A DNA stretch of 64,000 nucleotides, taken from Fistulifera solaris (taxonomy: Eukaryota). The first letter of the stretch is position 1, and each line of letters begins with the position of its first letter. Where the stretch lies: positions 1,426,001 through 1,490,000 of the forward strand of contig AP026164.1 in NCBI GenBank assembly GCA_030295235.1, given 5' to 3'. Below the pieces are notes generated by a model that was not told the origin of the DNA, did no database searches, and saw nothing but the letters and a program-made list of their open reading frames with translations. The translations under genes and the position numbers were made by a program. Below are positions 1-64,000 of the stretch, one piece after another.

Positions 1-611
1 AACATAATGGTTTTTCTGAGAATGTAGTACTTATGATGTCAAAACTAAATGTATCCCTGGCTTAGACCCCTATTCACTCATTTTCGGTCGAAATCAGGCT
101 TTGCATGATCATGCATCATGCATGAATACGATTAGGGCAAACATGACTGTGTGCCGCAACCTGCTTGTTTTTCTGGTGTTTCGTGTGACGGAGAACCGTG
201 ACCGTGACGACTCGTGACTAGGTGATGTCCGTTGGCCGTTGGCACATGTTTCTGTTCTACGAAATACCTGTACTGGTACCGTAATAGAAAAATGTGCTAA
301 AGTAGGTGTCGGTTTCTTTTTGTGCTTGCAAGGCAATGCCTGCTGGTACGCAATACCGAGATACATAACCTTTGGTCACAGAACGTTAAAAACAGTTAAC
401 TTCGCATTCTAAAAAATTTGGCATTGATGCATCACATTCGGCATTCGGCCTAGGGGAAATTTGACTTTGAATTTTGGATACGAAATACGAAATACAAGGT
501 ATTGGTCAACAACAGGAAGCGAATCATCATCATCGACATCTTGCATCTATTTTCAATGCAAACCTAAGTATTCGTGCTATTAACTAGAGAACTAATCTTG
601 TGTTTTGAATT

Positions 612-1546
612 ATGAGGAGGCGTAAAACGACAAGTACACCATCGTATCATGGCGATGAAAAGGACGAGTTAAAGTCGAAGGGCTCGGGTCGAGAGAGCCG
701 CTTGGTTGTGTATGGCATGGCGTTTTGCGTGCTGTATGTGCTTGCCCCCCTCGGTCCACATATCATGCGAGCTTTGCCCTTGCTTTTGAGTGGCAGAAAG
801 CATGAATTTTCCACCATCTTTCGTTATGACATACCATGGGCATGGGCAAAAGATGCGCACCGAGAAGTGTTTCCGGAAATGACCCCTACTTCCTTAGGTT
901 CGAATTTCGACATAATTATTCAAGAGTATGATGCATACAGAAAGCTATATGGAGAAGCGACGAGTTTCGCTGATATTGACAAGAAGTATCAAGGTTTCAA
1001 GGACAAAGAACCTTGGGGATCTCAGTTTCTGCGAGTTTATGGCGTAGACACGTGCTACGCAGACTACTTTCCCAAAACAATGGAACTTTTCAATCATTGG
1101 GAGTATGAAGCTACTTCGATTATGATTTCCAGGCTTGCACCGGGTCAGACACTACCGGCTCACCTTGGACCTACCAAACTGGTCCTTCGCCATTTGATGG
1201 TCTTGAAAGCAGACTTTGAACCCGAGCCTTCGGCTATCCATATTGGATCATGTTATGCAAAGCCACAAAGCTGTGAACTAAAGAAGTATCCTTGGGAAAA
1301 GAAGGCCAAGAGCGTGTATTTGATGACTCTTTCTGGCACATGGCAGATAATCCCACTCATAAGGAACGAATTGCACTGTTCACCGACGTGAAGCGTGAAA
1401 TGAAAGGGTGGCGAGAGCAGCTGATTTACGATTTGATTATGTACGTCATCAGAGTCAGTGCGTTTGAACCAAAGCATTCTATTGTGGAAAACACGAATCG
1501 TTTTTGCGAGGCTGCAAAACGCAAACAATCGGGCCAATCAAGTTAG
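612..1546 (+). CDS. Aspartyl/asparaginyl beta-hydroxylase-family (2OG-Fe(II)) protein with N-terminal membrane anchor; one frameshift near 1295
   Basis: Motifs SRLAPGQTLPAHLGP..LRHL in ORF 612-1391 and (W)..EGQERVFDDSFWHMADNP..ERIALFTDV in ORF 1292-1546 match the family pattern. The frames join at the homopolymer tgggaaaagaagg. Confidence 0.75.
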
Positions 1547-1728
1547 GTTGAAGCGTATGTTTGAGTGGGTTCAATAATTGTAAAGTGACAGTCATTACCA
1601 AAACTCTCTACTCAATTTTTGACTTTGGGTGTAGGTATGACTTCTACAGGGATTAAGTGTCAAACTAGCGAATGTCAAGAGAGCGGGTTCGAGCAAAGAA
1701 TGCTCGCGTTTGCTCATGCATTATGGAG

Positions 1729-2122
1729 TCATGGCGTGCCAACTTTTGTGCTATCCTTGATCGAAATGACGACGTCGTCACTCATTCCCTTTAAAAGCAT
1801 CTGACCTTGATAATCGATGACCCCTCGTTTCTTTGCTGATTTTAGTGTCCCTACAAGAGCTTCGTAATAATTTGCGACTTGGTCATCGTCAAACAATTCT
1901 CCGAACTTGACCTGCGGCGAACCAGGTTCACCTATGCGTTGAATGTCCTGTACGAGTTGTCTGATTTCCTCATTTATGCGTTCCTTGTTGATTCAAAGAG
2001 GGACCATGTCGAAGGTAAAGGGAATTCCGATACTTTAGGCCAAGAAAAGGAGTACGGCAACAACACGCGGTTCTTCATACCTCCTGTTCCTTAATGACTT
2101 CATTCGATGTTACGATAGGCAT
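1729..2122 (-). CDS. Costars/ABRACL-family small protein, 98 aa, two exons (2122-2081, 1983-1729); not in the ORF track
   Basis: Manual translation gives MPIVTSNEVIKEQE|ERINEEIRQLVQDIQRIGEPGSPQVKFGELFDDDQVANYYEALVGTLKSAKKRGVIDYQGQMLLKGMSDDVVISIK. A GT..AG intron at 1984-2080 joins in frame. The Costars signature VKFG.LF.DD..AN..EALVGTLK.AK is present. Confidence 0.9.
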
Positions 2123-2622
2123 TGTGACTAGTTTAATTCGCTTTGATTGTAAGTCTTTTTATCTAAAAATCCCGTTGTTGTTCGTTTCTCCCCTCTGTGG
2201 CGTTGGATTCGATGATAATTATGTCCCTCGCTATTTTTTGTTGTTCCTCTTGTCCTCTTGTTGTGTCTTTTTTTCTTTTCGTTGTAGGTAAATGTTACGC
2301 TTTTTGAGCGGACAGCGGACAGGACTTGCTAGAGGGGTTTCTTCAGAGTAGTCATTGAGTCCTCTGGATTTAGCTAGTATCAATGCACTCAAATAAAGCC
2401 AACTAATAGCTAGCATGCGACTGCCTTTACTTTTTTCGATCACTGTGGGGCAAGCTCACAAATACACCATACACGATGCAATAGACATTCGAGTTTGAGT
2501 GGATGGTCTTATGGAAGTCGAAGCAAATTGTAAACAAGGGTGCTGCAAAAGGACTATAAAATGAATATCCCATTCCCTTGTCTATCAAGATTAAATGAGC
2601 TGATTTGGCTCTGGTAGGGCTA

Positions 2623-3212
2623 TCAAGACGAAGCTTGCTCGTCGTAAGCCACTATAGAAAACTCACTGATATCAATAAACCGTTCCAATGAAGCAACGAA
2701 TAAGTCGTAACTTTCCTTGAGTTCACTGGTGCTTAACTTTCTTCCCCTCATTCCGACACTAGCGAGTGAGTCCAACTTCTCCAAACTGGTGATCATGGTC
2801 TTGTAATTTGTTAAGATATTGTCCGCATTTGGCCCATCCTCCGTCGCTTTAATAATAGTGGAACACGATTTGCGTAGATCCGAGATGGACTCCAACCGAA
2901 GCGCTGCTTTTATCCCTGCATAGTCATTCAATAGAACGGTGTCTTCCAGGTTGAAATTTTCTTTCGAGCACGCTTGATTGCCCTCAAGGCTGCCGGTGCA
3001 GCAAGTTGGCTCGTGACGTCGGCGCTGGCTAATGTTGGTGCAAGTAACATAGAAGCGGTTGCTACTGAGTGTCCAAAGTTTTCAAAAAAGATTCGGCGTG
3101 TTGCAGGTTTTTCCGGCATTGAGAAACCGTTGGCAACGAAGACGGAACAAGCCGCCAGGAGCAAAATGGAAGAACGCGACAACATCCTTTTCTGTCGTTT
3201 GGGGTATCTCAT
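2623..3212 (-). CDS. Probable plastid (thylakoid lumen) targeted protein of unknown function; frameshift near 2940
   Basis: Signal peptide ending ANG-F, then a twin-Arg TRRIFF, a hydrophobic stretch and ASA. It continues into the helical ORF 2623-2931. Confidence 0.6.
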
Positions 3213-4100
3213 GCAGCAATCCGACCAACTTCCTTTCTTCGTAGTGTGAGCCTGGAAATTGGCAGGAACAACTTATATCATTGTCTCTGTGAGAAACAAC
3301 AGCAAACAGAGCAAGAAGCAAAAAAGTTACGAGTAGTGCGAGTGGCGAGCGTTGCGCGCGGACAATGAGTCATTGGACTGTCCTTGGTCCGGCTTTTTGG
3401 AAAAGCGCTTCATTGTCATGACTGCATTTCAGTGACGAATACTTCTTTCGAGCCAAATTACGAGTACTACCCAATCTTCGTTCGTTCTGAAAACTTGTTG
3501 AGCTAGCTAGACCTTATGTTCTTTCATCACACGTATCGAATTATTTAAAGGAAAAAGCCGTGGAAGCATCATCGCTCTCTACGGGGGCCAACGTGAATGT
3601 ACACTTTTTCCCGCGCACCTTCACTACTGGTACTTTGGATAGACCCTAATAGGAGTCAGGTAAACTTTACCAAGACTGCATTTCAGTCACAAACCGGTAT
3701 TCTCACTGCTAACATTACTACCCAGTACCATTAATGTAAATAGACAGAAAATCTTTCTCGATATTCTGCACACGGACAGAATTCTGATTACAAAAATTTT
3801 GCATGAGGATCGCGAGGAAGATCTTTCGCTCAAGGATTAGAAAGCCTTCGCTTACCAATTCTGACTTATGACTCGCCGTCGTTGTCTTTCTCCATGCCAA
3901 TTCAAATATACAGAAATTCTGACAGTAGTATTATCTTATCGTGATCATCTTTGTGAGGATGATACTTGGTGTTTTCGCCGACTTTGTGCCTGTCGATGAA
4001 AGCAGACACAACGTCTGACTTATGTGACTATGCGTGATGATCTTTGCGAGCAAAATATTTCGCTAAGACGTGTTTTTCTGCAAAAGACCTATTTAATTCC

Positions 4101-4320
4101 TTTCTGGTCGCCGTTGCTTTGATTTATTTGAGCCGAGAGTCCGAATTTCGAAAAGACTACTACTACGTGTCCCGCATCTTTTTTGGAAGACGAACCCCAT
4201 CCTCGAACGCCTATTATCCATCGGTCTGGGCAGCATAGATTTTCTCGCCATGCTTGGACGTCGGTGGAAAAGAATAACCGTAGTGGTGAAAAGCAATCTT
4301 TGCTCGATAATCAATAATGG
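4101..4320 (+). pseudogene. Truncated, frameshifted copy of the 3' end of the COPI-associated gene at 12125-12940
   Basis: FLVAVALIYLSRESEFRKDYY is identical to the 12125 gene, followed by indels. The 5' part of the gene is absent. Confidence 0.85.
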
Positions 4321-5054
4321 CAATTTATGAGGATTTTGAGCTCTAGATGTAATTGGGCCAGCGTTGGATCGTCAAAGGCATCTTGACAGCCGCGATGTAC
4401 TCGTGGAACGTGATGCGATGTACAAGTTACGAAAGACCTCCTCCATTGACAAGGAAGGAGTCAAGATCAAGCACGATACTCTCTAGCTCTTTGCCACTTG
4501 CAAACAACCAAGGACTTTTGCCACCTTCAACATGCGACACGCAACCGAAGTGGTCAATCAGATCCTCATGAAGTCCATTTCAACCTCGTATTACTGCTAT
4601 AGCATCTTCTCTTTAAAAGAGAGTGTTAGCGTCGACACCGTGTCCCTTGCCATTTTCTATTGGCAGAGAAGACACTAATATCACATCAACAACCTTGTTA
4701 TGAAGCATAGATCAAAAACAAGATGGAAATGCTTGAACCTGTACAAGGTACTGGATGCCATGGAACAATCTGTTCATAATGCTGTCATTTTCAGTCGACA
4801 AGAAAATGAATCACAACCAGCTTTTCAAGTTTCTGGATACCCGGCTTTCTTTCCGTTGAACCGATGGCAATATATCTCTTCATCAAATCACCTCATATAA
4901 TATGCTTTGAGAGTGAAAATGGAAGAATCAAGCAACACAGCCATAGATTGCAGACCGATGTAAGTCGTAAAGTTCTAGCTCGAACGAGAAGGATCGCCGC
5001 CCCGTATAAACTGGCTTCCGAAAAAAGGAATGACCGCAACGAATCATCATCCCC

Positions 5055-5058
5055 AAAA
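5055..5058 (-). terminator. Putative Pol III T4 terminator of the permuted tRNA
   Basis: TTTT 8 nt after G37; also present in the second copy (TCTGAATATTTT). Confidence 0.45.
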
Positions 5059-5066
5059 GATTCAGA

Positions 5067-5148
5067 CCGTAGTCAGGCGCCTTGCCATTGGGCCAACGGG
5101 AAAGCACGACGATTTCCCGCCCGGGATTCGAACCCGGAATCTCCTGAT
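5067..5148 (-). tRNA. tRNA-Arg(ACG): Circularly permuted tRNA-Arg(ACG): 3' half 5148-5113, 10-nt spacer, 5' half 5102-5067
   Basis: The minus strand reads ATCAGGAGATTCCGGGTTCGAATCCCGGGCGGGAAA-tcgtcgtgct-TTCCCGTTGGCCCAATGGCAAGGCGCCTGACTACGG. Swapping the halves gives a complete 72-nt cloverleaf: acceptor TTCCCGT/GCGGGAA, anticodon stem CCTGA/TCAGG, loop CT-ACG-GA, T arm CCGGG-TTCGAAT-CCCGG. Confidence 0.9.
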
Positions 5149-5187
5149 ACACTAGCTGACATTGTCATGAAGAGAGGTAATTCGTTG

Positions 5188-5198
5188 ATATAAATATA
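5188..5198 (-). promoter_or_regulatory. TATA-like element ~30 nt upstream of the permuted tRNA leader
   Basis: TATATTTATAT on minus (TATAAATA on plus), with CAA at ~5161-5163 just before the leader. Confidence 0.5.
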
Positions 5199-6616
5199 GC
5201 AGTTAAGGCACTCGTTTTCAGCGTCTTTTTAAGTAATTCGGTGGGGCGGTAACTGGACGGTACATTTTCTCCCAGTCATCCAGTACCGCACAGGTGCGCG
5301 ATGCGACAGAACAATCCCCCATGGTCCTTCCGCCAACAGTCCTCTGCCCCAGTGAAGAATAAAAAAGCAAAAGTACGATCTCCCTGGATGTGAACCATCC
5401 GTCGAACAAGGGCGGAAAAACAACGCAACGCCATGATATGACGCCATGGCTATGCCAACAAAACCGCACAACGACCGACCTCCGCTCTTCGCTCCTCGCT
5501 CCTGCCTCCCCTTGCCCTCGCTCCTCGCTTTCTCCAACTCCAACACTCCTCGAACTCGAACTCGAACCTCGATCCTAAAACTTGTCCTTACGCCAACGGT
5601 GCTCTGTCCGTGTAAAATAATGAAAGAGCAAAAGTAAAATCTTCACTGGATGTGAACCGTCCGTGGAAAGAAGGTCGAGTAGATGCCTAAACGGGACAAG
5701 GACCGCAGCAAGCTTTCCTTCGAGCAGCGCGCGTGTATTGGAATCCGACAACCGATAAGAGACATGATGGCTTTCCTTTTGATCCGATCACGCAAAAGAA
5801 TGATTCATTCCCTGAAAGCTTACTCACATTCACATAGGCTTTTGCAGACGGGGTTACCGGGGCAGAGCAATCAAAGGAAGGCCCTGGCTATTTCGTCTCA
5901 ACGATGACTCTCGTACCTGGCGATTGATGGAAAGCTCTTTCTTCAAATTATTTGTTCCCTTTCTCACCATACCTTGTATTTTTTCGTCAACAGCATGTGA
6001 GACGAGTCGTCGTCGTCCGATTTTTTGTCTTTCGCGCGCACCAAAATGGTGTGGTTCATTGGAAATTTGATTTCCCGCTGGAAAGACGCTCAACGCAGAG
6101 GAGTGAGCCCATTGCTAGCCGTTAATCGTTATTTGCCGAGAAGAGAAGGGAACGCAAATGCGGATAAAATGATAAATAAAGCCTATGAATGTACGGAGTG
6201 AATCACTTTTGACGCCATGGTCGTAATGTAACATTCACGTCCGATGAGGGACTACAATGAGCCAAATGGCCAAAAAGGGAAAGAAACGTAAAAATGACCC
6301 GAACGAGTCACACTGAGTATCCATCAAGTTGTAGAGAAAGACATAGTGAATTTCACACGTCACTCGTTTTGAATAATAATCTTTTCGAATTCACATTCGA
6401 CGAGAGCGAGATCGACGAAAACGTAAAACAAAAATCTTTTCCGAAGCCCTCGCAACGAAGATACCAGGTACCGAGTACGAAAGACGACTGACGTTCCCAA
6501 TTACCAGGTATTTCAACTTTGCACACGTTGAGCTTCTTCTTCATTCTCGAATACAACCATTTGTTCGTTCTTCGACTTGTGTTTTTATTAATTTACAAGA
6601 GCCTTACTAGCATATC

Positions 6617-9600
6617 ATGGCTTCGTTTGCACCTACCAAGGTATGTCATTTCGAGACGAATTCTCATGAATCGCGAACAAGGACACTGCAGCGAATCTCA
6701 CAACATTCTTCGTCGTGGATCAGGCCAAAATGGAGGCTGAAGGGATCTCTCCTTCGGCTATTTCGGCTTTCGAATCGACTTTCAATTCGCTCGTATCAGG
6801 GAATACTGGTTTGATTCCCGAAGACACCATCTCACCAGCGCCGGACCTCGACAACGCCGAAGACTTTTCGAAAAGTATTACGGTCGATCCCGCTTTGCTC
6901 AAAGAAACCGTCGTTCTCAAGCTCAATGGAGGCCTCGGTACCGGCATGGGTCTTGACAAGGCGAAATCGTTGCTCAAAGTCAAAGGCGACGATACTTTCT
7001 TGGACTTGACGGCCAAACAGGTCATGCAAATGCGCGAAGAATACGGAATGAAGGTCAAGTTCATGCTCATGAACTCCTTTTCGACATCCCAAGATACTTT
7101 GGACTTTTTGAAAACCAAGTATCCGGGTTTGGCGTCCGAGGAAGGCCTCGAAATGATGCAAAACAAGGTCCCCAAATTGAATGCGGATACGCTAGAGGTA
7201 CGTCGTGGTTCAACAAAGTGAGTTTTCGTCGGACGTTGGACTCACAATTCTGGTCCCTTCGTTCTCTAGCCCGCCGTGTGCGAAACAGACCCCGACAACG
7301 AGTGGTGTCCTCCGGGTCACGGTGATTTGTATGCCGCCTTGGTCGGCTCCGGATGCTTGGACAGTTTGCTGGCCAGTGGCTTCAAGTACATGTTCGTGTC
7401 CAACTCGGACAACTTGGGGGCGGTCTTGGACTTGGCCATCTTGACCTACTTTGCCCTAAAGGGTTCTTCCTTCATGATGGAGTGCTGTGAACGGACCGAA
7501 AACGACAAGAAGGGTGGTCATTTGGCCGTTCGCAAGGCGGATGGTCAGTTGGTGTTGCGCGAGTCGGCCATGTGTGCCGACGAAGATGAAGACGCCTTTC
7601 AAGATATCACCAAGCATCGATTTTTCAATACCAACAATCTTTGGATCCGCTTGGATATTTTGAAGCAAATCATTGATAAGAACGGTGGCTTTATTCCGTT
7701 GCCGATGATTAAGAACAAGAAGACTGTCGACCCCAAAGATGATTCCTCGCAAGCGGTCTTTCAATTGGAAACGGCCATGGGAGCTGCTATTGAATGCTTC
7801 GATGGCGCCACGGCCATTGTGGTACCACGTACTCGTTTCGCTCCCGTGAAGAAATGCAGTGATTTGCTTCTTCTACGAAGTGATGCTTACACATTGGTGG
7901 ATCACAAGCCCGTTTTGAATCCGGCGTGTGGTGAAGCAGCACCAATTATCGACCTAGACAGCAAGGCGTACAAACTAGTCGGTGCGCTCGAGGAAGCAAC
8001 TGCGGGTGGTGTTCCGTCTTTGGTGAACTGCAAGCGTCTCAAAATCAAGGGAAAAGTTCGCGTGTCGTCGAAAACGAAATTCATTGGTGACGTTGTCATC
8101 ACCAACAGCAGCTCGGAGAGCAAATTCGTTCCCCCGGGTGAGGTCACCGGTAGTCACGACTTGACCGCCGCTGTCGGCATGGGTAAATTGTGTCCTATTA
8201 TTGTCTCGACGACGCCTATTGATGGACAAAAGCCGGGTACTTCCGGTCTTCGCAAGAAAGTCAAGGAATTCATGCAAGAGAATTATCTCGAAAATTTTGT
8301 CCAGTCGACGTTTGATGCCGTGAAAGCCAGCGGAACGGACGTTACCAAGGGTTCTTTGGTCATTGGTGGAGATGGTCGCTACTTCAACGATAAAGCTATC
8401 CAGACGATCATCAAAATGGGTGTTGCGAACGGTGTAAAGCGCTTCTGGATCGGACAAGATGGTCTCTTATCGACTCCTGCCGTTTCAGCCGTAATCCGAG
8501 AACGCGGACCGGGCTGGCAGTCGGCATTTGGTGCATTCATTTTGACGGCCAGTCACAACCCCGGTGGGCCAGACGAAGATTTCGGCATCAAGTACAACGG
8601 CGAGCACGGCCAGCCGGCACCGGAGAAGGTTACGGATGAAATTTATGCCAACACATGCTCTATTAAATCCTACAAGATTTGCAAGGACTTTCCTACAATC
8701 GATGTGTCCATTCCGGGTACCACCAACGTCAAGGCAGATGATGGAAGCAGCGAGGTCAATGTGGAAGTTATTAGCGCTACGGACAACCATGTTGAGTTGC
8801 TCAAATCAATCTTTGATTTTCCTGCGATCAAAGCGCTTCTCGACCGAAAGGACTTTACGATGGTGTACGATACAATGTACGGTGTGAATGGTCCGTACGC
8901 AAAGAAGGTTTTCGTTGAAGAGCTTGGCCAGCCTGAAGAGATTTGCATGAACGCTACTCCCATGGATGATTTTAATGGTGGTCACGCCGACCCTAACCTG
9001 ACCTACGCTAAAGAACTAGTGGCGAAAATGGGACTCGACCGCAACGGAATGAAAATCGACGTCCCTGCAGGAAGTAAAATTCCTGATTTTGGGGCTGCCG
9101 CTGATGGGGATGGCGACCGAAACATGATTCTGGGCAAGCAGTTTTTCGTCAGTCCTTCCGACTCGCTAGCTGTCATCGTCGCAAATGCTGATGCTATCCC
9201 ATTCTTCCGAACTCAGGGTGGACTAAAAGGTGTCGCCCGCTCTATGCCTACTTCCGGGGCTGTCGACCTTGTGGCCAAAGATTTGAACTATAGTCTTTTC
9301 GAGACACCGACAGGTTGGAAATACTTTGGCAATCTAATGGATTCCAAGGAATTATTTGGAGGCGAGGACTACACGCCGTTTATTTGCGGTGAAGAATCCT
9401 TTGGTACAGGATCGAATCACGTTCGTGAAAAGGACGGTATTTGGGCCGTTTTAGCATGGCTGCAAATTCTAGCGGTAGCCAATCCAGACGCCACTCAACC
9501 GCTAACTACGGTCGAGGATATCGTTACCGCGCATTGGCGAAAATACGGACGAAACTACTATTCCCGTTGGGATTTCGAGGGAGTTGATAAAGTCAAGGCG

Positions 9601-9951
9601 ACTGCTATGATAGACAAAATGCGTTCGGATGCTGAAGCAAACACTGGAAAGACTGTCGGAAAGTACAAAATTGCCAAGGCAGACGACTTTACGTATGTTG
9701 ATCCTGTTGATGGAAGTGTTTCGAAGAATCAAGGCATTCGATTTCTCATGGAAGATGGATCTCGCATTATCTTTCGCTTGTCCGGCACAGCCGGTTCTGG
9801 TGCCACTGTTCGTATGTACATCGAGCAGTACGAACCGGAAAAGATCGACATGGTTGCTTCCGAGGCGCTGGGTGATTTAATTCGTATTGCGTTGGACCTT
9901 TGCGACATAAACGGGTTCCTCGGTACCGAGGAACCTACTGTCATTACTTAA
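6617..9951 (+). CDS. UGP/PGM: UDP-glucose pyrophosphorylase / phosphoglucomutase fusion; exons 6617-6640, 6724-7197, 7270-9951
   Basis: UGPase motifs LKLNGGLGTGMG, WCPPGHGD, SNSDNLG and RFAPVKK. PGM motifs GQKPGTSGLRKK, TASHNPGG, DGDGDRN and CGEESFG. Both GT-AG introns restore the frame. Confidence 0.96.
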
Positions 9952-10060
9952 GCTGCACGTGCAGCCATTTGACAACCAGTGATTGAACGAATTGATAAGC
10001 CTCAGTGGAATATAGCTATTTCTCTACATGTTATTTATGAACGTCTTTTATGTTAATTGT

Positions 10061-10763
10061 TTAAAGGCTTTTCTCATCAAGCCTTGCCCGCTTAGAATCT
10101 CGTTTGTCCTTTTTCTCTTTTCGAGTCGAATGTTTGTCTCGTTTTCGCGCTTCTTTCTTCTGCTCCTTTTTCGCCTTTTTTCTTTTTCTCTTTCCTTCTT
10201 TCCCTCGACAAATTATCGGAAGGAGGTGCGAATAAGTCCTGTCCCTTTTCTAATGTATATTGATTGGCTAGCTGTTGGCCTTCATACGCGTGACCTGGAG
10301 CGGCAAGTTGGTTCCCTTTTTCTTTTTCTTCCAAATGTTTGGGTAAGCGATAATTTTCGACATGATCGATGCGCAGCGGCCGGTCTAAGATCTGTAGCGC
10401 ATCCGAGTACATAGGATGGGATGAGCAGAAATATTTTGTCCACTGTACAAAAATGTTGCCACGTACCTTGACACCAATGAGATTGTCGACGGCCAAAATA
10501 CAAGACTTGGGATCTTCGTACTTGACAAAGCCAAAGCCTTTCGATTTACCGGTTTCCTCATCTCGAATCAAATGTGCGTCCTCTATTTCTCCATACTGAC
10601 TCAAAATGCACAGAATATCACCCTCGGTCAGCTGATGGTCCAAATTTCCGACGTATACCCAAGGGGCATGCGCAAACTGCGAGTGCCACGAACCGGCGGT
10701 TCCAGCCAGACCCCGTTCTAATTCCTGGGCATTAATCTTTTCGATTTCTCGGATGGTATTCAT
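10061..10763 (-). CDS. RBMX2: RBMX2/Ist3/Snu17 RRM splicing factor (RES complex); intron 10392-10466; probable frameshift in the Lys-rich tail
   Basis: MNTIREIEKIN..EL..G...SWH....WVYVGNL...LTEGDIL..SQYGEI; KSKGFGF; LAVDNL; LRIDHV..Y. Confidence 0.9.
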
Positions 10764-11269
10764 AATAGTTTACCGAGATCTTCGAGTAACGTCACTTGTT
10801 AATAAAAAGAGAGAGATTATTCTGCATGAAAACAAGACTTCATCGCCTCACTTTGATGAGATGCAATATAAAAAACCTTGCGTGTTCTCGGCCGCGGACG
10901 CCTCATGACTGAAAGCAGTCGCGGTTCTTCCAACCTACACTTGGGCTGATAGTTTCCACGGATTACAAAAGAAAAACCGCTCTGACAGCACTTTCGAATC
11001 CGCGTGCGAGAAGCCTTTCATTATTATTTTGTTCGTCCTTTTTTTTCTTCAGTTTCGATACCAGTAACACAACGATGCATCGAGCGTCGTCATCGTTCAA
11101 AGTCCGAATAACGAATACCTTCCATAGCACTACAAATTTTTTATAAAGAAACTCAACTACTGCCGTCGCCACGTTGCGGAGCGGGTGCCTTTTCGTTTTC
11201 TGGTGATTTTACGAGGTACATTGACTCGAATTTCTTTGCATACAACGTGGATGACGCTGAACCTGAACA

Positions 11270-12334
11270 GCTCACCAAATTGCTCCTCGTCTTGACCACG
11301 TCGGCTAGTGCATCAGGAGATTTCAGGGTTCGAAACATCCCGGGCAGGAAATCGTCGAAGTTTCCCGTTGGCCCAATGGCAAGGCGCCTGACTACGGTCT
11401 GAATATTTTGTGGATGATGATTCGTTGCGGTCTTTCCTTTTGTTTGTCATCTTTCTCGTTCGAGCTAAGACTGGCATATGCCGGCAATCTATTGCTGCGT
11501 CGCTTGATTCTTCCAGTTTCATTCTCGACGAAAACTCTTTGAGGTGATTTGATGAAGAGATATTACTGTACCTGGTAAGTCGCTTCAGCGGAAAGAATGC
11601 CAGGTATCCAGAAATTTGAAAAGCCTTTCGTGATTTCATGTCTTATCGACTGAACATGACAGCACTACGGATTGGTCTTTTCAATGGCATACAGTACAGG
11701 TACAAGCATTCTCGATCTTGCTTTTGATCAATGCAAAATAATAAGGTTGCTGGACTGAGAGAATTGTGTGCTCTAGCAATAGAAAAATGGCAAAGGACGC
11801 GGTATTGACGCCAACATTTTCTTTGCGATGAGAAGGTGAGATTGCAGTATTACGAGGCTGAAGTCTGACTGCATGAGGATCTGATTGACGACCACTTCGG
11901 TTGCGTGTCGCATGTTGAAGGTGGCAAAGTCCTTGGTTGTTTGCAAAGCGGCGATGATCAAGAGTCTTGTGCCCGATTCTACTTCTCCCTTGTCAATGAA
12001 CAAGGGTTTTCGTAACTTGTACACTCCATAATGTCCCACTCGAACACTATCACTGGACAAGATGCCTTTTACGATCAGTAGCTGGCTCACTCACATTTAA
12101 GTTCAAAATACTCATTAATAGCTACTATTGATTATCGAGCAAAGATTGCTTTTCACCACTACGGTTATTCTTTTCCACCGACGTCCAAGCATGGCGAGAA
12201 AATCCATGCTGCCCAGTCCGATGGATAATAGGCGTTCGAGGATGGGGTTCTACTTCCAGAAAAGCTGCGGGATAGTAGTCTTTTCGAAATTCGGATTCTC
12301 GGCTCAAATAAATCAAAGCAACGGCGACCAGAAA
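11270..12334. repeat. Right arm of the inverted duplication (partner 4101-5185)
   Basis: Reverse-complement match to the left arm. Confidence 0.9.
11312..11397 (+). pseudogene. Degenerate second copy of the permuted tRNA-Arg(ACG)
   Basis: The 5' half (11362-11397) is identical to copy 1. The 3' half (11312-11351) is 4 nt longer, with a disrupted T arm (TCAGGGTTCGAAACATCCCGG) and an acceptor mismatch (GCAGGAA). No upstream TATA. Confidence 0.75.
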
Positions 12335-12940
12335 ATAAGATAATCCCAAGAGTGCTTCCAGCAATCCTTTCAAGCTCCAGCAAAGGGATGCCATGAAGAA
12401 GAGCAGAGCGGGCCTTCCGACCGGATGAAACACCACGCCAAAATAATCTTCCAGCATTTGCCTCGTTTCCATACCACGATACGTAGTCCACGCAGTTCCT
12501 TCTGTCACACCGGATGCAAATGAATGTTCATCGTCGCCATTATTTGTATTGACGCTGCTCCGTATCGGCGACGAAAGTAGTAACGCATCGGAAAGACCGA
12601 GCAAGAAAGCCAGAAACGCCAAGTAAACGGACAAAATCAACCGCGTCCATTGTAGCATAATTAAATGCCACAGCCACGTCCACAGCAACAAGAAAATGGT
12701 GGCCAAAGATAGAACAACAACGGTCGTCCGCAATTGTTTGATACTTTCGTGTACGGCGCCACAAAACGAGTATTCATACGAGTTTGTTAGACCAATATTG
12801 GGTCGGAGTCTGGCGTTTCCGTACCACCAACTCCTCGGTATATCATCATCGTGCCGTATAGTTGGAGCTTCTACGGACCGGCCTCCTGTTTGATAGGATC
12901 GTAGTAAAGGATCGTCTTGTGAAGGATGCGGATAGGACAT
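12125..12940 (-). CDS. COPI-associated / Tvp15-like multi-pass membrane protein
   Basis: About four hydrophobic helices and the motif YFGVVFHPVGRPALLFFMASLCW, resembling the family FGFL...GR....F pattern. Confidence 0.65.
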   Translation of the reverse strand: MSYPHPSQDDPLLRSYQTGGRSVEAPTIRHDDDIPRSWWYGNARLRPNIGLTNSYEYSFCGAVHESIKQLRTTVVVLSLATIFLLLWTWLWHLIMLQWTRLILSVYLAFLAFLLGLSDALLLSSPIRSSVNTNNGDDEHSFASGVTEGTAWTTYRGMETRQMLEDYFGVVFHPVGRPALLFFMASLCWSLKGLLEALLGLSYFLVAVALIYLSRESEFRKDYYPAAFLEVEPHPRTPIIHRTGQHGFSRHAWTSVEKNNRSGEKQSLLDNQ

Positions 12941-13427
12941 TTCTAAGTATTGAAAAATGAAATAGCCGCCGAACGAGACTGGGTCGTAGAATCGGAAGCA
13001 CAATTTGTGGAGCGTCAACTCAAAGCTTACAGATAAATCGCGGGTAGATTGTAAAGTTGTTGTGTTGTTTATTGTTGTTTGTTACCTGGTATGGTTCTTG
13101 TCGCGAAAGCTGAAAGGCGTGAGAAGCACGACGAAAAAAAAACGCCAAAGATCCAAAATAGGTTATCCTCGACAGGGTTAAGGGTCTTGGTTCACGGGGA
13201 CAGTAGCCATTTTGAAAAAGAATGAGTCGTCGTCTGCCTGACGCAACCATAACTCGATCTTCTAGTTTTTACTTGTGTATCCATGTTTTAGAAAAACAGA
13301 AAATCCCTACCAGGACGGTTCTGATGTGCATGTATACTTGACTATTAAAAACATCTCGTCAAGGCTCTTTACTCGTGACTGCAATACAGTCGTAGCGAAG
13401 TACCCTCTCAACAAATTTGTACCATAG

Positions 13428-13547
13428 GGGAATGTTCCAAATCCCTCTTTTTCTATATTTTCGGCTCCACACCCGTGATAAATGCAATGTATGAGAGGGG
13501 ATTTGGGGTCCCGTTTTTACAAAAAGGGGGGATTTGGAAATCATCCC
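13428..13547. mobile_element. 120-bp MITE with 9-bp target-site duplication (Mutator-like)
   Basis: TIRs gggaatgttccaaatccctcttttt / aaaaaggggggatttggaaatcatccc, flanked by the exact direct repeat gtaccatag at 13419-13427 and 13548-13556. Confidence 0.8.
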
Positions 13548-14003
13548 GTACCATAGTGAAAGCTGCAGTAGATCATACACAAAGATTTCTCGACCATGAA
13601 AGAAAATGACCTGAATGTCGAGATCGAGATGAAGCATTCAGATTCTGAGAACTTTGAAGTAAGTGCTGTCCATAATGCTTCTTTCGGCCCGATTTACATC
13701 GCACTTTGATATCTTAACCTTTCCATTTTTGGGGGTCTCGGATCACGAATAAACGGGACAAAAGAATTTTTCGTTGACGTCTAGCTGACGTACCGTAAAC
13801 CAGTCATCCTTCTCTTTGCATTTACAGTCGCCGATGGATTTCTCTCCACCGTTACTGTCAAAGTTCCCTCTTTCGAGCGGCAAAACGCTTTCCATGTCAA
13901 AGAGAAAAAGTGTTTTTCATCCCATGAAAGTACAAACGTGACGAAAATCATCATCTTTCATAAGAACGCAAAACACTTATTGAAACTCTTTTTTTTATTG
14001 CAA

Positions 14004-16603
14004 ATGACCAACTTCCTCCCAACTTACACCGCCTCCCGGTTGCTAGCCGGCGGTGATTCCGAGTTCGGTGTGCACATCGAATACACGGATCTCTATGGTG
14101 CGGTCGTCTTCTTCGTGTGCATCTACTGCGCCGGTCAGTTTGCGTCACGAGTGTTAACGATGCCGGCGTTAGTCGGCGAAATCTGTTGCGGTATTCTGCT
14201 CGGTCCGCAATTGGTGGATTATGTCCCGAATCCTGAAGCTTGGGTTCTGTTTGGAGAAATCGGGTAAGTCCTCTTTTCGCAGCAAGATTTTCATCTATCT
14301 GTTTCTGATGTCCTCCCTATTTACAGCTTGATCCTGCTTGTTCTGGAAGCCGGTATTGATATCGATGTGTCGACGCTCAAACTAATCGGAACCCGAGGTT
14401 TCATGATTGCTGTAGTAGGAAGTATCCTTCCGATAGGAATTGCTACCTCCTTGGCGTTAGCTCTGAACGGAACGGGCGATGTGAAAGCCGCTATTGCGGC
14501 CGGAGCGTCTTTGCTCCAACGAGTCTGGGGATCGCCCTCAACATTCTCCGTGCGGGTGGTATTCTCAATACTCCCGTCGGTCAATTAATTATTTCGGCCG
14601 CGGTCATTGATGACATGATCGCTTTGATCATTCTTTCGCAATTGGAGTCATTGTCGGGGACGATCGACGCAACTAGTATTCTTATTCCTATCGTATCGGC
14701 GTTTTGTTTTTTGATTATTGGGGGTATGTGTCTCTTTTCATTATTCCGCCTTTACTCAAGGCGTACGTCTTGCCACGATTCGACGATGCCGAACAAGGAC
14801 GGGTAGAGATGATCGTCATGTTTGCATTTTTGCTCGGCATGATGCCGGCAACCTATTACGCCAAGGCCAGTTATTTGATGGGAGCTTTCGTGACCGGTTT
14901 GGCTTTTGCACGTCCCATGAGTTGCATGTTACTTTTGTTCGACAGTTCAAGCGTATTCTCCAATGGTTGATGCGGATATTCTTTGCCGCGAGCATCGGCT
15001 TTCAGGTACCGATCAAGGACTTTGCGGACGGTGTTGTCATATATCAGGGATTGCTTTTCGTTTTGGCTCTCCTCGGAAAATTGACTGTAAGTCATACACT
15101 TGCTTCTATCAAAATTCCAAAGCGGGCTCTCATGCATAACGTTTTCTTCTCCCATTTAGGTCGGCTTCATGGTGCCCAATTTCACGCAGAGTCGCTCTTT
15201 TACGGAACTGCACCTCAGAGATTGTCTCATTACTGGCTTTAGTATGGCAGCGGAGGGCGAGTTTGCATTCGTGATTGCTGTTTTCTCTGTTGATAGTGGA
15301 TTGATTAGTGAAAAGCTGTATGCGTCCGTAGTTTTGGCTATCCTCATTTCGACCGTTATTCCCCCATTCGCTTTGCGATTCACTATTTCGTATTACAACA
15401 GAAGGGCAGAGAAAATGATTGAGAAGATTGCCAACGACGAGATGGAGCGTAATCATTTGCTCGAGGGAGAAGACACGCTGGCGCAACAAATTCAGCTCAA
15501 GCGCGCGGTCTTTCTGTGTATTCAAACGCAGTCTCTCGGTCGTTGGGGGCTAATGCATGAGCTCATGTCAACCATGGCAAAACTCGGGCTCGATATCATT
15601 GATCACAGAGCTTGGCGTAAGTAATTGTGTGCTGGTAACATGCCTGAAGGCCACTTAGCATCTCACTCGTTGTCTTTCTGTTAGATCCAAGAGGTATCGA
15701 TACAACGTTGGTAAATGAAGTCTATACGAAAGACTCGATTCTCTTGGATGGAACAGGAAAAGCAGAGGAGTCTCTGAAGGAACGCCTCGTTGATATTGAA
15801 TCGAAGATTCGACAAGTTGTTGGTGAAGAGGCTACGGTCAGAGTCCAGCGCTGGTATCCTGGCGTTGTTGAAGAGATCATAGAGCGAACTGAGGAGCGAT
15901 CGAAAAGTCAAAACCAAAAATATCCATTGAACAGAGGCTTTTATCCGAAGCCGCTGCGCAACTTGATCGTAAGCAGAACCTTCAGATTAACGCCACAAAA
16001 CAGAAATCCGTAGACGAAATTCTGAAAATGATGGATGGAGAAAAAGACCCCAAAAACATTGCTTTCTCGTCTTTAGAGCTCGAAACCAAAGATCAGGCGC
16101 CTCGACGAAGAAGGCGTCAGAAAATGAGGAGCACGCCCGTGATTGGGGGAGACCTATTTTCTGAGATGGTTGGAGGATCACAAGCCGATGAGGAGGAAAA
16201 GAGCGATGCAAAGGACCGGAAGAAATCAAAGAATCCCTTTGATTTTGGAGTTTCAACTGGTCACAGAGCAGAAATCATTGTGGACGGTGAATCTTACGAC
16301 GTTACCATCAGTAATGATACAATCAAGTCACTCCGCACTGGATTCAGTGGTGACATGCTTGACAGTCGTGGTGTTTCCATCCATGGAGTTTCCTTGAGTC
16401 CATCGTCTGGCGCTGTAGCTAGTCAGCTGAAGGGGTATGTCCGTAATATGGGAGCCCTGCAGATGATTGAGGAGGAGGGTGGTTCTGAAACATCGAGTAC
16501 GTCGGGGCTTACGTGTGCGACACATACTGAGGTCAAGAAAGCCAGAACAAACGATGGAATCCCCCCCTGTGTAGTGATTTGTAATACGGTGTGTAGTCTT
16601 TAA
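14004..16603 (+). CDS. Cation/H+ antiporter (Na_H_Exchanger, CPA2-like) with cytosolic C-terminal region; introns near 14264-14327, 15087-15160, 15618-15684; several frameshifts
   Basis: MPALVGEICCGILLGP, GEIGLILLVLEAG, ISAAVIDDMIALI, IFFAASIGF and GEFAFVIA motifs across consecutive ORFs. Confidence 0.85.
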
Positions 16604-16645
16604 CCAAAAGTCAGTCGACATCAATCGAGTGCTTGCAATAACTTC

Positions 16646-18441
16646 CTATCTAATATCTGCATGTCTTTGCCGTGTTTGAAACTCGGCCAATTCTTTCTCC
16701 TGTTTCTGAACACGATCTATCAAATTTCTTTCGGCTTGTTGCTTCTCATTGTTCAGTGCCTCGGCGTCTAATTCGTTGACGAGGATTTCGGCCCCATCTG
16801 GTACACCATAATAAGCAAGGGTGCACTCGTCGCTTTCCATAGCAGTCGGAAACCCCTGATCGGGCGATGCTCGATAGTGAAGAGCTTGTAGGTCCAGATC
16901 CAGTCCAAAATATCGTGAGCAGAGTGCTTTGAGACGACCGACCGTCAGGTCTGCGGGAAAACGTCTTACCAAGGGTTCCATCGTGCAGGAGTTCGCAGCC
17001 ATCGACCGGATGGTCACACTCACTATTGAGTCAATCAAAGCCTTACTTGAACCATTCGAGCCCGAAATTGGCTGCGCACCTTCGACAAAGTCAGGGTGAT
17101 TTGTAGTCCAAAAGATGTACTGTGGGTTATCATCTAATTTCAGGGATGTATTCGCTGGATCTGTCTCTTGGTTTTCTTGCTGCATTCGTCGAATAGTTCG
17201 TACAAACCAGCGCGCTGCATCTTTTCGTTCGGAATTCGTAATGAGACTCCCGTTCAACATTTGCAGCTTGGGTAAGTGACCGATCGTAATCATGCGGGCT
17301 CCACCCGATCCCAAACCGTTTTGAAGAGGACAATTGCGTAGCCGCAACCGATTCAGCTTCGGTAGATGATGCAATGGAACGGTCAATTCCTTCCAATTTT
17401 TCCATCCCGTGCCAGCCAGTTGTAGATTCTCGAGTGACGAAAAGTGCTGTTCGGGGTCGAGACCATCCCAGTTCTCTAAAAGAGGATTGTCATCTAAACT
17501 CAGTGATTCGAGTTTCGGAAGAAAGGCCCAAGCCAGAACCTGGCTGTTTGTGTCGAATTCACAATGTGTACAGTCTAGGAAGGTAAGATTGGCAAAGACC
17601 GCGGCGAGAGGTTTGGCGTCGTCGCTTCGACATTGAATCGGACAGTCCGCCAGCGACAACTCTTGCAAATGCGGAAACACGTACCCTAGTGCCATGATTG
17701 ATTCCACTGACTTGATCTCGGTCTGTCGTACATTCAAATGAGTCAAAGAGAGACACTGTGGCATGTCATCTGGGAACTCGACGTCGCCCAATCGATTGCA
17801 GGCTAAACTGAGATTCCGCAAATTCGGGAGGACATGAAGGAGTGTGGCAACATCTTTCCAGTCGAATAAAGATTTCCGGCTAAATCAACTTCTGTGAAAT
17901 GATTTAGCGATGACCAGGATTCACTTTTCTGTACAGAAGAAATACCCCAGCGTCGTAGCGACACGGTCGTCAAATCTTCGAGCTGCTGTTGCGATCGAAT
18001 TTTCAATTCTCCCAGAAATTCTACAACTTTATCATTCCGTCCAGAAGCCGTTTGTACAGTATGTGGTAGTAAATTGTGGGGAGCAACAAGCTCGTCGGAG
18101 TTGAGTGTCACATATCGTTCTCGCAATAACAACGGCGACAATTCGACTCCACCATCCACTTTTCCGATCCGTAAGAAACTCCCCGATGTTGGATGCGGGG
18201 CGTGAAAATGACGCACTAAATTTCCTGTCGTACGATCGACGACGCTTCCATCGTGTTTCCCGCGCGAGAAATCATCCCAAACGACGCCACAGTATATTTC
18301 GGTTGGGTCTTTCGCCGACGCGACTGGCCCGATGTAGACGACGGTTGCCGTACATCCGGAAGCGTCCCTGATTCTTGTTTTTCCGATGTGCCAGGTACGA
18401 TTTGTGACTTCATCCCGTATTATATTGCTTGATTTGTCCAT
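16646..18441 (-). CDS. TBCE: Tubulin-folding cofactor E (CAP-Gly, LRR, ubiquitin-like); frameshift near 17865
   Basis: ATVVYIGPV..GVVWDDFSRGKHDGS (CAP-Gly), LRRs, and a C-terminal UBL (LTVGRLK..LAYYGVPDGAEILV). Confidence 0.9.
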
Positions 18442-18638
18442 TTTACGCTCTCAATATTAGCCTCAAACGTATTATCGTTACTAGGTACTGGTAAGCTACT
18501 ACGTATGAACATGCTACCAGTCGTTCGAGAAAAAACGGCGAAAGTGGGAACGTCGTCTGGGCGTCGACACGCCGTTTCCCGCTAGGTGAGTGCTTCAGCA
18601 AGATCGACCACATCAGCTCATGGCAAAAATTATTATAC

Positions 18639-19235
18639 CAAAAATGTCAACATTAATTTCACCAACAAACTAGATTTGTCGTAACAAACGATAAGCGTCA
18701 TCAGTGGGATTCAAAACAAAGAACAATGACGAATGATGCAACGCCTCGCAATTCTACTTACGTTTCACGTACAGTAGCTCTCGTGGGAAATTTTTCGACC
18801 AGACCCCGTACCAGGTACCGGTACCTGGTACTTGTATTTGGTCTGCTTGACACCAAATGTTATAATTGGTCTCGCCAGAGCAGAACATAGTGTTCTTTAT
18901 TTCTATCACCAAACGATAAACGACATCAAGGCAATTCAAAATGTGTAAAAGAGAATAATGCAACGCCTCGAATTTCTACGTACATTTCACGTGGCTCTCG
19001 TAGGAAATTTATCGATTTAGGGGGGTACCCGGGTACAAAGTATCAAAGAAATTCGGCCATCGGCCACCTCAATTTGAAAAGTCCTTTTCCCAAAAATGTC
19101 AAAGCTAACTTCACAAACGTACCTTATTTATTTGTAGCCACTCTAGCAATAAGCGTGATCATTAGGAATTCAAAACGTAGAAAAGACGAACAACGCTTCA
19201 AAAGTCTACATATATCTTACTTAGCCCTCGTAGCG
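18639..19235. repeat. Degenerate ~220-bp tandem triplication with an embedded 24-bp perfect palindrome
   Basis: The block attcaaaa...caacgc(c/t)tc...tctac...ctcgt(g/a)g recurs at ~18710, ~18935 and ~19170. Palindrome gtaccaggtaccggtacctggtac at 18808-18831. Confidence 0.6.
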
Positions 19236-19418
19236 AATGAACTGCAATGAAATGAAACTTCATTTTTGGAACTGCATTATCTCAGTCAAATGTCGCGAGA
19301 AAAAAAGAATTCGCTGGGCCTTATTAACGATCATTTTTAATGATGCTTAAGACTTGGAAATTCTATAACAATATTTTGGTGGCTCTGACTGTTACCTGAT
19401 ACGTCATGGTCTACTAGT

Positions 19419-20344
19419 TTAAAGACCGGGGGACTCCATTGCGTCCACATTTTCCTTGGTTTTGCGAATTCTCAATACTTCAATCTCCATGATAAGACTT
19501 TGATCGAAGCGCTGGGCCATGCGTCGCTGTTCCGCGTAAGAGGTAGGGAAAGGCTGCTTCGTGCTGTCGAAACACGCCTCGGCAGCGACCATGGTTGCGG
19601 TGGGTACTAACACATAGTCAGTTTTTAGCTCGCCTCCCTTCCCGGAACCTCCTGGGCCTCCATCACATTCCCTACCCGGTTTCCGCCAACCATCTTGTGG
19701 AAATACTGAAATTCGTCGAACGCCGCTCTCTCTCATTCCAATCAAAGCGTTGTTTAACGCACGAATGTTGTTGTATCCCCCGACGACCGTTACGAATGTT
19801 TTGACGCCTGGTTTACTTTCATCATCTTCCAACCCATACCCTCTCGAAAAACGACGGTCCCTTCCCCGGATATACCATCATAACTGCGCTTGCCCAGCTT
19901 TAGAACTTTGTAAAACAGTTCTACTTCATCTCCATCAGCAACAAGATCACCATTACCTTCTTTGATATCAATATATTTAATCCCAGACGAAGTAATTTTG
20001 TAGGAGACTTCACTCGCTGCCGCCAATTCGCGTTCGGCTTGTTCGCGCTTCTCGGCGGCAGCTTGGCACTCTTCGACGTTCGTACATTTGGGTTTGTCGG
20101 CGACAGATATTTTTGGAGGCGGAGCGTTCCCTTTTACGAGAGCATTTGCTGGATTTGCCACGAGCATGACACTGGTAGCGGCGAAAAGATCTCGTCGAGT
20201 CCAGTATCCAGTGTCAGTCGGTTCATCATTATTATTTGTAAAAAGACTGGATGGGTTCTTTGGTCTGGGGTGAAGCGAAAGGAAACAGGTCACTCCCCGA
20301 CAAGTCAAAGATAGAGCAGCAAGGCAAACAAAAAGGCTCCACAT
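19419..20344 (-). CDS. Thylakoid-lumen FKBP-type peptidyl-prolyl isomerase (FKBP16-3-like); frameshift near 19848
   Basis: Signal peptide plus TRRDLF..ANA, then SGIKYIDIKEGNG, and IRALNNALIGMRESGVRRISVFPQDGW. Confidence 0.8.
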
Positions 20345-20856
20345 GGCCTGGAAACTGTTTCTCTTTGGATGAGCGAATTTGAATGAGAATAGAGCGCGTT
20401 GATTTCTACGTTTTTGTTTATGATGTTTATTGGTTTTCGGTTCAACGTTTCGCAGCTGACACAGTCGCGAAAAGATCTGTTGTGCGATGACGACGACTGA
20501 CTCGTGAAGGAAAATGATCATCCAGTCGTAAAAATTTGGTACACATTATTTTTAATAAGAAGTCTGCGAAAACCTTTGAATTTCTGTTCATTGTTTTGCC
20601 TCGCCATTCCCATTCCCATTGCCATTACCATTTGCAGCTAGTCTTCAAAATAAAACCAAGCAGCCATCGCCACAGTTGCTGTTGACTTGTAGGTGTGGTG
20701 TCTTTACGCTAAAGACAACAAGTCCACAGCAAATCTGTGGATGTTGTATTTCATGTGCCCAGAAAATTTAGGCGTTTGGATTGTTCAAGCCCCCAGAAAA
20801 TCTGTGGGAGTGGATACGTTTCCAGAAATTCTGGAGAAGTGGATATTTTACTTACC

Positions 20857-21092
20857 GAAAATCTGGGAGCGTGGTACCTGGTAATTTCACGTATCCAGAA
20901 AATATGGGTGTATGGTGTTTTCACATATCCAGAAAATCTGGGAGCGTGGTACCTGGTAATTTCACGTATCCAGAAAATATGGGTGTATGGTGTTTTCACA
21001 TATCCAGAAAATCTGGGAGCGTGGTACCTGGTAATTTCACGTATCCAGAAAATATGGGTGTATGGTGTTTTCACATATCCAGAAAATCTGGG
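20857..21092. repeat. Three perfect 75-bp tandem repeats built from CCAGAAAAT(C/A)TGG subunits; degenerate units from ~20730
   Basis: The same register recurs at 20865, 20940, 21015 and 21090. Confidence 0.95.
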
Positions 21093-21249
21093 GGAAATTG
21101 TTTGGAAATCGGCACACGAAACTGTGTCAGATTATTGCGTCGAGTTTTTTGCGAGGTGATTTTTTTGTCATCGTGATGTGAGAAAGCAAACGCCAAGTGC
21201 CGACGTATATTCCAATCTGACCTCCGTCCTCATCAGATAATAGCATACC

Positions 21250-22041
21250 ATGAAGTCGTGCTTCTGCCTTTTCCTTTCGCCACTCGCGCTGCCCTTTCTC
21301 TGCGATGCATGGGCGACAGGGCAGCCAAGGAAAGGGGCGGTAACGTCCAAACTGCTGGCGCGTCGCGACGACGGCAGTGAGGTTACTCGACGAGACACCT
21401 TGAAAGGACTTTCTGGCCTGGCTCTCTCGCCGATTGTCTTACCTGTCTCTGCAGAAGAGGGTGAGACTCTTTACGAGCCAAAGTTCATTCAACAATACGA
21501 AGATTTCAACAAGCTGCCGAGTGGTGTTTCATATCGAGACGTAAATTTAGGGAAGGGGCCAGAGGCAATCAAAGGCGACCGTGTTGTCTATGACTGGAGC
21601 GGATACACAATTGGATATTTTGGACGCCCGTTCCAAGCCAAAGGTGGTCCTCAGGTTCGTCAACTCGTATGTAGTCTTACCTATTTATTTGTCTATTAAT
21701 GTCCTCCTTTCTCACCCCACTATCAGGGAGGAGCCTTTGATAAGGATCTAGATTACGAACGCACAGTACTCGGTTCCCATCAAATCGTACCTGGCCTAGA
21801 AGAAGCATTCTATGGTATGCAAGCGGGGGGCGTCCGGCAAGTCGTTGTTCCTTATAAGGTATCGTATCCGGCAGATGATTTGAAGCACGAAAAAGTTGGT
21901 CCCAAACCTAGCACTTTTTCGGGCATGAGAGCCCTCAATTTTGTATTGGAAAACCCTCGACTCGACCGGACGTTATTATTTAATGTAAAAGTTGTGCGCA
22001 TCGACAAACCCAACGGTTCTGGAGGGTTCACGAGAGGCTAA
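21250..22041 (+). CDS. Thylakoid-lumen FKBP19-like PPIase; intron 21655-21726
   Basis: Signal CDA-W, TRRD twin-Arg, VVYDWSGYTIGYFGRPF, GLEEAFYGMQAGGVRQVVVP, GPKPSTFSGMRALNFVL. Confidence 0.88.
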
Positions 22042-22095
22042 TAGAGCCCAATCATAACTTGTTACCTCAAAGAATTCTTCGATTAGGTTTCCTTA

Positions 22096-25000
22096 TTACA
22101 AAATTGGTCTAAGACGTTTTAAAGCTCTCTCCAGAAAAGAACATAAATCCTTCGCATCTTCCTTGTTCTTACAAGCAATTGTTTCAACATCACTTCCGTT
22201 GCTTCGTCGGGTACTCAGCAGTATCAGAACACTCCAGACAACTTCGTCTTCCCCCCTGCCTGGTATTTCTAACTTCCAAGCTCTCGATATGTTTCAGCCT
22301 GATCAGGAGCAGTTCTTGTCCTCTCGACCCGATAACTAATAAACGCTTCACTGATACTAGAAGCAGTCTGTCGCCCATGTCTAAATGATCGAAATATTCC
22401 TCACCAGCCAACCGAGTCCTCATTAATAGCGAAGATGCGGCTGCATCTGCCATGTTATATGATCGTAGTGATCGCTCGCGCCCGTATAATGCCCGACGGG
22501 GTCGAAGGGGCGTTAGTTGACTTTGAACTCCGGTTACTCCTTCGACAGAACCTTTCACTCCAAGCATCACGTCAGCGATTCCATCGGATATGCCGATAAT
22601 AGGTTTCACCAAAAGACCCAGCAAACCTTTCCCGATGCCTTTTGCGAATCCTTCAAGTCCTTTTTTCTCTGCGCCGCGTATCGGTGCCTTCACGACACCA
22701 GTTACCCCTTCAAGAAAACCAGTAATTAGCTTTTGAACACCGCTTCCTAAACCCAAAGCGACATTGATATCATCATGGTCACGTAAAATTTCGCCGCGAT
22801 CACGTTTTTGTGCGTACCGACGATCTAGAGTTAAAACTGCCATATTTTTCGAAAAGGTCTCGGTCAACATTGCTGCCGAGTCGGCGAATCCACCGACTGT
22901 GTGACGCGCTAGCGAAAGCGTGCCTCGAGCTACGCCATCAACCAAGTGGCTTGCATCCATCTCCTGTACACTGCGTTGGAAACCTTTAACTGGTTCAAGA
23001 ATCAGGTCTTTGACTCCATCTCCGAGACCACGAGCCAAACCGATTGGATTTCCCAATGCAGCCAATGATCCCAGTAAGGCAGGAACGTTTTGCCGCAAAG
23101 AATTGAGGTAGTGCGCTCCGAGCTGAGATGAGAGTTGGCTCCCAGTAGCGATATGGTTCCTCAAAGAGACCCCACCAAAATTAACCGTTGCCCCGTCAAG
23201 GCGTAATAGTGCGTCAACAACGATGCTCTTAAACACGCCACGAAGCACCGCAACAGCTGTTCTGTTTGTGCGACCTACTCGAACCCCTAAAACAGCTGTA
23301 CTGGACCTGTCGAGACGGACGTCTCCTTTTCGAATGGCTTGATGAATTTCCGAATTCTGCTTTCCCTCGAGAGCTGCCTGGGCTCCTGTCAACGCTCTCG
23401 CCGGGGCAACAGAGAGCTTGATGTTGTGAGGAAGAATAGTGAAGCCAGAAAAGAAAAATTTTCTCAACCCGATTCCAAGTTGTGCTCTGGCTTCTAGTCT
23501 TCTCACTTTATTGCTTATGTCCGGTATTGGCCATTTATTATCTAAAATTTCGCTTTGTCTTTGAAAGTAACTCTCTAACTCAAGCGCAAACTTTTGCAGC
23601 CTTATCAGAAATGCAAGATCAACTCGAACTCCCAGATCTCTAGGTGCAATAGTAACAGATCGTAGACACTGTGACGTCCGAAATTGAGCTAGGAAAATTG
23701 CGTGAATCCCACAAGGAAGAAAACTTACCACAGTTCCCGTTTTATGTTTCGGTGCAAACGACAAGCCAATCACAAGAACAGGAGGAGTCTGTTTATCACA
23801 GTCAGCAGATCGTGGTTCTGTTAAAAATGTTCCACCTTGACTAAAAGTCTTCTCGTATCGGACTGACGGCCACTGGGAAAGGAGCATTTGATATCATATT
23901 GTCCATTTGCAGATCTGTAATGGTTATTATCACAGCAGCATTTGTTGTGCGGTATTGATTCCATGAAGCAATCCCATTAAGGTTTTTCAGCGTCAGTACG
24001 GCTATCTCTGATGGAGCCGAGTCGACAAGACTAACAACAACACCTCTCAGGGACACTCTGACCGAAATTTGTAAATCTCCATTTTGTTCTGCATTTCTTT
24101 TCGGATTTGGTGTACTCGCATTGATCTTTCGATGTAGCTTTTTGTTTATCACCTCCATTTCGCTTGGAAGCTTCTCTTTACGACGGGTGATTACCGTTTC
24201 GCTGGCAGCGTGAGCAATAAGTTGAGAAATCGCTGACATATTATTATCTTTGGGCAGCGTGTCGAATAGACTGTTGTCAATAAAAGGATTGACCAGAAAA
24301 ATATCTGAATCTTTTTCTATCATGCTACAAAAGTTTGAGTGATCTCTGGTGCCCATTAGGAAAGTTGCATGCAAGTCCTTACCTTAAATTCAAGACCGTT
24401 GTTGGACCGTCTGTTGTCACAACCCCAAGAATTCTTACTCGTTCGAGGTCTGATCGAAGCGCGGCCTCAAGAAATAGTAGCTTTGTTGGATTTAACCTCA
24501 CCCGCGTACCTATTGACGAAAGACATAAAACCTTTGTTGTTTCGATCCCTGCACGCGTATTGAGAGGAGACAGACCGAGTCGAACACGCAAAAGCTCCGC
24601 AATAGTAGCGGCTTTTCTGCCTGTATACTTCCCTTGGCGAAAAGGAACATCCAGGGCGAAACAGGAGTTCGTAGACGGGCCGACCATAGTTCCCTCCAAG
24701 CTCGATAAGTCTCCAGTATCACCTGAGGGGTTGGCTAGAACTCCATCTTGAGCAATCCACACAGGAAAAGTTGAGCAGTTTTCGATTCGAAACAGGGCAC
24801 CATCTCCAGAGTTCTCTTCTTCTTCGAAGGATATGTTTATACCAGTACCGCCCGTTCCTCTTCTTATCTCAGAATCCATTTTGACAGAAGTAACCACTTT
24901 AAAGGGATTTGAGTCAGAAAGATAGAAGGCCTTCTTCTGTTGAATTCGGATTGGCAATGCACCTATTGTTAGGGGATCAAAACCGCCGCTCCATTCGTAT

Positions 25001-28000
25001 CGATGCCCGGAACCAATTAAATCCAAAGGTCTGACCCTGCAATGGTTCAACAAAACGCAAATCAGTCATTGAAAAAGGGAGAAGAACGATAACCTTGTTC
25101 TTACGATAGAAGTTCCGGACGTCGAGAGTCAGCCCAGTGAAATGGTAGAGCATCGCCAGGAGGTATTTCAACCGAAGAAGTGTCTGAAGAACCCATCTGT
25201 TTAACTTCGAAACTGAAACATTTTGATTGATTCACCAGAAGAAAGCGCGATGTGATAGTGAGTGATCTGGAAAGCTCGCCCCAGGGTCCTTCAAGCGGGT
25301 AAATGGCATAGCAAAGTTCAAAGACTGAAGTGGAGTTTGAAACAGGTTGCACTCTTGTTTCCTCTGGTGTCTGTTCGGGCCAGCGAGACCCCCGTGCACG
25401 GATAGCGCCAAATATCCTTCCAGAAATATTAGGGATATCAGAAGTAAGTGCCCATCGACCACCATTTACTTGAATGCCTATTTTCGCATGAGTAAAGCTT
25501 GATTTCCCTTCTTTTGTGATAGAATTGGGTACAATTCGTCTCGGTTGATAATACCCGTGGACTCCGGGTACATGCATTTCGGTATTACGAAATCCGCTAC
25601 GTTTTCGGAACCAACGTCGTCGACGAAATCGATGAGTAACATTAAAGGTTCTAGTGCCGACAAAGTCATTCAGATTTGCACACGACTCAAACCCATCATC
25701 TGACAGACTGCCTGCGTAGTCAATTTGCTGTACGCCTGCCGTCAGAAAACAATATAAGTTTCAAACAATAAATATATCAGTCAAACGTACCCAATCTTTA
25801 TCCTTCCAAAACCACTTAGCAGTATCGATGCATGGGTCTATTGCTCGCGGGTCAAGAACTTTGTTATTCGGGTTTTCCGTAGCCCACCACCTAGTCTCAC
25901 CTTCATTCATTAGGTCAACATACTCAAAAACTCCTCCACTATGAAGGGAACAGTCTGTCCTGCAAGACGGGTAATGTCAGCATATAGACTGCATGAATTT
26001 CTAATCCTTTTCGTTTCGACGCCGCCATCGAAGAGTGAAGAAATTTCCCTCAAAGCAGCCTCAGCTGCTGATAACTCATCCTCTACAAAGTCCTGTCGCG
26101 ATTCATTATCGGAACTCGAAGTAGCCTCCCATGGGTGACCAAATGCAATGTCCAGCGATGTACAGTTTGTCAGCCACAGCTCAGCAAAAAGCGCGATTTC
26201 TAAACCACATTCCTTTTCATTACTCGCACGGATAAGTAATGAGGCACTCCAAACGAATCTTTTAGGTGAACATAGCGAACTGACTGGCGTTCACTGTTGT
26301 CCGATGTAACTTCAATTGTTGGATGTTGTAAGGAGGCCAAGGTTTCGTTCTCGTCGAAAGAAATAGAGATATGATCGGACCAATGTGCAAACCCAGATGG
26401 GCGGAATCGAGCGGTAATTCCCTCAGTTGATCTAGCAAATATCTCAACCTTCTCACCGCTTTCCAGAGGAACCAATTCTTCACGACGTTCTAGAGCGCGT
26501 AAGATGGATCCATCGAAAGCGGCGCTTTCAGGATCACTTACTTCCCACTCTATACACACCGGTAAAAGGTTTCGCAACGATATGGAACTGTCGAGGGTAA
26601 GGGTGAGTATACCGTCTCGCTTGACAGTTGCCACAGAAACCCAACTAGACGGTGCCACGCTTCCTTTGTGCAAACATTCGATGGTCTTTTTTCGAATGAG
26701 GGCTGAAATCCAAACCTTCTTCTGCGGAAGAACGGACTAGAGTTGTAAAGCTGTATTCTTCAGATGTTCTGATACCGCAGACCCAGACCCCATTTGTCAT
26801 ATCTAGCCAGACGGGGAGATAGAAATACGACTTTGGGTACACCATACCCACTGCATTCATGTCGACTTCATCTGTATGAGGCCGATCAGCGATCGAAAAA
26901 GACAAAGCTACTTCAACAGGTTCGCGAAGAAGCGAAAATATCCGAATAGAACTTCCGAGTGTTATGATTGTTTTCTCTTCTACGAGCTCTACACACCAAG
27001 AGAGCATCTCGTTGCCTTCCGTGAGACATTGGCTCGAAGAAAAGTTCTGGTCACTTGCTTTGTGGAAGCGAATCGGAAGAAGCATTTCTACTGGTCCTTC
27101 GATCTCCTGGCCGGGCAGAGGCTCGACGACTATTCCCGCAACAGTCTGCAAGGAGACTAACTCAATTGGAACTTTGGCAACTGGAGAATAATCTTCGTCC
27201 TGTATGTCATTTGTTTCTATTCGAAATAATATGTCCTGACCATTTCCCACCACATGGATCACGGACGGATCGTAGCTTTCGAGTCCGCTGAACTCACCGA
27301 CAGACAGAAAAGGCGCTTCAGCGGGACTATGAGACTCGGTTTTGACATATTGCCTTTGCCGGACCAACGCGGCGGAGAGGCCGGTCCGATTCCGGAAGAT
27401 AAAAGGTCTGGTAGACCCATGTTTCTGCTTCCGGGCGTAGACGAGCGCAGCAGTGGCAGCGCTGCGAACGTTCCTCATCTGATCTCCTTCATTTTCAGTA
27501 TTAAGGGCTTCATCCTTATCTTCTTCAGATTCGAACGACTGGGTAAAATTCAATGCATAGGTGCTCCATGATAAAAACTTGCTGATAGCCTCAGCTGCAG
27601 CGCTGGTAATATTGATTGCTAGCCCATCATCACTGTCACTGAATTCAAGCGTTAACTGTCTTGTATTCTCTCTGTCATCCTGAAAGTCAGCAGAAAATAA
27701 CATCCTTCCTTGTTCAAAAAGCGGCTCCCAACACCAAATCCGAAAGTTATAGTAATCCACACCGATAGACGCCGAAACAGAAAGACGTACGCATTTTGCC
27801 TCGTTTTCATCTACCTTACAAGCTAAGCGCGAAGAAGAAACTTCAGCTTTTAGCAAAGGAAAGTCTCGCTCAACAAGCGAAAGGGCTGCGGATGAAAAAT
27901 TCACGTCGAATGTTAAACTGCGGTTAACAATGGTCTCAGGTACTGATACGACTTCTTCGACGACCGCTTTCCGCCTAACTAAGCTCAATGTGATGGGCCT

Positions 28001-31000
28001 CTCAAGAATCGAAATTTGATTGACGAAGCCAAGAAAGTCTCCGTCGTTGTAATAATCAGTGGGTTTTCCATTGATACCCTGGATAACATCTCCAACACGA
28101 ATACCCTTACATTCGGTAGCAGGTTTTACGCTATCGACAAAGACAAGGCCCCCTTCGTTCCGCAAACCAAGTCCCAATCTTTCTGTTTCGAAAACAACGT
28201 CAAATATATCGACAAGCTCCTCAGTCCTTTTCTCGATATTCGACGACCGCGACCATTTATGAACGACAGACCGGACCAGACTTAAGTCGTCGCTCCCAAT
28301 TACGATAGATAAGGGCTCCACGTTAACGCTAACTGCTCGTTTAACTCCATATCGAGGACTTTGAAATTGCTCGAACTCCATTCCAATTGTAAGGGGCAAT
28401 AGCAACGGAATATAAAAGCTTTCGGTCGTATAAACAGGCGACTCAATATCCGTATCGGTAGAACAGGTGTCTTCTATAATTCGAAGATGGTGTATTTTTG
28501 GTGTCAAAATGTCGCTCACATCGGCGTGGATGTAGCTTGAAATATTCTGGAGGTCGGCGTTTATCTTCGTAGTACGTCCGCTTGTTCCGCTTGCGTCGTC
28601 ACCATCGTGCACATTGGTACGGAACGCCCCATTAGCAATAGCAAGGCTGGGATTTTTCAAATTAAGAGAGAATAAGGAAATGTGGTTGGTCGTAACTACA
28701 CGGTGCAAACTTACCCCCTAAGTACCAAGGCTTTCGATCGTGGATCGCTTTCGTCCGCAACAAAGATGAATCGTGGATAATGGAGTACGAATCGAACTTG
28801 CATTAGCCCACTTGGTGATCGATTCTTATAGTCCTTAGATCTTGCATTCTGTTCGCGACGGTTCAACTTGCACCCATCGGGTAACGGCCATAGACACATC
28901 ACGAACCTGGCTGTATCTTGCATAAAACTTTGGAGCACGACCAGACTTAGGTCACTTAACACCAGTGCTACTTTCGTTTCGCCCGATAAGGTCTTGTCAA
29001 TTTTTAAAGAAAAGTGTGTGGAAGGATTGTCGACATCCTTACGCTTCTCTGGGGGTGAATAGTTTTCTATAAGGACGGATGCTTTTCGTGGTCTTCGGTC
29101 ACTCACTTCTATCCTCCTTTCACCAAGATCGAAAAGATAAATTTGATCAAGAGAAAGATTACACGACATCTCGCCGTCCGAGCTCTTACTTGCAGTTAAT
29201 TGCAGTCCTCGACCTTGAAGGAAAAAGAAATCTAAATGTGGCTGATGAGTAGCTGTGGCGCGCGACAGAGTGATTAGAAGCCTACCAAAAGAGAAATGAA
29301 AGTTCAACGATGTCGACTTGACTCTCTTAGGGCCACCGAATTGAACATGACGTGCACTGGACGCGTATGAGACAGGAGAAGGGAGGTCACTTTCTTCTTT
29401 TCCAGAATCGCTATTCTGGGCTTGCTCCTTTCCCATTGTGTCTCAAGATTATCCCAATCCTGGTTTTCAACGGACCGCATCAAGTTATAATTAAACACGT
29501 TCAATAAGACAATGTAGTCATGATAAGAAAGAAGAAGCCCCACATCTGAAATTTCAGCATTCAAAGATAGACTCAAAAACTCCTCTCTGCCACAATTGCT
29601 AAGTCCACCTTTTTAAGAATGGTACCACTAGCTACCATCGTCGTACATTCTAAGCCCTGGATTGAAGTCTTCAGCAGACGTTTTCCATCTTCTTGACCAT
29701 CGTCGCTGATCCAGCTTTCTAGTAAAACATCCCCTGAAGAACGGCGTTAGACTGTCGTCGAAGTAAGAATATGTCGCAACTGGATTTGAGAGGAGAACTC
29801 ACCCAGTTTCAACTCGATCCCTTCAGCTGTCAATTCGTTGCTTGGCAGCAAAAACGTGGGTGATTCCATGTCCAGATGAAAATAGCTTCTCTTCTCAATT
29901 CTCTTTTCACAAAGCCTTTTGCTGCTCTAGAGGTAGCCCCCATACCCTTTCCGGGCATACCGTTGCTGAGGTAGTCCACAAGCTCTTCTATGTGATTTCG
30001 AACAACTCTGACATCGAGTGATGACATCGATATGTCGATAAAATCATCGATTCTTCCCGCATTCGAAGCCAGGTGGGGTTGCAACCAGTCTGGAGCCGTG
30101 ATATTGTCTCCAACCGCGCTTCCCAATTTATAGGTCCTGTAAAACACATTTAAAAAGTTCCGATCATTATGGCAAGTGTTGATGAATTTCCTTTCTAGTG
30201 CACCTATCAAACACGCGTCTAAAACGAAGGACTGCAGATCCTTTACTTGACCCTGAATGAGAGAGCCTTCTTTATCGTTCATGACATCTAAATAGCATGA
30301 CGAGAGAGTTGATCGGACCAACCTCCTCTTCTGATGTTCCTTGTTGAGACAAACCGATAATCTGTGACATTCAAATGTACCTCGAGATGTTTTCGCTGCA
30401 TCGCCGCCCTGCTGTGTGATGACTGTAAGTCTTTCCTTGCCGACGTCAATATATCCCTTCTCGAAGATCTTTTCCTTGAAACGTTTCAGGAATCGACCCA
30501 GGAACCTTTGCACTGCAATTACCATTGACGGATTGTACTGAATATCTACACAACCCAAAATGATGCTATATACGTGGGCCGCGTTAGCCAGACTGAGAAC
30601 TTCCAAGGCAAAATCGTGACAGGGGAAAGAATTTTCGCTCAATTGAGTACGGTCCAGTTCCGGTGCTTGCTTCTCATGGCAGGTCGTTACAATGGGGAAA
30701 GGTCTAAGACCCAAAACACATCTGAAGGGAGACATACTCCCTTGAAGACAATCGAAGACATCTAGTTGCCGAAGTCGCAAATGAAGCGAGGTCTCAATAG
30801 AAGACAAAGGAGTGGAATCGTCCTGACTCACGCCGTTCTGCCCAGTCCGTTCTTCGATTCTAAAATCAATAACATCACTTGAAACTTCAATAAGTTCTTG
30901 CGAACCTGAAAAATGTCTCCCACTATCATCTACAATGACAACACTTGTACCTTCTAAAACCAGCAGAAATCTTTTTAAAGATGGTCGTCCACATAACGTT

Positions 31001-34000
31001 TCATTGTTTTCGTCTGAAGCATTCAAGCCTTCTGCACGTGTAGTGGTAGAATTCATGAAAGCACCCCAGTCTCTTTTAATACGAAGAGCAACGTCAATTC
31101 CAATCAGCATTTCAGAAAACGATATTCTTGTTGTGAGCTTGCCGATTGAAACCTTGTCAGAATGCATGGGACAGGAGCATTGGTTTTGACAATCGCATCT
31201 GTTGGAGGTGGCAGTGAGGGACCACGGCTCTATTAAGGAACTCATTTGGAAACTCCTATTTCGCGCCAACCCCATTTGAACTTTGTCGATCACATACTTC
31301 CTCCGTACTAAGCCGTCGTTCGAGGCGTGCGTATAATCGATGCGATGAATCAGAAGTTTTGCTGCAGCTTCGTCATCCCCTAACAAAACCTGTGATCCTT
31401 TCACCGTAAGTGCGAACGTATGCGTTGCCGACACTGTAACGTGGCTTGTGCATGAGAAGCACACTGATTCTGCTTGCATCGGAAGCCAACTCATGCTCCT
31501 ACTTTCCACGTGAATATCTTCCTGTTGTGGTGGCCCCCACCTATTTTATACCACCTATCGCCGATTTGAATTACTTCGTCAGGTGAAAGAACGGTCGGCT
31601 CTGGCAAAGACCTGAAGAAATTCGAAACTTGACGGAAAGCTGGTATGTCGGCGTGTATTAGAGGGTTCTCGACGATCAATGTACGACTTGTGTCCCCTGA
31701 CTTAGCAGCAATTGAAGTATAGAAAATTTTGGACCAGCAATTGTTGGTGCCACTTAATAACTTTCGAGGACCAGGACGTGTTTCGACGGCAACTTTCAGG
31801 GAACAGTGAAAAAGCTGTTTGCTGATGCGATCTGCACTCTTCGTAAAATTCCACTCAAATCCGGAAAAGATGAAAATTGAGCATTCTTCAGAAAAATCGT
31901 CAAGAGCGAAAAGCTTGACCTGGGGAACCGAAAGGGTTACGTCAAACGTGGCGGGAGACAAGTCCTTTTGGTCGTATCCGAACGTGACAAGAAGACTAGC
32001 AACGTAACTCTGTAACGCTGACGGCGATAATGATTGTAAAGCGACCCATTCATCCATGTTTCTGGATTCTTCTCCTAGATTAGAAGATACTATATGCCGA
32101 AAAACAGCGAAATCTCCTTTTCGTAGAGCGAGCGCAAGGCTGTCAAAAGAACATTTAACGCACCACCTCGGAAAATTCATACTTGCTGTTCTCCCTGCAG
32201 GCCAGCTGATTTGGACGTGTCCATCGGGTGCTTCATCCTCTCCGCAAATGATGCTTCCGTTCGCATTCGATAAGCGAATGTTCGTCGAAGAGACAGACAC
32301 ATTATTGTACCATTGCATGAGGGGTCCACGAGCGACACGATGAATTTCCGAAGAACGCATGGGCCCACATTCAAAGTGATTTCGAATCCAGAGCTTCTCG
32401 CTCTCAAAACGGATAAAGTCGGTTGAACAGTATGAAACAGGAATCAGGATAGTTGGGGCCGCGGCGTAAATTACGAATGCATTCACACCAAATTTCTCTA
32501 TCGCATCAATGGCTTCCTCTTCAAGCTGAGCCGGGTCGAAGGGCTGGGGTCTTGTCGCTCCCCAGACTTCGTATCCCACGATGCCTTCAAAAAAGTAGTC
32601 AATTATCTCCAACCACAGCTGCTGTAGGAACACAAATTTCATTGGACTCAAATTAGCTTCGATCTTCGAGTCATAACCGTACAGATTTCCATTGGGGATA
32701 TCTACCGATACACAGTCTTCAACAATTCCATCGTGTCTGTCTGATGTCGAAAGGTATTTCCGAATTCTCGGGTTTTTAGAAAAATTCAACTCAAACGAAG
32801 AGGTAGGCATTGATTTATTTGTGTCCGCCTTCAATCCAATTAGTTCTCTGTACAAAGTTTTATTGTCGAGACTTCCTGGGTCTGTAAGGGAAAAATTCTC
32901 AAATACAGCCTTGATATGGTAGCCACCCTTCGGCTTTCTTTGATAATTCACGCGACAGAACTCCATTTCGACTGCGAAAACACGACGGTGACGTACTTCC
33001 TTGTTGAAATTAATTCTCAACCTTTTCATCTCAAAGGTGACAAGGATAGGTTTTATATCCGGGAAATGTGACGCTTCTAAATTTCGAGAGATATCAACGT
33101 CTGATGGTAAAGCAACTTTCGCTGCGTTCTTACCCCATGGAGCTTGAAAAAGGCCGCGAGGACTTCCGAGAAACGGGAGCGATCTAAGTTGAGGCGTTCC
33201 TATGTCTTCGTTTTTCAATTCCATTGATGACGATACCACAGATTCACTAATCTCGGATAGCACGAACGTGTCGACGCTGCTATCTGAAACCTCAGACTCA
33301 GCGTCAAAGTAATCGTCTTCATCTGCGTCGAAATAAAACGACGAGTCAACTTCAGATCGTGCGGCATCCAAATATCCATGAGAACTCTGCATTGCCTTGT
33401 GTATTGTTCCTATACTTTCTGGATTCCATTCAATGAAGAGCTCGTGAAACTTTACGATGAGATAGTTGCTCATTTCTGAAGTGCCTTTGCCACTATTTGA
33501 TTCTGAGCCATACTGGACGGAAACCAGATTAGAAGATTGACCTAAGTGGGTCTGCTTAGACCAGTTTGCCTGAATAAGTGTTGGATCAACAGAGGCAATC
33601 ATCAAGGAGAAGTCGTTACCTGCTTGTTGGTATAAGTCTTTCATGGTGAGCCTATGCAATGACATGTTGGAACTAAGTAAGGTCCCGGTCGAAAGGGTTT
33701 CCGAAACGAACGAAACTCCCATCTCTGTTAAGTTCAAGTGAAAAGAGGGGTTGAAGATGCATTGGCTTTACCACCAAATTTTCCAGTATCCTTTTCCACG
33801 TAAATTTGAAACAGAGGAACAACAAACTCGAGAGTGACTTTCAAATAGGTGAAAGATGATTTAGAATCCAGACCACCTACTGGGTTCACAATATTTTTGC
33901 CCCGCGTCGGACCCATTTCTTGCCGCCGATCATGCCATTGCTGACACAGGCTGCGAAAAAGTCCAATCGTAGACGAAGTCAAATTGAACGCGAGTCGAGG

Positions 34001-36622
34001 AAGCTCGGCGAAAATCCTAATATGTGTTTGATCCAAGCTTCCTTGACGGGTCATGTTTTCGATTTTAAAACTTACTCCGAATGGCTCAATTATGGACTCC
34101 ATCGAGCGCCTCAAGCAATTTTCTCGGGTTGCCAATGCCAGGCCTGAAAGATCTCGATAATTATTCACTGAGCAACGCAGCACTTGTATTTGAGACAAGT
34201 CTAGTTTCCAATATTGTTCGACTCGCTCGCTATCAATTGGGTTCGATGCCTCTATTATAGTTGTAAATTTGAGCCGACCAAGATCAATAACGACCATTAG
34301 ACAGCCATCAGCGGAACTTTCTGGGAACAGGATGCTTGGTCCCGCCAAATCAAGATCCACCGAAAAAATTTGCTCCTTGTGGATCATCGCTAAATAAAGA
34401 CGTTTCTGCTTCTCGTTTTTCCATTTTCTCAATCGCACTAGTGTATGATGATAGTCATCTTTGAAATCAACGTTTGCTGTATGAAAGATTCTCGTTAGAG
34501 CTTCAAGAGGTTTCGTGACGTAAACAATCTCCAGGGGATGCACCCGCACCACAACCGAAGTTTTGGAGGTGAAAATCATTGATTGTTCTTTTGAAAAAGC
34601 TCTCTGTATTCGGACTGCAACAGTCTCCTTGAAAAATTTGCCTATTATTTCAAAGCCGCGCCCCTCCTCGACATCGTTAAAGTTTGTCCTTGAGCTCAGA
34701 AGATAAGGGAGGGGCTTTCTTTGGTCGGGAGAAGGGATGACCATGAAATCTTTAACTATAAGATCGCCCACGATGTTACTCATGCTCCATGATCCATCGC
34801 GAAAAACCTCTAGCTCTTGTAACAATGCGAAAGAAAGACGTACCACCGGCTGACGTTTCCTGCATCTATGCCTGTGGTCATCAATACGGAGACCAAACTC
34901 CGCGCATTTCATTGATGTCGTACAGACTGGCTTAAACTCCCCGCTGGCGCTTGACGGAATACGTTTTGATGAATCTTCACGGTCAAGGAATTCGGCCATT
35001 TCGATGAAGGCGCTTTTTCTGTGTTGAAATGAAAGCATGTCATCCGCCAGTGAAGAAGTCTTGAAATTCCGCTCAAACTTCGACATATCTCCTGATCTTT
35101 TGAACACTTTGTCGCTGGTCCCTCGTAGAGCCTCGTATGTATGGATGCGGAAAGCCACGATTTCGGCAACAGTGAGTTCATCTTCAAGTCTCGTGAGTTC
35201 AAAATGACAGCCCAGCTGGACTTCATCATTCTCTCCAAGAAACATATTCTGATAGAAAGTTCGGTACATTTTTCGTTTCCTTAGAATCTGAGCAACTCCA
35301 AGCCATCCACGTCGCCGTTTTCGCATGATAACAGATGTTCGATGGTCCTTGCCTTGCGATTCAAACGCGATTACAACCTGCAACGCGTAACGCCACCATT
35401 GCCGAGGGCTCATTAACGGCGACTGAGTTGGTCTCAGTTCAGTGAGTTTTGCCAAAGTCTTTTCAATTGATAAACTCTGGATGAAATTATTCCAAACTGC
35501 AAGAGACTTTCTCAAGTATCCAAGATCTTCTAAGAGGCTTTGTGAAAGTATGATTTGAAACGTTGGAAAGTAAACGTCAATGGTTGAGCAGCGTGGCAGA
35601 GCACCGTCTGCAGCCGATTCAGAAGTAGCTTTAGACATAGTTGTTTCTGAAGACAAAGCGATCTGAATCGAGGGTGAAAAAGGGTCGAGAAGGTACGTGT
35701 GTCGGGACTGAAAAGTGCTGTTTTCCGACTCAGACATGAATGACGCAGGTAGTGCTCCTTCCTCTAGTAGCCGGAATGCTTCACGATAAAATAAATCTGG
35801 ACTTGCCATAATGCCGCGAACAGTGCGGGTTTTCAAATCCGAAGCTAGTATGCAGCTGCTATCCCAGTATGCAGCCAAATCCTTGAATGCCACAACTTGA
35901 TCACGTGTCGAGCTTGGCGGGTCTTTGCTCGCGGAATGAACCATGAACTCACGCAGTAAAACACCGACTGAAAAAGAAGGACGATAACGAATCGGAGGGT
36001 TGTTCGAACCCAGATACCTTGCAAAACCGAGACAATCCCCCGGATCTTCGTATCGGACATGAACGTTTCGCACGGTAACGACTAAATTGGATATGATTTC
36101 CGCCACTCGTTCGTGGATCCATACAGCCAGAAAAGACCCTTTTGCTGCTGGTAATGATGCTGAAGCAGCCCGTTTCAGCAAATGCTTGTTGAGAGCAGCT
36201 TGCACCGCTTCCTCTAGTTTTCTTTGTTTCTCTTCTGGGGACGCATCCTCCACCACCTCGGATTCCCTTTCGTCCGAATCATCAGTCCTGGCTTCCCCTC
36301 TTGGCGTCACGAGGATTTGAATGTCGGAAAAAACCACCGTGCACGGAAGATCGTCGTTTAGAGACGATTCGCTCGTCCGCCATCGTAATCTGGACCGTAG
36401 AAATTTCCAGGGTATCCGAATCTCCATGTTCCCAATTCTTCCGTAGCATACATGAATTGGACAGTTAGTGACCCAATGATCTAAAGCATCTCGACGCAAG
36501 GCCAAGTCACTTAATACCAGCTCTCCATTCCATGCGGACAAACGTATTCTATCTTTGTCGAATCCATCAATCAAGTGGCCAAAATGTGTTGTTAAGACGT
36601 CCGTCAGGTACCGTTCAAACAT
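22096..36622 (-). CDS. VPS13: VPS13-family bridge-like lipid transfer protein (~14.5 kb; introns and many frameshifts; ends approximate)
   Basis: Chorein_N start MFERYLTDVLTTHFG..LSAWNGELVLSDLALR, WEPLFE motif, VAB-type repeats, and C-terminal LGNPIGLARGLGDGV..GVTGVVKAPIRGA..GFAKGIGKGLLGL. Confidence 0.92.
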
Positions 36623-36971
36623 TGCTCGTTCTTCGTATTATAAATGAACGTTTCAATTCCTGCGCAAGTTATGAATGTTCATATTTAAAATTATTTCATT
36701 ATCTGGTAAGTTATGGGGTACCCAATGACATCAACACTCCGAAATCGCATTCATCGCCGCGACCGCAGCAAAACCACACGGCGGAGAATTTGAAGGAGTG
36801 ATGTGCAACAGCGGTACCGGGTACTGTAAAGATGAGAACGGGTGTGACTATAGTGAAGTGTTATGTAAAATACGTCGTTCCACACGTTGACCTATGAAAT
36901 AAATCGCACTACTACATAAATTACTTACCTCAAATACTGGACTCTTGCGTCTCGACGTCGTCTCGACCACC

Positions 36972-37019
36972 ACCCATCAAGGAGCCCATCAAGGAGCCCA
37001 TCAAGGAGCCCATCAAGGA
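36972..37019. repeat. 12-bp minisatellite (cccatcaaggag) x4
   Basis: Directly visible. Confidence 0.9.
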
Positions 37020-37162
37020 TACCACGTTTTTAACGCTTGCTCAGACGTCAATGACATGTCTCTGTTTCTCACCTTCTATTTAAAATACAACAGCCAGGCT
37101 TTGAACCAACCTAGAACAAAGCAACAAGAAAGGCGCTATTTATTGAAAAGCTCGGGCCAGAG

Positions 37163-38752
37163 ATGCCAGCCCGCAAGATATTCGACTTACGAAATAAAGG
37201 GTGGATCTGCTTTGTTCTGTTGCTTTTCGAAATGCTCGGGCTTCAGTTCCGAATAGCTCGATGCACCCAGGCATCTGCCTTTCATATTCGCCCAAATCAT
37301 CCATCTATTACCCACGTAATGCCCTCTTATTCACTGCACTACCTTGCCACAAGGTTTGCCACACGCTCGTACACAATTTCTGCCCCAAATAAATCTCACG
37401 ACGAACAAACTTTGAAGGACGACGAGTTATTAGATTGGCGAAACCACCCTGCTTTGAATATTTCAATTCAATTTCCGACTTGGATAATACCGGTCGACGG
37501 AAAAGGAATACAGAAACTCTTAAGCGAACCACTACTACAACCTTACTTGGCAACTCGCCTCAATGTCTTGGAACACACGCATCAACGATTGAAAGTCGTT
37601 CAAGACTACTACACAGACGGCCAAAATCGAAATACGACTCATAAAGTTGTTCTTTTGCATCCAGATACCCCTTCTCGAGAGCACCTTCCTCTGGAAATGC
37701 AGCAAATGATGCGCGATTACAAAGTCGACTATCCCGGTCCCTTGGTTCCTGTTTCATTTAACTACAAACAGTTTACTGCGTCGTATGTCTTATCGAAGCT
37801 TCTACCACCGGAAGCGCACCCTCCACCAACATCCTTCGAAACCATCGGACATGTGGCACATTTGAATTTGCGGGAAAATCACCTCCCCTACAAACGTCTG
37901 ATTGGAGAAGTCTTGTTGGAAACGCTGCCTACGATTGAAACAGTCATACACAAAGTGGGAGAAGTCACGGGACCGTTTCGAACCTACGATTTTTCGGTAT
38001 TGGCGGGTCGCCCGGACACGGCCGTTAAAGTGACCGAAAGTGGGATTCAAATACATTTTGACGTGGCAGAAGTATATTGGTCGGCACGCTTATCAGAGGA
38101 ACGACAACGCATTTTGAAATATGAAGTTAAGCCAGGAGACTTTATAGCTGACGCGTTTTGTGGAGTGGGAGCTATTTGTCTTATGGCTGCTGCTCAGCTC
38201 AATTGCACAATCTCGGCCAATGACTGGAACCCGAAAGCAATGGAGTACCTGAAGGCGAACACTGTGTTGAACGGAGTGGAGGAAAACTTTAAGAAGCTGT
38301 CCTGCACTGATGCTTACGACTTTCTAATGGACCTGGGTCTCGCGGATGATAAGAAAGAGACCAGGCTTCCCGATCATGTTTTGCTCAACTTTCCATTGGA
38401 AGCTCCGCGATTTTTGGGAGCACTTCGTTGGTGGCCAGTCAAAAGTCCATCGAATTTCAAACGCAACGATAAGGTTGAAACGCACCGCAGTCCACGTGTG
38501 CACGTGTATACGTTTGCCCGTGCGGACCCCGAGACCAATCGGAGCGCCGAGGACGTAGCAGTAGATTTGATTGCTTCCAATCTGCTTCCCTTGGGAGATT
38601 CGACTCATCGCAAAGATGAACTTGACAATGATTATGGGTGTAAGGTCAATGTTCATGACGTAAGAGATGTAGCGCCTGGAAAGGTTGTCATGTGCGTCAG
38701 TTTCACCGCGACACCGAGACTGTTAAGGTGTATGCAAGGGGATTTTTCCTAG
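37163..38752 (+). CDS. TRM5: tRNA (guanine-37-N1)-methyltransferase Trm5 family, possibly organelle-targeted
   Basis: SFETIGHVAHLNLR, VYWSARLSEERQR, DAFCGVG, ANDWNP, LNFP, DVAPGKVVMCVSF. Confidence 0.9.
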   Translation: MPARKIFDLRNKGWICFVLLLFEMLGLQFRIARCTQASAFHIRPNHPSITHVMPSYSLHYLATRFATRSYTISAPNKSHDEQTLKDDELLDWRNHPALNISIQFPTWIIPVDGKGIQKLLSEPLLQPYLATRLNVLEHTHQRLKVVQDYYTDGQNRNTTHKVVLLHPDTPSREHLPLEMQQMMRDYKVDYPGPLVPVSFNYKQFTASYVLSKLLPPEAHPPPTSFETIGHVAHLNLRENHLPYKRLIGEVLLETLPTIETVIHKVGEVTGPFRTYDFSVLAGRPDTAVKVTESGIQIHFDVAEVYWSARLSEERQRILKYEVKPGDFIADAFCGVGAICLMAAAQLNCTISANDWNPKAMEYLKANTVLNGVEENFKKLSCTDAYDFLMDLGLADDKKETRLPDHVLLNFPLEAPRFLGALRWWPVKSPSNFKRNDKVETHRSPRVHVYTFARADPETNRSAEDVAVDLIASNLLPLGDSTHRKDELDNDYGCKVNVHDVRDVAPGKVVMCVSFTATPRLLRCMQGDFS

Positions 38753-39378
38753 AGGAATACCAGCTATGAAAATCGTCGGCGATCGTTACATTCTTGGTAA
38801 AATTGGAAGATAAATAGGTCTATTTTTGCAAAGAAGCAGACAGGTAGACGGGAATCAAACCACCAACGGCATATTACCAACAAGCTCCGATATGATGAAT
38901 CTCGGTGGATTAATTTCCATAATAATGAATCAAAAAACAAACGAGTACCCATTGGCAGACAAATCATGAGATCCATCATTAAAGATTTTGTTCGGCGATC
39001 GACGGAACTGGACTCTGAAAGGCGTGAATATTTTCGTGGTCAAATAACTACCTGGTCGCTCTAAAAGTTTCTTGAGCATTATTTGTCGTCAATATTGACT
39101 AGCTTCCCACGGGGCCGACGCAATTTTTCACGTAGACCTTAAATTGTTGCAAAAGTACTGTGTTTCTGGTATTTGAAACAGCATTACACCCCGGAGTAAA
39201 CAGAATAGTGTTCGAGAATAAAACAAGTTGAACATAACTCTAGTTGGAATGACAGTCATTTTACAGAAATCCTGGAGCGTTGTTTGTTGTTTTTGATGAT
39301 ACAGAAATCCTTTCCAGAAATTGTGGATACGGTGTTTTGGTTTGTGGAGAAATTCTGCGTACGATCCCGAATTTCTAA

Positions 39379-39856
39379 GGCTACTACGCTACTACCAAAC
39401 TTCCATTTTGATTCTGCTCAATTAGCTGGCGCTTTTTTGTTTCATTCAGAAAGCAGTAGCGTTCAGCAGCATTTGCAATAGACGCGGCGACTCATGATGC
39501 CGAAAGTCCTTGCGGATCTCTGTTTTTCTGTATTTACTATATACCTCAAGTGTTGACTGTTTTTCGCCACGACTGCATTTCAGTCATGAGTCACTTTCCT
39601 TCCGAACAACGCTACTAGGCTACTACGCTCCTACCAAACTTTCATTTTGATTCTGCTCAATTAGCGGGCGCTTTTTTGTTTCATTCAGAAAGCAGTAGCG
39701 TTCAGCAGCATTGCAATAGACGCGGCGACTCATGATGCCGAAAGTCCTTGCGGATCTCTGTTTTTCTGTATTTACTATATACCTCAAGTGTTGACTGTTT
39801 TTCGCCACGACTGCATTTCAGTCATGAGTCACTTTCCTTCCGAACAACGCTACTAG
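39379..39856. repeat. Near-identical ~239-bp tandem duplication
   Basis: ggctactacgct..ccaaactt..gattctgctcaattagc..aacaacgctactag starts at ~39379 and ~39618. Confidence 0.9.
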
Positions 39857-40241
39857 TGCCTCATAGCAGAGCGTATCCAAAACACAAACAAGTCTATCCA
39901 ACTGTATAATGTTATTGTAGAAACGGAGTACCGGTGCGGATACGATGGATACACCATTACTATTAAGTTATTCCGCAGGAGCGAGTAAAATAGCTCCGTT
40001 AAGGATAAAATTATCGTGACTTTTCATCGTGCTCTTTTGCATCTCGCATTCAAAAAATGGAGGTGAATTTTTACAACGACGAAAGCTGGTCTACACATGG
40101 CGACCACATTCAAATTACTACTCCGTACTAGAAATGCTGTATCCAGGTGGATACATTTTGTGTCGTACTGGTATGCTTGGATACACGTTTACTACTGTTG
40201 TATCCAATGTATTCCTGGGGATACGCTCTGCTGTGAGGCAC
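39856..40241. mobile_element. ~390-bp MITE-like element with terminal inverted repeats; TSD TA or CTAG
   Basis: ctagtgcctcatagcagagcgtatcc (39853-39878) versus ggatacgctctgctgtgaggcactag (40219-40244): 25 of 26 inverted match. No coding capacity; internal gtatcca/tggatac repeats. Confidence 0.8.
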
Positions 40242-40244
40242 TAG

Positions 40245-40665
40245 AATCGGTGCTTTTAATCATACAGAAATTCTGATTGATTTCCAGAACATCCGGATAA
40301 GGTGGTTTTGGTTGAGACAGAACTCCTGTGTTAGGTCCAGATATTTTGCAGACGATGTTTTTGGTCATACAGAAATCCTGCGTTGATTCCAGAAAATCTG
40401 GAAAAGGTGTTCATAAACATACAGAAATGCTGTATATGTATGAAAAATTCTGGAAACGCGATGTTTTGGTTTTGGATCATTCTCCAGACATTCTGGATAC
40501 GGTGGTTTTGATCATAAGGACAATAATATGTTGTGTAACCTTACGTCCCACAACTTCTGGAGACGGTGTAATTCATGACGCAGAAATTCTCTTTCATATA
40601 GAATTTCTGCGGACGTTCCAGAAATTCTGGATATGGTACGATAATGCGAAAAAGATTCCATAGAA
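40245..40665. repeat. Degenerate satellite of the palindromic (TC)CAGAAATTCTG(GA) motif; also at 39260-39360
   Basis: Many copies, e.g. tccagaaaatctgga, tccagacattctggata, tccagaaattctggata. Confidence 0.7.
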
Positions 40666-41241
40666 AAAGATCGACAAATAAGGATGAGTCGCCATCTTTC
40701 TCTTGGCTTTAATGTTGGTAAGACATTCGTTTACGGCGGTCACGTTTTCTATGTTTTCGCTAAGATGACCCCTTTCGTCTCTATTATTTAGTTATAGCCC
40801 TTACAACACATTGGTACGTAGACATTCGCGACATTGCATCTGTTGTCTTTGGTGTTCCAATTCAATTTCAGCTCTTACTTATGGTCTCTATGAAGGTATG
40901 CCCTTACTTATGGTCTCTATGAAGGTATGTGGAGAAAAGTTTCGATGAAATTTGTCCCTGTCGGACCAGAGAAATGATGAGGGTGAAGGTCGAACGTCGA
41001 ACGTCGAACGTAAAATTCGATGAAATCCGGGTGCTACCTACATCTATAAATTCCTACGAGGTACTGGTACCAGTACCAGTACCAGTACCAGGTATTTCGG
41101 AACGAGGTAAAAGACTTACACGGATTTCGTTGCACTCCAACAAAGATTACATTAAAGCAAACATCTTGACAATCGTTCTACGTTGTTTCCAAGAAGAACT
41201 ACGAAAACACTATCTTAGGGGAACAAAGATCGCTCACAAGC

Positions 41242-42606
41242 ATGGCACATGAGTCTGACTGCGACAGCGAATACTCGCTCTCCGCGGCACTGGAAAACAT
41301 GAACATTGACAGTGACTTTAACGTTTGGACGTCTTTTCGCGGATCGATGGGGCATGAAGTTTTACTATCCGGTGATATTCTTGAAGACAACAATTTAGAG
41401 GAAAATGCTGACATCGCAACTGCTCCTCCCGCCGACGAAGTAAATCCCAACCAGAAACTAGAACAGCAAGATAAGATCTGGTCAGCGAGATGGAGGCGCG
41501 ACGAAATCTACAGTCTTTTTTACATACCGTCAGACACCGAGAAAGACGAATTAAGAGATCTAGAAAAATCTTTTGAAAGTACGAAACGCTTCAATCTACT
41601 TGACACATTAGTATCCATGACCACGGCACAACCAGAAGACGCCCAAGTGTTGTCCCGACTTTTACACCCATCCGAACCTCCATACAGCATTCTACTAAAA
41701 CGAGGACCCTGCATGTGGGAGCGGCAAAAACAAGAAAGAGCAGCTGAAGCAGAAGTGATCTTACTCACACAGGGCTTATTTGTGGCTCTAGTGGCAACGG
41801 AAAAGAAATCTGTCTCGAAACAACTAGCCAAGGCAATCGAATGGTCAAAGGTCAAATTCATTCAACCATCACCTAACGACGCCGAAAAATTATGGCAGAT
41901 TTTGCTAGAAGACGATATATGGACATTCACGTGCTCCTCTGCAAAGCAGCAACAATACTGGCTGCGAGCCTTCGAACGGGTTCTGGTAGAGTATCGCATG
42001 CGAGCTCACGCTCCAGTCGAGCTTGGATGGCAATACAAATGCGTTCATAAGCCTGCATTTACTATGGCCGTGACGGATGAAATGGACATTGTTCGACCGA
42101 ACGAGAAACTACTTACAAAGCGCGATAGCTACAACGGCTACACACCTTTGCATTATGCTGTAAGGTGCAACAGACCCAATGCTGTTCGGGCGCTACTCAA
42201 GATTGGATCCGATCCTAACTATCCAGATTCAGATGGCGCTTCAAGTGTCGACCATGCAGTCAGAGATTCCGCTTCCGCAACCATAGTTGAATTGTTGCGA
42301 CAAAGCGGAGGGGTTTTTCACGACGTCAACCAGGGCGCGCTCTTCGGTCAAGTGGCATCGGTTACCGAGAAACGCGAAAAAGAAATCGCAGCTCAAAAGG
42401 AACGAGAAATTGAAGAGAAGCAGAAAGCAGACAAAGCGAAGGACAAAATGGCCGAAAATTTGCGTCTAGTACAAGAACGCGGGGAAAAAATAAACGAAAT
42501 AGGCGACAAGGCTTCTCACCTGAATGAAGAAGCCAGCAACTTTCGTTCCATGGCACAACAGCTTAAGGAAAAAACGAAACAACAGAGTAAATGGCTACCA
42601 TTCTAG
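41242..42606 (+). CDS. PH-like + ankyrin + C-terminal R-SNARE motif protein without transmembrane anchor
   Basis: PH-like end WTFTCSSAKQQQYWLRAF, ankyrin GYTPLHYAVR, SNARE helix MAENLRLVQERGEKINEIGDKASHLNEEASNF. Confidence 0.8.
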   Translation: MAHESDCDSEYSLSAALENMNIDSDFNVWTSFRGSMGHEVLLSGDILEDNNLEENADIATAPPADEVNPNQKLEQQDKIWSARWRRDEIYSLFYIPSDTEKDELRDLEKSFESTKRFNLLDTLVSMTTAQPEDAQVLSRLLHPSEPPYSILLKRGPCMWERQKQERAAEAEVILLTQGLFVALVATEKKSVSKQLAKAIEWSKVKFIQPSPNDAEKLWQILLEDDIWTFTCSSAKQQQYWLRAFERVLVEYRMRAHAPVELGWQYKCVHKPAFTMAVTDEMDIVRPNEKLLTKRDSYNGYTPLHYAVRCNRPNAVRALLKIGSDPNYPDSDGASSVDHAVRDSASATIVELLRQSGGVFHDVNQGALFGQVASVTEKREKEIAAQKEREIEEKQKADKAKDKMAENLRLVQERGEKINEIGDKASHLNEEASNFRSMAQQLKEKTKQQSKWLPF

Positions 42607-42659
42607 TATTCATAGACGTCACTAAAGTGGAACACTACAAGACTTGCCATTTCTACTTT

Positions 42660-43421
42660 CTAGTCTTTTTCTTTAAGGGTACAAAGAATATTGACCATCT
42701 TCACAACCGAATATGGCTTTCCCTCAATCATCACGTCATTTCCAGCGTAGTCCTTGAATTTGACGAAATCGCCAACTTTCACTGGACTGGGGGTGAATTC
42801 ACCTTTACTGGCCATCCTTCCTTCTCCTACTTTCACGACACGTCCCTCACACGGCACATCATCTTTCGTTACCTGTGAAGCAATCACAACACCCGACTTG
42901 GTTTGCATAGGATCACCGCCGAATTTTTCGTCAAGTTCAACCAATACATAATCTCGTACCGGAGTTACTGTTTCGAGTTTCATCGTTACACCCGAGTACG
43001 CGAGCAGAACATCATCATCGCGAATCATTTGACATTCTTCGCCCTTATACTGAACTGCTTTTCCGTCAAATTTTCCATACAATACCGACATTCCTGCTTC
43101 AATTGGATTGGTAATACGTACACCTGTGAAAGGGTGGAGCTTTCCTGGTCCAGCCTCTAGCACCAACCCTTCCGTGGGTTTCTCTTTCGATTGATCGGGA
43201 AGGAGAATACCCCCACTTGTGGCGGTCAAAGTGTCCTTTACTTTGACAAGGATGAAATTTCCCAGAGGAGTGATCGGTCCTCGAATATCTTTTCCATCCA
43301 AAGTGAATGTCGACGGAGGCGATGATTGCAAAATTGTTTGAGGCGATGAAGCAGGCGAAACCGAGATCCAAGCGTCAGCTACACCTAGTAGAAGTGTCAA
43401 AAAGAACACCGATAGCCTCAT
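42660..43421 (-). CDS. CPN21: Plastid co-chaperonin Cpn20/21 (tandem GroES domains)
   Basis: Signal ADA-W and two GroES repeats (PLGNFILVK..SGGILLP; PVRDYVLV..KSGVVI). Confidence 0.93.
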   Translation of the reverse strand: MRLSVFFLTLLLGVADAWISVSPASSPQTILQSSPPSTFTLDGKDIRGPITPLGNFILVKVKDTLTATSGGILLPDQSKEKPTEGLVLEAGPGKLHPFTGVRITNPIEAGMSVLYGKFDGKAVQYKGEECQMIRDDDVLLAYSGVTMKLETVTPVRDYVLVELDEKFGGDPMQTKSGVVIASQVTKDDVPCEGRVVKVGEGRMASKGEFTPSPVKVGDFVKFKDYAGNDVMIEGKPYSVVKMVNILCTLKEKD

Positions 43422-44071
43422 GGCGGATATGTAAACTGCGATTTGAATATTTAGCCTTTATGGACACAACGCTTGTCAAATTCGATGATGTCGATTGATC
43501 AAGAAGGTTTCGAATGATTGAAATGCCATCGATGGCGTTCGTCGCTTTTGTTGTTGTACTTGTACCAGGTAGTTTGCGTTTGATGTTTTTTTTGCGTTTT
43601 GATCTTGCGTCACACGCATTACCTGGTAGTAGCACGGACGGCTTTCGTCGCTCTGTCGCACCGACACGTGGAAGTAATAAGTACCGTACCGGACTAGAAG
43701 GACTGAACTGTGTACTCCTCTGTAAAGTCCCTATCTACAAAGTAGACATCTAGACGTCGCAACGTGAATTTTACGACCCAGAAAATGGCTGGTTTGAAAG
43801 TTGCGTCGGACTGGCCATACAACTCCGTAAATCTTCTACGGTTAGGCGCAAACTCAACCAACCACCAACGGACTGAAAACCAACCCAGAAAAAAAAGCAA
43901 CAGAAACGTAATACGGAGTAACAAACAACAGCAAAGAAAGCTTTGTTGATCAGGAGAGCACTCGCTGTTGCCTAGTATGCATTGATAACACTAAAAGCAA
44001 AACAGCATTTTTCCTTTACGGTTCGGAAGCAGTTATTGTGAGTAAACGTCACTAAAAAGTAATTCGCAAAA

Positions 44072-47000
44072 ATGAGTTCCCTTCGTCTTGCGTTGAAAAA
44101 GTCCATAGAAGAAGCCAAAGGCGGCGGAAAAGGAATATCATCAAAAAATTACGCAACGGATCTCGGAGATGATTACGGCGAAAGTCGCGATGGGGGCGAA
44201 ACACCACGCAAACGAGGCCGGCCGCGGAAGAATCCCCCTCCCAGAGATGGAGGCAACGAAGAAAACTTTAGCAGCGAAAATGAGTTCTCTGTGGGTCATG
44301 CAGAAGAAGACGACGACGGATCAGAGACATCCGATCGCAGGCGAAGCTCGAATCATGAAGCAGCTAATCGGATACAAAAGCAGTGGAAGAAACAGCAGAA
44401 AATTAAGTCGAACGAACAAGGTCAGCAACCTGGTTTGGCCGACAAAAAATCGAGCGCACAAGAATACAATGAACACATGGCTTCGGATGAACCCAGAAAA
44501 GGTTCTTCTTCCCCCCTAACCCCTACGAAATCTCATTCGCGTCCTACTTCACCAGCGGCAACCGAAAAGACATCGATCTCATCTGCTGCAGCACAGAGAA
44601 AGAATGTTGTGCCGAAAACTGGAAAACCAAGAACAGTCCCGCCTCCGTCGCAGCATCTCGCTTCTTGGCAGACGAACCATATTGCGCCGAAACGAGCGAG
44701 AAAGAGTTTAGTTCCCGGCTTGAGAGTCAAAGTACGTTTCTCACTGCGAAAAGAGGGCGGCAAGAAAAAGAAAAAAGTGGTTCGGAGGCTCTATCGCGGC
44801 TGTCAGCAAGGAGGGCACCAAAGTGAAAATTATGTACGATGATGGAACTCATGAAATCACAAAGTTTCCTGACAAGGACATTGTCATCGATGACACGGAA
44901 AATGGAGAACACAAGGCGCCGTTAGCAGTCATTGAACTTTTTTTGCCACCTGAACAGGAGGAAGTGGAAGCTGGGGAGAAGGAGGAACGTGCAGAGATGG
45001 CGACAGTGGAGAGCACTAAGGGGCCAAATACAAACAATAACGAGTTTGGCGACAAGTCGAAGTTGACTGACACGCACACTTTTATCCAATCTGATGGTAT
45101 TGTAAAACAAGACAAGACTGAGTCTCAGGCGACCAATACCGACGCTAAAGAGATTGCGGAAATCCCGATAATGTACAGCGACCAGCACCCAGACGATTTA
45201 GCTTCGAGGAAATTTGACGCGGAGACAGATGCACCTGACAAGTTAGCAAGTGAACCGGTTTTGCATTCCATTCAGCGGTCTGCTAATTCTCAACACACGC
45301 CCAATGATTCGTCTCTTTCGAAAGATATGTACATGGACGAGCCAGTGCAGTCGACCAGTACCGATTCCCCAGCGGAACAACCACTTAAAAGGAAAAGAGG
45401 CCGCCCGCCAAAAATTCGCCCGTCTTCCGACACCGATACGGTTCGTTCAAACCATTATTCTGAAGCAGCTTCATCTGATTTTACAAAACCTGCGCCGTCT
45501 GATATGGGCCTGCAAGCGAGGGGACCGCTTAGCATTAAAATCCCCCTTGGTAAGCTCGAGCATCACCTTCCAGGAAAAACTCCGAAAGCCGGTGATTCCT
45601 CTGAGTTTCTTGAAAAGTACGATCGTAGTGGTCAAAGTCCAAAAGGCATCAAACGAAAGCAAAGCAATTCTTCTTTTGCTTGTTCCAGCAACACTTCTTT
45701 GAATCAGCTAGGGGATGAGATTTCAGAAAGCAACAACTTCCAATCTTCGCCATTTCTTAAAAAGAAGATCCGGAAGGTGCTTGAGGGATCACAGCCAGAT
45801 ATTGCTGCTCGTACTGCTGACGATTCCCTTGTACTCTCCAAGCCGGCACCTCTCGACGAAACTTTAGTTCCTATAGCATCAAATAGCGCACCACAAACTG
45901 ATTATAGCGTTGAAGAAAACACTCGTGAAGCGGGCGACTCGAGGAATACTCCCGTGCCGTCATCGTTGCGCGAAGAATCTGAAACAACCCCTACACCCCC
46001 CTCATGGGAAGCATGTGTCAACTGAAGGGGCCCCGCTCGTACGGTCCGGCAGACGAGCTGCTCATCAAGCGAACGAAAGGATAGTTGCGAAAGTGGAGTC
46101 ATCGGAACACTTGTTGAAGTTAAAGAAGAAGAATAATCAAGGCGATGAAGCGGACGACCTTTCTGTCAAGCAACCTGAATGGGTACAATGCGACAGATGC
46201 AGCAAATGGCGAGTAATTCCAAGCAATTTTATAGACTCGCTCCCCACGCAATGGTATTGTGAAGACAATATACACGACCCGAAACGAGCGAGCTGTGACG
46301 CACCCGAGCAAACACTCAAGGAAGTAAATAAAGAGAGGAGGAGAGAAAAGAAAAAAGAAGCAAAGGATGTTGGAAGCCGCCGCAGCGCTTTCGAGGGAGA
46401 GAAAACGCGAAAGAGTCCGAAGTCCCTATCCCGTTGAAAACACAGATGAATTGATGCAGGTGAACCGGTCTTCGCCTGACCTCGGTCCTTCTTTAGAGAA
46501 CGAGGAGGATCACACAAAATCTGATCGAAAAGAAGGACCATTCGGGGGGAGAAAGGGCCGGACTGCTTATGCGTCCAGCGATACATTAGACGCAGCTACT
46601 GATTCTGTTCCTGAAATCCGGCGTGGCCGTGGCCGTCCCCGTCGGACCACGGCCCAGAGTGATAAGGAATCAGGAAATCTGTCGAGTAAAGGGAACAATG
46701 ACGATGTTGACAATGTCGAATGGGTCCAATGCGAGAAATGTGATAAGTGGCGAAAGCTGCCCCCGCATATTTCCGCAAGCGAGTTACCGGACGTGTGGTA
46801 TTGCGATATGAATACGTGGAGTACGAGCCTGACTTGCGATGATCCAGAAGATAAAGCGGATGGCCTGTTGGATGTTGGGTTTTTGGGCACTTCTGGTTCT
46901 AGTGGGAAATTATCATACAGAAATCTCATCTTTGGCAATACAGGAAGGAAAGCGAATAGACCGATTTCGGAGCGAACGAGAGCTGCTGAGTCATTGTTTG

Positions 47001-47622
47001 GCACAATCGAAGAAGGTGAAGACGTTGCACCGGTTGTCAAGTACTCAAATTGTTGTGCTTTCATTTCGCGTTCTAAAGCCGTGGCTGGTAGCAAAGAAAA
47101 CACTGGCCCGTCGCTCTTTGATGTCATACAGAACTGCAGCTTTGTATCGGAACTCCGTTCAATTCAGGAAGCGAACTCTTTAACAGGCCGTTTTAACGAG
47201 ACAGATACCAGTGATTCTCTCATTTTCGGGCAAACATATGACACCTTACCTCTTGAAGTGAAAAGCCATGTAAAGAAGCTTGTACTTGAAGCGCTTAGCT
47301 CATTGGCATCATCTGGCGAGGAAATCACAGAAAAAGTCAACTCAAGAAGCTGCGAGCCGCTATCAGATGCTGATGCACGCGCTCTGTCATACTGCACCAT
47401 CAACGTGGTCGTCACTACTCTATGTGCTCTTGCAAAGAAGGTGTTTTAGAAGTCGTTCACCCCGGCGGTGCGATGTGGACGACATCCGACTGGAATCCAC
47501 GCTATCGCATTGTTCGCCCACCTTGCGCTCCGAAGCGTGAAAATTGCAAAAGCGAGTTTCAAAGGAAAGAGACTCGATTTATGAAAATTTCGAAACCGTG
47601 GAAGCACATGGCGATGCAATAA
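44072..47622 (+). CDS. Chromatin protein with AT-hooks, Tudor/Agenet-like domain and two CW-type zinc fingers; ~4 frameshifts
   Basis: RKRGRPRK / RGRGRPRR, KWFGG..YDDG, WVQCDRCSKWR..WYC and WVQCEKCDKWRKLP..WYC. Confidence 0.8.
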
Positions 47623-47672
47623 AATAGTTTCTCGATAAAATCTATCAAAGACGTCTTCTAAGTATACACGTT

Positions 47673-49894
47673 TTAGAACCAAGTAGAGTGTCTATCAATC
47701 ATCCCGCTGATTTTTGGAAGAAATTGGTGTTTGCGGGAACCTGACGAGCTACCCTTTTCCTTGGCTAACATTGAATCGAGTCGCTCCAAGATGTTCCTGA
47801 ATTTAGGCCGATTGTGCATGTCAGCGTCCCAGCATTCTGTCATTAACGTAGTGAGCTCCTGAGGCCATTTTCGACTCAGAGCTGGTCGCTCCCTCCATGG
47901 ACTATTCGCTCGTAGAAGGACTCTCTGTTGAGCCCATCGAATGGTTTCTTACCAGAGTTTAATTCCCAGAAAATGATACCAAAGGAATAGACATCTGCGC
48001 TGGAGTTATATGGTAGCCCATCCGCAACTTCAGGTGCCATGTATCTCAGACTTCCAGTTTCGCCACTCATTTGGTACACAGTGTCGCAATCAACATTTGC
48101 ATTCTCAATGATTCGAGCCAATCCGAAATCGAGCAATTTGACACTACCGTCCAACGTAAATCCTATGTTGTCTTTCCGGAATTCAAATAAAAGCAAAATG
48201 AAGGGGTCGGGGAATGTGAGTTGACACGAATGAACGTCGGAGTGAAATGAATAGAAGCTTTCACCTACCAGGCTTTAAGTCTCGGTGCAGAACGACACAT
48301 CCTGGAACAGCTGATTCGTGGCAATACCTCATTCCCTCAGCAATGGATCGTGCGATTCGCAGTACGTCAACAAATGGAAACTGCTTTTTTCGCCAGAATC
48401 GCCGTCTTCGGTCCCGAATGCGTGTGTCATATCCAAGCATTTGCGCCAACGTGCCACCGTCCAGCCGCTCTAAAACAATAAATCGAACTCCTCTTGTAGT
48501 TGTTCCTGCACCAAGCAAGTCCACTATATTAGGATGCTGCAGTCTCGAGTGAATGTCTAACTCACCCTCCATCTCGTTGATGGCCACAACGACATCTTGA
48601 CACTCCGGCTTGAGCGTTTTGACGACTACAGGCTTATCCCTAAAAACAGCGGTGTGAATCCAGCTGTTACCGCCATCCGTAAGATACTCGACATTCTGCA
48701 ATTGACGCCACTGCAGATTCAGTTCAGCGCCGGTTACGGAAAATTTGTCCACTCTTTGATGACGAATCGATATACCCGCACCTGCGTTTGGAACGTGCTC
48801 CGATTTTGACTGTATATTCGACCCGGCCACTACGCCGCGATTTGTTCGTTCCTCACTACTAGGGAGCGCCCCAACTACATCGCGGCTTGTCAGCCCCTCT
48901 ATGTGTAACGAATTGACTGCTGCTACCCCTGCTGAGAGAGACATGTGAACGAGAAACTCGACGGATGTGGGCCGAACAACCATTCTGATTCGCAAGTAAA
49001 AAGAAGAGCAAAATGGTAATAGCGAAGTACAGCAGTGAGACACAAAAGATAGATCATTCTTCATTCGGAAGCGGGCACTTACTTTCGTATGCTAAAAAAG
49101 ATGACCGTAATATTCGTGTTGCTGGCATCATGACAAACAGGAACAGCTACGGCCGTCCTCACATTACTAATGGAAGCCCTCAAAGCTTGTGCCTCCCTAG
49201 GTGTTTGTGATGTCACCCATACTACGTCCCCGGCTTCCTTGGCGCGTTTGCACAAGGCAGGACTGAGTCGATGGGTGCGCTCCGAACTTTGTTGCCCATA
49301 ATACACGTCCACCAAATCGTTTCGTACCGAATCTTCCAGAGCGGTGGGACGAAGGTGTGAATTTGTTAATTGATGCGTTTTGGGTCCCGTTCGTAGCCAT
49401 ATTTCGGCAATGTCGAATCCACAAACCTCACAGCAAGCCGCTAGTACAGCCTCCACCGCTGCAGACGGTTGACACAGAATTCTATCCTGATACAACGATT
49501 GCTTTGCCGCTAGTGCGGTCAACGCTATAGATGGTTTCGGAACAAAAGCAGAATCTCCTTCTGTATTCTGTTGCTGTTGTTGCTGCTGCTCTTGCAAAAG
49601 AGCGAATTGCGTAGCCAAAGAACCGTCGGTAGATCCAAGTGTCCAAGGGGTATTCATTGGTTGTTGCTGCTGCGCTTGGTAGAGTGCTTGATGCTCTGGC
49701 CTGGATGCTAGTCCGTCCATGACACTATTGGTGGATGCTGTAGAGACGGAGGAACCCGTTATTGCCTCTCGCGCTTGTATAAGTTGTGTCGGCGGCGGTC
49801 TCATGATGTGCTGTGCAGAAGAAGTAGTAGCTTCTGCTGCTTCTCCGTTGGACGCCTGCATTTGTGAAAGAGCAGCAGTCATCGCTGGTTGCAT
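47673..49894 (-). CDS. TKL-type protein kinase with N-terminal GAF-like domain; introns near 48987-49082 and 48172-48268
   Basis: VVVKTLK, HRDLKP, DFGLAR, GSLRYMAPE, DVYSFG. The N-terminal region FDIAEIW..VVWV..TAVAVPV..VIFFS resembles a GAF fold. Confidence 0.85.
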
Positions 49895-50980
49895 TGCTCA
49901 AATTATCGAAAAACGTAAATTGGTTTCAATAGTGGTGTCAAAATCGAATCTCGAGGATTCGATGACTTAAGTATGGTGCGAATGCTGACAGCGCGTCTCG
50001 AGCGTTGCACCACCGGAATGCAAAACAGAAATGCCAATGCACTCTACAGGAAGCCTTGTCGAAGGAGTGGATTGCAGTATCACCCTTCGCGACTCTCAAG
50101 TAGGTGGTTGTCAAGTCAATAATGAGTCGTCGGCAGCAACAAGCGTCCTTCTGTTGATCTGCAAAATTGAAGCGAGTTGAAATTGGAGGTTATGGCGTTA
50201 TGGTGTGGTGGCAGGGTGGAAGGAGGAGGCTGATTTTTCGAGGAGTGTCTTGCGAATACCGGATGACAGGCACAAGTACTCTGCACGTAACAGTACGTTG
50301 GCGTTGACTCTCTTGGCTGTCGCGGGGCGTTGTGCTTCCGTTAAAACTCTCGAATGAAAAAGACGAAATAATACGAAATGCACGGAAACTTACCAAGGTA
50401 CATCTCTGCATGAATTGTTGATTGAAACCGAATACTAAAAAAAAACAATAACTTTACCTCCACTTCATTTGCGGTTCACGTCTCGTTTTTCAACGTCGAG
50501 AATCTTTGTGGATAGTTGCATCCCTGTTTACTCTAAACGAAAGTGTAAGCACCCTTTTATCACGACTGCATTTCAGTCACGAATATGTAATTTTCCGAGC
50601 CAGGCTGCCAATGAAGCCCGATTCGTTCTGCTAGCAGGTAGTCTAGTAAGCTCCATTTGCGATTCACATTAAGCAATTGGCGATACGCGCCTGGACTATC
50701 TTACGAGAGGGATGGAGTTGCGTGTTTCGCCTCCAAAGATTACACGCCGTTACCATTGGCGACGGATGGACGTACGGAACACAGAACACGATTGATGATG
50801 ATGATTCACTTTTTCACCGTCACCATCGCGCTGCAAACGAGTGAATGCTCTCCATCCAAAAAAAAACATTCTTCCGATGCAGCCACAACATTCGCGACGA
50901 ACATTGCATTTCCAAGGATCGCATTGCGTTTCCGCTTCTATCATTGTACATTTACGGCAACTATCATTTTCAACTACACA

Positions 50981-53020
50981 ATGACGACGAAGTATCTTTC
51001 TTGCAGAAAACGACCGCTGGGTAGATTTTCTCGAGCCATTCTTCTTCTGTTTTGCTTTACTGCCGAAGCATTCCTATTTGGTCAGCGGCAATACTACAAT
51101 GGGATTCAGCTCCGCCCTTTGCCTTTTGTCAGCGTTCCAATTAGGTTCTATTCGAAGATGGAGGACAACCAAGAGGACGAAGAAGATTTCGTAGAAGCCG
51201 TTCTGCCCTCCAACGAGCTTCCACTTTCTCCGTCCGAAGTCGAAAGCCTGACCGTTTCTGCACTGAAACAACAACTTCGCCTTCGAGGATTGAAAGTTAC
51301 TGGCCGAAAATCTGATTTAGTCGAACGGCTTCTCCAGGCAACGGGTTCTCCTATTGGTGACGAGGTGCGAAACAAAGACAAGGAATTTGTGGATGTTTCA
51401 GCATTTCTGGACGAGGAAGATGTTGGTAAATACGTCAAAACAATATCCGGTGGACAGGATGTTGAAGAGGAGGACAATCCCGTATCGGCTTCTGAGCCAG
51501 AAGTATGGGGGACACAAGCACGAATTGTTGAAGACTACGAAGGTCGGCGGATTGTCGTTGACAGCCTAACCGAAAATGTGGTCGAATTCATTGGCTCCAA
51601 TCAATCCTACCAACTTGCATATGTGGTTGCGACCAGGGATGCATTGAAACCATTTTGGCGGGAGGAGCTAATAGTAATCAAACGAAACTATCGTCCGAAG
51701 AAAAGCTCCGGCAAATACAGACAGACCGCGAGAAAGCTGCGCGACGACCTGTCTCTTTTGACGACATGGCTGGCCTTGATGAGGGCGATGAAACAGGTAT
51801 TTTGAAAATATATTACAACGCGATTACAGTGACTGGGGCAAATACACTCCAACAGGAGCACAGATCTCCGCGTCTGAAGTAGCTGGTGTACTGCTACTGA
51901 GCGACGTTTACGGTGCCTTCACTGAAGATACGAAAACTCTAGCGGCAAAGATTGCTTTTGAATGTCAACCCATCGTGGTCATGGTACCTGATTTATTCAA
52001 TGGAAACCCATGGACTGGACCAATAGGCGGGACAAACAATAATGGACAATCTTACGAAGAATGGCGGGCTACACATTCTGATTTACAGGTTAGCATTAAT
52101 ATTCGTGCAGCAGCTGCTTGTCTGCGGGAGCGATATGGCGTTAGTTCTGTTGTACTATGGGGCACCTGCTATGGTGGCGGCCGCGCGCTCGAAGCAGCGG
52201 TTGGTTGGTTGCCCAACGGTATGATACACGACATCGACGGTAGGCTTGGTCCTCCCCCAGTAGAACCCATGGCAGTCGTTGCATGGTATCCAACTAGATA
52301 CGATGCTCGAGCCCTGTTTGGTGCTAAAGACCAAAGGAAGGGCGCAGATACATCGCTTCCTTTGGCAAAAAAAGCACCAAATGGCAGTAATGGGTGTTTT
52401 TGCAGATAATGACAATCTACCTGGGGCGTCCCCTGAAGATGCCGAACTACTCCGCAGCCTTCTTTCAGTTGATGAAAGAATTAAAGATCATATGGTCAAA
52501 GTCTTTCCAGGACAAGAACACGGCTTTGCTCATATTGGGATAAGTGAATCAGAGAGACTGGATGAGAGCGACCGCTTTGTAGAGGATGAATTTGGGGGGT
52601 CGCCTAAAATGTCTTTTTGGTGATCGAGGCGACGCTGAAGTTGCATGTCTGCTTTCAACAGCATTTATGGAGACGTACAGCCGTGTTTTCTTACCCACGG
52701 TTGGTCCTCCAATAAGTCTCGATGACCAGGAATCGAATTGGGGAAGAAAGATTGCATTCGATTCGGATCTCGTTCAGATAGCCAGAGAACGTGATATTCG
52801 GTCCGAACTACAATTTCAGGCGGAAAATTTTGTCGAGGAGCCCCTTGGGGGTATTCGTGTCGATCCCACAGACGATTCTCAAGAGGCTGAGCTGGCAAAA
52901 CTGTTGGCTGCGATGCAGAGTCCTGATATCAAGGACGGACCATTAAAAATTGAACCTGATGATGATCTGCCAACAATTTACGCCAAGCTGGCTAGTTCTG
53001 ACGATTTTGAAATCTTTTAA
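50981..53020 (+). CDS. SAP-domain + dienelactone-hydrolase-like (alpha/beta hydrolase) protein, probably plastid-targeted; several frameshifts
   Basis: Signal AEA-F; SAP LTVSALKQQLRLRGLKVTGRKSDLVERL; VPDLF, GTCYGG and FPGQEHGF. Confidence 0.75.
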
Positions 53021-53064
53021 AGCTTGTTATTTTTTAAGCAAAAGGCATGATCGGACTAAAGATT

Positions 53065-55606
53065 CTAGGGACCAATATTTGCGGAGACCAGAACTGTAAG
53101 TTGATTTATACACACAGGGCTGAGATCGGGAACTTGAGATGGACTTGATGTAGCAGCCATCATGATCTGCTGCCTTATTGCATTATTAGTCAGCATCAGA
53201 GAAAAATAAGGATCCGCCGGAGATGTTATAGCACGTGCAAGCTTCAGACATTGGATAGCGCCGTTCCCACTCATTGATGGCAGAAGTTTCCGTAAGAAAC
53301 ATGCTTGCTGGCAAAAGTGAGTATTTTGAAGATCTTCGTGCAAACTCTTTGACTTTGCTGTCTGCATTGTCTCTCGACTGACAATAATGCTGGCGAGAGA
53401 CTCTGGAAGTGATGAAGTTGTAGAAGTCTTGAAAATTACTCTCGTCGGCGGTTGTCCACCATGTTGAAAGACTGCGTTCTGTAATCTACATATGCCCAGA
53501 GATACATTTGGAGTTGTTGCGATGTCATAGATAAGCAACACGTAGATGTAGACATAACGGTCCAAGGCGACGAGCTCGGCCAAAGCCACCACGATATCTC
53601 TGGCAGCAGTCTCGTCGTCCAGCACGGATGTGCAAATCAGTAGCAGCGCTCCTCTGTCCGCTAACTCCAAATCAACACCGCAACCGTCAAGCAGAGGCGA
53701 ATCAATGAAGCGAATATCTCTCAAGCATGAAAGCGATTGACCTGAATGACATTGATGCCATTTGTTAGCAGTAACAGCACAAACAAGATCACCCCATGTT
53801 TCGAGGAAACTCTCCGTGCACAAGACATGTATCGGATCTGGACTGGGAACACCATTGATGCTAACAAAGTTCTTCTGAGCGGCAGGATGGCTGGTAGCGA
53901 CATTCATTGGTTGCCAACCAAATATTTCGTTTTGGCTGTTAATGGTTGACCCTTCTTCTTTGCTTGTGGAACTGATACCATGCATCAGTGGTCGATGTAG
54001 TTCGCCGTGCTTTGCAACGCCAGATCTGAATGGCAATGCCGAGGACCTGGGCTTTGTTGCCGTGCGTTCAATGGGTTCTTCGCGCAAGAAAGCTTGTTGA
54101 CAACAAGACAGAGGAGCTTCTTTCCATTGCTCGACCGTGCTATTGCTGGGCCGCTCTTGTTCCCTCGATGAGACTCGTGTCTTTCCAGAAATGAGGACGT
54201 TAGAGGATTGTTTTGTATCGAATGGCAAACGAAGACTCTGTGGACGGCTGACGTGAGTGTCGGAGCATTTTTCTGGAATCATCTGCTGACAAGGCTTCTT
54301 TAAGCTTTCACCACGTTGAATTCCGGTTTCAGATTCAATAAACTCATCAATTCTCTGTCGCTTTCTATTAGACTCATAGAGTAAGATGTCACGCTCCCCG
54401 CTTTCTATGCACTCGATACTTAAGGTCTCTGCAGCCAAAGCCATTGTGCGCTCACGTGATATTTCACTAACAGTCCGCTCAAGGAGCCTCTTACTCTGCG
54501 CCTGTTCGGCGACTTCTCGTTCGACGCGCTTCTCCTGCTTTTCTCGTGCTTTCTCGAGTTTACGGTCACGGCGCTTTCGTTTTTCTTCCTTCCTTTTCCT
54601 CTTCTGAGCCTTAGTCTCAATGTCGTTATTGTACGCGTCGTGCCTGCAAGTAGGACCAGTAGCTCTGTCAGATATCTCGTGATAAAGTTCAGAGACTGAT
54701 TCAGTTTCGGCTGATCGAGAAGCTTGTATTTCTTCTCCGACATGCGCAAAGCTAACAAGGTTGCGTGCCGTCGCGAAGACGAGAGCATCACGTTCCTGCT
54801 GTTGCTTTAATGGGCGACGCACACCTTCTTGGTTCTGGTTGGAGCATGTTTCGTGATACGGTCTCTTTCGATTAAAAAGGTTACTATTATTCGCTGCTTT
54901 TGCGGCGAGATTGATGGCAAATAGCATCACTTCGGTGTCTGGGAGACCCAACTGAGGCGGGTCGATCGCATGTGCGCCCTGTCGTGGGATTTTTTCGTCT
55001 ACATGCTGGTACCTGTACGGTACAATTGCACGACAAGACACCTCCGATCGCGTATCTGGTTCTTGTTCACCATGTAATCCCTCTTCATCAACGTAGAATG
55101 GCTCCATTGTTTCTGTCGATGAATCCGGTTCCAGCTGTAAAGTGCTGGGATCGAATTGTGTCGGGAACGAAGTACGCTGTTCTAGATCACCCCAAGGGCA
55201 GCTCGCGATCCGCTTAGTTATAGCTACTGATGCAATTTTATCCATAAAGTTTTTGAACTGTAGCTCTGCCATCCCTTTCTTGGCCGTTTCTTGAATGCAT
55301 ACACGCTGAAGAGGGAGGCAGACTGATTGCTCAGAGAGACCATCCACTGTCTTCTCACAATGACAAAGTTGAGAATATATCAGCCAGCAGTAGTAGCTTT
55401 ATCAATAACAATAAATCACATACCTGACTACCCGGCTTCTTCGCTTTGGCTGCACCTACTGGGGTTGTCGATGTTGGCTCGAAGTTTTCATGACCGCTGA
55501 CCTGACTTGCTTGGCGAATGAAAAGGACGTCCCGAGTTTTGCGTGTACTCTCCACGTGCGCCGAGGCTTCCAGTTGATAATCAAAATTGAACGCACGGAA
55601 TTTCAT
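53065..55606 (-). CDS. Large protein, candidate SHOC1/Zip2-like with XPF/ERCC4-like C-terminus; intron 55351-55423
   Basis: A GT-AG intron joins ORF 55355-55606 to the 760-aa ORF in frame. The product call is an inference from remembered family features. Confidence 0.4.
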
Positions 55607-56093
55607 GATGTAATCTTTTATTATTCGAACAAGAACTTTTTCTTGGATTGATGAGCCGGCAATGCTCGTTTTGTGTTCTGTCTAACTTCGCAAAACGAAA
55701 CAATAAAAAAATTGTTGCCATCGTCTGCTTGTCTACCGTAAACACCATTGATGACGTCAAAGAGATTAAAACTCTCAAACAAACCATCAACAGAAATAGC
55801 ATTAACTCTCAACTTCAAATCTCATTTATGTGATTGAGTTACATTGAACATACCTAGAGTTAATACAGTGCCAAGAGCAAAATGTTTCATGGAAAATGAC
55901 AAGTTTGTTGAACCGTTTCCGGGACTGAATATAAGTTGAGTCTCAACAAGTCACGTCCACAATTTACAGAGTACGTAGTATATGATAGTTTGTAGCATAT
56001 CGTAGCGGTTTTACTATCGAAACGCTTTAGGTTTTCTCACTGCGGAAGGCTACCGCAGGTAGATGATGATTCATTTGTTGGAATAATGACACG

Positions 56094-57519
56094 ATGAACC
56101 TTCCATTTTTGATAGCATGTCTATTCATTATTGTTCGGCAAACACTATCGTTTCGCTCTTCTCAAGCTTCTGTCCGAACTCTATGTCGTAGAGGAGCAGC
56201 GGGTAGGCCGCTGGACTATGCGACAGGATGGCCGCAAAAGTTCCCCGCGAAAGATCATTGCTCGCGGTGTGGTTTGTGTGAAACAACTTTTGTTTCACGC
56301 GTCAAAGATGCCTGTGCGCTATTGCCTGAGACTGGTATGAGTCGAATGCACGATTTGGAAGTCAAAGTACACGGTCGTAGCCGGAATACGCACCATGCAA
56401 TGGACACAGCCGACGAAGGTCGATTTGGTGTTTTGCACGAGGAAATAAAACTGGTAAAGGGCGTCGAAATGAAAGACTCTCAGTGGACTGGAGTAGTAAC
56501 ATCGATAGCTCTTTCGATGTTGGAAGCAAGGAAAGTTGACGCTGTGGTCTGTATTGCTGGAGAACATGGCAGTTGGGCTACTCCCGAAGCGATTGTAGCA
56601 AAATCTGGGGAACAAATATTGCGTGGACGAGGTGTAAAACCTTGTTTGGCTCCCAGTTTGAAAATCCTCGACGAGATCAAACAAGATCGGTCTATTCGCA
56701 AGTTGCTTTTTTTGTGGAGTAGGATGCTCCGTTCAAGCTTTTCGAGCTATTCAAGATGATCTTGGTCTTGACGAAGTCTACGTGCTGGGAACAAACTGTG
56801 TCGACAACAGCCCGACTCCCAAAGCTGCTGAAAATTTTGTTCGGGTGGGACTTGGTTTGAAAGATATTGAAGAAGTGAAGGGTTATGAATTCATGCAGGA
56901 CTTTCGCGTTCACGCCAAGACTGGCGACGGATACTTGACGAAGCCGTACTTTTGCTTACCGGGAGTGCTTGCCCAGCCATCCATTGCAACATCCTGTTTA
57001 GCGTGTTTCGATTATACAAATGGGCTAGCCGATGCTGTGGTTGGTTACATGGGAGCACCACTGGACGCCGGAAGGCGTATGGACGAATCCTTTCAAACTT
57101 TAACGATAAGGAATCAGAGAGGAACAGAAATGATTGAGACAGCTAGAAAACGTGGCCGACTATCAATTGGATCGACAGCGACGGGTAAAGGGAGTTTTGA
57201 AGACTTTGCTATGTCCACGTTGAAGTCAGATGCTATTGTACAGTCGATGATAGGAGGTTCAATTATGGAAAAGGGATTGCCCGACTTGCTTGGTACAATG
57301 CTTGCGTCCATATTGCATAGAATTGGCCCAACGGGCTTAAACTTTGCGAGGTATAGTATCGACTACCATATCCTACGAAACTACCTGCATGTTGTTGACG
57401 AATGGGGAGAAACTTCCGCCAAGAATATAGTCCCTGTATATGCTCAGAAGATCGTCAAGAAGTATCTCGAGATAGATTCCATGATAACACTTTTGTCACA
57501 AATCCTTAAGAAAAAATGA
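56094..57519 (+). CDS. HCAR / BciB (FrhB-family) ferredoxin-dependent chlorophyll reductase homolog; frameshift at poly-T near 56710
   Basis: PAKDHCSRCGLC, QWTGVVTSIA..ML, LGTNCVDN, YEFMQDFRVH, SCLACFDYTN..AD.VVGYMG, YSIDYH. Confidence 0.88.
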
Positions 57520-57894
57520 ATATAGTAGCCGTATTTCTAGATCCCTGCTAAACTAGTTAAGCAGAGATCCTTCTGTGATTTCCTTAAATGTTCCAGTTGC
57601 ACCCCTCATGTCTTAATTCGTAGTATAGCAGTAACGCGTAGAATAAGTGCGGTCTGGATCCGGGTGGGTAAATTGAAACAGAAGAACGCCACGGCTACGA
57701 AGAAAGAAGACGACAGAGTGTACGTAGGGCTCAGATACCGGGAAGTTGATTTGAGCTGAAATAAGAGACAAGCCACGTCTGCAACTTTCGGTCGAACGGA
57801 GAACCAAGGTCTTGTTAAAGTTGCTTACCACTTTCGATCAAGATAACGTATTCAAAGTCATGATTTATTCGCTTTATAGATTATCTGTTCTTTT

Positions 57895-60444
57895 CTAGCT
57901 TTTCTGCCCCGCCAAGAGCTGACTAACGATATCTCTGGTATACTTTAGACGCTTCTCAATTTCGGACGACGTTCCAACAAGATCATCCGTTAAGCAATAC
58001 GTGGCTCGAACTCGATTTTTGTCCACATAAGTTACGAAACGAGTGTCGGGAGTCAACAGGACTTCGGTTTGATCATAGAAGACAACTTGAATTGTCTGGT
58101 CGCTGAGGCGAAACAAAATTGCGTGCTTCGTCTGAACCCATTTCTTGACGTAAACCAAATCGCCGTCGACGGTCTTGGCACTTCCGAAGAACAGAGGTAC
58201 TTTGTCGTGATGTTCTTCAGCAGCTTTCTTCTGCTGGTCGATCAAATAATTGCGGAAATGGGTCAACAGGGTAACCTTTTTCTTCAAAAACTCTGGGTAG
58301 GATACTAGAGTGTACGTGTCAATCGTTGTCTCAGGACGACGACTTGTGGAGGCGTTCTTTTCATCTCTTTTACGCTCGATGTATTGAAAGCAGTCTCCTT
58401 CGGATTCTAAAGCAGTTTTCGTTGAATCATTGAAATAAACGCCCGATCCACCGTCGTTGAGCAGGAACCCTAAGCCATATTTGCTCGTGTAATCAACGTA
58501 TCGAATAACCCATTTTCGCGGCCCGTTTTGAGAAGAGCCTGGTTGAGGCGAGTGTGCTCGATAGCTACCTTTGCGCGAGTTAGCGATCGCTAGAACAGTG
58601 TCAAGCTGGTCGACCATATTGCGAACAACATCAAAATCATTATCAGCCGACATAACACGATTTTCAGGGCTTTTGGGAGACACGCTGGGTGCTTTTGACA
58701 TTTGAATGGCCGGGGAGGCAATAGAGAGACTTGCGGTTCGAGTGACCAAGACATCATCAGAAGTTGCCTCTGCACAAGGCTTTGGAGATGCAACAATTTT
58801 TGGCTTTGGCTCGCTCGGCTCTGATTCATCGTATATCTGGAATTCGGAGGGGACGGCGGCTTTCTTGCTTGACATCCCTTTAGTGGGCACAAACATTGTG
58901 TTCAAATTGCGATTCGAATCTCCTTCGCGATCTCCCTTCGAGGGTTTGACGGAAGATGTCGTGCTTTTTGGCATATTCGGATGGCGAGCGCCGAAAGGAT
59001 GCCGGGAAGTGAAGCGAGGTAGAGACGATTTGCTGGATGTAGCAGATACAGCATCACCCTCACAGACCAAAAAACCGAATTCATTTTCTTGCCAAACGGG
59101 CACCCGATGAAGAAGATTGGACGGAAGGTACTGAGGAAGCGGACTATCATTGAGGAAAGGATGTGCCATGATGGTCTCCAAGGAAGGCCTATCTTTGGGG
59201 TCACTTTGCAGTATGCAACGAATCAGATCTTTAACCCTTTCAGAGAGCTCCAACGCACCCGGGAAGCTATATTCATTTGCCAAAATACGCTGATAGGTTG
59301 CTTTCACGTCCTTGGCTTCGTAAGGAGGTTTCCCAACCAGCATTGTGTACAAAATGACTCCAATTGACCAAACGTCGACCTCAAAAGAGTGGCCGCGTTT
59401 CGACTTATCGCCCTGAATGATTTCGGGTGCTATGTAGTTGGGAGTGCCACAAATAGTCTTTCGCTTTTCATCGCCGTCCTCTACTCGAGTCGCCAGACCG
59501 AAATCGCCAACCTTAAGTTCCATGTCTCGGTCAAGGAAAAGATTTCCCAGTTTGAGATCACGGTGGATCACAGAGTTATCATGCATGAACTTAACGGAAT
59601 CGAGAAGATGATTCAAAAAATATGCGGCTTCAGGTTCCGTTAATCGTTTCCGTCGCTTAATCATTTCGTTTAGACTTTGGTTGTGGCAAAGCTCCAGCAA
59701 AATGTAACAGTTACTGCGGTCCTCAAAGTAGTGCTTGTATTGGCAAATGTGTCGATGTTTGAGGGTGCGATGAATTTTGATCTCTGTTTGTAGCTGAATA
59801 AACGAAGTCACGTCAGCGTTGTCGGGAAATTAGATTGAATATTGCTCAAATCGGAAACATACCTTTTGGCGGGCTCGTGCTTTGACAAGATTTGATTTCG
59901 CCACAACTTTAACTGCGTATTGCTTTCCAGTATCCATTGCTGTGCACAAGTAAACTTTGGCAAATCCCCCTTTGCCGAGCATGCGACCACGAAGATATTG
60001 ATGTATGGTGTGACCGTCACCATCTGGGCATCTCCGTTTTTCTTCAATCATGATATCCTGACTACCGTCATCGGAGCTCGCTGTCCGAGAAGAAGCTGTC
60101 TTTTCCGATGCGCGAAGGAGGGAGGATGAAACCGTATTGCGAAATCCAGAGCCCGTATCGTTTCGTGCGTCGACAGTGCTTCGAGTACCACGTGACGACA
60201 CATCTCCTTGAGATATTACGAGCGGATAGGCTTGTGAAGATGACGAATACTCTTCTGCGTTAGAAGACGCTGATGTATATATTCCTGACATCACCATCCC
60301 GTGGTTTTGGGGGTTGCTTCGGTTCTGACTGGAAGCGTTTACCATCGATCGGCCACCGTAAACTGTCTGGGGAAATTTGTTCGAATCCGATCGAGAATCG
60401 CGAAAAGGCGGAATGGTATCGATTATCTCCAGTGCTGTCGACAT
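57895..60444 (-). CDS. PLK1: Polo-like kinase; intron 59794-59862
   Basis: LGKGGFAKV, HRDLKLGNLFL, ICGTPNYIAPE, and polo boxes WVIRYVDYTSKYGLGF and LFRLSDQTIQVVFYD. Confidence 0.95.
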
Positions 60445-61182
60445 GTTGGAGTGAACTGAGGCTTATCAATATGTTTGAAGCAAGAAATAACTTTGACGGC
60501 AAGATACGACAACAAACAAGAGCGAAAAATCACCAGTAGTGCCTGATGCGATGCGGTCAAATCGTATAACAAACTGCCCAAGTATGATGTTTGCTTTTCA
60601 ATGTCAAGACCGAAAAGAGATAGTAAGAAAGTGACTATAACGAATTCTAAACACCTCGCTTTGGTCGAAGATAGGCATAAAAAGGCATAACCATGTGAGA
60701 TTTGGAACCGGACAACGAACAAAAGTCAAGCTGGCGCGAAAATGGAAATTCAAACGAACCGGTACCAAATTACCGTATCTGCGCTTATCATTTTTATAAT
60801 ATGCCGCATACAAACATTCAGGTAGACAACCATGAGCAATAAGTAAGACGTTTACATCTGTGGTGAAAAACATCATTCAAAGCCCAACACAGTTCTTGAG
60901 AACAGCCTGCGCGCCGCGCGGTGCCGCGCCGCGCGGTGGGAAGATGGGTAGGACCGAAAGGCGGGGATGACTACTGAATCACTAATAACCAATCCGACGT
61001 CATCCGCGACGTCCGCGGCACGTTCATTATTGTGCTTGAAATTGAGCGACATTCTTTTGTCTTTATTAACTGTTGATTTGGTTGTAACTATACCATTAAT
61101 TTTTCTTATAACATCAGCTCCCTCTTCACATTGCCCCCCTCTTCACATTGCCTACTGAAGAGTGAAGAATACACTGCGCATT

Positions 61183-61702
61183 ATGACATCAACCATCTCT
61201 CACCGGCAGCAATTAGATCAGCTTTTTGCGTTTGACAGTATCGCCTCTGTTGTTTTTGGTACATTGGCACTTTTATCTCCTCATCACGTGGTCGAACAGC
61301 TTGGTGGAGGATACAACCACTCAACACACGAAGCTTTACGGTACGTGACTCTTGGGTGTCAAATGTTGTACGGAGTTTTTTTCTCTCGATTGTCGTTCTT
61401 ATTTCAACTTTCGTAGTCTATACGGGTGCTTGCGTCTGGCTTGCGGCTGGATACTCTGGCATGTAAGGAGAGTCGATGACGGGATTTTTCGTCGTCATGT
61501 TTGTGAAGCACTGCTTACATGCTACACCCTACAGTCGTTGGCTGTAATGAGAGCTCAATTTACTGACAAACACGTAATAGTCAACTGGATAGCTATCCTG
61601 ATCTTGCTGGGTCTATCTGCCGCGTACGCTTCTTTCAGATTTGGAAGCGGAGGGCATATGATAAAAGTTTACGAACTTCCTACCTCTGGGAATTTACAAT
61701 AG
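61183..61702 (+). CDS. Small four-helix membrane protein of unknown function; intron 61341-61416
   Basis: The GT-AG intron joins the two ORFs in frame (EALR|LYGCL); hydrophobic segments. Confidence 0.7.
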
Positions 61703-61964
61703 CAGAGATTTACGACATGCTTCGATAAACCGTCCGATTCGACACTCAAGAGCATGAGTACGTTTCGACGGGTTTCCGGCGCTCATTACTAAAAAGGTTT
61801 GATGATTTGTTTCCTACGCACAGAACAGCACAGATTGATCATCGCACCCCATGTCCGTCTATTTCCCTAACAAAACTGCATAGCAATGTTCCAATCAGAT
61901 TAGTTTGATAAGCTTTATGATTACAAAAAACTAGAGGTGTATCAGCAGATCATGGCGAAACCTC

Positions 61965-64000
61965 TTATAGACGCCAGGCCATGCCATCGGAAACGAGAAT
62001 TCGGCTTTCGTCGATCAGCTGTGCTAATGCATGCTGAAAGACCTCTTGCTCGACGCCCGCATTTTCTTCGAGATCCTCGACGCTGACAGTCTCTTGTTCT
62101 TCGATACGCTCCCAAATGTAGTCTTTGACGGAATGAATCGGGTCTTGCCTGTCGCTACTTTGTGCATCGTTCTCGTCGTCGCTCACTCGAGCTCGAAGGT
62201 TGTGCTCGTTCTCGGACGATTCGTTCCTTGTCTCATCGGAGAATGTTTCTCGCGTCCTCTTTCTGCTGACATTTTCGTGATATAGTGCAAAACTAAGAAT
62301 GTCCATAGCGGCAGAACAGTCCGGCTCGGATTCAACAGTCTCGCTTAATCGAGCTTTCGCATGTGCAGTTGCCAGTCGGATGACTGTTTCCAAGCTACGT
62401 GCAGTGATAGGTAGAGTTCGCTCGTCTTGACGAGCACGCATTTCCGCATACCGGTGCGCGATGAACTCTCTAGCGTCTTCGGTCAGTTTTGGCTGAATGC
62501 GATGCTTGGCAAAATATAAATACTTCCGAAGGAAATCATGTTGTAGGACATCGCCGTCGTGGGGGTCTTCGTCATGTGAGGATCCCTGTTCCTCAACATA
62601 GTGGCGATCGCGCTGCCATACGGAGTGGACGCGCTCTTCGCTTCGACCGAAGAAATCGTCTTCATCATCGTCATCGTCGTAATCACTGTCATGACCTGAT
62701 GTCCCCCGGCCGCTGCGGTATCGATGCCCCCTAATGACATGTGATGCAATCCTCCGGTCCGTCTCCGGATCCATCTGATCAAGAACGACAAAAAGCAAAT
62801 CGAAACGGCTCAGAAGTGAGTCGGGAAGACCGATGTTTTCCTGAATACGGCGGTGACGATCGTATTGTCCGTACACAGGGTTAGCAGCTGCAAGAACGGA
62901 ACAACGCGCGTTTAAGCTAGCATGAATTCCGGCCTTGGAAATAGTGACAGTCTGTTGTTCCATGGCCTCGTGGATTGCAACGCGATCACTTTCCCCCATC
63001 TTGTCGAATTCGTCGATACAAACGAGACCACGATCGGCCAGCACCATGGCACCTGCCTCTAAGCGGCGCTCTCGAGTTTCTGGATCGGAAGTGATGGCCG
63101 CAGTAAGACCAACACCAGATGAGCCTTTACCAGTTGTTGAAACAGCGAGAGGTGCGATCGTCATAGCGGACCGAAGAAGTTGACTTTTCGCAGTCGATGG
63201 ATCTCCAACCATGAGGATATTGATATCACCTCGAAGATGTGTACCATTCTCTAAGTTTTTCTCCACCCCAGATAGCAACTGCAAAGCAAGAGCTTTCTTG
63301 ATGACAGCATGTCCGTGAATGGACGGACATATACTTCGTCCAAGTACCGACAAGATATCCGGACGTTCCGCCAAACCACGAATGTTTCGAATGTCTTCAG
63401 TGCGAATGTCCATTTGATTAGCATCTCTCCCCAAAATTTGAACGCTATTCACAAGAACAACGGTACGGAATACGCCAGATGAACTTTGTTGCCCTTGACC
63501 CCCCAGCGCAAGAGCTCTGTAGACTCCAACAATCATAACCCTATCGCCAGGCTTTACTTTGTCAACGAGATCATGATCCATAACCAATTCAACCGAGCGA
63601 GGTAATTGTCCCATCGGAGCCTTTTCCGGCATCTCTTGTAGCGTAATTGTTTGATGATCTTTGTATTGACTCAGACCAAACTCCGTCTCCAAGGGATTTC
63701 CGTCTTTATCTTTCGTGGGATAAATACCTGTTGTGATTTTCACGATTCGATCGATTTCCTGGCCACTGCTATCAACGTCGCGAAGACCAAGTCGGGGGTC
63801 TGTGGCATCAACATGCTCACGTGAAGTAAGGGAACCATTGTCGGGTCTGTAGTGCACCGATTTCACAACTTTGGGCTTAATCGTTGAAACCTTTGTAGCC
63901 ACACCTTCGACGCACACTAGTTGCCGAAGTGTGCTGGAAGTAAGGTCACGGGGAGAAGAAGCAGCTGCATCGACAGGGCCTTTGATAGATACTTTGATTT
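61965..64000 (-). CDS. MCM3: DNA replication licensing factor MCM3 (5' end beyond window)
   Basis: YPTKDKDGNPLETEFGLS.YKDHQ, RGDINILMVGDPSTAKSQLLR, CIDEFDKM, SLLSRFDL. Confidence 0.95.
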   Translation of the reverse strand, partial: IKVSIKGPVDAAASSPRDLTSSTLRQLVCVEGVATKVSTIKPKVVKSVHYRPDNGSLTSREHVDATDPRLGLRDVDSSGQEIDRIVKITTGIYPTKDKDGNPLETEFGLSQYKDHQTITLQEMPEKAPMGQLPRSVELVMDHDLVDKVKPGDRVMIVGVYRALALGGQGQQSSSGVFRTVVLVNSVQILGRDANQMDIRTEDIRNIRGLAERPDILSVLGRSICPSIHGHAVIKKALALQLLSGVEKNLENGTHLRGDINILMVGDPSTAKSQLLRSAMTIAPLAVSTTGKGSSGVGLTAAITSDPETRERRLEAGAMVLADRGLVCIDEFDKMGESDRVAIHEAMEQQTVTISKAGIHASLNARCSVLAAANPVYGQYDRHRRIQENIGLPDSLLSRFDLLFVVLDQMDPETDRRIASHVIRGHRYRSGRGTSGHDSDYDDDDDEDDFFGRSEERVHSVWQRDRHYVEEQGSSHDEDPHDGDVLQHDFLRKYLYFAKHRIQPKLTEDAREFIAHRYAEMRARQDERTLPITARSLETVIRLATAHAKARLSETVESEPDCSAAMDILSFALYHENVSRKRTRETFSDETRNESSENEHNLRARVSDDENDAQSSDRQDPIHSVKDYIWERIEEQETVSVEDLEENAGVEQEVFQHALAQLIDESRILVSDGMAWRL

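Follow-up and report, generated by a model that had tools for sequence, protein, structure and literature searches.

Soma's 2014 review (PMC3978253) records eukaryotic permuted tRNA genes in a single red alga, a small number of green algae and a nucleomorph of green-algal origin, and a 2026 review (PMC13578239) gives no further eukaryotic lineages. The intervening sequences in Table 1 of the 2014 review span 1–74 bp, and elsewhere in its text the permuted isoacceptors are described as not conserved among organisms. The closest described counterparts of the gene reported below are the type II genes of the Mamiellophyceae (Ostreococcus, Micromonas). Like our gene, these are nuclear genes of unicellular algae, with a 3′ half, a short spacer and a 5′ half in that order on one strand, a junction between tRNA positions 37 and 38 (37/38), no intron and an upstream region that is AT-rich or TATA-like. 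The O. tauri tRNA-Arg(TCT) gene, for example, is type II, its intervening sequence being 11 bp long (Maruyama et al. 2010, as entered in Table 1 of PMC3978253). Expression of the Mamiellophyceae genes was shown by Northern blotting and RT-PCR; the evidence on the diatom gene comes from sequence.

In Cyanidioschyzon merolae (PMC3978253), 11 of 43 tRNA genes are permuted, and six of the 11 are type II like our gene. Shared features are a TATA-like box <50 bp upstream, a downstream T-stretch, an intervening sequence free of signals, a CCA end that is not encoded and a proposed maturation via a circular intermediate; sections 4–5 of the review describe upstream TATA-like boxes as the rule in this alga. 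The C. merolae genes differ in using four junction positions and carrying further introns, whereas the diatom loci use 37/38 only, and the tRNA genes that neighbour the diatom loci are conventional. Circular intermediates and aminoacylation were shown experimentally in C. merolae; the diatom case rests on gene sequences. The tRNA-Ser genes of the Bigelowiella natans nucleomorph and the Auxenochlorella genes are likewise type II with very short spacers, and likewise came to light through an incomplete tRNAscan set (PMC12633428). The former sit in the relict nucleus of a green alga and the latter in the nucleus of a trebouxiophyte, whereas our gene lies in the host nucleus of an alga whose secondary plastid is red-derived. 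Finally, Thermofilum pendens has essential isoacceptors (tRNA-iMet and tRNA-Tyr) only in permuted form, as we suspect for diatoms, but with a 59/60 junction, additional introns and an archaeal endonuclease that depends on the bulge-helix-bulge (Chan, Cozen and Lowe 2011, as tabulated in PMC3978253).

Our gene (copy 1) lies on the minus strand of a 64-kb stretch of DNA (the window), where the order can be read directly as 3′ half (5148–5113), spacer (5112–5103) and 5′ half (5102–5067). The 3′ half has 36 nt, corresponding to tRNA positions 38–73 (A38 to the discriminator A73), and holds the 3′ strand of the anticodon stem, the variable loop, the T arm with box B and the 3′ acceptor strand. The 5′ half, also 36 nt and covering positions 1–37, holds the 5′ acceptor strand, U8, the D arm (box A, G18G19, C20) and the 5′ strand of the anticodon stem, and ends in the loop bases C32 U33 A34 C35 G36 G37, with the ACG anticodon at 5070–5068. 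The 10-nt spacer has no T-run and would form the acceptor-stem loop of the precursor; CCA is not encoded, the first spacer bases being TCG. We count this length as within the range of the Mamiellophyceae spacers (11–64; PMC3978253). The junction is unambiguous because the first base of the trailer misfits position 38 and the last base of the leader misfits position 37.

When the halves were sliced out and rejoined by script, ARAGORN called a 72-nt tRNA-Arg(acg) cloverleaf, as the initial annotation had claimed, and its description of a permuted tRNA-Arg(ACG) with a 37/38 junction and a 10-nt spacer was borne out. The single junction restores a canonical cloverleaf with an acceptor stem of 7 bp (one G.U), a D stem of 3 bp plus a 13:22 mismatch, and anticodon and T stems of 5 bp each. 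The consensus elements U8, A14, A15:U48, G18G19, A21, U33 and G37 are legible, and in the T arm T54T55C56, A58 and G53:C61 are all present. Using a half-swapped covariance model (R1), the stretch 5148–5067 scored 95.9 bits, with copy 1 itself in the training set. As a control for chance, we filtered for a T arm, a 7-bp acceptor hairpin across the spacer, U8 and GG. This resulted in one site in the window (copy 1) and none in each of 100 first-order Markov surrogates.

Standard scanners were expected to miss the gene, and did. In the unrearranged 64-kb window ARAGORN found no tRNA and no Rfam family reached its gathering score, as expected for a permuted gene; between 4950 and 5300 there was no match to RF00005 up to E = 10, and so no collinear match to a tRNA model. 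The best sub-threshold Rfam match was YrlA (RF02553; 20.1 bits, E = 0.074). This would suit a tRNA-like, non-decoding RNA of the YrlA type or a tRNA-derived, SINE-like repeat, and the gene is indeed multi-copy in one sequencing run (X1, below) and sits within a 1.1-kb duplicated segment. However, the YrlA gathering score is 69 bits, and the family is bacterial and phage-borne and has no anticodon arm. The present gene retains the two strands of that arm, U33, ACG and G37, all of them intact and without variation. Between species the gene is shared but its flanks are not, the opposite of a mobile repeat, and many copies lie inside clusters of ordinary tRNA genes. We therefore regard a mimic or repeat as very unlikely, and the permuted tRNA gene remains the preferred reading.

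The suggestion that the genome is nuclear and diatom-like was well founded. The window encodes VPS13, a Polo kinase, MCM and a fusion of UGPase and PGM. The best named match of the fusion protein is from Fistulifera solaris (98%), followed by other raphid pennates (77–83%), which identifies the window as diatom nuclear DNA.

A second, degenerate permuted tRNA-Arg(ACG) (copy 2) lies on the plus strand at 11312–11397, 6.2 kb from copy 1. An initial remark that no other halves lie nearby is thus wrong at the 6-kb scale. Both copies sit in the arms of a 1.1-kb inverted duplication (4101–5188 and 11272–12334; 79% identity by blastn) that brackets the UGPase/PGM gene and a gene with an RRM. The 5′ half of copy 2 is identical to that of copy 1 at 36/36 positions. 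Its T arm carries insertions (one base in the stem, three in the loop), its acceptor stem is mismatched at 5:68 and it lacks the TATA-like box. These are most of the marks of a pseudogene, and copy 2 is probably one. Model R1 gave it 69.6 bits, with the insertions and a non-standard pair flagged. An ARAGORN call on the rejoined copy 2 was rejected as a sign of function; it relies on padding bases added to the input and a poor T stem. Copy 1, by comparison, has neither broken stems nor lost flanking signals, and its order is conserved in other diatoms (below).

The flanks of copy 1 carry candidate transcription signals on the same strand. A TATA-like element, TATATTTATAT, is found at 5188–5198, 40–50 nt upstream of the first coding base, and alignment of the two copies shows that it is the element deleted in copy 2. 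By analogy with known upstream boxes, TATATTTATAT is a candidate upstream Pol III promoter. The 12-nt trailer (5055–5066) ends in TTTT (5058–5055), a candidate Pol III terminator. As motif matches, then, there is a TATA-like box upstream and a TTTT downstream, and neither in the spacer. Among 49 unique diatom loci recovered from metagenomes (described below), TTTT occurs ≤25 nt downstream of the gene in 38, and a TATA-like motif upstream in only 23 by a loose motif list.

Between the TATA-like element and the gene is a leader of ~12 nt (5149–5160), a candidate partner strand for a relaxed bulge-helix-bulge by pairing drawn by hand. Such a structure, or a pairing of anticodon and intron, is what the splicing endonuclease recognizes. 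Across the diatom family the leader has the consensus [G/T][T/C]AG NN^, with G at −3 in 41/49 loci and A at −4 in 37/49. These two bases complement C32 and U33, which is the anticodon-intron pair of eukaryotic pre-tRNAs. All four pairs of the central helix are possible in 19/49 loci, and G−3 with C32 in 41/49. The motif of the window copy is displaced by one base, as in five loci with GTAG at −7 to −4: TAG at −6 to −4 complements C32-U33-A34, and UCAG at −11 to −8 complements trailer bases +2 to +5. For the window copy, this shift allows no canonical 3-nt/4-bp/3-nt bulge-helix-bulge but a relaxed form, which has a central helix of 3 bp with a C.C mismatch, a canonical 5′ bulge, an outer helix of 4 bp and a 3′ bulge of 4 nt. 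In a minimum-energy fold constrained to the cloverleaf, the end of the leader pairs directly with bases 33–36 and not as a bulge-helix-bulge. The free fold of 5050–5175 is not a cloverleaf and has an ordinary energy (z = −0.72); free folds of tRNAs are often uninformative.

To explore conservation, we used a permuted pattern with 22 fixed bases in one metagenome scan. This resulted in 57 matches, of which 56 (54 of 55 by locus) are the same permuted tRNA-Arg(ACG), and ARAGORN calls each of the 56 once rejoined. With 22 bases fixed, an anticodon stem without variation is a consequence of the pattern itself, which also could not have returned non-permuted forms or more divergent ones. Proteins encoded in the flanks place loci in Skeletonema, Discostella, a Leptocylindrus-like lineage and another raphid pennate. 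A neighbour at locus L049 is identical to a Discostella pseudostelligera protein; neighbours at L021, L002 and L036 fall in clusters at ≥90% with Skeletonema proteins; a PyShell protein at L029 is 94.6% identical to one of Skeletonema marinoi; and the best named match of ArgJ at L019 is from Leptocylindrus danicus (74%). At L046, L052 and L010 the permuted gene is divergent from a UGPase/PGM gene, matching the gene order of the window (65% amino-acid identity across 291 residues). Had relatives lost the permuted order, this would have counted against the gene; instead the order is kept in Skeletonema, in Discostella, in the Leptocylindrus-like lineage and in the syntenic pennate.

Many of the permuted copies lie within clusters of ordinary tRNA genes, the adjacent genes (Ala, Glu, Leu, Ser, Lys, Gly, Tyr, Met, Val and Arg-TCG) all being conventional, and in some diatoms the permuted gene follows a conventional tRNA gene by 4–9 nt. 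Position 20 in the permuted family is C or U, and C or U at this position has been reported for diatom nuclear tRNA-Arg (PMC8975779). Green picoalgae, in which permuted tRNAs are known, were considered as the origin of the matches and ruled out by the diatom flanks: the G+C content of the loci is 0.36–0.56 and every placeable flank is diatom. A collection of viral contigs, which is unsuited to the question of permuted diatom genes, gave no match to the permuted pattern; the contiguous anticodon-arm motif found two conventional tRNA-Arg genes of phage/bacterial type with unrelated D arms.

Alignment of 41 distinct gene sequences shows that the rejoined structure is maintained while the spacer is not. 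Standard pairs make up 99.5% of 820 pair cells, with one acceptor mismatch in 4/41 sequences. Two-sided changes are present at 4/7 acceptor pairs and 2/5 T-stem pairs. Both stems thus covary across the spacer; none of 500 shuffles reached the covariation score, and slid controls pair at 27–53%. Spacers vary from 3 to 21 nt (compared with 5 bp in B. natans) and differ by 0.585 per site against 0.108 for the halves. There are 19 distinct mature sequences, a single one of which is paired with 10 different spacers. The covariation and the turnover of the spacer, together with presence in at least four diatom lineages and synteny, argue for purifying selection on the rejoined structure, and we take copy 1 to be a real, selected type II permuted tRNA gene.

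These data bear on whether the locus is a dead relic, in which a conventional tRNA-Arg gene was long ago duplicated in tandem, only the inner halves are left and the working gene is elsewhere. Tandem duplication is the accepted model for the origin of permuted genes (PMC3978253). Locus L030 has two tandem permuted copies across which ARAGORN reads a conventional gene with a 19-nt intron, the leaders of L001, L013 and L044 still resemble a 5′ anticodon arm, and copy 2 of the window is decaying. However, a relic does not preserve compensatory changes on either side of a freely varying spacer, nor would it hold one mature sequence with 10 spacers, a conserved leader motif or terminators, and relics are not expected to persist across groups as distant as raphid pennates, Thalassiosirales and a Leptocylindrus-like group. 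We consider a relic very improbable.

A conventional, intron-containing unit could also be assembled from two copies, either in cis within tandem arrays or by trans-splicing between loci. The arrangement at L030, with its 19-nt spacer between tandem copies, and at L032, where the copies are 498 nt apart, would permit this. But just 2/54 loci have two copies in one locus, and the nearest other copy to that of the window is 6.2 kb off, on the opposite strand and degenerate. In 38/49 loci a TTTT ≤25 nt beyond the 5′ half would stop transcription before any downstream 3′ half, and the acceptor strands that covary are those linked by the short spacer. Such a unit is thus very improbable.

Contigs from sequencing runs bear on whether misassembly of a tandem tRNA array could have produced the order. 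De Bruijn contigs of run X1 do break at 5074–5136, because the stretch is repeated, but a variant copy in X1 (contig record 3, 1144 nt) covers 5055–5136 in the order trailer, 5′ half, spacer, 3′ half, and a 251-nt metatranscriptome contig of X3, a run from another study, spans 5072–5320 in the same permuted order with 5 differences in 249. X1 holds at least three gene copies, whose listed differences in this stretch sit in the spacer; the spacer variants in X1 and X3 are at 5103, 5105, 5106 and 5108. X1 may be the window's own source and so is not independent evidence. The same order is, however, found in 54 independent metagenome loci from many assemblies, which makes an artefact extremely unlikely. 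The X3 contig, the only one from an RNA library, starts 170 nt upstream of the gene and hence looks like carried-over DNA or read-through rather than a Pol III product. Coverage in run X2 is limited to 4482–4887, and run X4 gave no alignment. In a mature tRNA or a conventional gene, the end of the 5′ half would run straight into the start of the 3′ half; no such 5067→5148 joint was present among the contigs of four runs, where contigs and 36-nt halves make its absence uninformative.

We conclude, with a probability of roughly 85%, that the locus is a working permuted nuclear gene, of type II in Soma's classification, for a cytosolic tRNA-Arg(ACG, read as ICG) in a raphid pennate, and that this layout is usual across diatoms. 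Its basis is the observed gene order, cloverleaf, covariation, leader motif, flanking signals, conservation and synteny. Retention of the same layout in distant diatom lineages suggests that this essential tRNA is probably made by cutting, circularizing and re-opening a precursor. By analogy with Cyanidioschyzon and green algae, Pol III would start between a few bases and ~12 nt upstream of A38, positioned in the window by the TATA-like box, and would end at TTTT; where the gene trails a conventional tRNA by 4–9 nt, it is probably transcribed by read-through from that gene. The transcript would fold as a normal cloverleaf with the spacer closing the acceptor stem and the anticodon loop open. 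The leader would pair with loop bases 32–35 and partly with the trailer, such that the ends mimic the splice sites of an ordinary 37/38 intron. The tRNA splicing endonuclease would then cut off leader and trailer, and tRNA ligase would join G37 to A38, so that tRNA and spacer form one circle. Cuts by RNase P and tRNase Z at positions 1 and 73 would release the spacer, before CCA addition and the deamination of A34 to inosine. Homologues of the Trl1-type ligase are said to occur in diatoms (PMC4090602).

The kind of gene is known but its lineage is new: it lies in the host nucleus of a diatom, a stramenopile and so of a different supergroup from the Mamiellophyceae. Its isoacceptor was not listed before either: Arg(ACG) is found in 0/34 permuted genes in Table 1 of PMC3978253. 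We found no report of permuted tRNA genes in diatoms in the full-text literature searched or in that table, in agreement with the initial annotation. Whereas known permuted isoacceptors vary by organism, this one is kept across deep diatom lineages with clear compensatory evolution, an unusual stability.

Because standard scanners miss a permuted gene, the tRNA is probably missing from diatom annotations. Consequently annotations, analyses of codon usage and tRNA adaptation, and identity surveys probably lack the tRNA expected for CGU, CGC and CGA. The splicing endonuclease and ligase of diatoms would have to circularize precursors. The tandem copies at L030 and the genes 4–9 nt behind an ordinary tRNA give hints to the origin of the layout and to how the problem of an inverted promoter was solved. 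More tentatively, at somewhat under even odds, diatoms may have no nuclear source of tRNA-Arg(ICG) other than the permuted gene, and it may date to their common ancestor; genes of the algal endosymbiont may even have brought the layout with them. If the gene is the sole source, reading of CGU, CGC and CGA in the cytosol of main primary producers of the ocean would depend on circular-RNA maturation. If it is both sole and ancestral, this would explain gaps in diatom tRNA annotations and provide a genetically tractable system, in Phaeodactylum and Thalassiosira, for how a permuted tRNA gene becomes fixed.

Copy 1, on the minus strand of the window, is a circularly permuted tRNA-Arg(ACG) gene that is genuine and under selection. 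Its 3' half (tRNA positions 38-73; 5148-5113) precedes its 5' half (positions 1-37; 5102-5067) across a 10-nt spacer (5112-5103). Read in order, the 3' half supplies A38, the 3' anticodon-stem strand, a 5-nt variable loop, the T arm (loop TTCGAAT), the 3' acceptor strand and a discriminator A; the 5' half supplies the 5' acceptor strand, U8, the D arm with G18G19, the 5' anticodon-stem strand and the loop as far as G37, with the anticodon ACG at 5070-5068. The 37/38 junction is unambiguous: at neither half could the adjoining bases serve as position 37 or 38. When the halves were cut and rejoined by script, ARAGORN called a 72-nt tRNA-Arg(acg) in which all four stems form; this and the direct reading bear out the initial annotation, which had proposed such a gene with its halves swapped around a 10-nt spacer. 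Its further claim that standard scanners can miss permuted genes also holds here: on the window as it stands, ARAGORN returned no tRNA and Rfam no family at gathering score. A permissive Rfam scan of 4950-5300 gave no tRNA match, and its top match was YrlA (20.1 bits; gathering score 69). The tRNA-like module of YrlA has a rotated order, as in copy 1. A filter requiring, in this order, a T arm, an acceptor hairpin of 7 bp that spans a spacer, U8 and GG found one site in the window, copy 1, and none in 100 first-order Markov surrogates.

The host was identified from the UGPase/PGM fusion gene (6670-9951, plus strand), a fusion described in diatoms and Phytophthora in the available text of Kroth et al. 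(PMC2173943). The closest named match of the window protein is from Fistulifera solaris (98% identity), followed by Seminavis, Mayamaea, Epithemia and Nitzschia (77-83%), and the commonest phylum in its Atlas cluster is Bacillariophyta. By these matches, the window is nuclear DNA of a raphid pennate diatom, either F. solaris itself or a species very close to it. It also carries a TYW2/TRM5-like tRNA methyltransferase gene (37115-38749, plus strand), which is ordinary and apparently unconnected with the permuted gene.

A misassembly could in principle create a permuted order, but is ruled out by contigs that cross the locus in two sequencing runs, X1 (organism A, possibly the window's own source) and X3 (an unrelated freshwater metatranscriptome). 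X1 covers the copy 1 locus, its contigs breaking at 5074-5136, where summed depth is 73.6-87.5 compared with 15-29 in most flanking bins; this stretch is therefore repeated. One 717-nt X1 contig runs on with letters identical to copy 2, the window's degenerate relative of copy 1. Another, of 1144 nt, covers 5055-5136 and differs from the window at 5103, 5105 and 5106, all within the spacer; it represents a third copy. In X3, a 251-nt contig spans 5072-5320 with 5 differences in 249 positions; the four listed lie in the spacer (5108) and upstream (5200, 5214 and 5220). Since this contig starts 170 nt upstream of the gene, it is no sign of copy 1 expression.

Relatives were sought by a single pass through JGI metagenome contigs, with a pattern in which the first bases of the 3' half are followed, after a gap of 45-75 nt, by the last bases of the 5' half. 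This gave 57 matches at 55 loci (G+C 0.36-0.56). One, L016, lacks tRNA features; the remaining 56 are permuted tRNA-Arg(ACG) genes whose spacers measure 3-21 nt, and ARAGORN called a tRNA in all 56 once the halves were rejoined by script. Neighbouring genes point to the hosts. The phosphoribulokinase beside L049 is letter-for-letter the NCBI protein of Discostella pseudostelligera, and proteins neighbouring L021, L002 and L036 fall in clusters of at least 90% identity with Skeletonema marinoi and S. dohrnii proteins. L029 and L003 neighbour diatom pyrenoid-shell proteins that match the same S. marinoi protein at 94.6% and 82% identity, respectively. The closest named match of the L019 ArgJ is from Leptocylindrus danicus (74%), and the named matches legible among its best 120 are diatoms. 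L046, L052 and L010 share synteny with the window: a UGPase/PGM gene starts ~1.2 kb away from the permuted gene and is divergent from it, and its product has 65% identity with window 6682-7455 over 291 residues, Seminavis and Cylindrotheca being the closest named matches. Because of these flanking proteins and this synteny, the layout can be assigned to raphid pennates, Thalassiosirales and a Leptocylindrus-like lineage. The permuted tRNA-Arg(ACG) gene is conserved across diatoms, and loci in all three groups answer in the affirmative the question raised with the initial annotation of whether relatives keep the permuted order.

Selection on the rejoined tRNA was assessed in A2, an alignment of 41 distinct permuted genes (820 cells under the permuted cloverleaf). 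Standard pairs fill 99.5% of cells, against an average of 92.8% in shuffles and 27-53% in slid registers; the covariation score, which 0 of 500 shuffles reached, was 0.187 versus 0.061. Both sides have changed in four of the seven acceptor pairs, including 5:68 (A-U, n = 23; G-C, n = 12; U-A, n = 3; C-G, n = 2) and 2:71 (A-U, n = 24; U-A, n = 17), and in two of the five T-stem pairs, whilst four sequences have one acceptor mismatch each. The anticodon stem is invariant by design of the search pattern and is uninformative. There are 19 distinct mature sequences, one of which is paired with 10 different spacers. Divergence per site is 0.108 in the halves (leaving out 22 pattern-fixed bases) versus 0.585 in spacers of equal length. 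Position 20 is C or U, so that the permuted genes lack A20, like diatom nuclear tRNA-Arg as described in the available text of Igloi (PMC8975779). The acceptor end is unusual for a eukaryotic tRNA: at pair 1:72 (A2 columns 35 and 58), 40 of 41 sequences have a G.U wobble and the window alone has U-A, and the discriminator is A in the window and U or G in the metagenome genes.

By blastn of the metagenome loci against the window, followed by reading, we located copy 2 at 11312-11397 (plus strand). Its 5' half is identical to that of copy 1; the T-arm stem carries one additional base and the T-arm loop three, its acceptor pair 5:68 is C.A, and the TATA-like box is deleted (A1, the alignment of the two copies). 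R1, a model built from A2, gives 95.9 bits for copy 1 and 69.6 bits for copy 2, with no other match in the window. Copy 2 is probably a pseudogene. The copies sit at the inner ends, one per arm, of a 1.1-kb inverted duplication (4101-5188 versus 12334-11272; blastn, 79% identity) that brackets the UGPase/PGM gene and an RRM-protein gene (10095-10769, minus strand). The 44 nt past the 5' half (5023-5066 minus versus 11398-11441 plus), which take in the T-run, are identical at 41 of 44 positions, compared with 79% for the whole repeat, and carry a box C-like AUGAUGA motif just beyond the TTTT. Rfam gave no match to these 44 nt, which may represent another small RNA or a terminator context that has been conserved.

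Motif matching places a TATA-like run at 5198-5188, 40-50 nt upstream of A38, and TTTT at 5058-5055, 9-12 nt past G37 (both minus strand); the copy 1 spacer has no T-run. This arrangement matches the one described for Cyanidioschyzon permuted genes, in which a TATA-like sequence lies no more than 50 bp upstream, the intervening sequence is free of signals and a T-stretch follows downstream (Soma review, PMC3978253). The internal box B (T arm) of copy 1 lies ahead of box A (D arm), and the usual TFIIIC geometry is therefore inverted.

Across 49 loci, unique once 20-nt flanks are counted in, the leader before the cut has the consensus [G/T][T/C]AG NN, with G at -3 in 41, A at -4 in 37, T at -5 in 27 and G at -6 in 26. 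The consensus bases at -3 to -6 are complementary to C32, U33, A34 and C35, and all four pair together in 19 of the 49. Eukaryotic splicing endonucleases require an anticodon-intron pairing that leaves a 3-nt bulge at the 3' splice site, and the predicted leader pairing corresponds to it. In copy 1 the motif is one base farther from the cut, as in five loci with GTAG at -7 to -4. Its best hand-drawn junction, a tentative and relaxed bulge-helix-bulge, combines a 3-bp central helix and a C.C mismatch with a canonical 3-nt 5' bulge (G36, G37, +1), a 4-nt 3' bulge and a 4-bp outer helix (leader -11 to -8 with trailer +2 to +5). The minimum-energy fold with the cloverleaf enforced instead pairs the leader end with 33-36.

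At many loci the permuted gene lies within a cluster of conventional tRNA genes (Ala, Glu, Leu, Ser, Lys, Gly, Tyr, Met, Val and Arg-TCG). In at least seven (L009, L014, L025, L040, L042, L048 and L050), a conventional tRNA-Met, -Lys or -Val gene ends 4-9 nt ahead of the permuted 3' half. This proximity suggests co-transcription from the internal promoter of the preceding gene, and such dicistronic precursors would offer a way round the inverted A/B-box order. With only 4-9 nt between, the leader, whose bases pair with the anticodon loop, overlaps or abuts the 3' end of the preceding tRNA. L001, L013, L027 and L044 share a conserved diatom cluster, Ala(AGC)-Glu(CTC)-Leu(AAG)-[permuted Arg(ACG)]-Ser(AGA)-Lys(CTT)-Gly(TCC)-Tyr(GTA, with intron), in which Arg is the one permuted gene.

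At L030 (678-852, minus strand) two permuted copies stand in tandem, 19 nt apart; taking the inner 5' and 3' halves together, ARAGORN calls a conventional tRNA-Arg(acg) gene interrupted by a 19-nt intron. Readable both ways, this locus resembles the proposed tandem-duplication intermediate and illustrates a route to permutation. The leaders of L001, L013 and L044 resemble the 5' anticodon-arm strand and loop start; possibly they are vestiges of an upstream tRNA copy lost after tandem duplication.

Beyond the gene order, fold, selection and signals observed here, an RNA pathway can be proposed by analogy with Cyanidioschyzon and green algae, as covered in the available text of PMC3978253. Pol III transcription would begin shortly before A38 and end at the T-run, and the transcript would fold into a cloverleaf with the spacer closing the acceptor stem. 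The splicing endonuclease would cut off leader and trailer, and tRNA ligase would join G37 to A38 into a circle; Trl1 homologues are said to exist in diatoms in the accessible part of PMC4090602. RNase P and tRNase Z would open the circle at positions 1 and 73, CCA would be added, and A34 would become I34 through ADAT, a conversion stated in general terms in the accessible part of PMC8007984.

The 34 permuted genes in Table 1 of Soma 2014 (PMC3978253) come from C. merolae, two Ostreococcus, two Micromonas, the B. natans nucleomorph and Thermofilum pendens, and include no Arg(ACG) and no stramenopile. The available text of a 2026 review (PMC13578239), the PlantRNA 2.0 preprint and the tRNAscan-SE 2.0 paper holds no diatom case, and that of the Auxenochlorella paper describes a permuted tRNA in a trebouxiophyte. 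In the full texts searched, largely from outside subscription journals, we found no report of permuted, split or disrupted tRNAs in diatoms or stramenopiles. Circularly permuted tRNA genes as a kind were already known; what is new against that literature is a major lineage, the diatoms, and an isoacceptor, Arg(ACG).

What the first reader, a model, noticed from the sequence alone, without database searches (positions are those of the whole stretch)
5061..5160. Leader and trailer of the permuted tRNA form a relaxed bulge-helix-bulge at 37/38
Seen: leader TCAG (5159-5156) pairs with trailer CTGA (5065-5062). G36-G37-U form a 3-nt bulge with the required cut after G37. Leader TAG pairs with C32-U33-A34, with one C:C mismatch at position 35, and the second bulge (UGU-A38) is 4 nt rather than 3. 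Copy 2 keeps the pairing through a G:U change (TCGG). Known: tRNA splicing endonucleases recognise this kind of substrate in permuted precursors. This supports function rather than chance rearrangement.
Basis: partly seen in the sequence, partly recalled or inferred. Interest (0 to 1): 0.75.

Follow-up and report, generated by a model that had tools for sequence, protein, structure and literature searches.

The report
Splice junction of back-to-front diatom tRNA
A diatom writes its arginine tRNA gene back half first, and the flanks of the gene can pair to bring the two cut sites together, as in the few algae known to make tRNAs through a circular RNA, although this copy's junction is one base off the textbook shape.

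Summary
The described bases are all there. They flank a circularly permuted (type II, 37/38) nuclear tRNA-Arg(ACG) gene of a pennate diatom; no ordinary nuclear Arg(ACG) gene turned up. In 16 non-redundant groups of related permuted genes from metagenomes, the leader reads GTAG-like at -6..-3, complementary to C32-U33-A34-C35 (G at -3 in 13 of 16; background 0.20). In permuted Cys genes the motif changes with the anticodon loop. So flank pairing is under selection and TSEN processing is likely. It needs a 4-nt 3' bulge, which published TSEN substrates do not show. It is 5.2 kcal/mol above the predicted ensemble, though two relatives have the same shifted register with a perfect helix. The outer TCAG/CTGA helix folds well here, but only 5 of 17 genes have 4 or more in-register pairs. 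Copy 2 looks like a decaying duplicate, so its G:U is weak evidence; the intact homoeolog on C3 is better. No processed RNA was seen. The mechanism is known from red and green algae; I found no report for diatoms. This scan noted the same thing earlier on the C3 copy and in another diatom genome.

The parts
5188..5198 (-). TATA-like element (TATATTTATAT) 40-50 nt upstream of position 38; candidate upstream Pol III promoter
   Evidence: also present in the C3 homoeolog, absent in copy 2; function inferred from PMC3978253
5149..5168 (-). 5' leader of the precursor (start site not mapped; 5168 is an estimate)
   Evidence: inference from distance to the TATA-like element
5156..5159 (-). leader strand of the outer helix (TCAG, -11..-8)
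   Evidence: pair probabilities 0.83-0.94 with cloverleaf enforced
5152..5155 (-). leader CTAG (-7..-4): 3 of 4 match to the GTAG consensus that faces C32-U33-A34-C35 in relatives, shifted one base outward
5113..5148 (-). 3' half of tRNA-Arg(ACG), positions 38-73, no CCA encoded
   Evidence: ARAGORN calls the re-ordered halves tRNA-Arg(acg); 7 of 7 acceptor pairs
5103..5112 (-). 10-nt intervening sequence closing the acceptor stem
5067..5102 (-). 5' half of tRNA-Arg(ACG), positions 1-37; C32=5072, anticodon ACG=5070-5068, G37=5067
5062..5066 (-). trailer U(+1) and CTGA (+2..+5), trailer strand of the outer helix
5055..5058 (-). T4 run, candidate Pol III terminator 8 nt after G37
11301..11409 (+). 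copy 2 (leader TCGG 11301-11304; 3' half 11312-11351; linker 11352-11361; 5' half 11362-11397): probably a decaying duplicate with a 4-nt T-arm insertion, 6 of 7 acceptor pairs and no TATA-like element

Best explanation
This is the splice junction of a functional, circularly permuted (type II, 37/38) nuclear tRNA-Arg(ACG) gene of a pennate diatom. Inferred steps: Pol III transcribes leader, 3' half, linker, 5' half and a short trailer from an upstream TATA-like element to a T run. The RNA folds into a tRNA body, and leader and trailer take the place of an intron. The eukaryotic tRNA splicing endonuclease places both cuts at 37/38 mainly by measuring from the tRNA body, helped by a loose leader:anticodon-loop helix. 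In this lineage a 4-6 bp outer helix also holds the two free ends together. G37 is ligated to A38 to give a circle; RNase P and RNase Z remove the linker and CCA is added. Shown here: gene anatomy, conservation of the layout and of the leader:anticodon complementarity in relatives, and two TSEN-type catalytic subunits in the genome. Not shown: transcription, cleavage, ligation. In this copy the junction is one nucleotide longer on the leader side than canonical.
For: Re-ordered halves give a clean tRNA-Arg(acg). DNA search of the genome gives 3 places, all permuted; of 16 matches to an anticodon-to-T-arm ACG pattern, the only ordinary Arg(ACG) genes are the 3 on contigs C60/C61, which hold organelle-type tRNA clusters. 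CGU+CGC are 173 of 489 Arg codons in 12 window ORFs. The C3 homoeolog differs at 1 exon position while leader, linker and trailer diverge, and it extends the outer helix to 5 Watson-Crick pairs plus a G:U. 24 of 57 metagenome loci hold 29 permuted Arg(ACG) genes. In 16 groups: G at -3 in 13 (background 0.196); central helix of 3 or more pairs including C32 in 11 (register -3) or 13 (either register) against 0.055 and 0.108 background. In-register outer helix averages 2.8 pairs for cognate and 1.2 for non-cognate pairs (permutation p 4e-5), with unrelated sequences. Pair counting: 59.1% of cells paired against 51.7% shuffled (0 of 500) and 37-46% when slid. In 3 permuted Cys(GCA) genes the leader reads GCAT, GTAT, GCAA and pairs 3, 3 and 4 of 4 with U32-U33-G34-C35. 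Register -4 with 4 of 4 pairs in L086 and L105, whose nearest exon relatives use register -3. PF01974 matches at 3 places, two distinct proteins. Pathway as reviewed in PMC3978253.
Against: No 37/38 joint or processed RNA in the 4 runs laid (contigs only). No 32:(-3) pair, which human, frog, yeast and fly enzymes need. Outer helix of 4 or more in-register pairs in only 5 of 17 genes, one of them a poly-U trailer; longest helix at any offset is no better than non-cognate (5.2 vs 5.2, p 0.43). Two-sided-change counts are not above shuffles (339 and 48 of 500). Positions 32-35 are invariant among the Arg genes, so they cannot show compensatory change. The 16 groups are related, so the p values are too small. 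An ordinary Arg(ACG) gene with a long or T-loop intron or with C60 would escape.
Confidence: 0.8

Rival explanations
1. Same gene and same cuts, different junction: the enzyme sees a canonical 3-nt 3' bulge (G-2, U-1, A38) closed by a C32:U-3 mismatch and U33:G-4 wobble, or by a 2-bp A34:U-3/C35:G-4 helix. The extra leader base sits in an internal loop next to the 5' cut. The first reader's C32:G-4 helix never forms. (A sub-case of the best explanation; the probability is for the geometry.)
For: With both cut sites held open, the best fold of copy 1 and of the C3 copy has exactly these three bases unpaired and a 2-bp central helix, about 2.3 kcal/mol better than the register -4 form. In this genome 11 of 17 intron-containing tRNA genes examined lack a standard 32:(-3) pair, 10 of them with U at -3 (L137 re-read by hand as Pro-AGG, which moves it from C to U). 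Both permuted Cys genes also have U32:U-3. A 3-nt 3' bulge was invariant in 16 Drosophila pre-tRNAs (PMC6614914).
Against: Leader TAG at -6..-4 matches the family's GTAG motif shifted by one base. L086 and L105 have perfect GTAG only in register -4, and their base at -3 (A, C) cannot pair with C32.
Confidence: 0.4
2. The flank pairing is incidental. The tRNA body alone brings the ends together, the enzyme cuts by ruler, and the leader motif is a leftover of the ancestral intron or a promoter element such as a surrogate A box.
For: The host's own introns pair poorly. AGTRG in many Arg leaders resembles the 3' part of an A box. The outer helix is absent in most relatives. Origin from tandem intron-containing genes would leave intron-like leaders (PMC3978253).
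Against: The 5' part of an A box is not conserved (T at -13 in 3 of 16, C at -10 in 3 of 16). The motif changes with the anticodon loop in Cys genes. Only -3..-6 are conserved while the rest of the leader has diverged. Unrelated outer helices of 5-9 bp sit exactly in register in L099, L105 and L109.
Confidence: 0.12
3. The gene is a non-functional rearrangement or an assembly artefact, and the pairing is chance.
For: No RNA evidence of processing; copy 2 is visibly decaying; the precursor fold is not better than shuffles.
Against: Same layout in the C3 homoeolog and in 29 metagenome genes with near-invariant exons and freely varying linkers of 4-19 nt. Contigs of run X1 match the locus letter for letter across the halves (X1 may be the source of the assembly). 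No alternative nuclear Arg(ACG) found.
Confidence: 0.04

Closest known systems
Type II (37/38) permuted tRNA genes of Ostreococcus, Micromonas and the Bigelowiella natans nucleomorph (Maruyama 2010, as tabulated in PMC3978253); B. prasinos and prasinoviruses BpV1/BpV2 also have permuted tRNAs (PMC3673656)
   Same: 3' half before 5' half, short linker (10 nt; 5-64 nt in the table), junction at 37/38, AT-rich upstream element, relaxed hBH junction suited to a eukaryotic endonuclease
   Different: Stramenopile host nucleus. Arg(ACG) is not among the 34 genes of the 2014 table, and the O. tauri Arg(ACG) row is not flagged permuted. This copy lacks the 32:(-3) pair and has one extra leader base.
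Type II permuted tRNA genes of Cyanidioschyzon merolae, e.g. Leu(CAG), Thr(AGT), Gln(CTG) (Soma 2007, via PMC3978253)
   Same: Layout, TATA-like element and T stretch, no encoded CCA, proposed circular intermediate
   Different: C. merolae has junctions and introns at many positions; in this diatom the permuted genes I could examine (Arg, Cys) and 17 intron genes all use 37/38. Circular intermediate and charging are shown there, not here.
Eukaryotic pre-tRNA bulge-helix-loop substrate of TSEN (human, fly; PMC8479045, PMC6614914, PMC10485636, bioRxiv 10.1101/2022.09.03.506465)
   Same: Cuts at 37/38, weak anticodon helix, 5' site loosely defined, ruler from the tRNA body
   Different: The 'intron' is two free ends.
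Strict archaeal bulge-helix-bulge (hBHBh')
   Same: 3-nt 5' bulge G36-G37-N and an outer helix h'
   Different: Central helix 3 of 4 pairs and 3' bulge 4 nt; not a strict BHB

Membership tests
Type II circularly permuted tRNA genes | 3' half upstream of 5' half, joined by a short intervening sequence | tested here: met
Type II circularly permuted tRNA genes | Re-ordered halves give a canonical cloverleaf with junction at 37/38; CCA not encoded | tested here: met
   (tRNA-Arg(acg), 7 of 7 acceptor pairs); junction inferred from sequence, not mapped
Type II circularly permuted tRNA genes | Upstream TATA-like element and downstream T stretch | tested here: met
   for copy 1 and the C3 copy; my TATA pattern hit 35-65 nt upstream in 6 of 16 metagenome representatives
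Type II circularly permuted tRNA genes | Leader and trailer form a BHB-like motif at the junction | tested here: inconclusive
   Met at family level; in this copy only a shifted, thermodynamically unfavoured form
Type II circularly permuted tRNA genes | Circular RNA intermediate; mature charged tRNA | not testable with these tools
   Only assembled contigs were available; no 37/38 joint in 4 runs
Strict BHB (hBHBh') | 4-bp central helix | tested here: not met
   3 of 4 in register -4; 1 of 4 in register -3
Strict BHB (hBHBh') | Two 3-nt bulges | tested here: not met
   5' bulge 3 nt, 3' bulge 4 nt
Eukaryotic TSEN substrate (bulge-helix-loop) | Base pair between position 32 and base -3 before the 3' cut, giving a 3-nt bulge | tested here: not met
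   U at -3 opposite C32 in all 3 copies; met in 13 of 16 related groups; also unmet in 11 of 17 intron genes of this genome
Eukaryotic TSEN substrate (bulge-helix-loop) | Host encodes the catalytic endonuclease subunits | tested here: met
   PF01974 over cut-off at C19, C20 (a homoeolog-like pair) and C10; Tyr/His/Lys motif seen by eye; accessory subunits not searched
Eukaryotic TSEN substrate (bulge-helix-loop) | Cleavage at 37/38 by the organism's enzyme | not testable with these tools
   needs an assay

The most novel reading that the evidence does not exclude
Diatoms widely make tRNA-Arg(ICG), an apparently indispensable decoder, from permuted genes, and their splicing endonuclease has relaxed the rule thought general in eukaryotes (32:-3 pair, 3-nt 3' bulge). 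It would accept a helix shifted by one base with a 4-nt bulge, a state that seems to have arisen separately in the window's lineage, L086 and L105, as well as pyrimidine mismatches at the anticodon-intron pair.
Probability: 0.35. Interest if true: 0.7.

Novelty: new member of a known kind. Interest (0 to 1): 0.5.

Why it matters
Permuted tRNA genes are documented from one red alga, prasinophyte green algae and their viruses, a nucleomorph and one archaeon. A conserved set in diatoms adds a third major eukaryote lineage and explains tRNAs missed by standard finders (ARAGORN and Rfam found nothing in this window). Diatoms can be transformed (recalled), so the long-inferred role of flank pairing in circularisation could be tested in vivo. 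The natural series found here (canonical register, shifted register, outer helix of 0-9 pairs, mismatch at the 32 pair) is a ready-made panel for asking what a eukaryotic TSEN needs at the 3' cut. The BHB-like junction itself is an expected feature of this gene class.

Tried and rejected
ARAGORN and Rfam on the window: 0 hits. Unconstrained folding: no signal. RF00005 on the genome scored only 63 of 1922 candidates, mostly organellar, so it is not an inventory. Genome patterns found no permuted genes. One search found the two intact Arg copies and one search added the two Cys genes; the other 14 of 15 stretches fetched failed the re-ordering test. Sequencing runs: 4 laid, contigs only, no 37/38 joint; the freshwater RNA contig X2 covers 5072-5320, runs far into upstream DNA and may be DNA, so it is no evidence. 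Viral contigs: Arg patterns gave 2 and 1 hits, ordinary tandem tRNAs (L173 judged from its contig range matching L120, not read). The Cys pattern gave 3 hits, of which 2 are ordinary. 33 of 57 metagenome loci were dropped: 32 did not pass the permuted-layout rule (ordinary tandem or intron-containing genes, chance), and L118 duplicates L116 and is cut by the contig end. A shifted junction (36/37 or 38/39) was rejected because it gives U37 or breaks the A31-U39 register, and 37/38 is the only cut shared by all relatives. A-box reading of the leader motif: rejected (see rivals). No shared neighbouring genes between metagenome loci and the window. L116's host could not be named by protein. The sigma-70 scan is not relevant to a Pol III gene. 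Inosine at 34 as the reason for U/C/A opposite A34: considered, not supported (one relative, L127, has G there).

Full report
What is there. On the minus strand the window holds the 3' half of a tRNA (A38=5148 to position 73=5113), a 10-nt linker, then the 5' half (position 1=5102 to G37=5067) with anticodon ACG. ARAGORN and Rfam see nothing in the window, but the re-ordered halves are called tRNA-Arg(acg) with 7 of 7 acceptor pairs. A TATA-like element lies 40-50 nt upstream and a T4 run 8 nt after G37. The window is on contig C4 of a 51.7-Mb eukaryotic assembly. The neighbouring UGPase-phosphoglucomutase protein is 98% identical to a Fistulifera solaris protein, and the other named hits are diatoms, so the host is a pennate diatom.

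Observation check. A leader that gives both 3 or more central pairs including C32 and 4 or more outer pairs in one register occurs in 0.12% of 127,960 window 20-mers (0.24% with four registers; criteria set after the fact). The outer duplex alone is unremarkable: 10 of 32 non-cognate leader/trailer combinations are as stable. The free fold is no better than shuffles (z -0.83).

Copies in the genome. A DNA search finds three places, all permuted. Copy 2 (11312-11397) lies in an inverted duplication (4101-5127 against 11337-12334). It has a 4-nt insertion in the T arm, 6 of 7 acceptor pairs and no TATA-like element, so it is probably decaying and its TCGG wobble is weak evidence. The C3 copy (L003) shares upstream sequence with copy 1, differs at one exon position, keeps a TATA-like element and lengthens the outer helix to five Watson-Crick pairs plus a G:U. 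Of 16 matches to an ACG-anticodon-to-T-arm pattern, the only ordinary Arg(ACG) genes are 3 on C60/C61, contigs with organelle-type tRNA clusters. Pattern inventories show nuclear Arg(TCG), Arg(TCT) and Arg(CCT) but no Arg(ACG) (the first 100 of 166 rows were listed, covering all contigs up to C58). CGU and CGC make 173 of 489 Arg codons in 12 window ORFs and are normally read by tRNA-Arg(ICG) in eukaryotes (established knowledge). The search would miss a gene with an anticodon intron over about 29 nt, a T-loop intron or C60.

Relatives. One metagenome scan returned 57 loci. 24 of them hold 29 permuted Arg(ACG) genes with linkers of 4-19 nt; 33 loci were dropped. I grouped the 29 by eye into 16 groups. 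Fourteen have exons within 6-16 differences of the window gene; one of these (L082) lies beside a diatom pyrenoid-shell gene, and the rest are diatom-like only by that similarity. L084's neighbour has Bathycoccus prasinos as its only named hit. L116's tRNA resembles the O. tauri Arg(ACG) row in the supplement of PMC3673656. So two groups are probably green algae.

Test of the pairing. Leader positions -6..-3 read G 12, T 9, A 8 or G 5, G 13 of 16, i.e. GTAG, the complement of C32-U33-A34-C35 in the canonical register with a 3-nt 3' bulge; positions further out are mixed. G at -3 is 13 of 16 against a background of 0.196. A central helix of 3 or more pairs including C32 is present in 11 of 16 (register -3; background 0.055) or 13 of 16 (either register; 0.108). 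The groups are related, so the nominal p values overstate the case. The in-register outer helix averages 2.8 pairs for cognate and 1.2 for non-cognate combinations (4 of 100,000 permutations as high). It reaches 4 or more in 5 of 17 genes (L084, a poly-U trailer; L099 9; L105 5; L109 7; window 4), with unrelated sequences. The longest helix at any offset shows no excess (p 0.43). Pair counting on the 19-row alignment in register -3 gives 59.1% paired against 51.7% shuffled (0 of 500) and 37-46% slid; covariation score 0.262 against 0.156; the two-sided-change counts are not above shuffles (339 and 48 of 500). Their leaders read GCAT (C4), GTAT (C3) and GCAA (L171) and pair 3, 3 and 4 of 4 with U32-U33-G34-C35. 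The motif follows the anticodon loop, which argues for pairing and against a promoter element; n is only 3.

The geometry of this copy. The window gene has U at -3. Its TAG sits at -6..-4, one base further out. Their nearest exon relatives use register -3, which suggests repeated one-base shifts (weak: 72-nt sequences). Against this, with the cloverleaf enforced the predicted fold keeps TCAG/CTGA (p 0.83-0.94) but pairs U-3,G-2,U-1,A38 with G36,C35,A34,U33, burying the 3' cut. Several relatives with good helices also pay 3.5-6.7 kcal/mol, so this is not fatal. The literature passages I saw say that human TSEN needs a pair between 32 and -3 for the 3' cut (PMC8479045), that the 3-nt bulge is gripped by TSEN2 (bioRxiv 10.1101/2022.09.03.506465), that 16 fly pre-tRNAs all have a 3-nt 3' bulge and too strong a helix hinders splicing (PMC6614914), and that site choice leans on a ruler (PMC10485636). 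Yet 11 of 17 intron-containing tRNA genes examined in this genome lack a standard 32:(-3) pair, 10 with U at -3 (homoeolog pairs included; L137 corrected by hand), and one Arg(TCT) gene pairs C32 with G-4 like the window gene. The host enzyme evidently tolerates loose 3' sites. Two distinct PF01974 proteins are encoded.

Mechanism. Most likely the pathway described for algal permuted tRNAs (PMC3978253, parts 1-6 of 11 read): upstream-promoter transcription, endonuclease cuts at the leader/38 and 37/trailer boundaries, ligation to a circle, removal of the linker by RNase P and Z, CCA addition. All RNA steps are inferred. Four runs were laid, contigs only, and no 37/38 joint appeared, which neither supports nor refutes.

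Novelty. Searches for 'permuted tRNA' (74 papers, 40 listed), with 'diatom', 'stramenopile' and 'Phaeodactylum' showed no diatom report in their listings. The 2014 table has no stramenopile and no Arg(ACG). Passages of the 2026 review (PMC13578239) and of PlantRNA 2.0 (its supplements are closed) name only red algae, green algae, a nucleomorph and archaea. Soma 2007 and Maruyama 2010 were not read, subscription journals are mostly missing, and file 1 of the PMC3673656 supplements was not searched. This scan had already noted the C3 copy, its junction, Cys and Ile genes, and a similar Arg gene in another diatom genome; I count those as leads, not support.

Verdict. Observation confirmed; interpretation partly supported. 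A real, probably essential permuted tRNA gene in a lineage where I found none reported, with flank pairing conserved at family level. This copy is not a BHB by the strict test, and which loose conformer is cut remains open. Interest 0.5.

Noticed in passing
L103:185-860 (minus strand; units at about 666-870): Two permuted Arg(ACG) units in tandem with a 19-nt spacer and no T run between them, so the middle reads as an ordinary intron-containing gene; it resembles the proposed intermediate in the origin of permuted genes.
   Followed up: partly
L171:270-385: Permuted-layout tRNA-Cys(GCA) with a perfect 4-bp leader:anticodon helix, directly after ordinary Arg(ACG) and Gly(TCC) genes, on a contig filed as a giant-virus MAG; flanks could not be extended upstream, so viral origin is unchecked. 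Permuted tRNAs are reported from BpV1/BpV2.
   Followed up: partly
L134:539-618 and L152:137-216 (G000 C4 and C3): Permuted tRNA-Cys(GCA) pair in the same genome, U38, canonical register with U32:U-3 mismatch and TATA-like elements.
   Followed up: yes
L084, L102, L133; L116, L118: Permuted Arg(ACG) genes with divergent exons, probably from Mamiellophyceae-like green algae; the O. tauri Arg(ACG) is not flagged permuted.
   Followed up: partly
L135-L151: 11 of 17 intron-containing tRNA genes of this genome lack a standard anticodon-intron pair at 32:(-3); U at -3 is the commonest state.
   Followed up: partly
G000:C23:408299 and G000:C24:397176 (L145): tRNA-Arg(TCG) has no intron on C23 but a 14-nt insert at 37/38 on C24, whose chromosomes otherwise carry matching genes.
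   Followed up: no
window:4101-5127 and 11337-12334: About 1-kb inverted duplication (76-98% alike) that flanks the UGPase-phosphoglucomutase and RRM genes and carries copy 2; no second copy was found on C3.
   Followed up: partly
window:20748-21099, 39378-39858, 40219-40638: Tandem repeats (75-nt unit with CCAGAAAAT motifs; 238-nt duplication) in intergenic stretches.
   Followed up: no
L109, L115, L119, L132: Several relatives carry two separate permuted Arg(ACG) genes 128-521 nt apart, each with its own T run.
   Followed up: no
G000 nuclear contigs: My patterns did not find nuclear His, Phe, iMet, Val(AAC/CAC), Glu(TTC), Ala(TGC) or Ile(TAT) genes, so more atypical tRNA genes may be hidden.
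   Followed up: no
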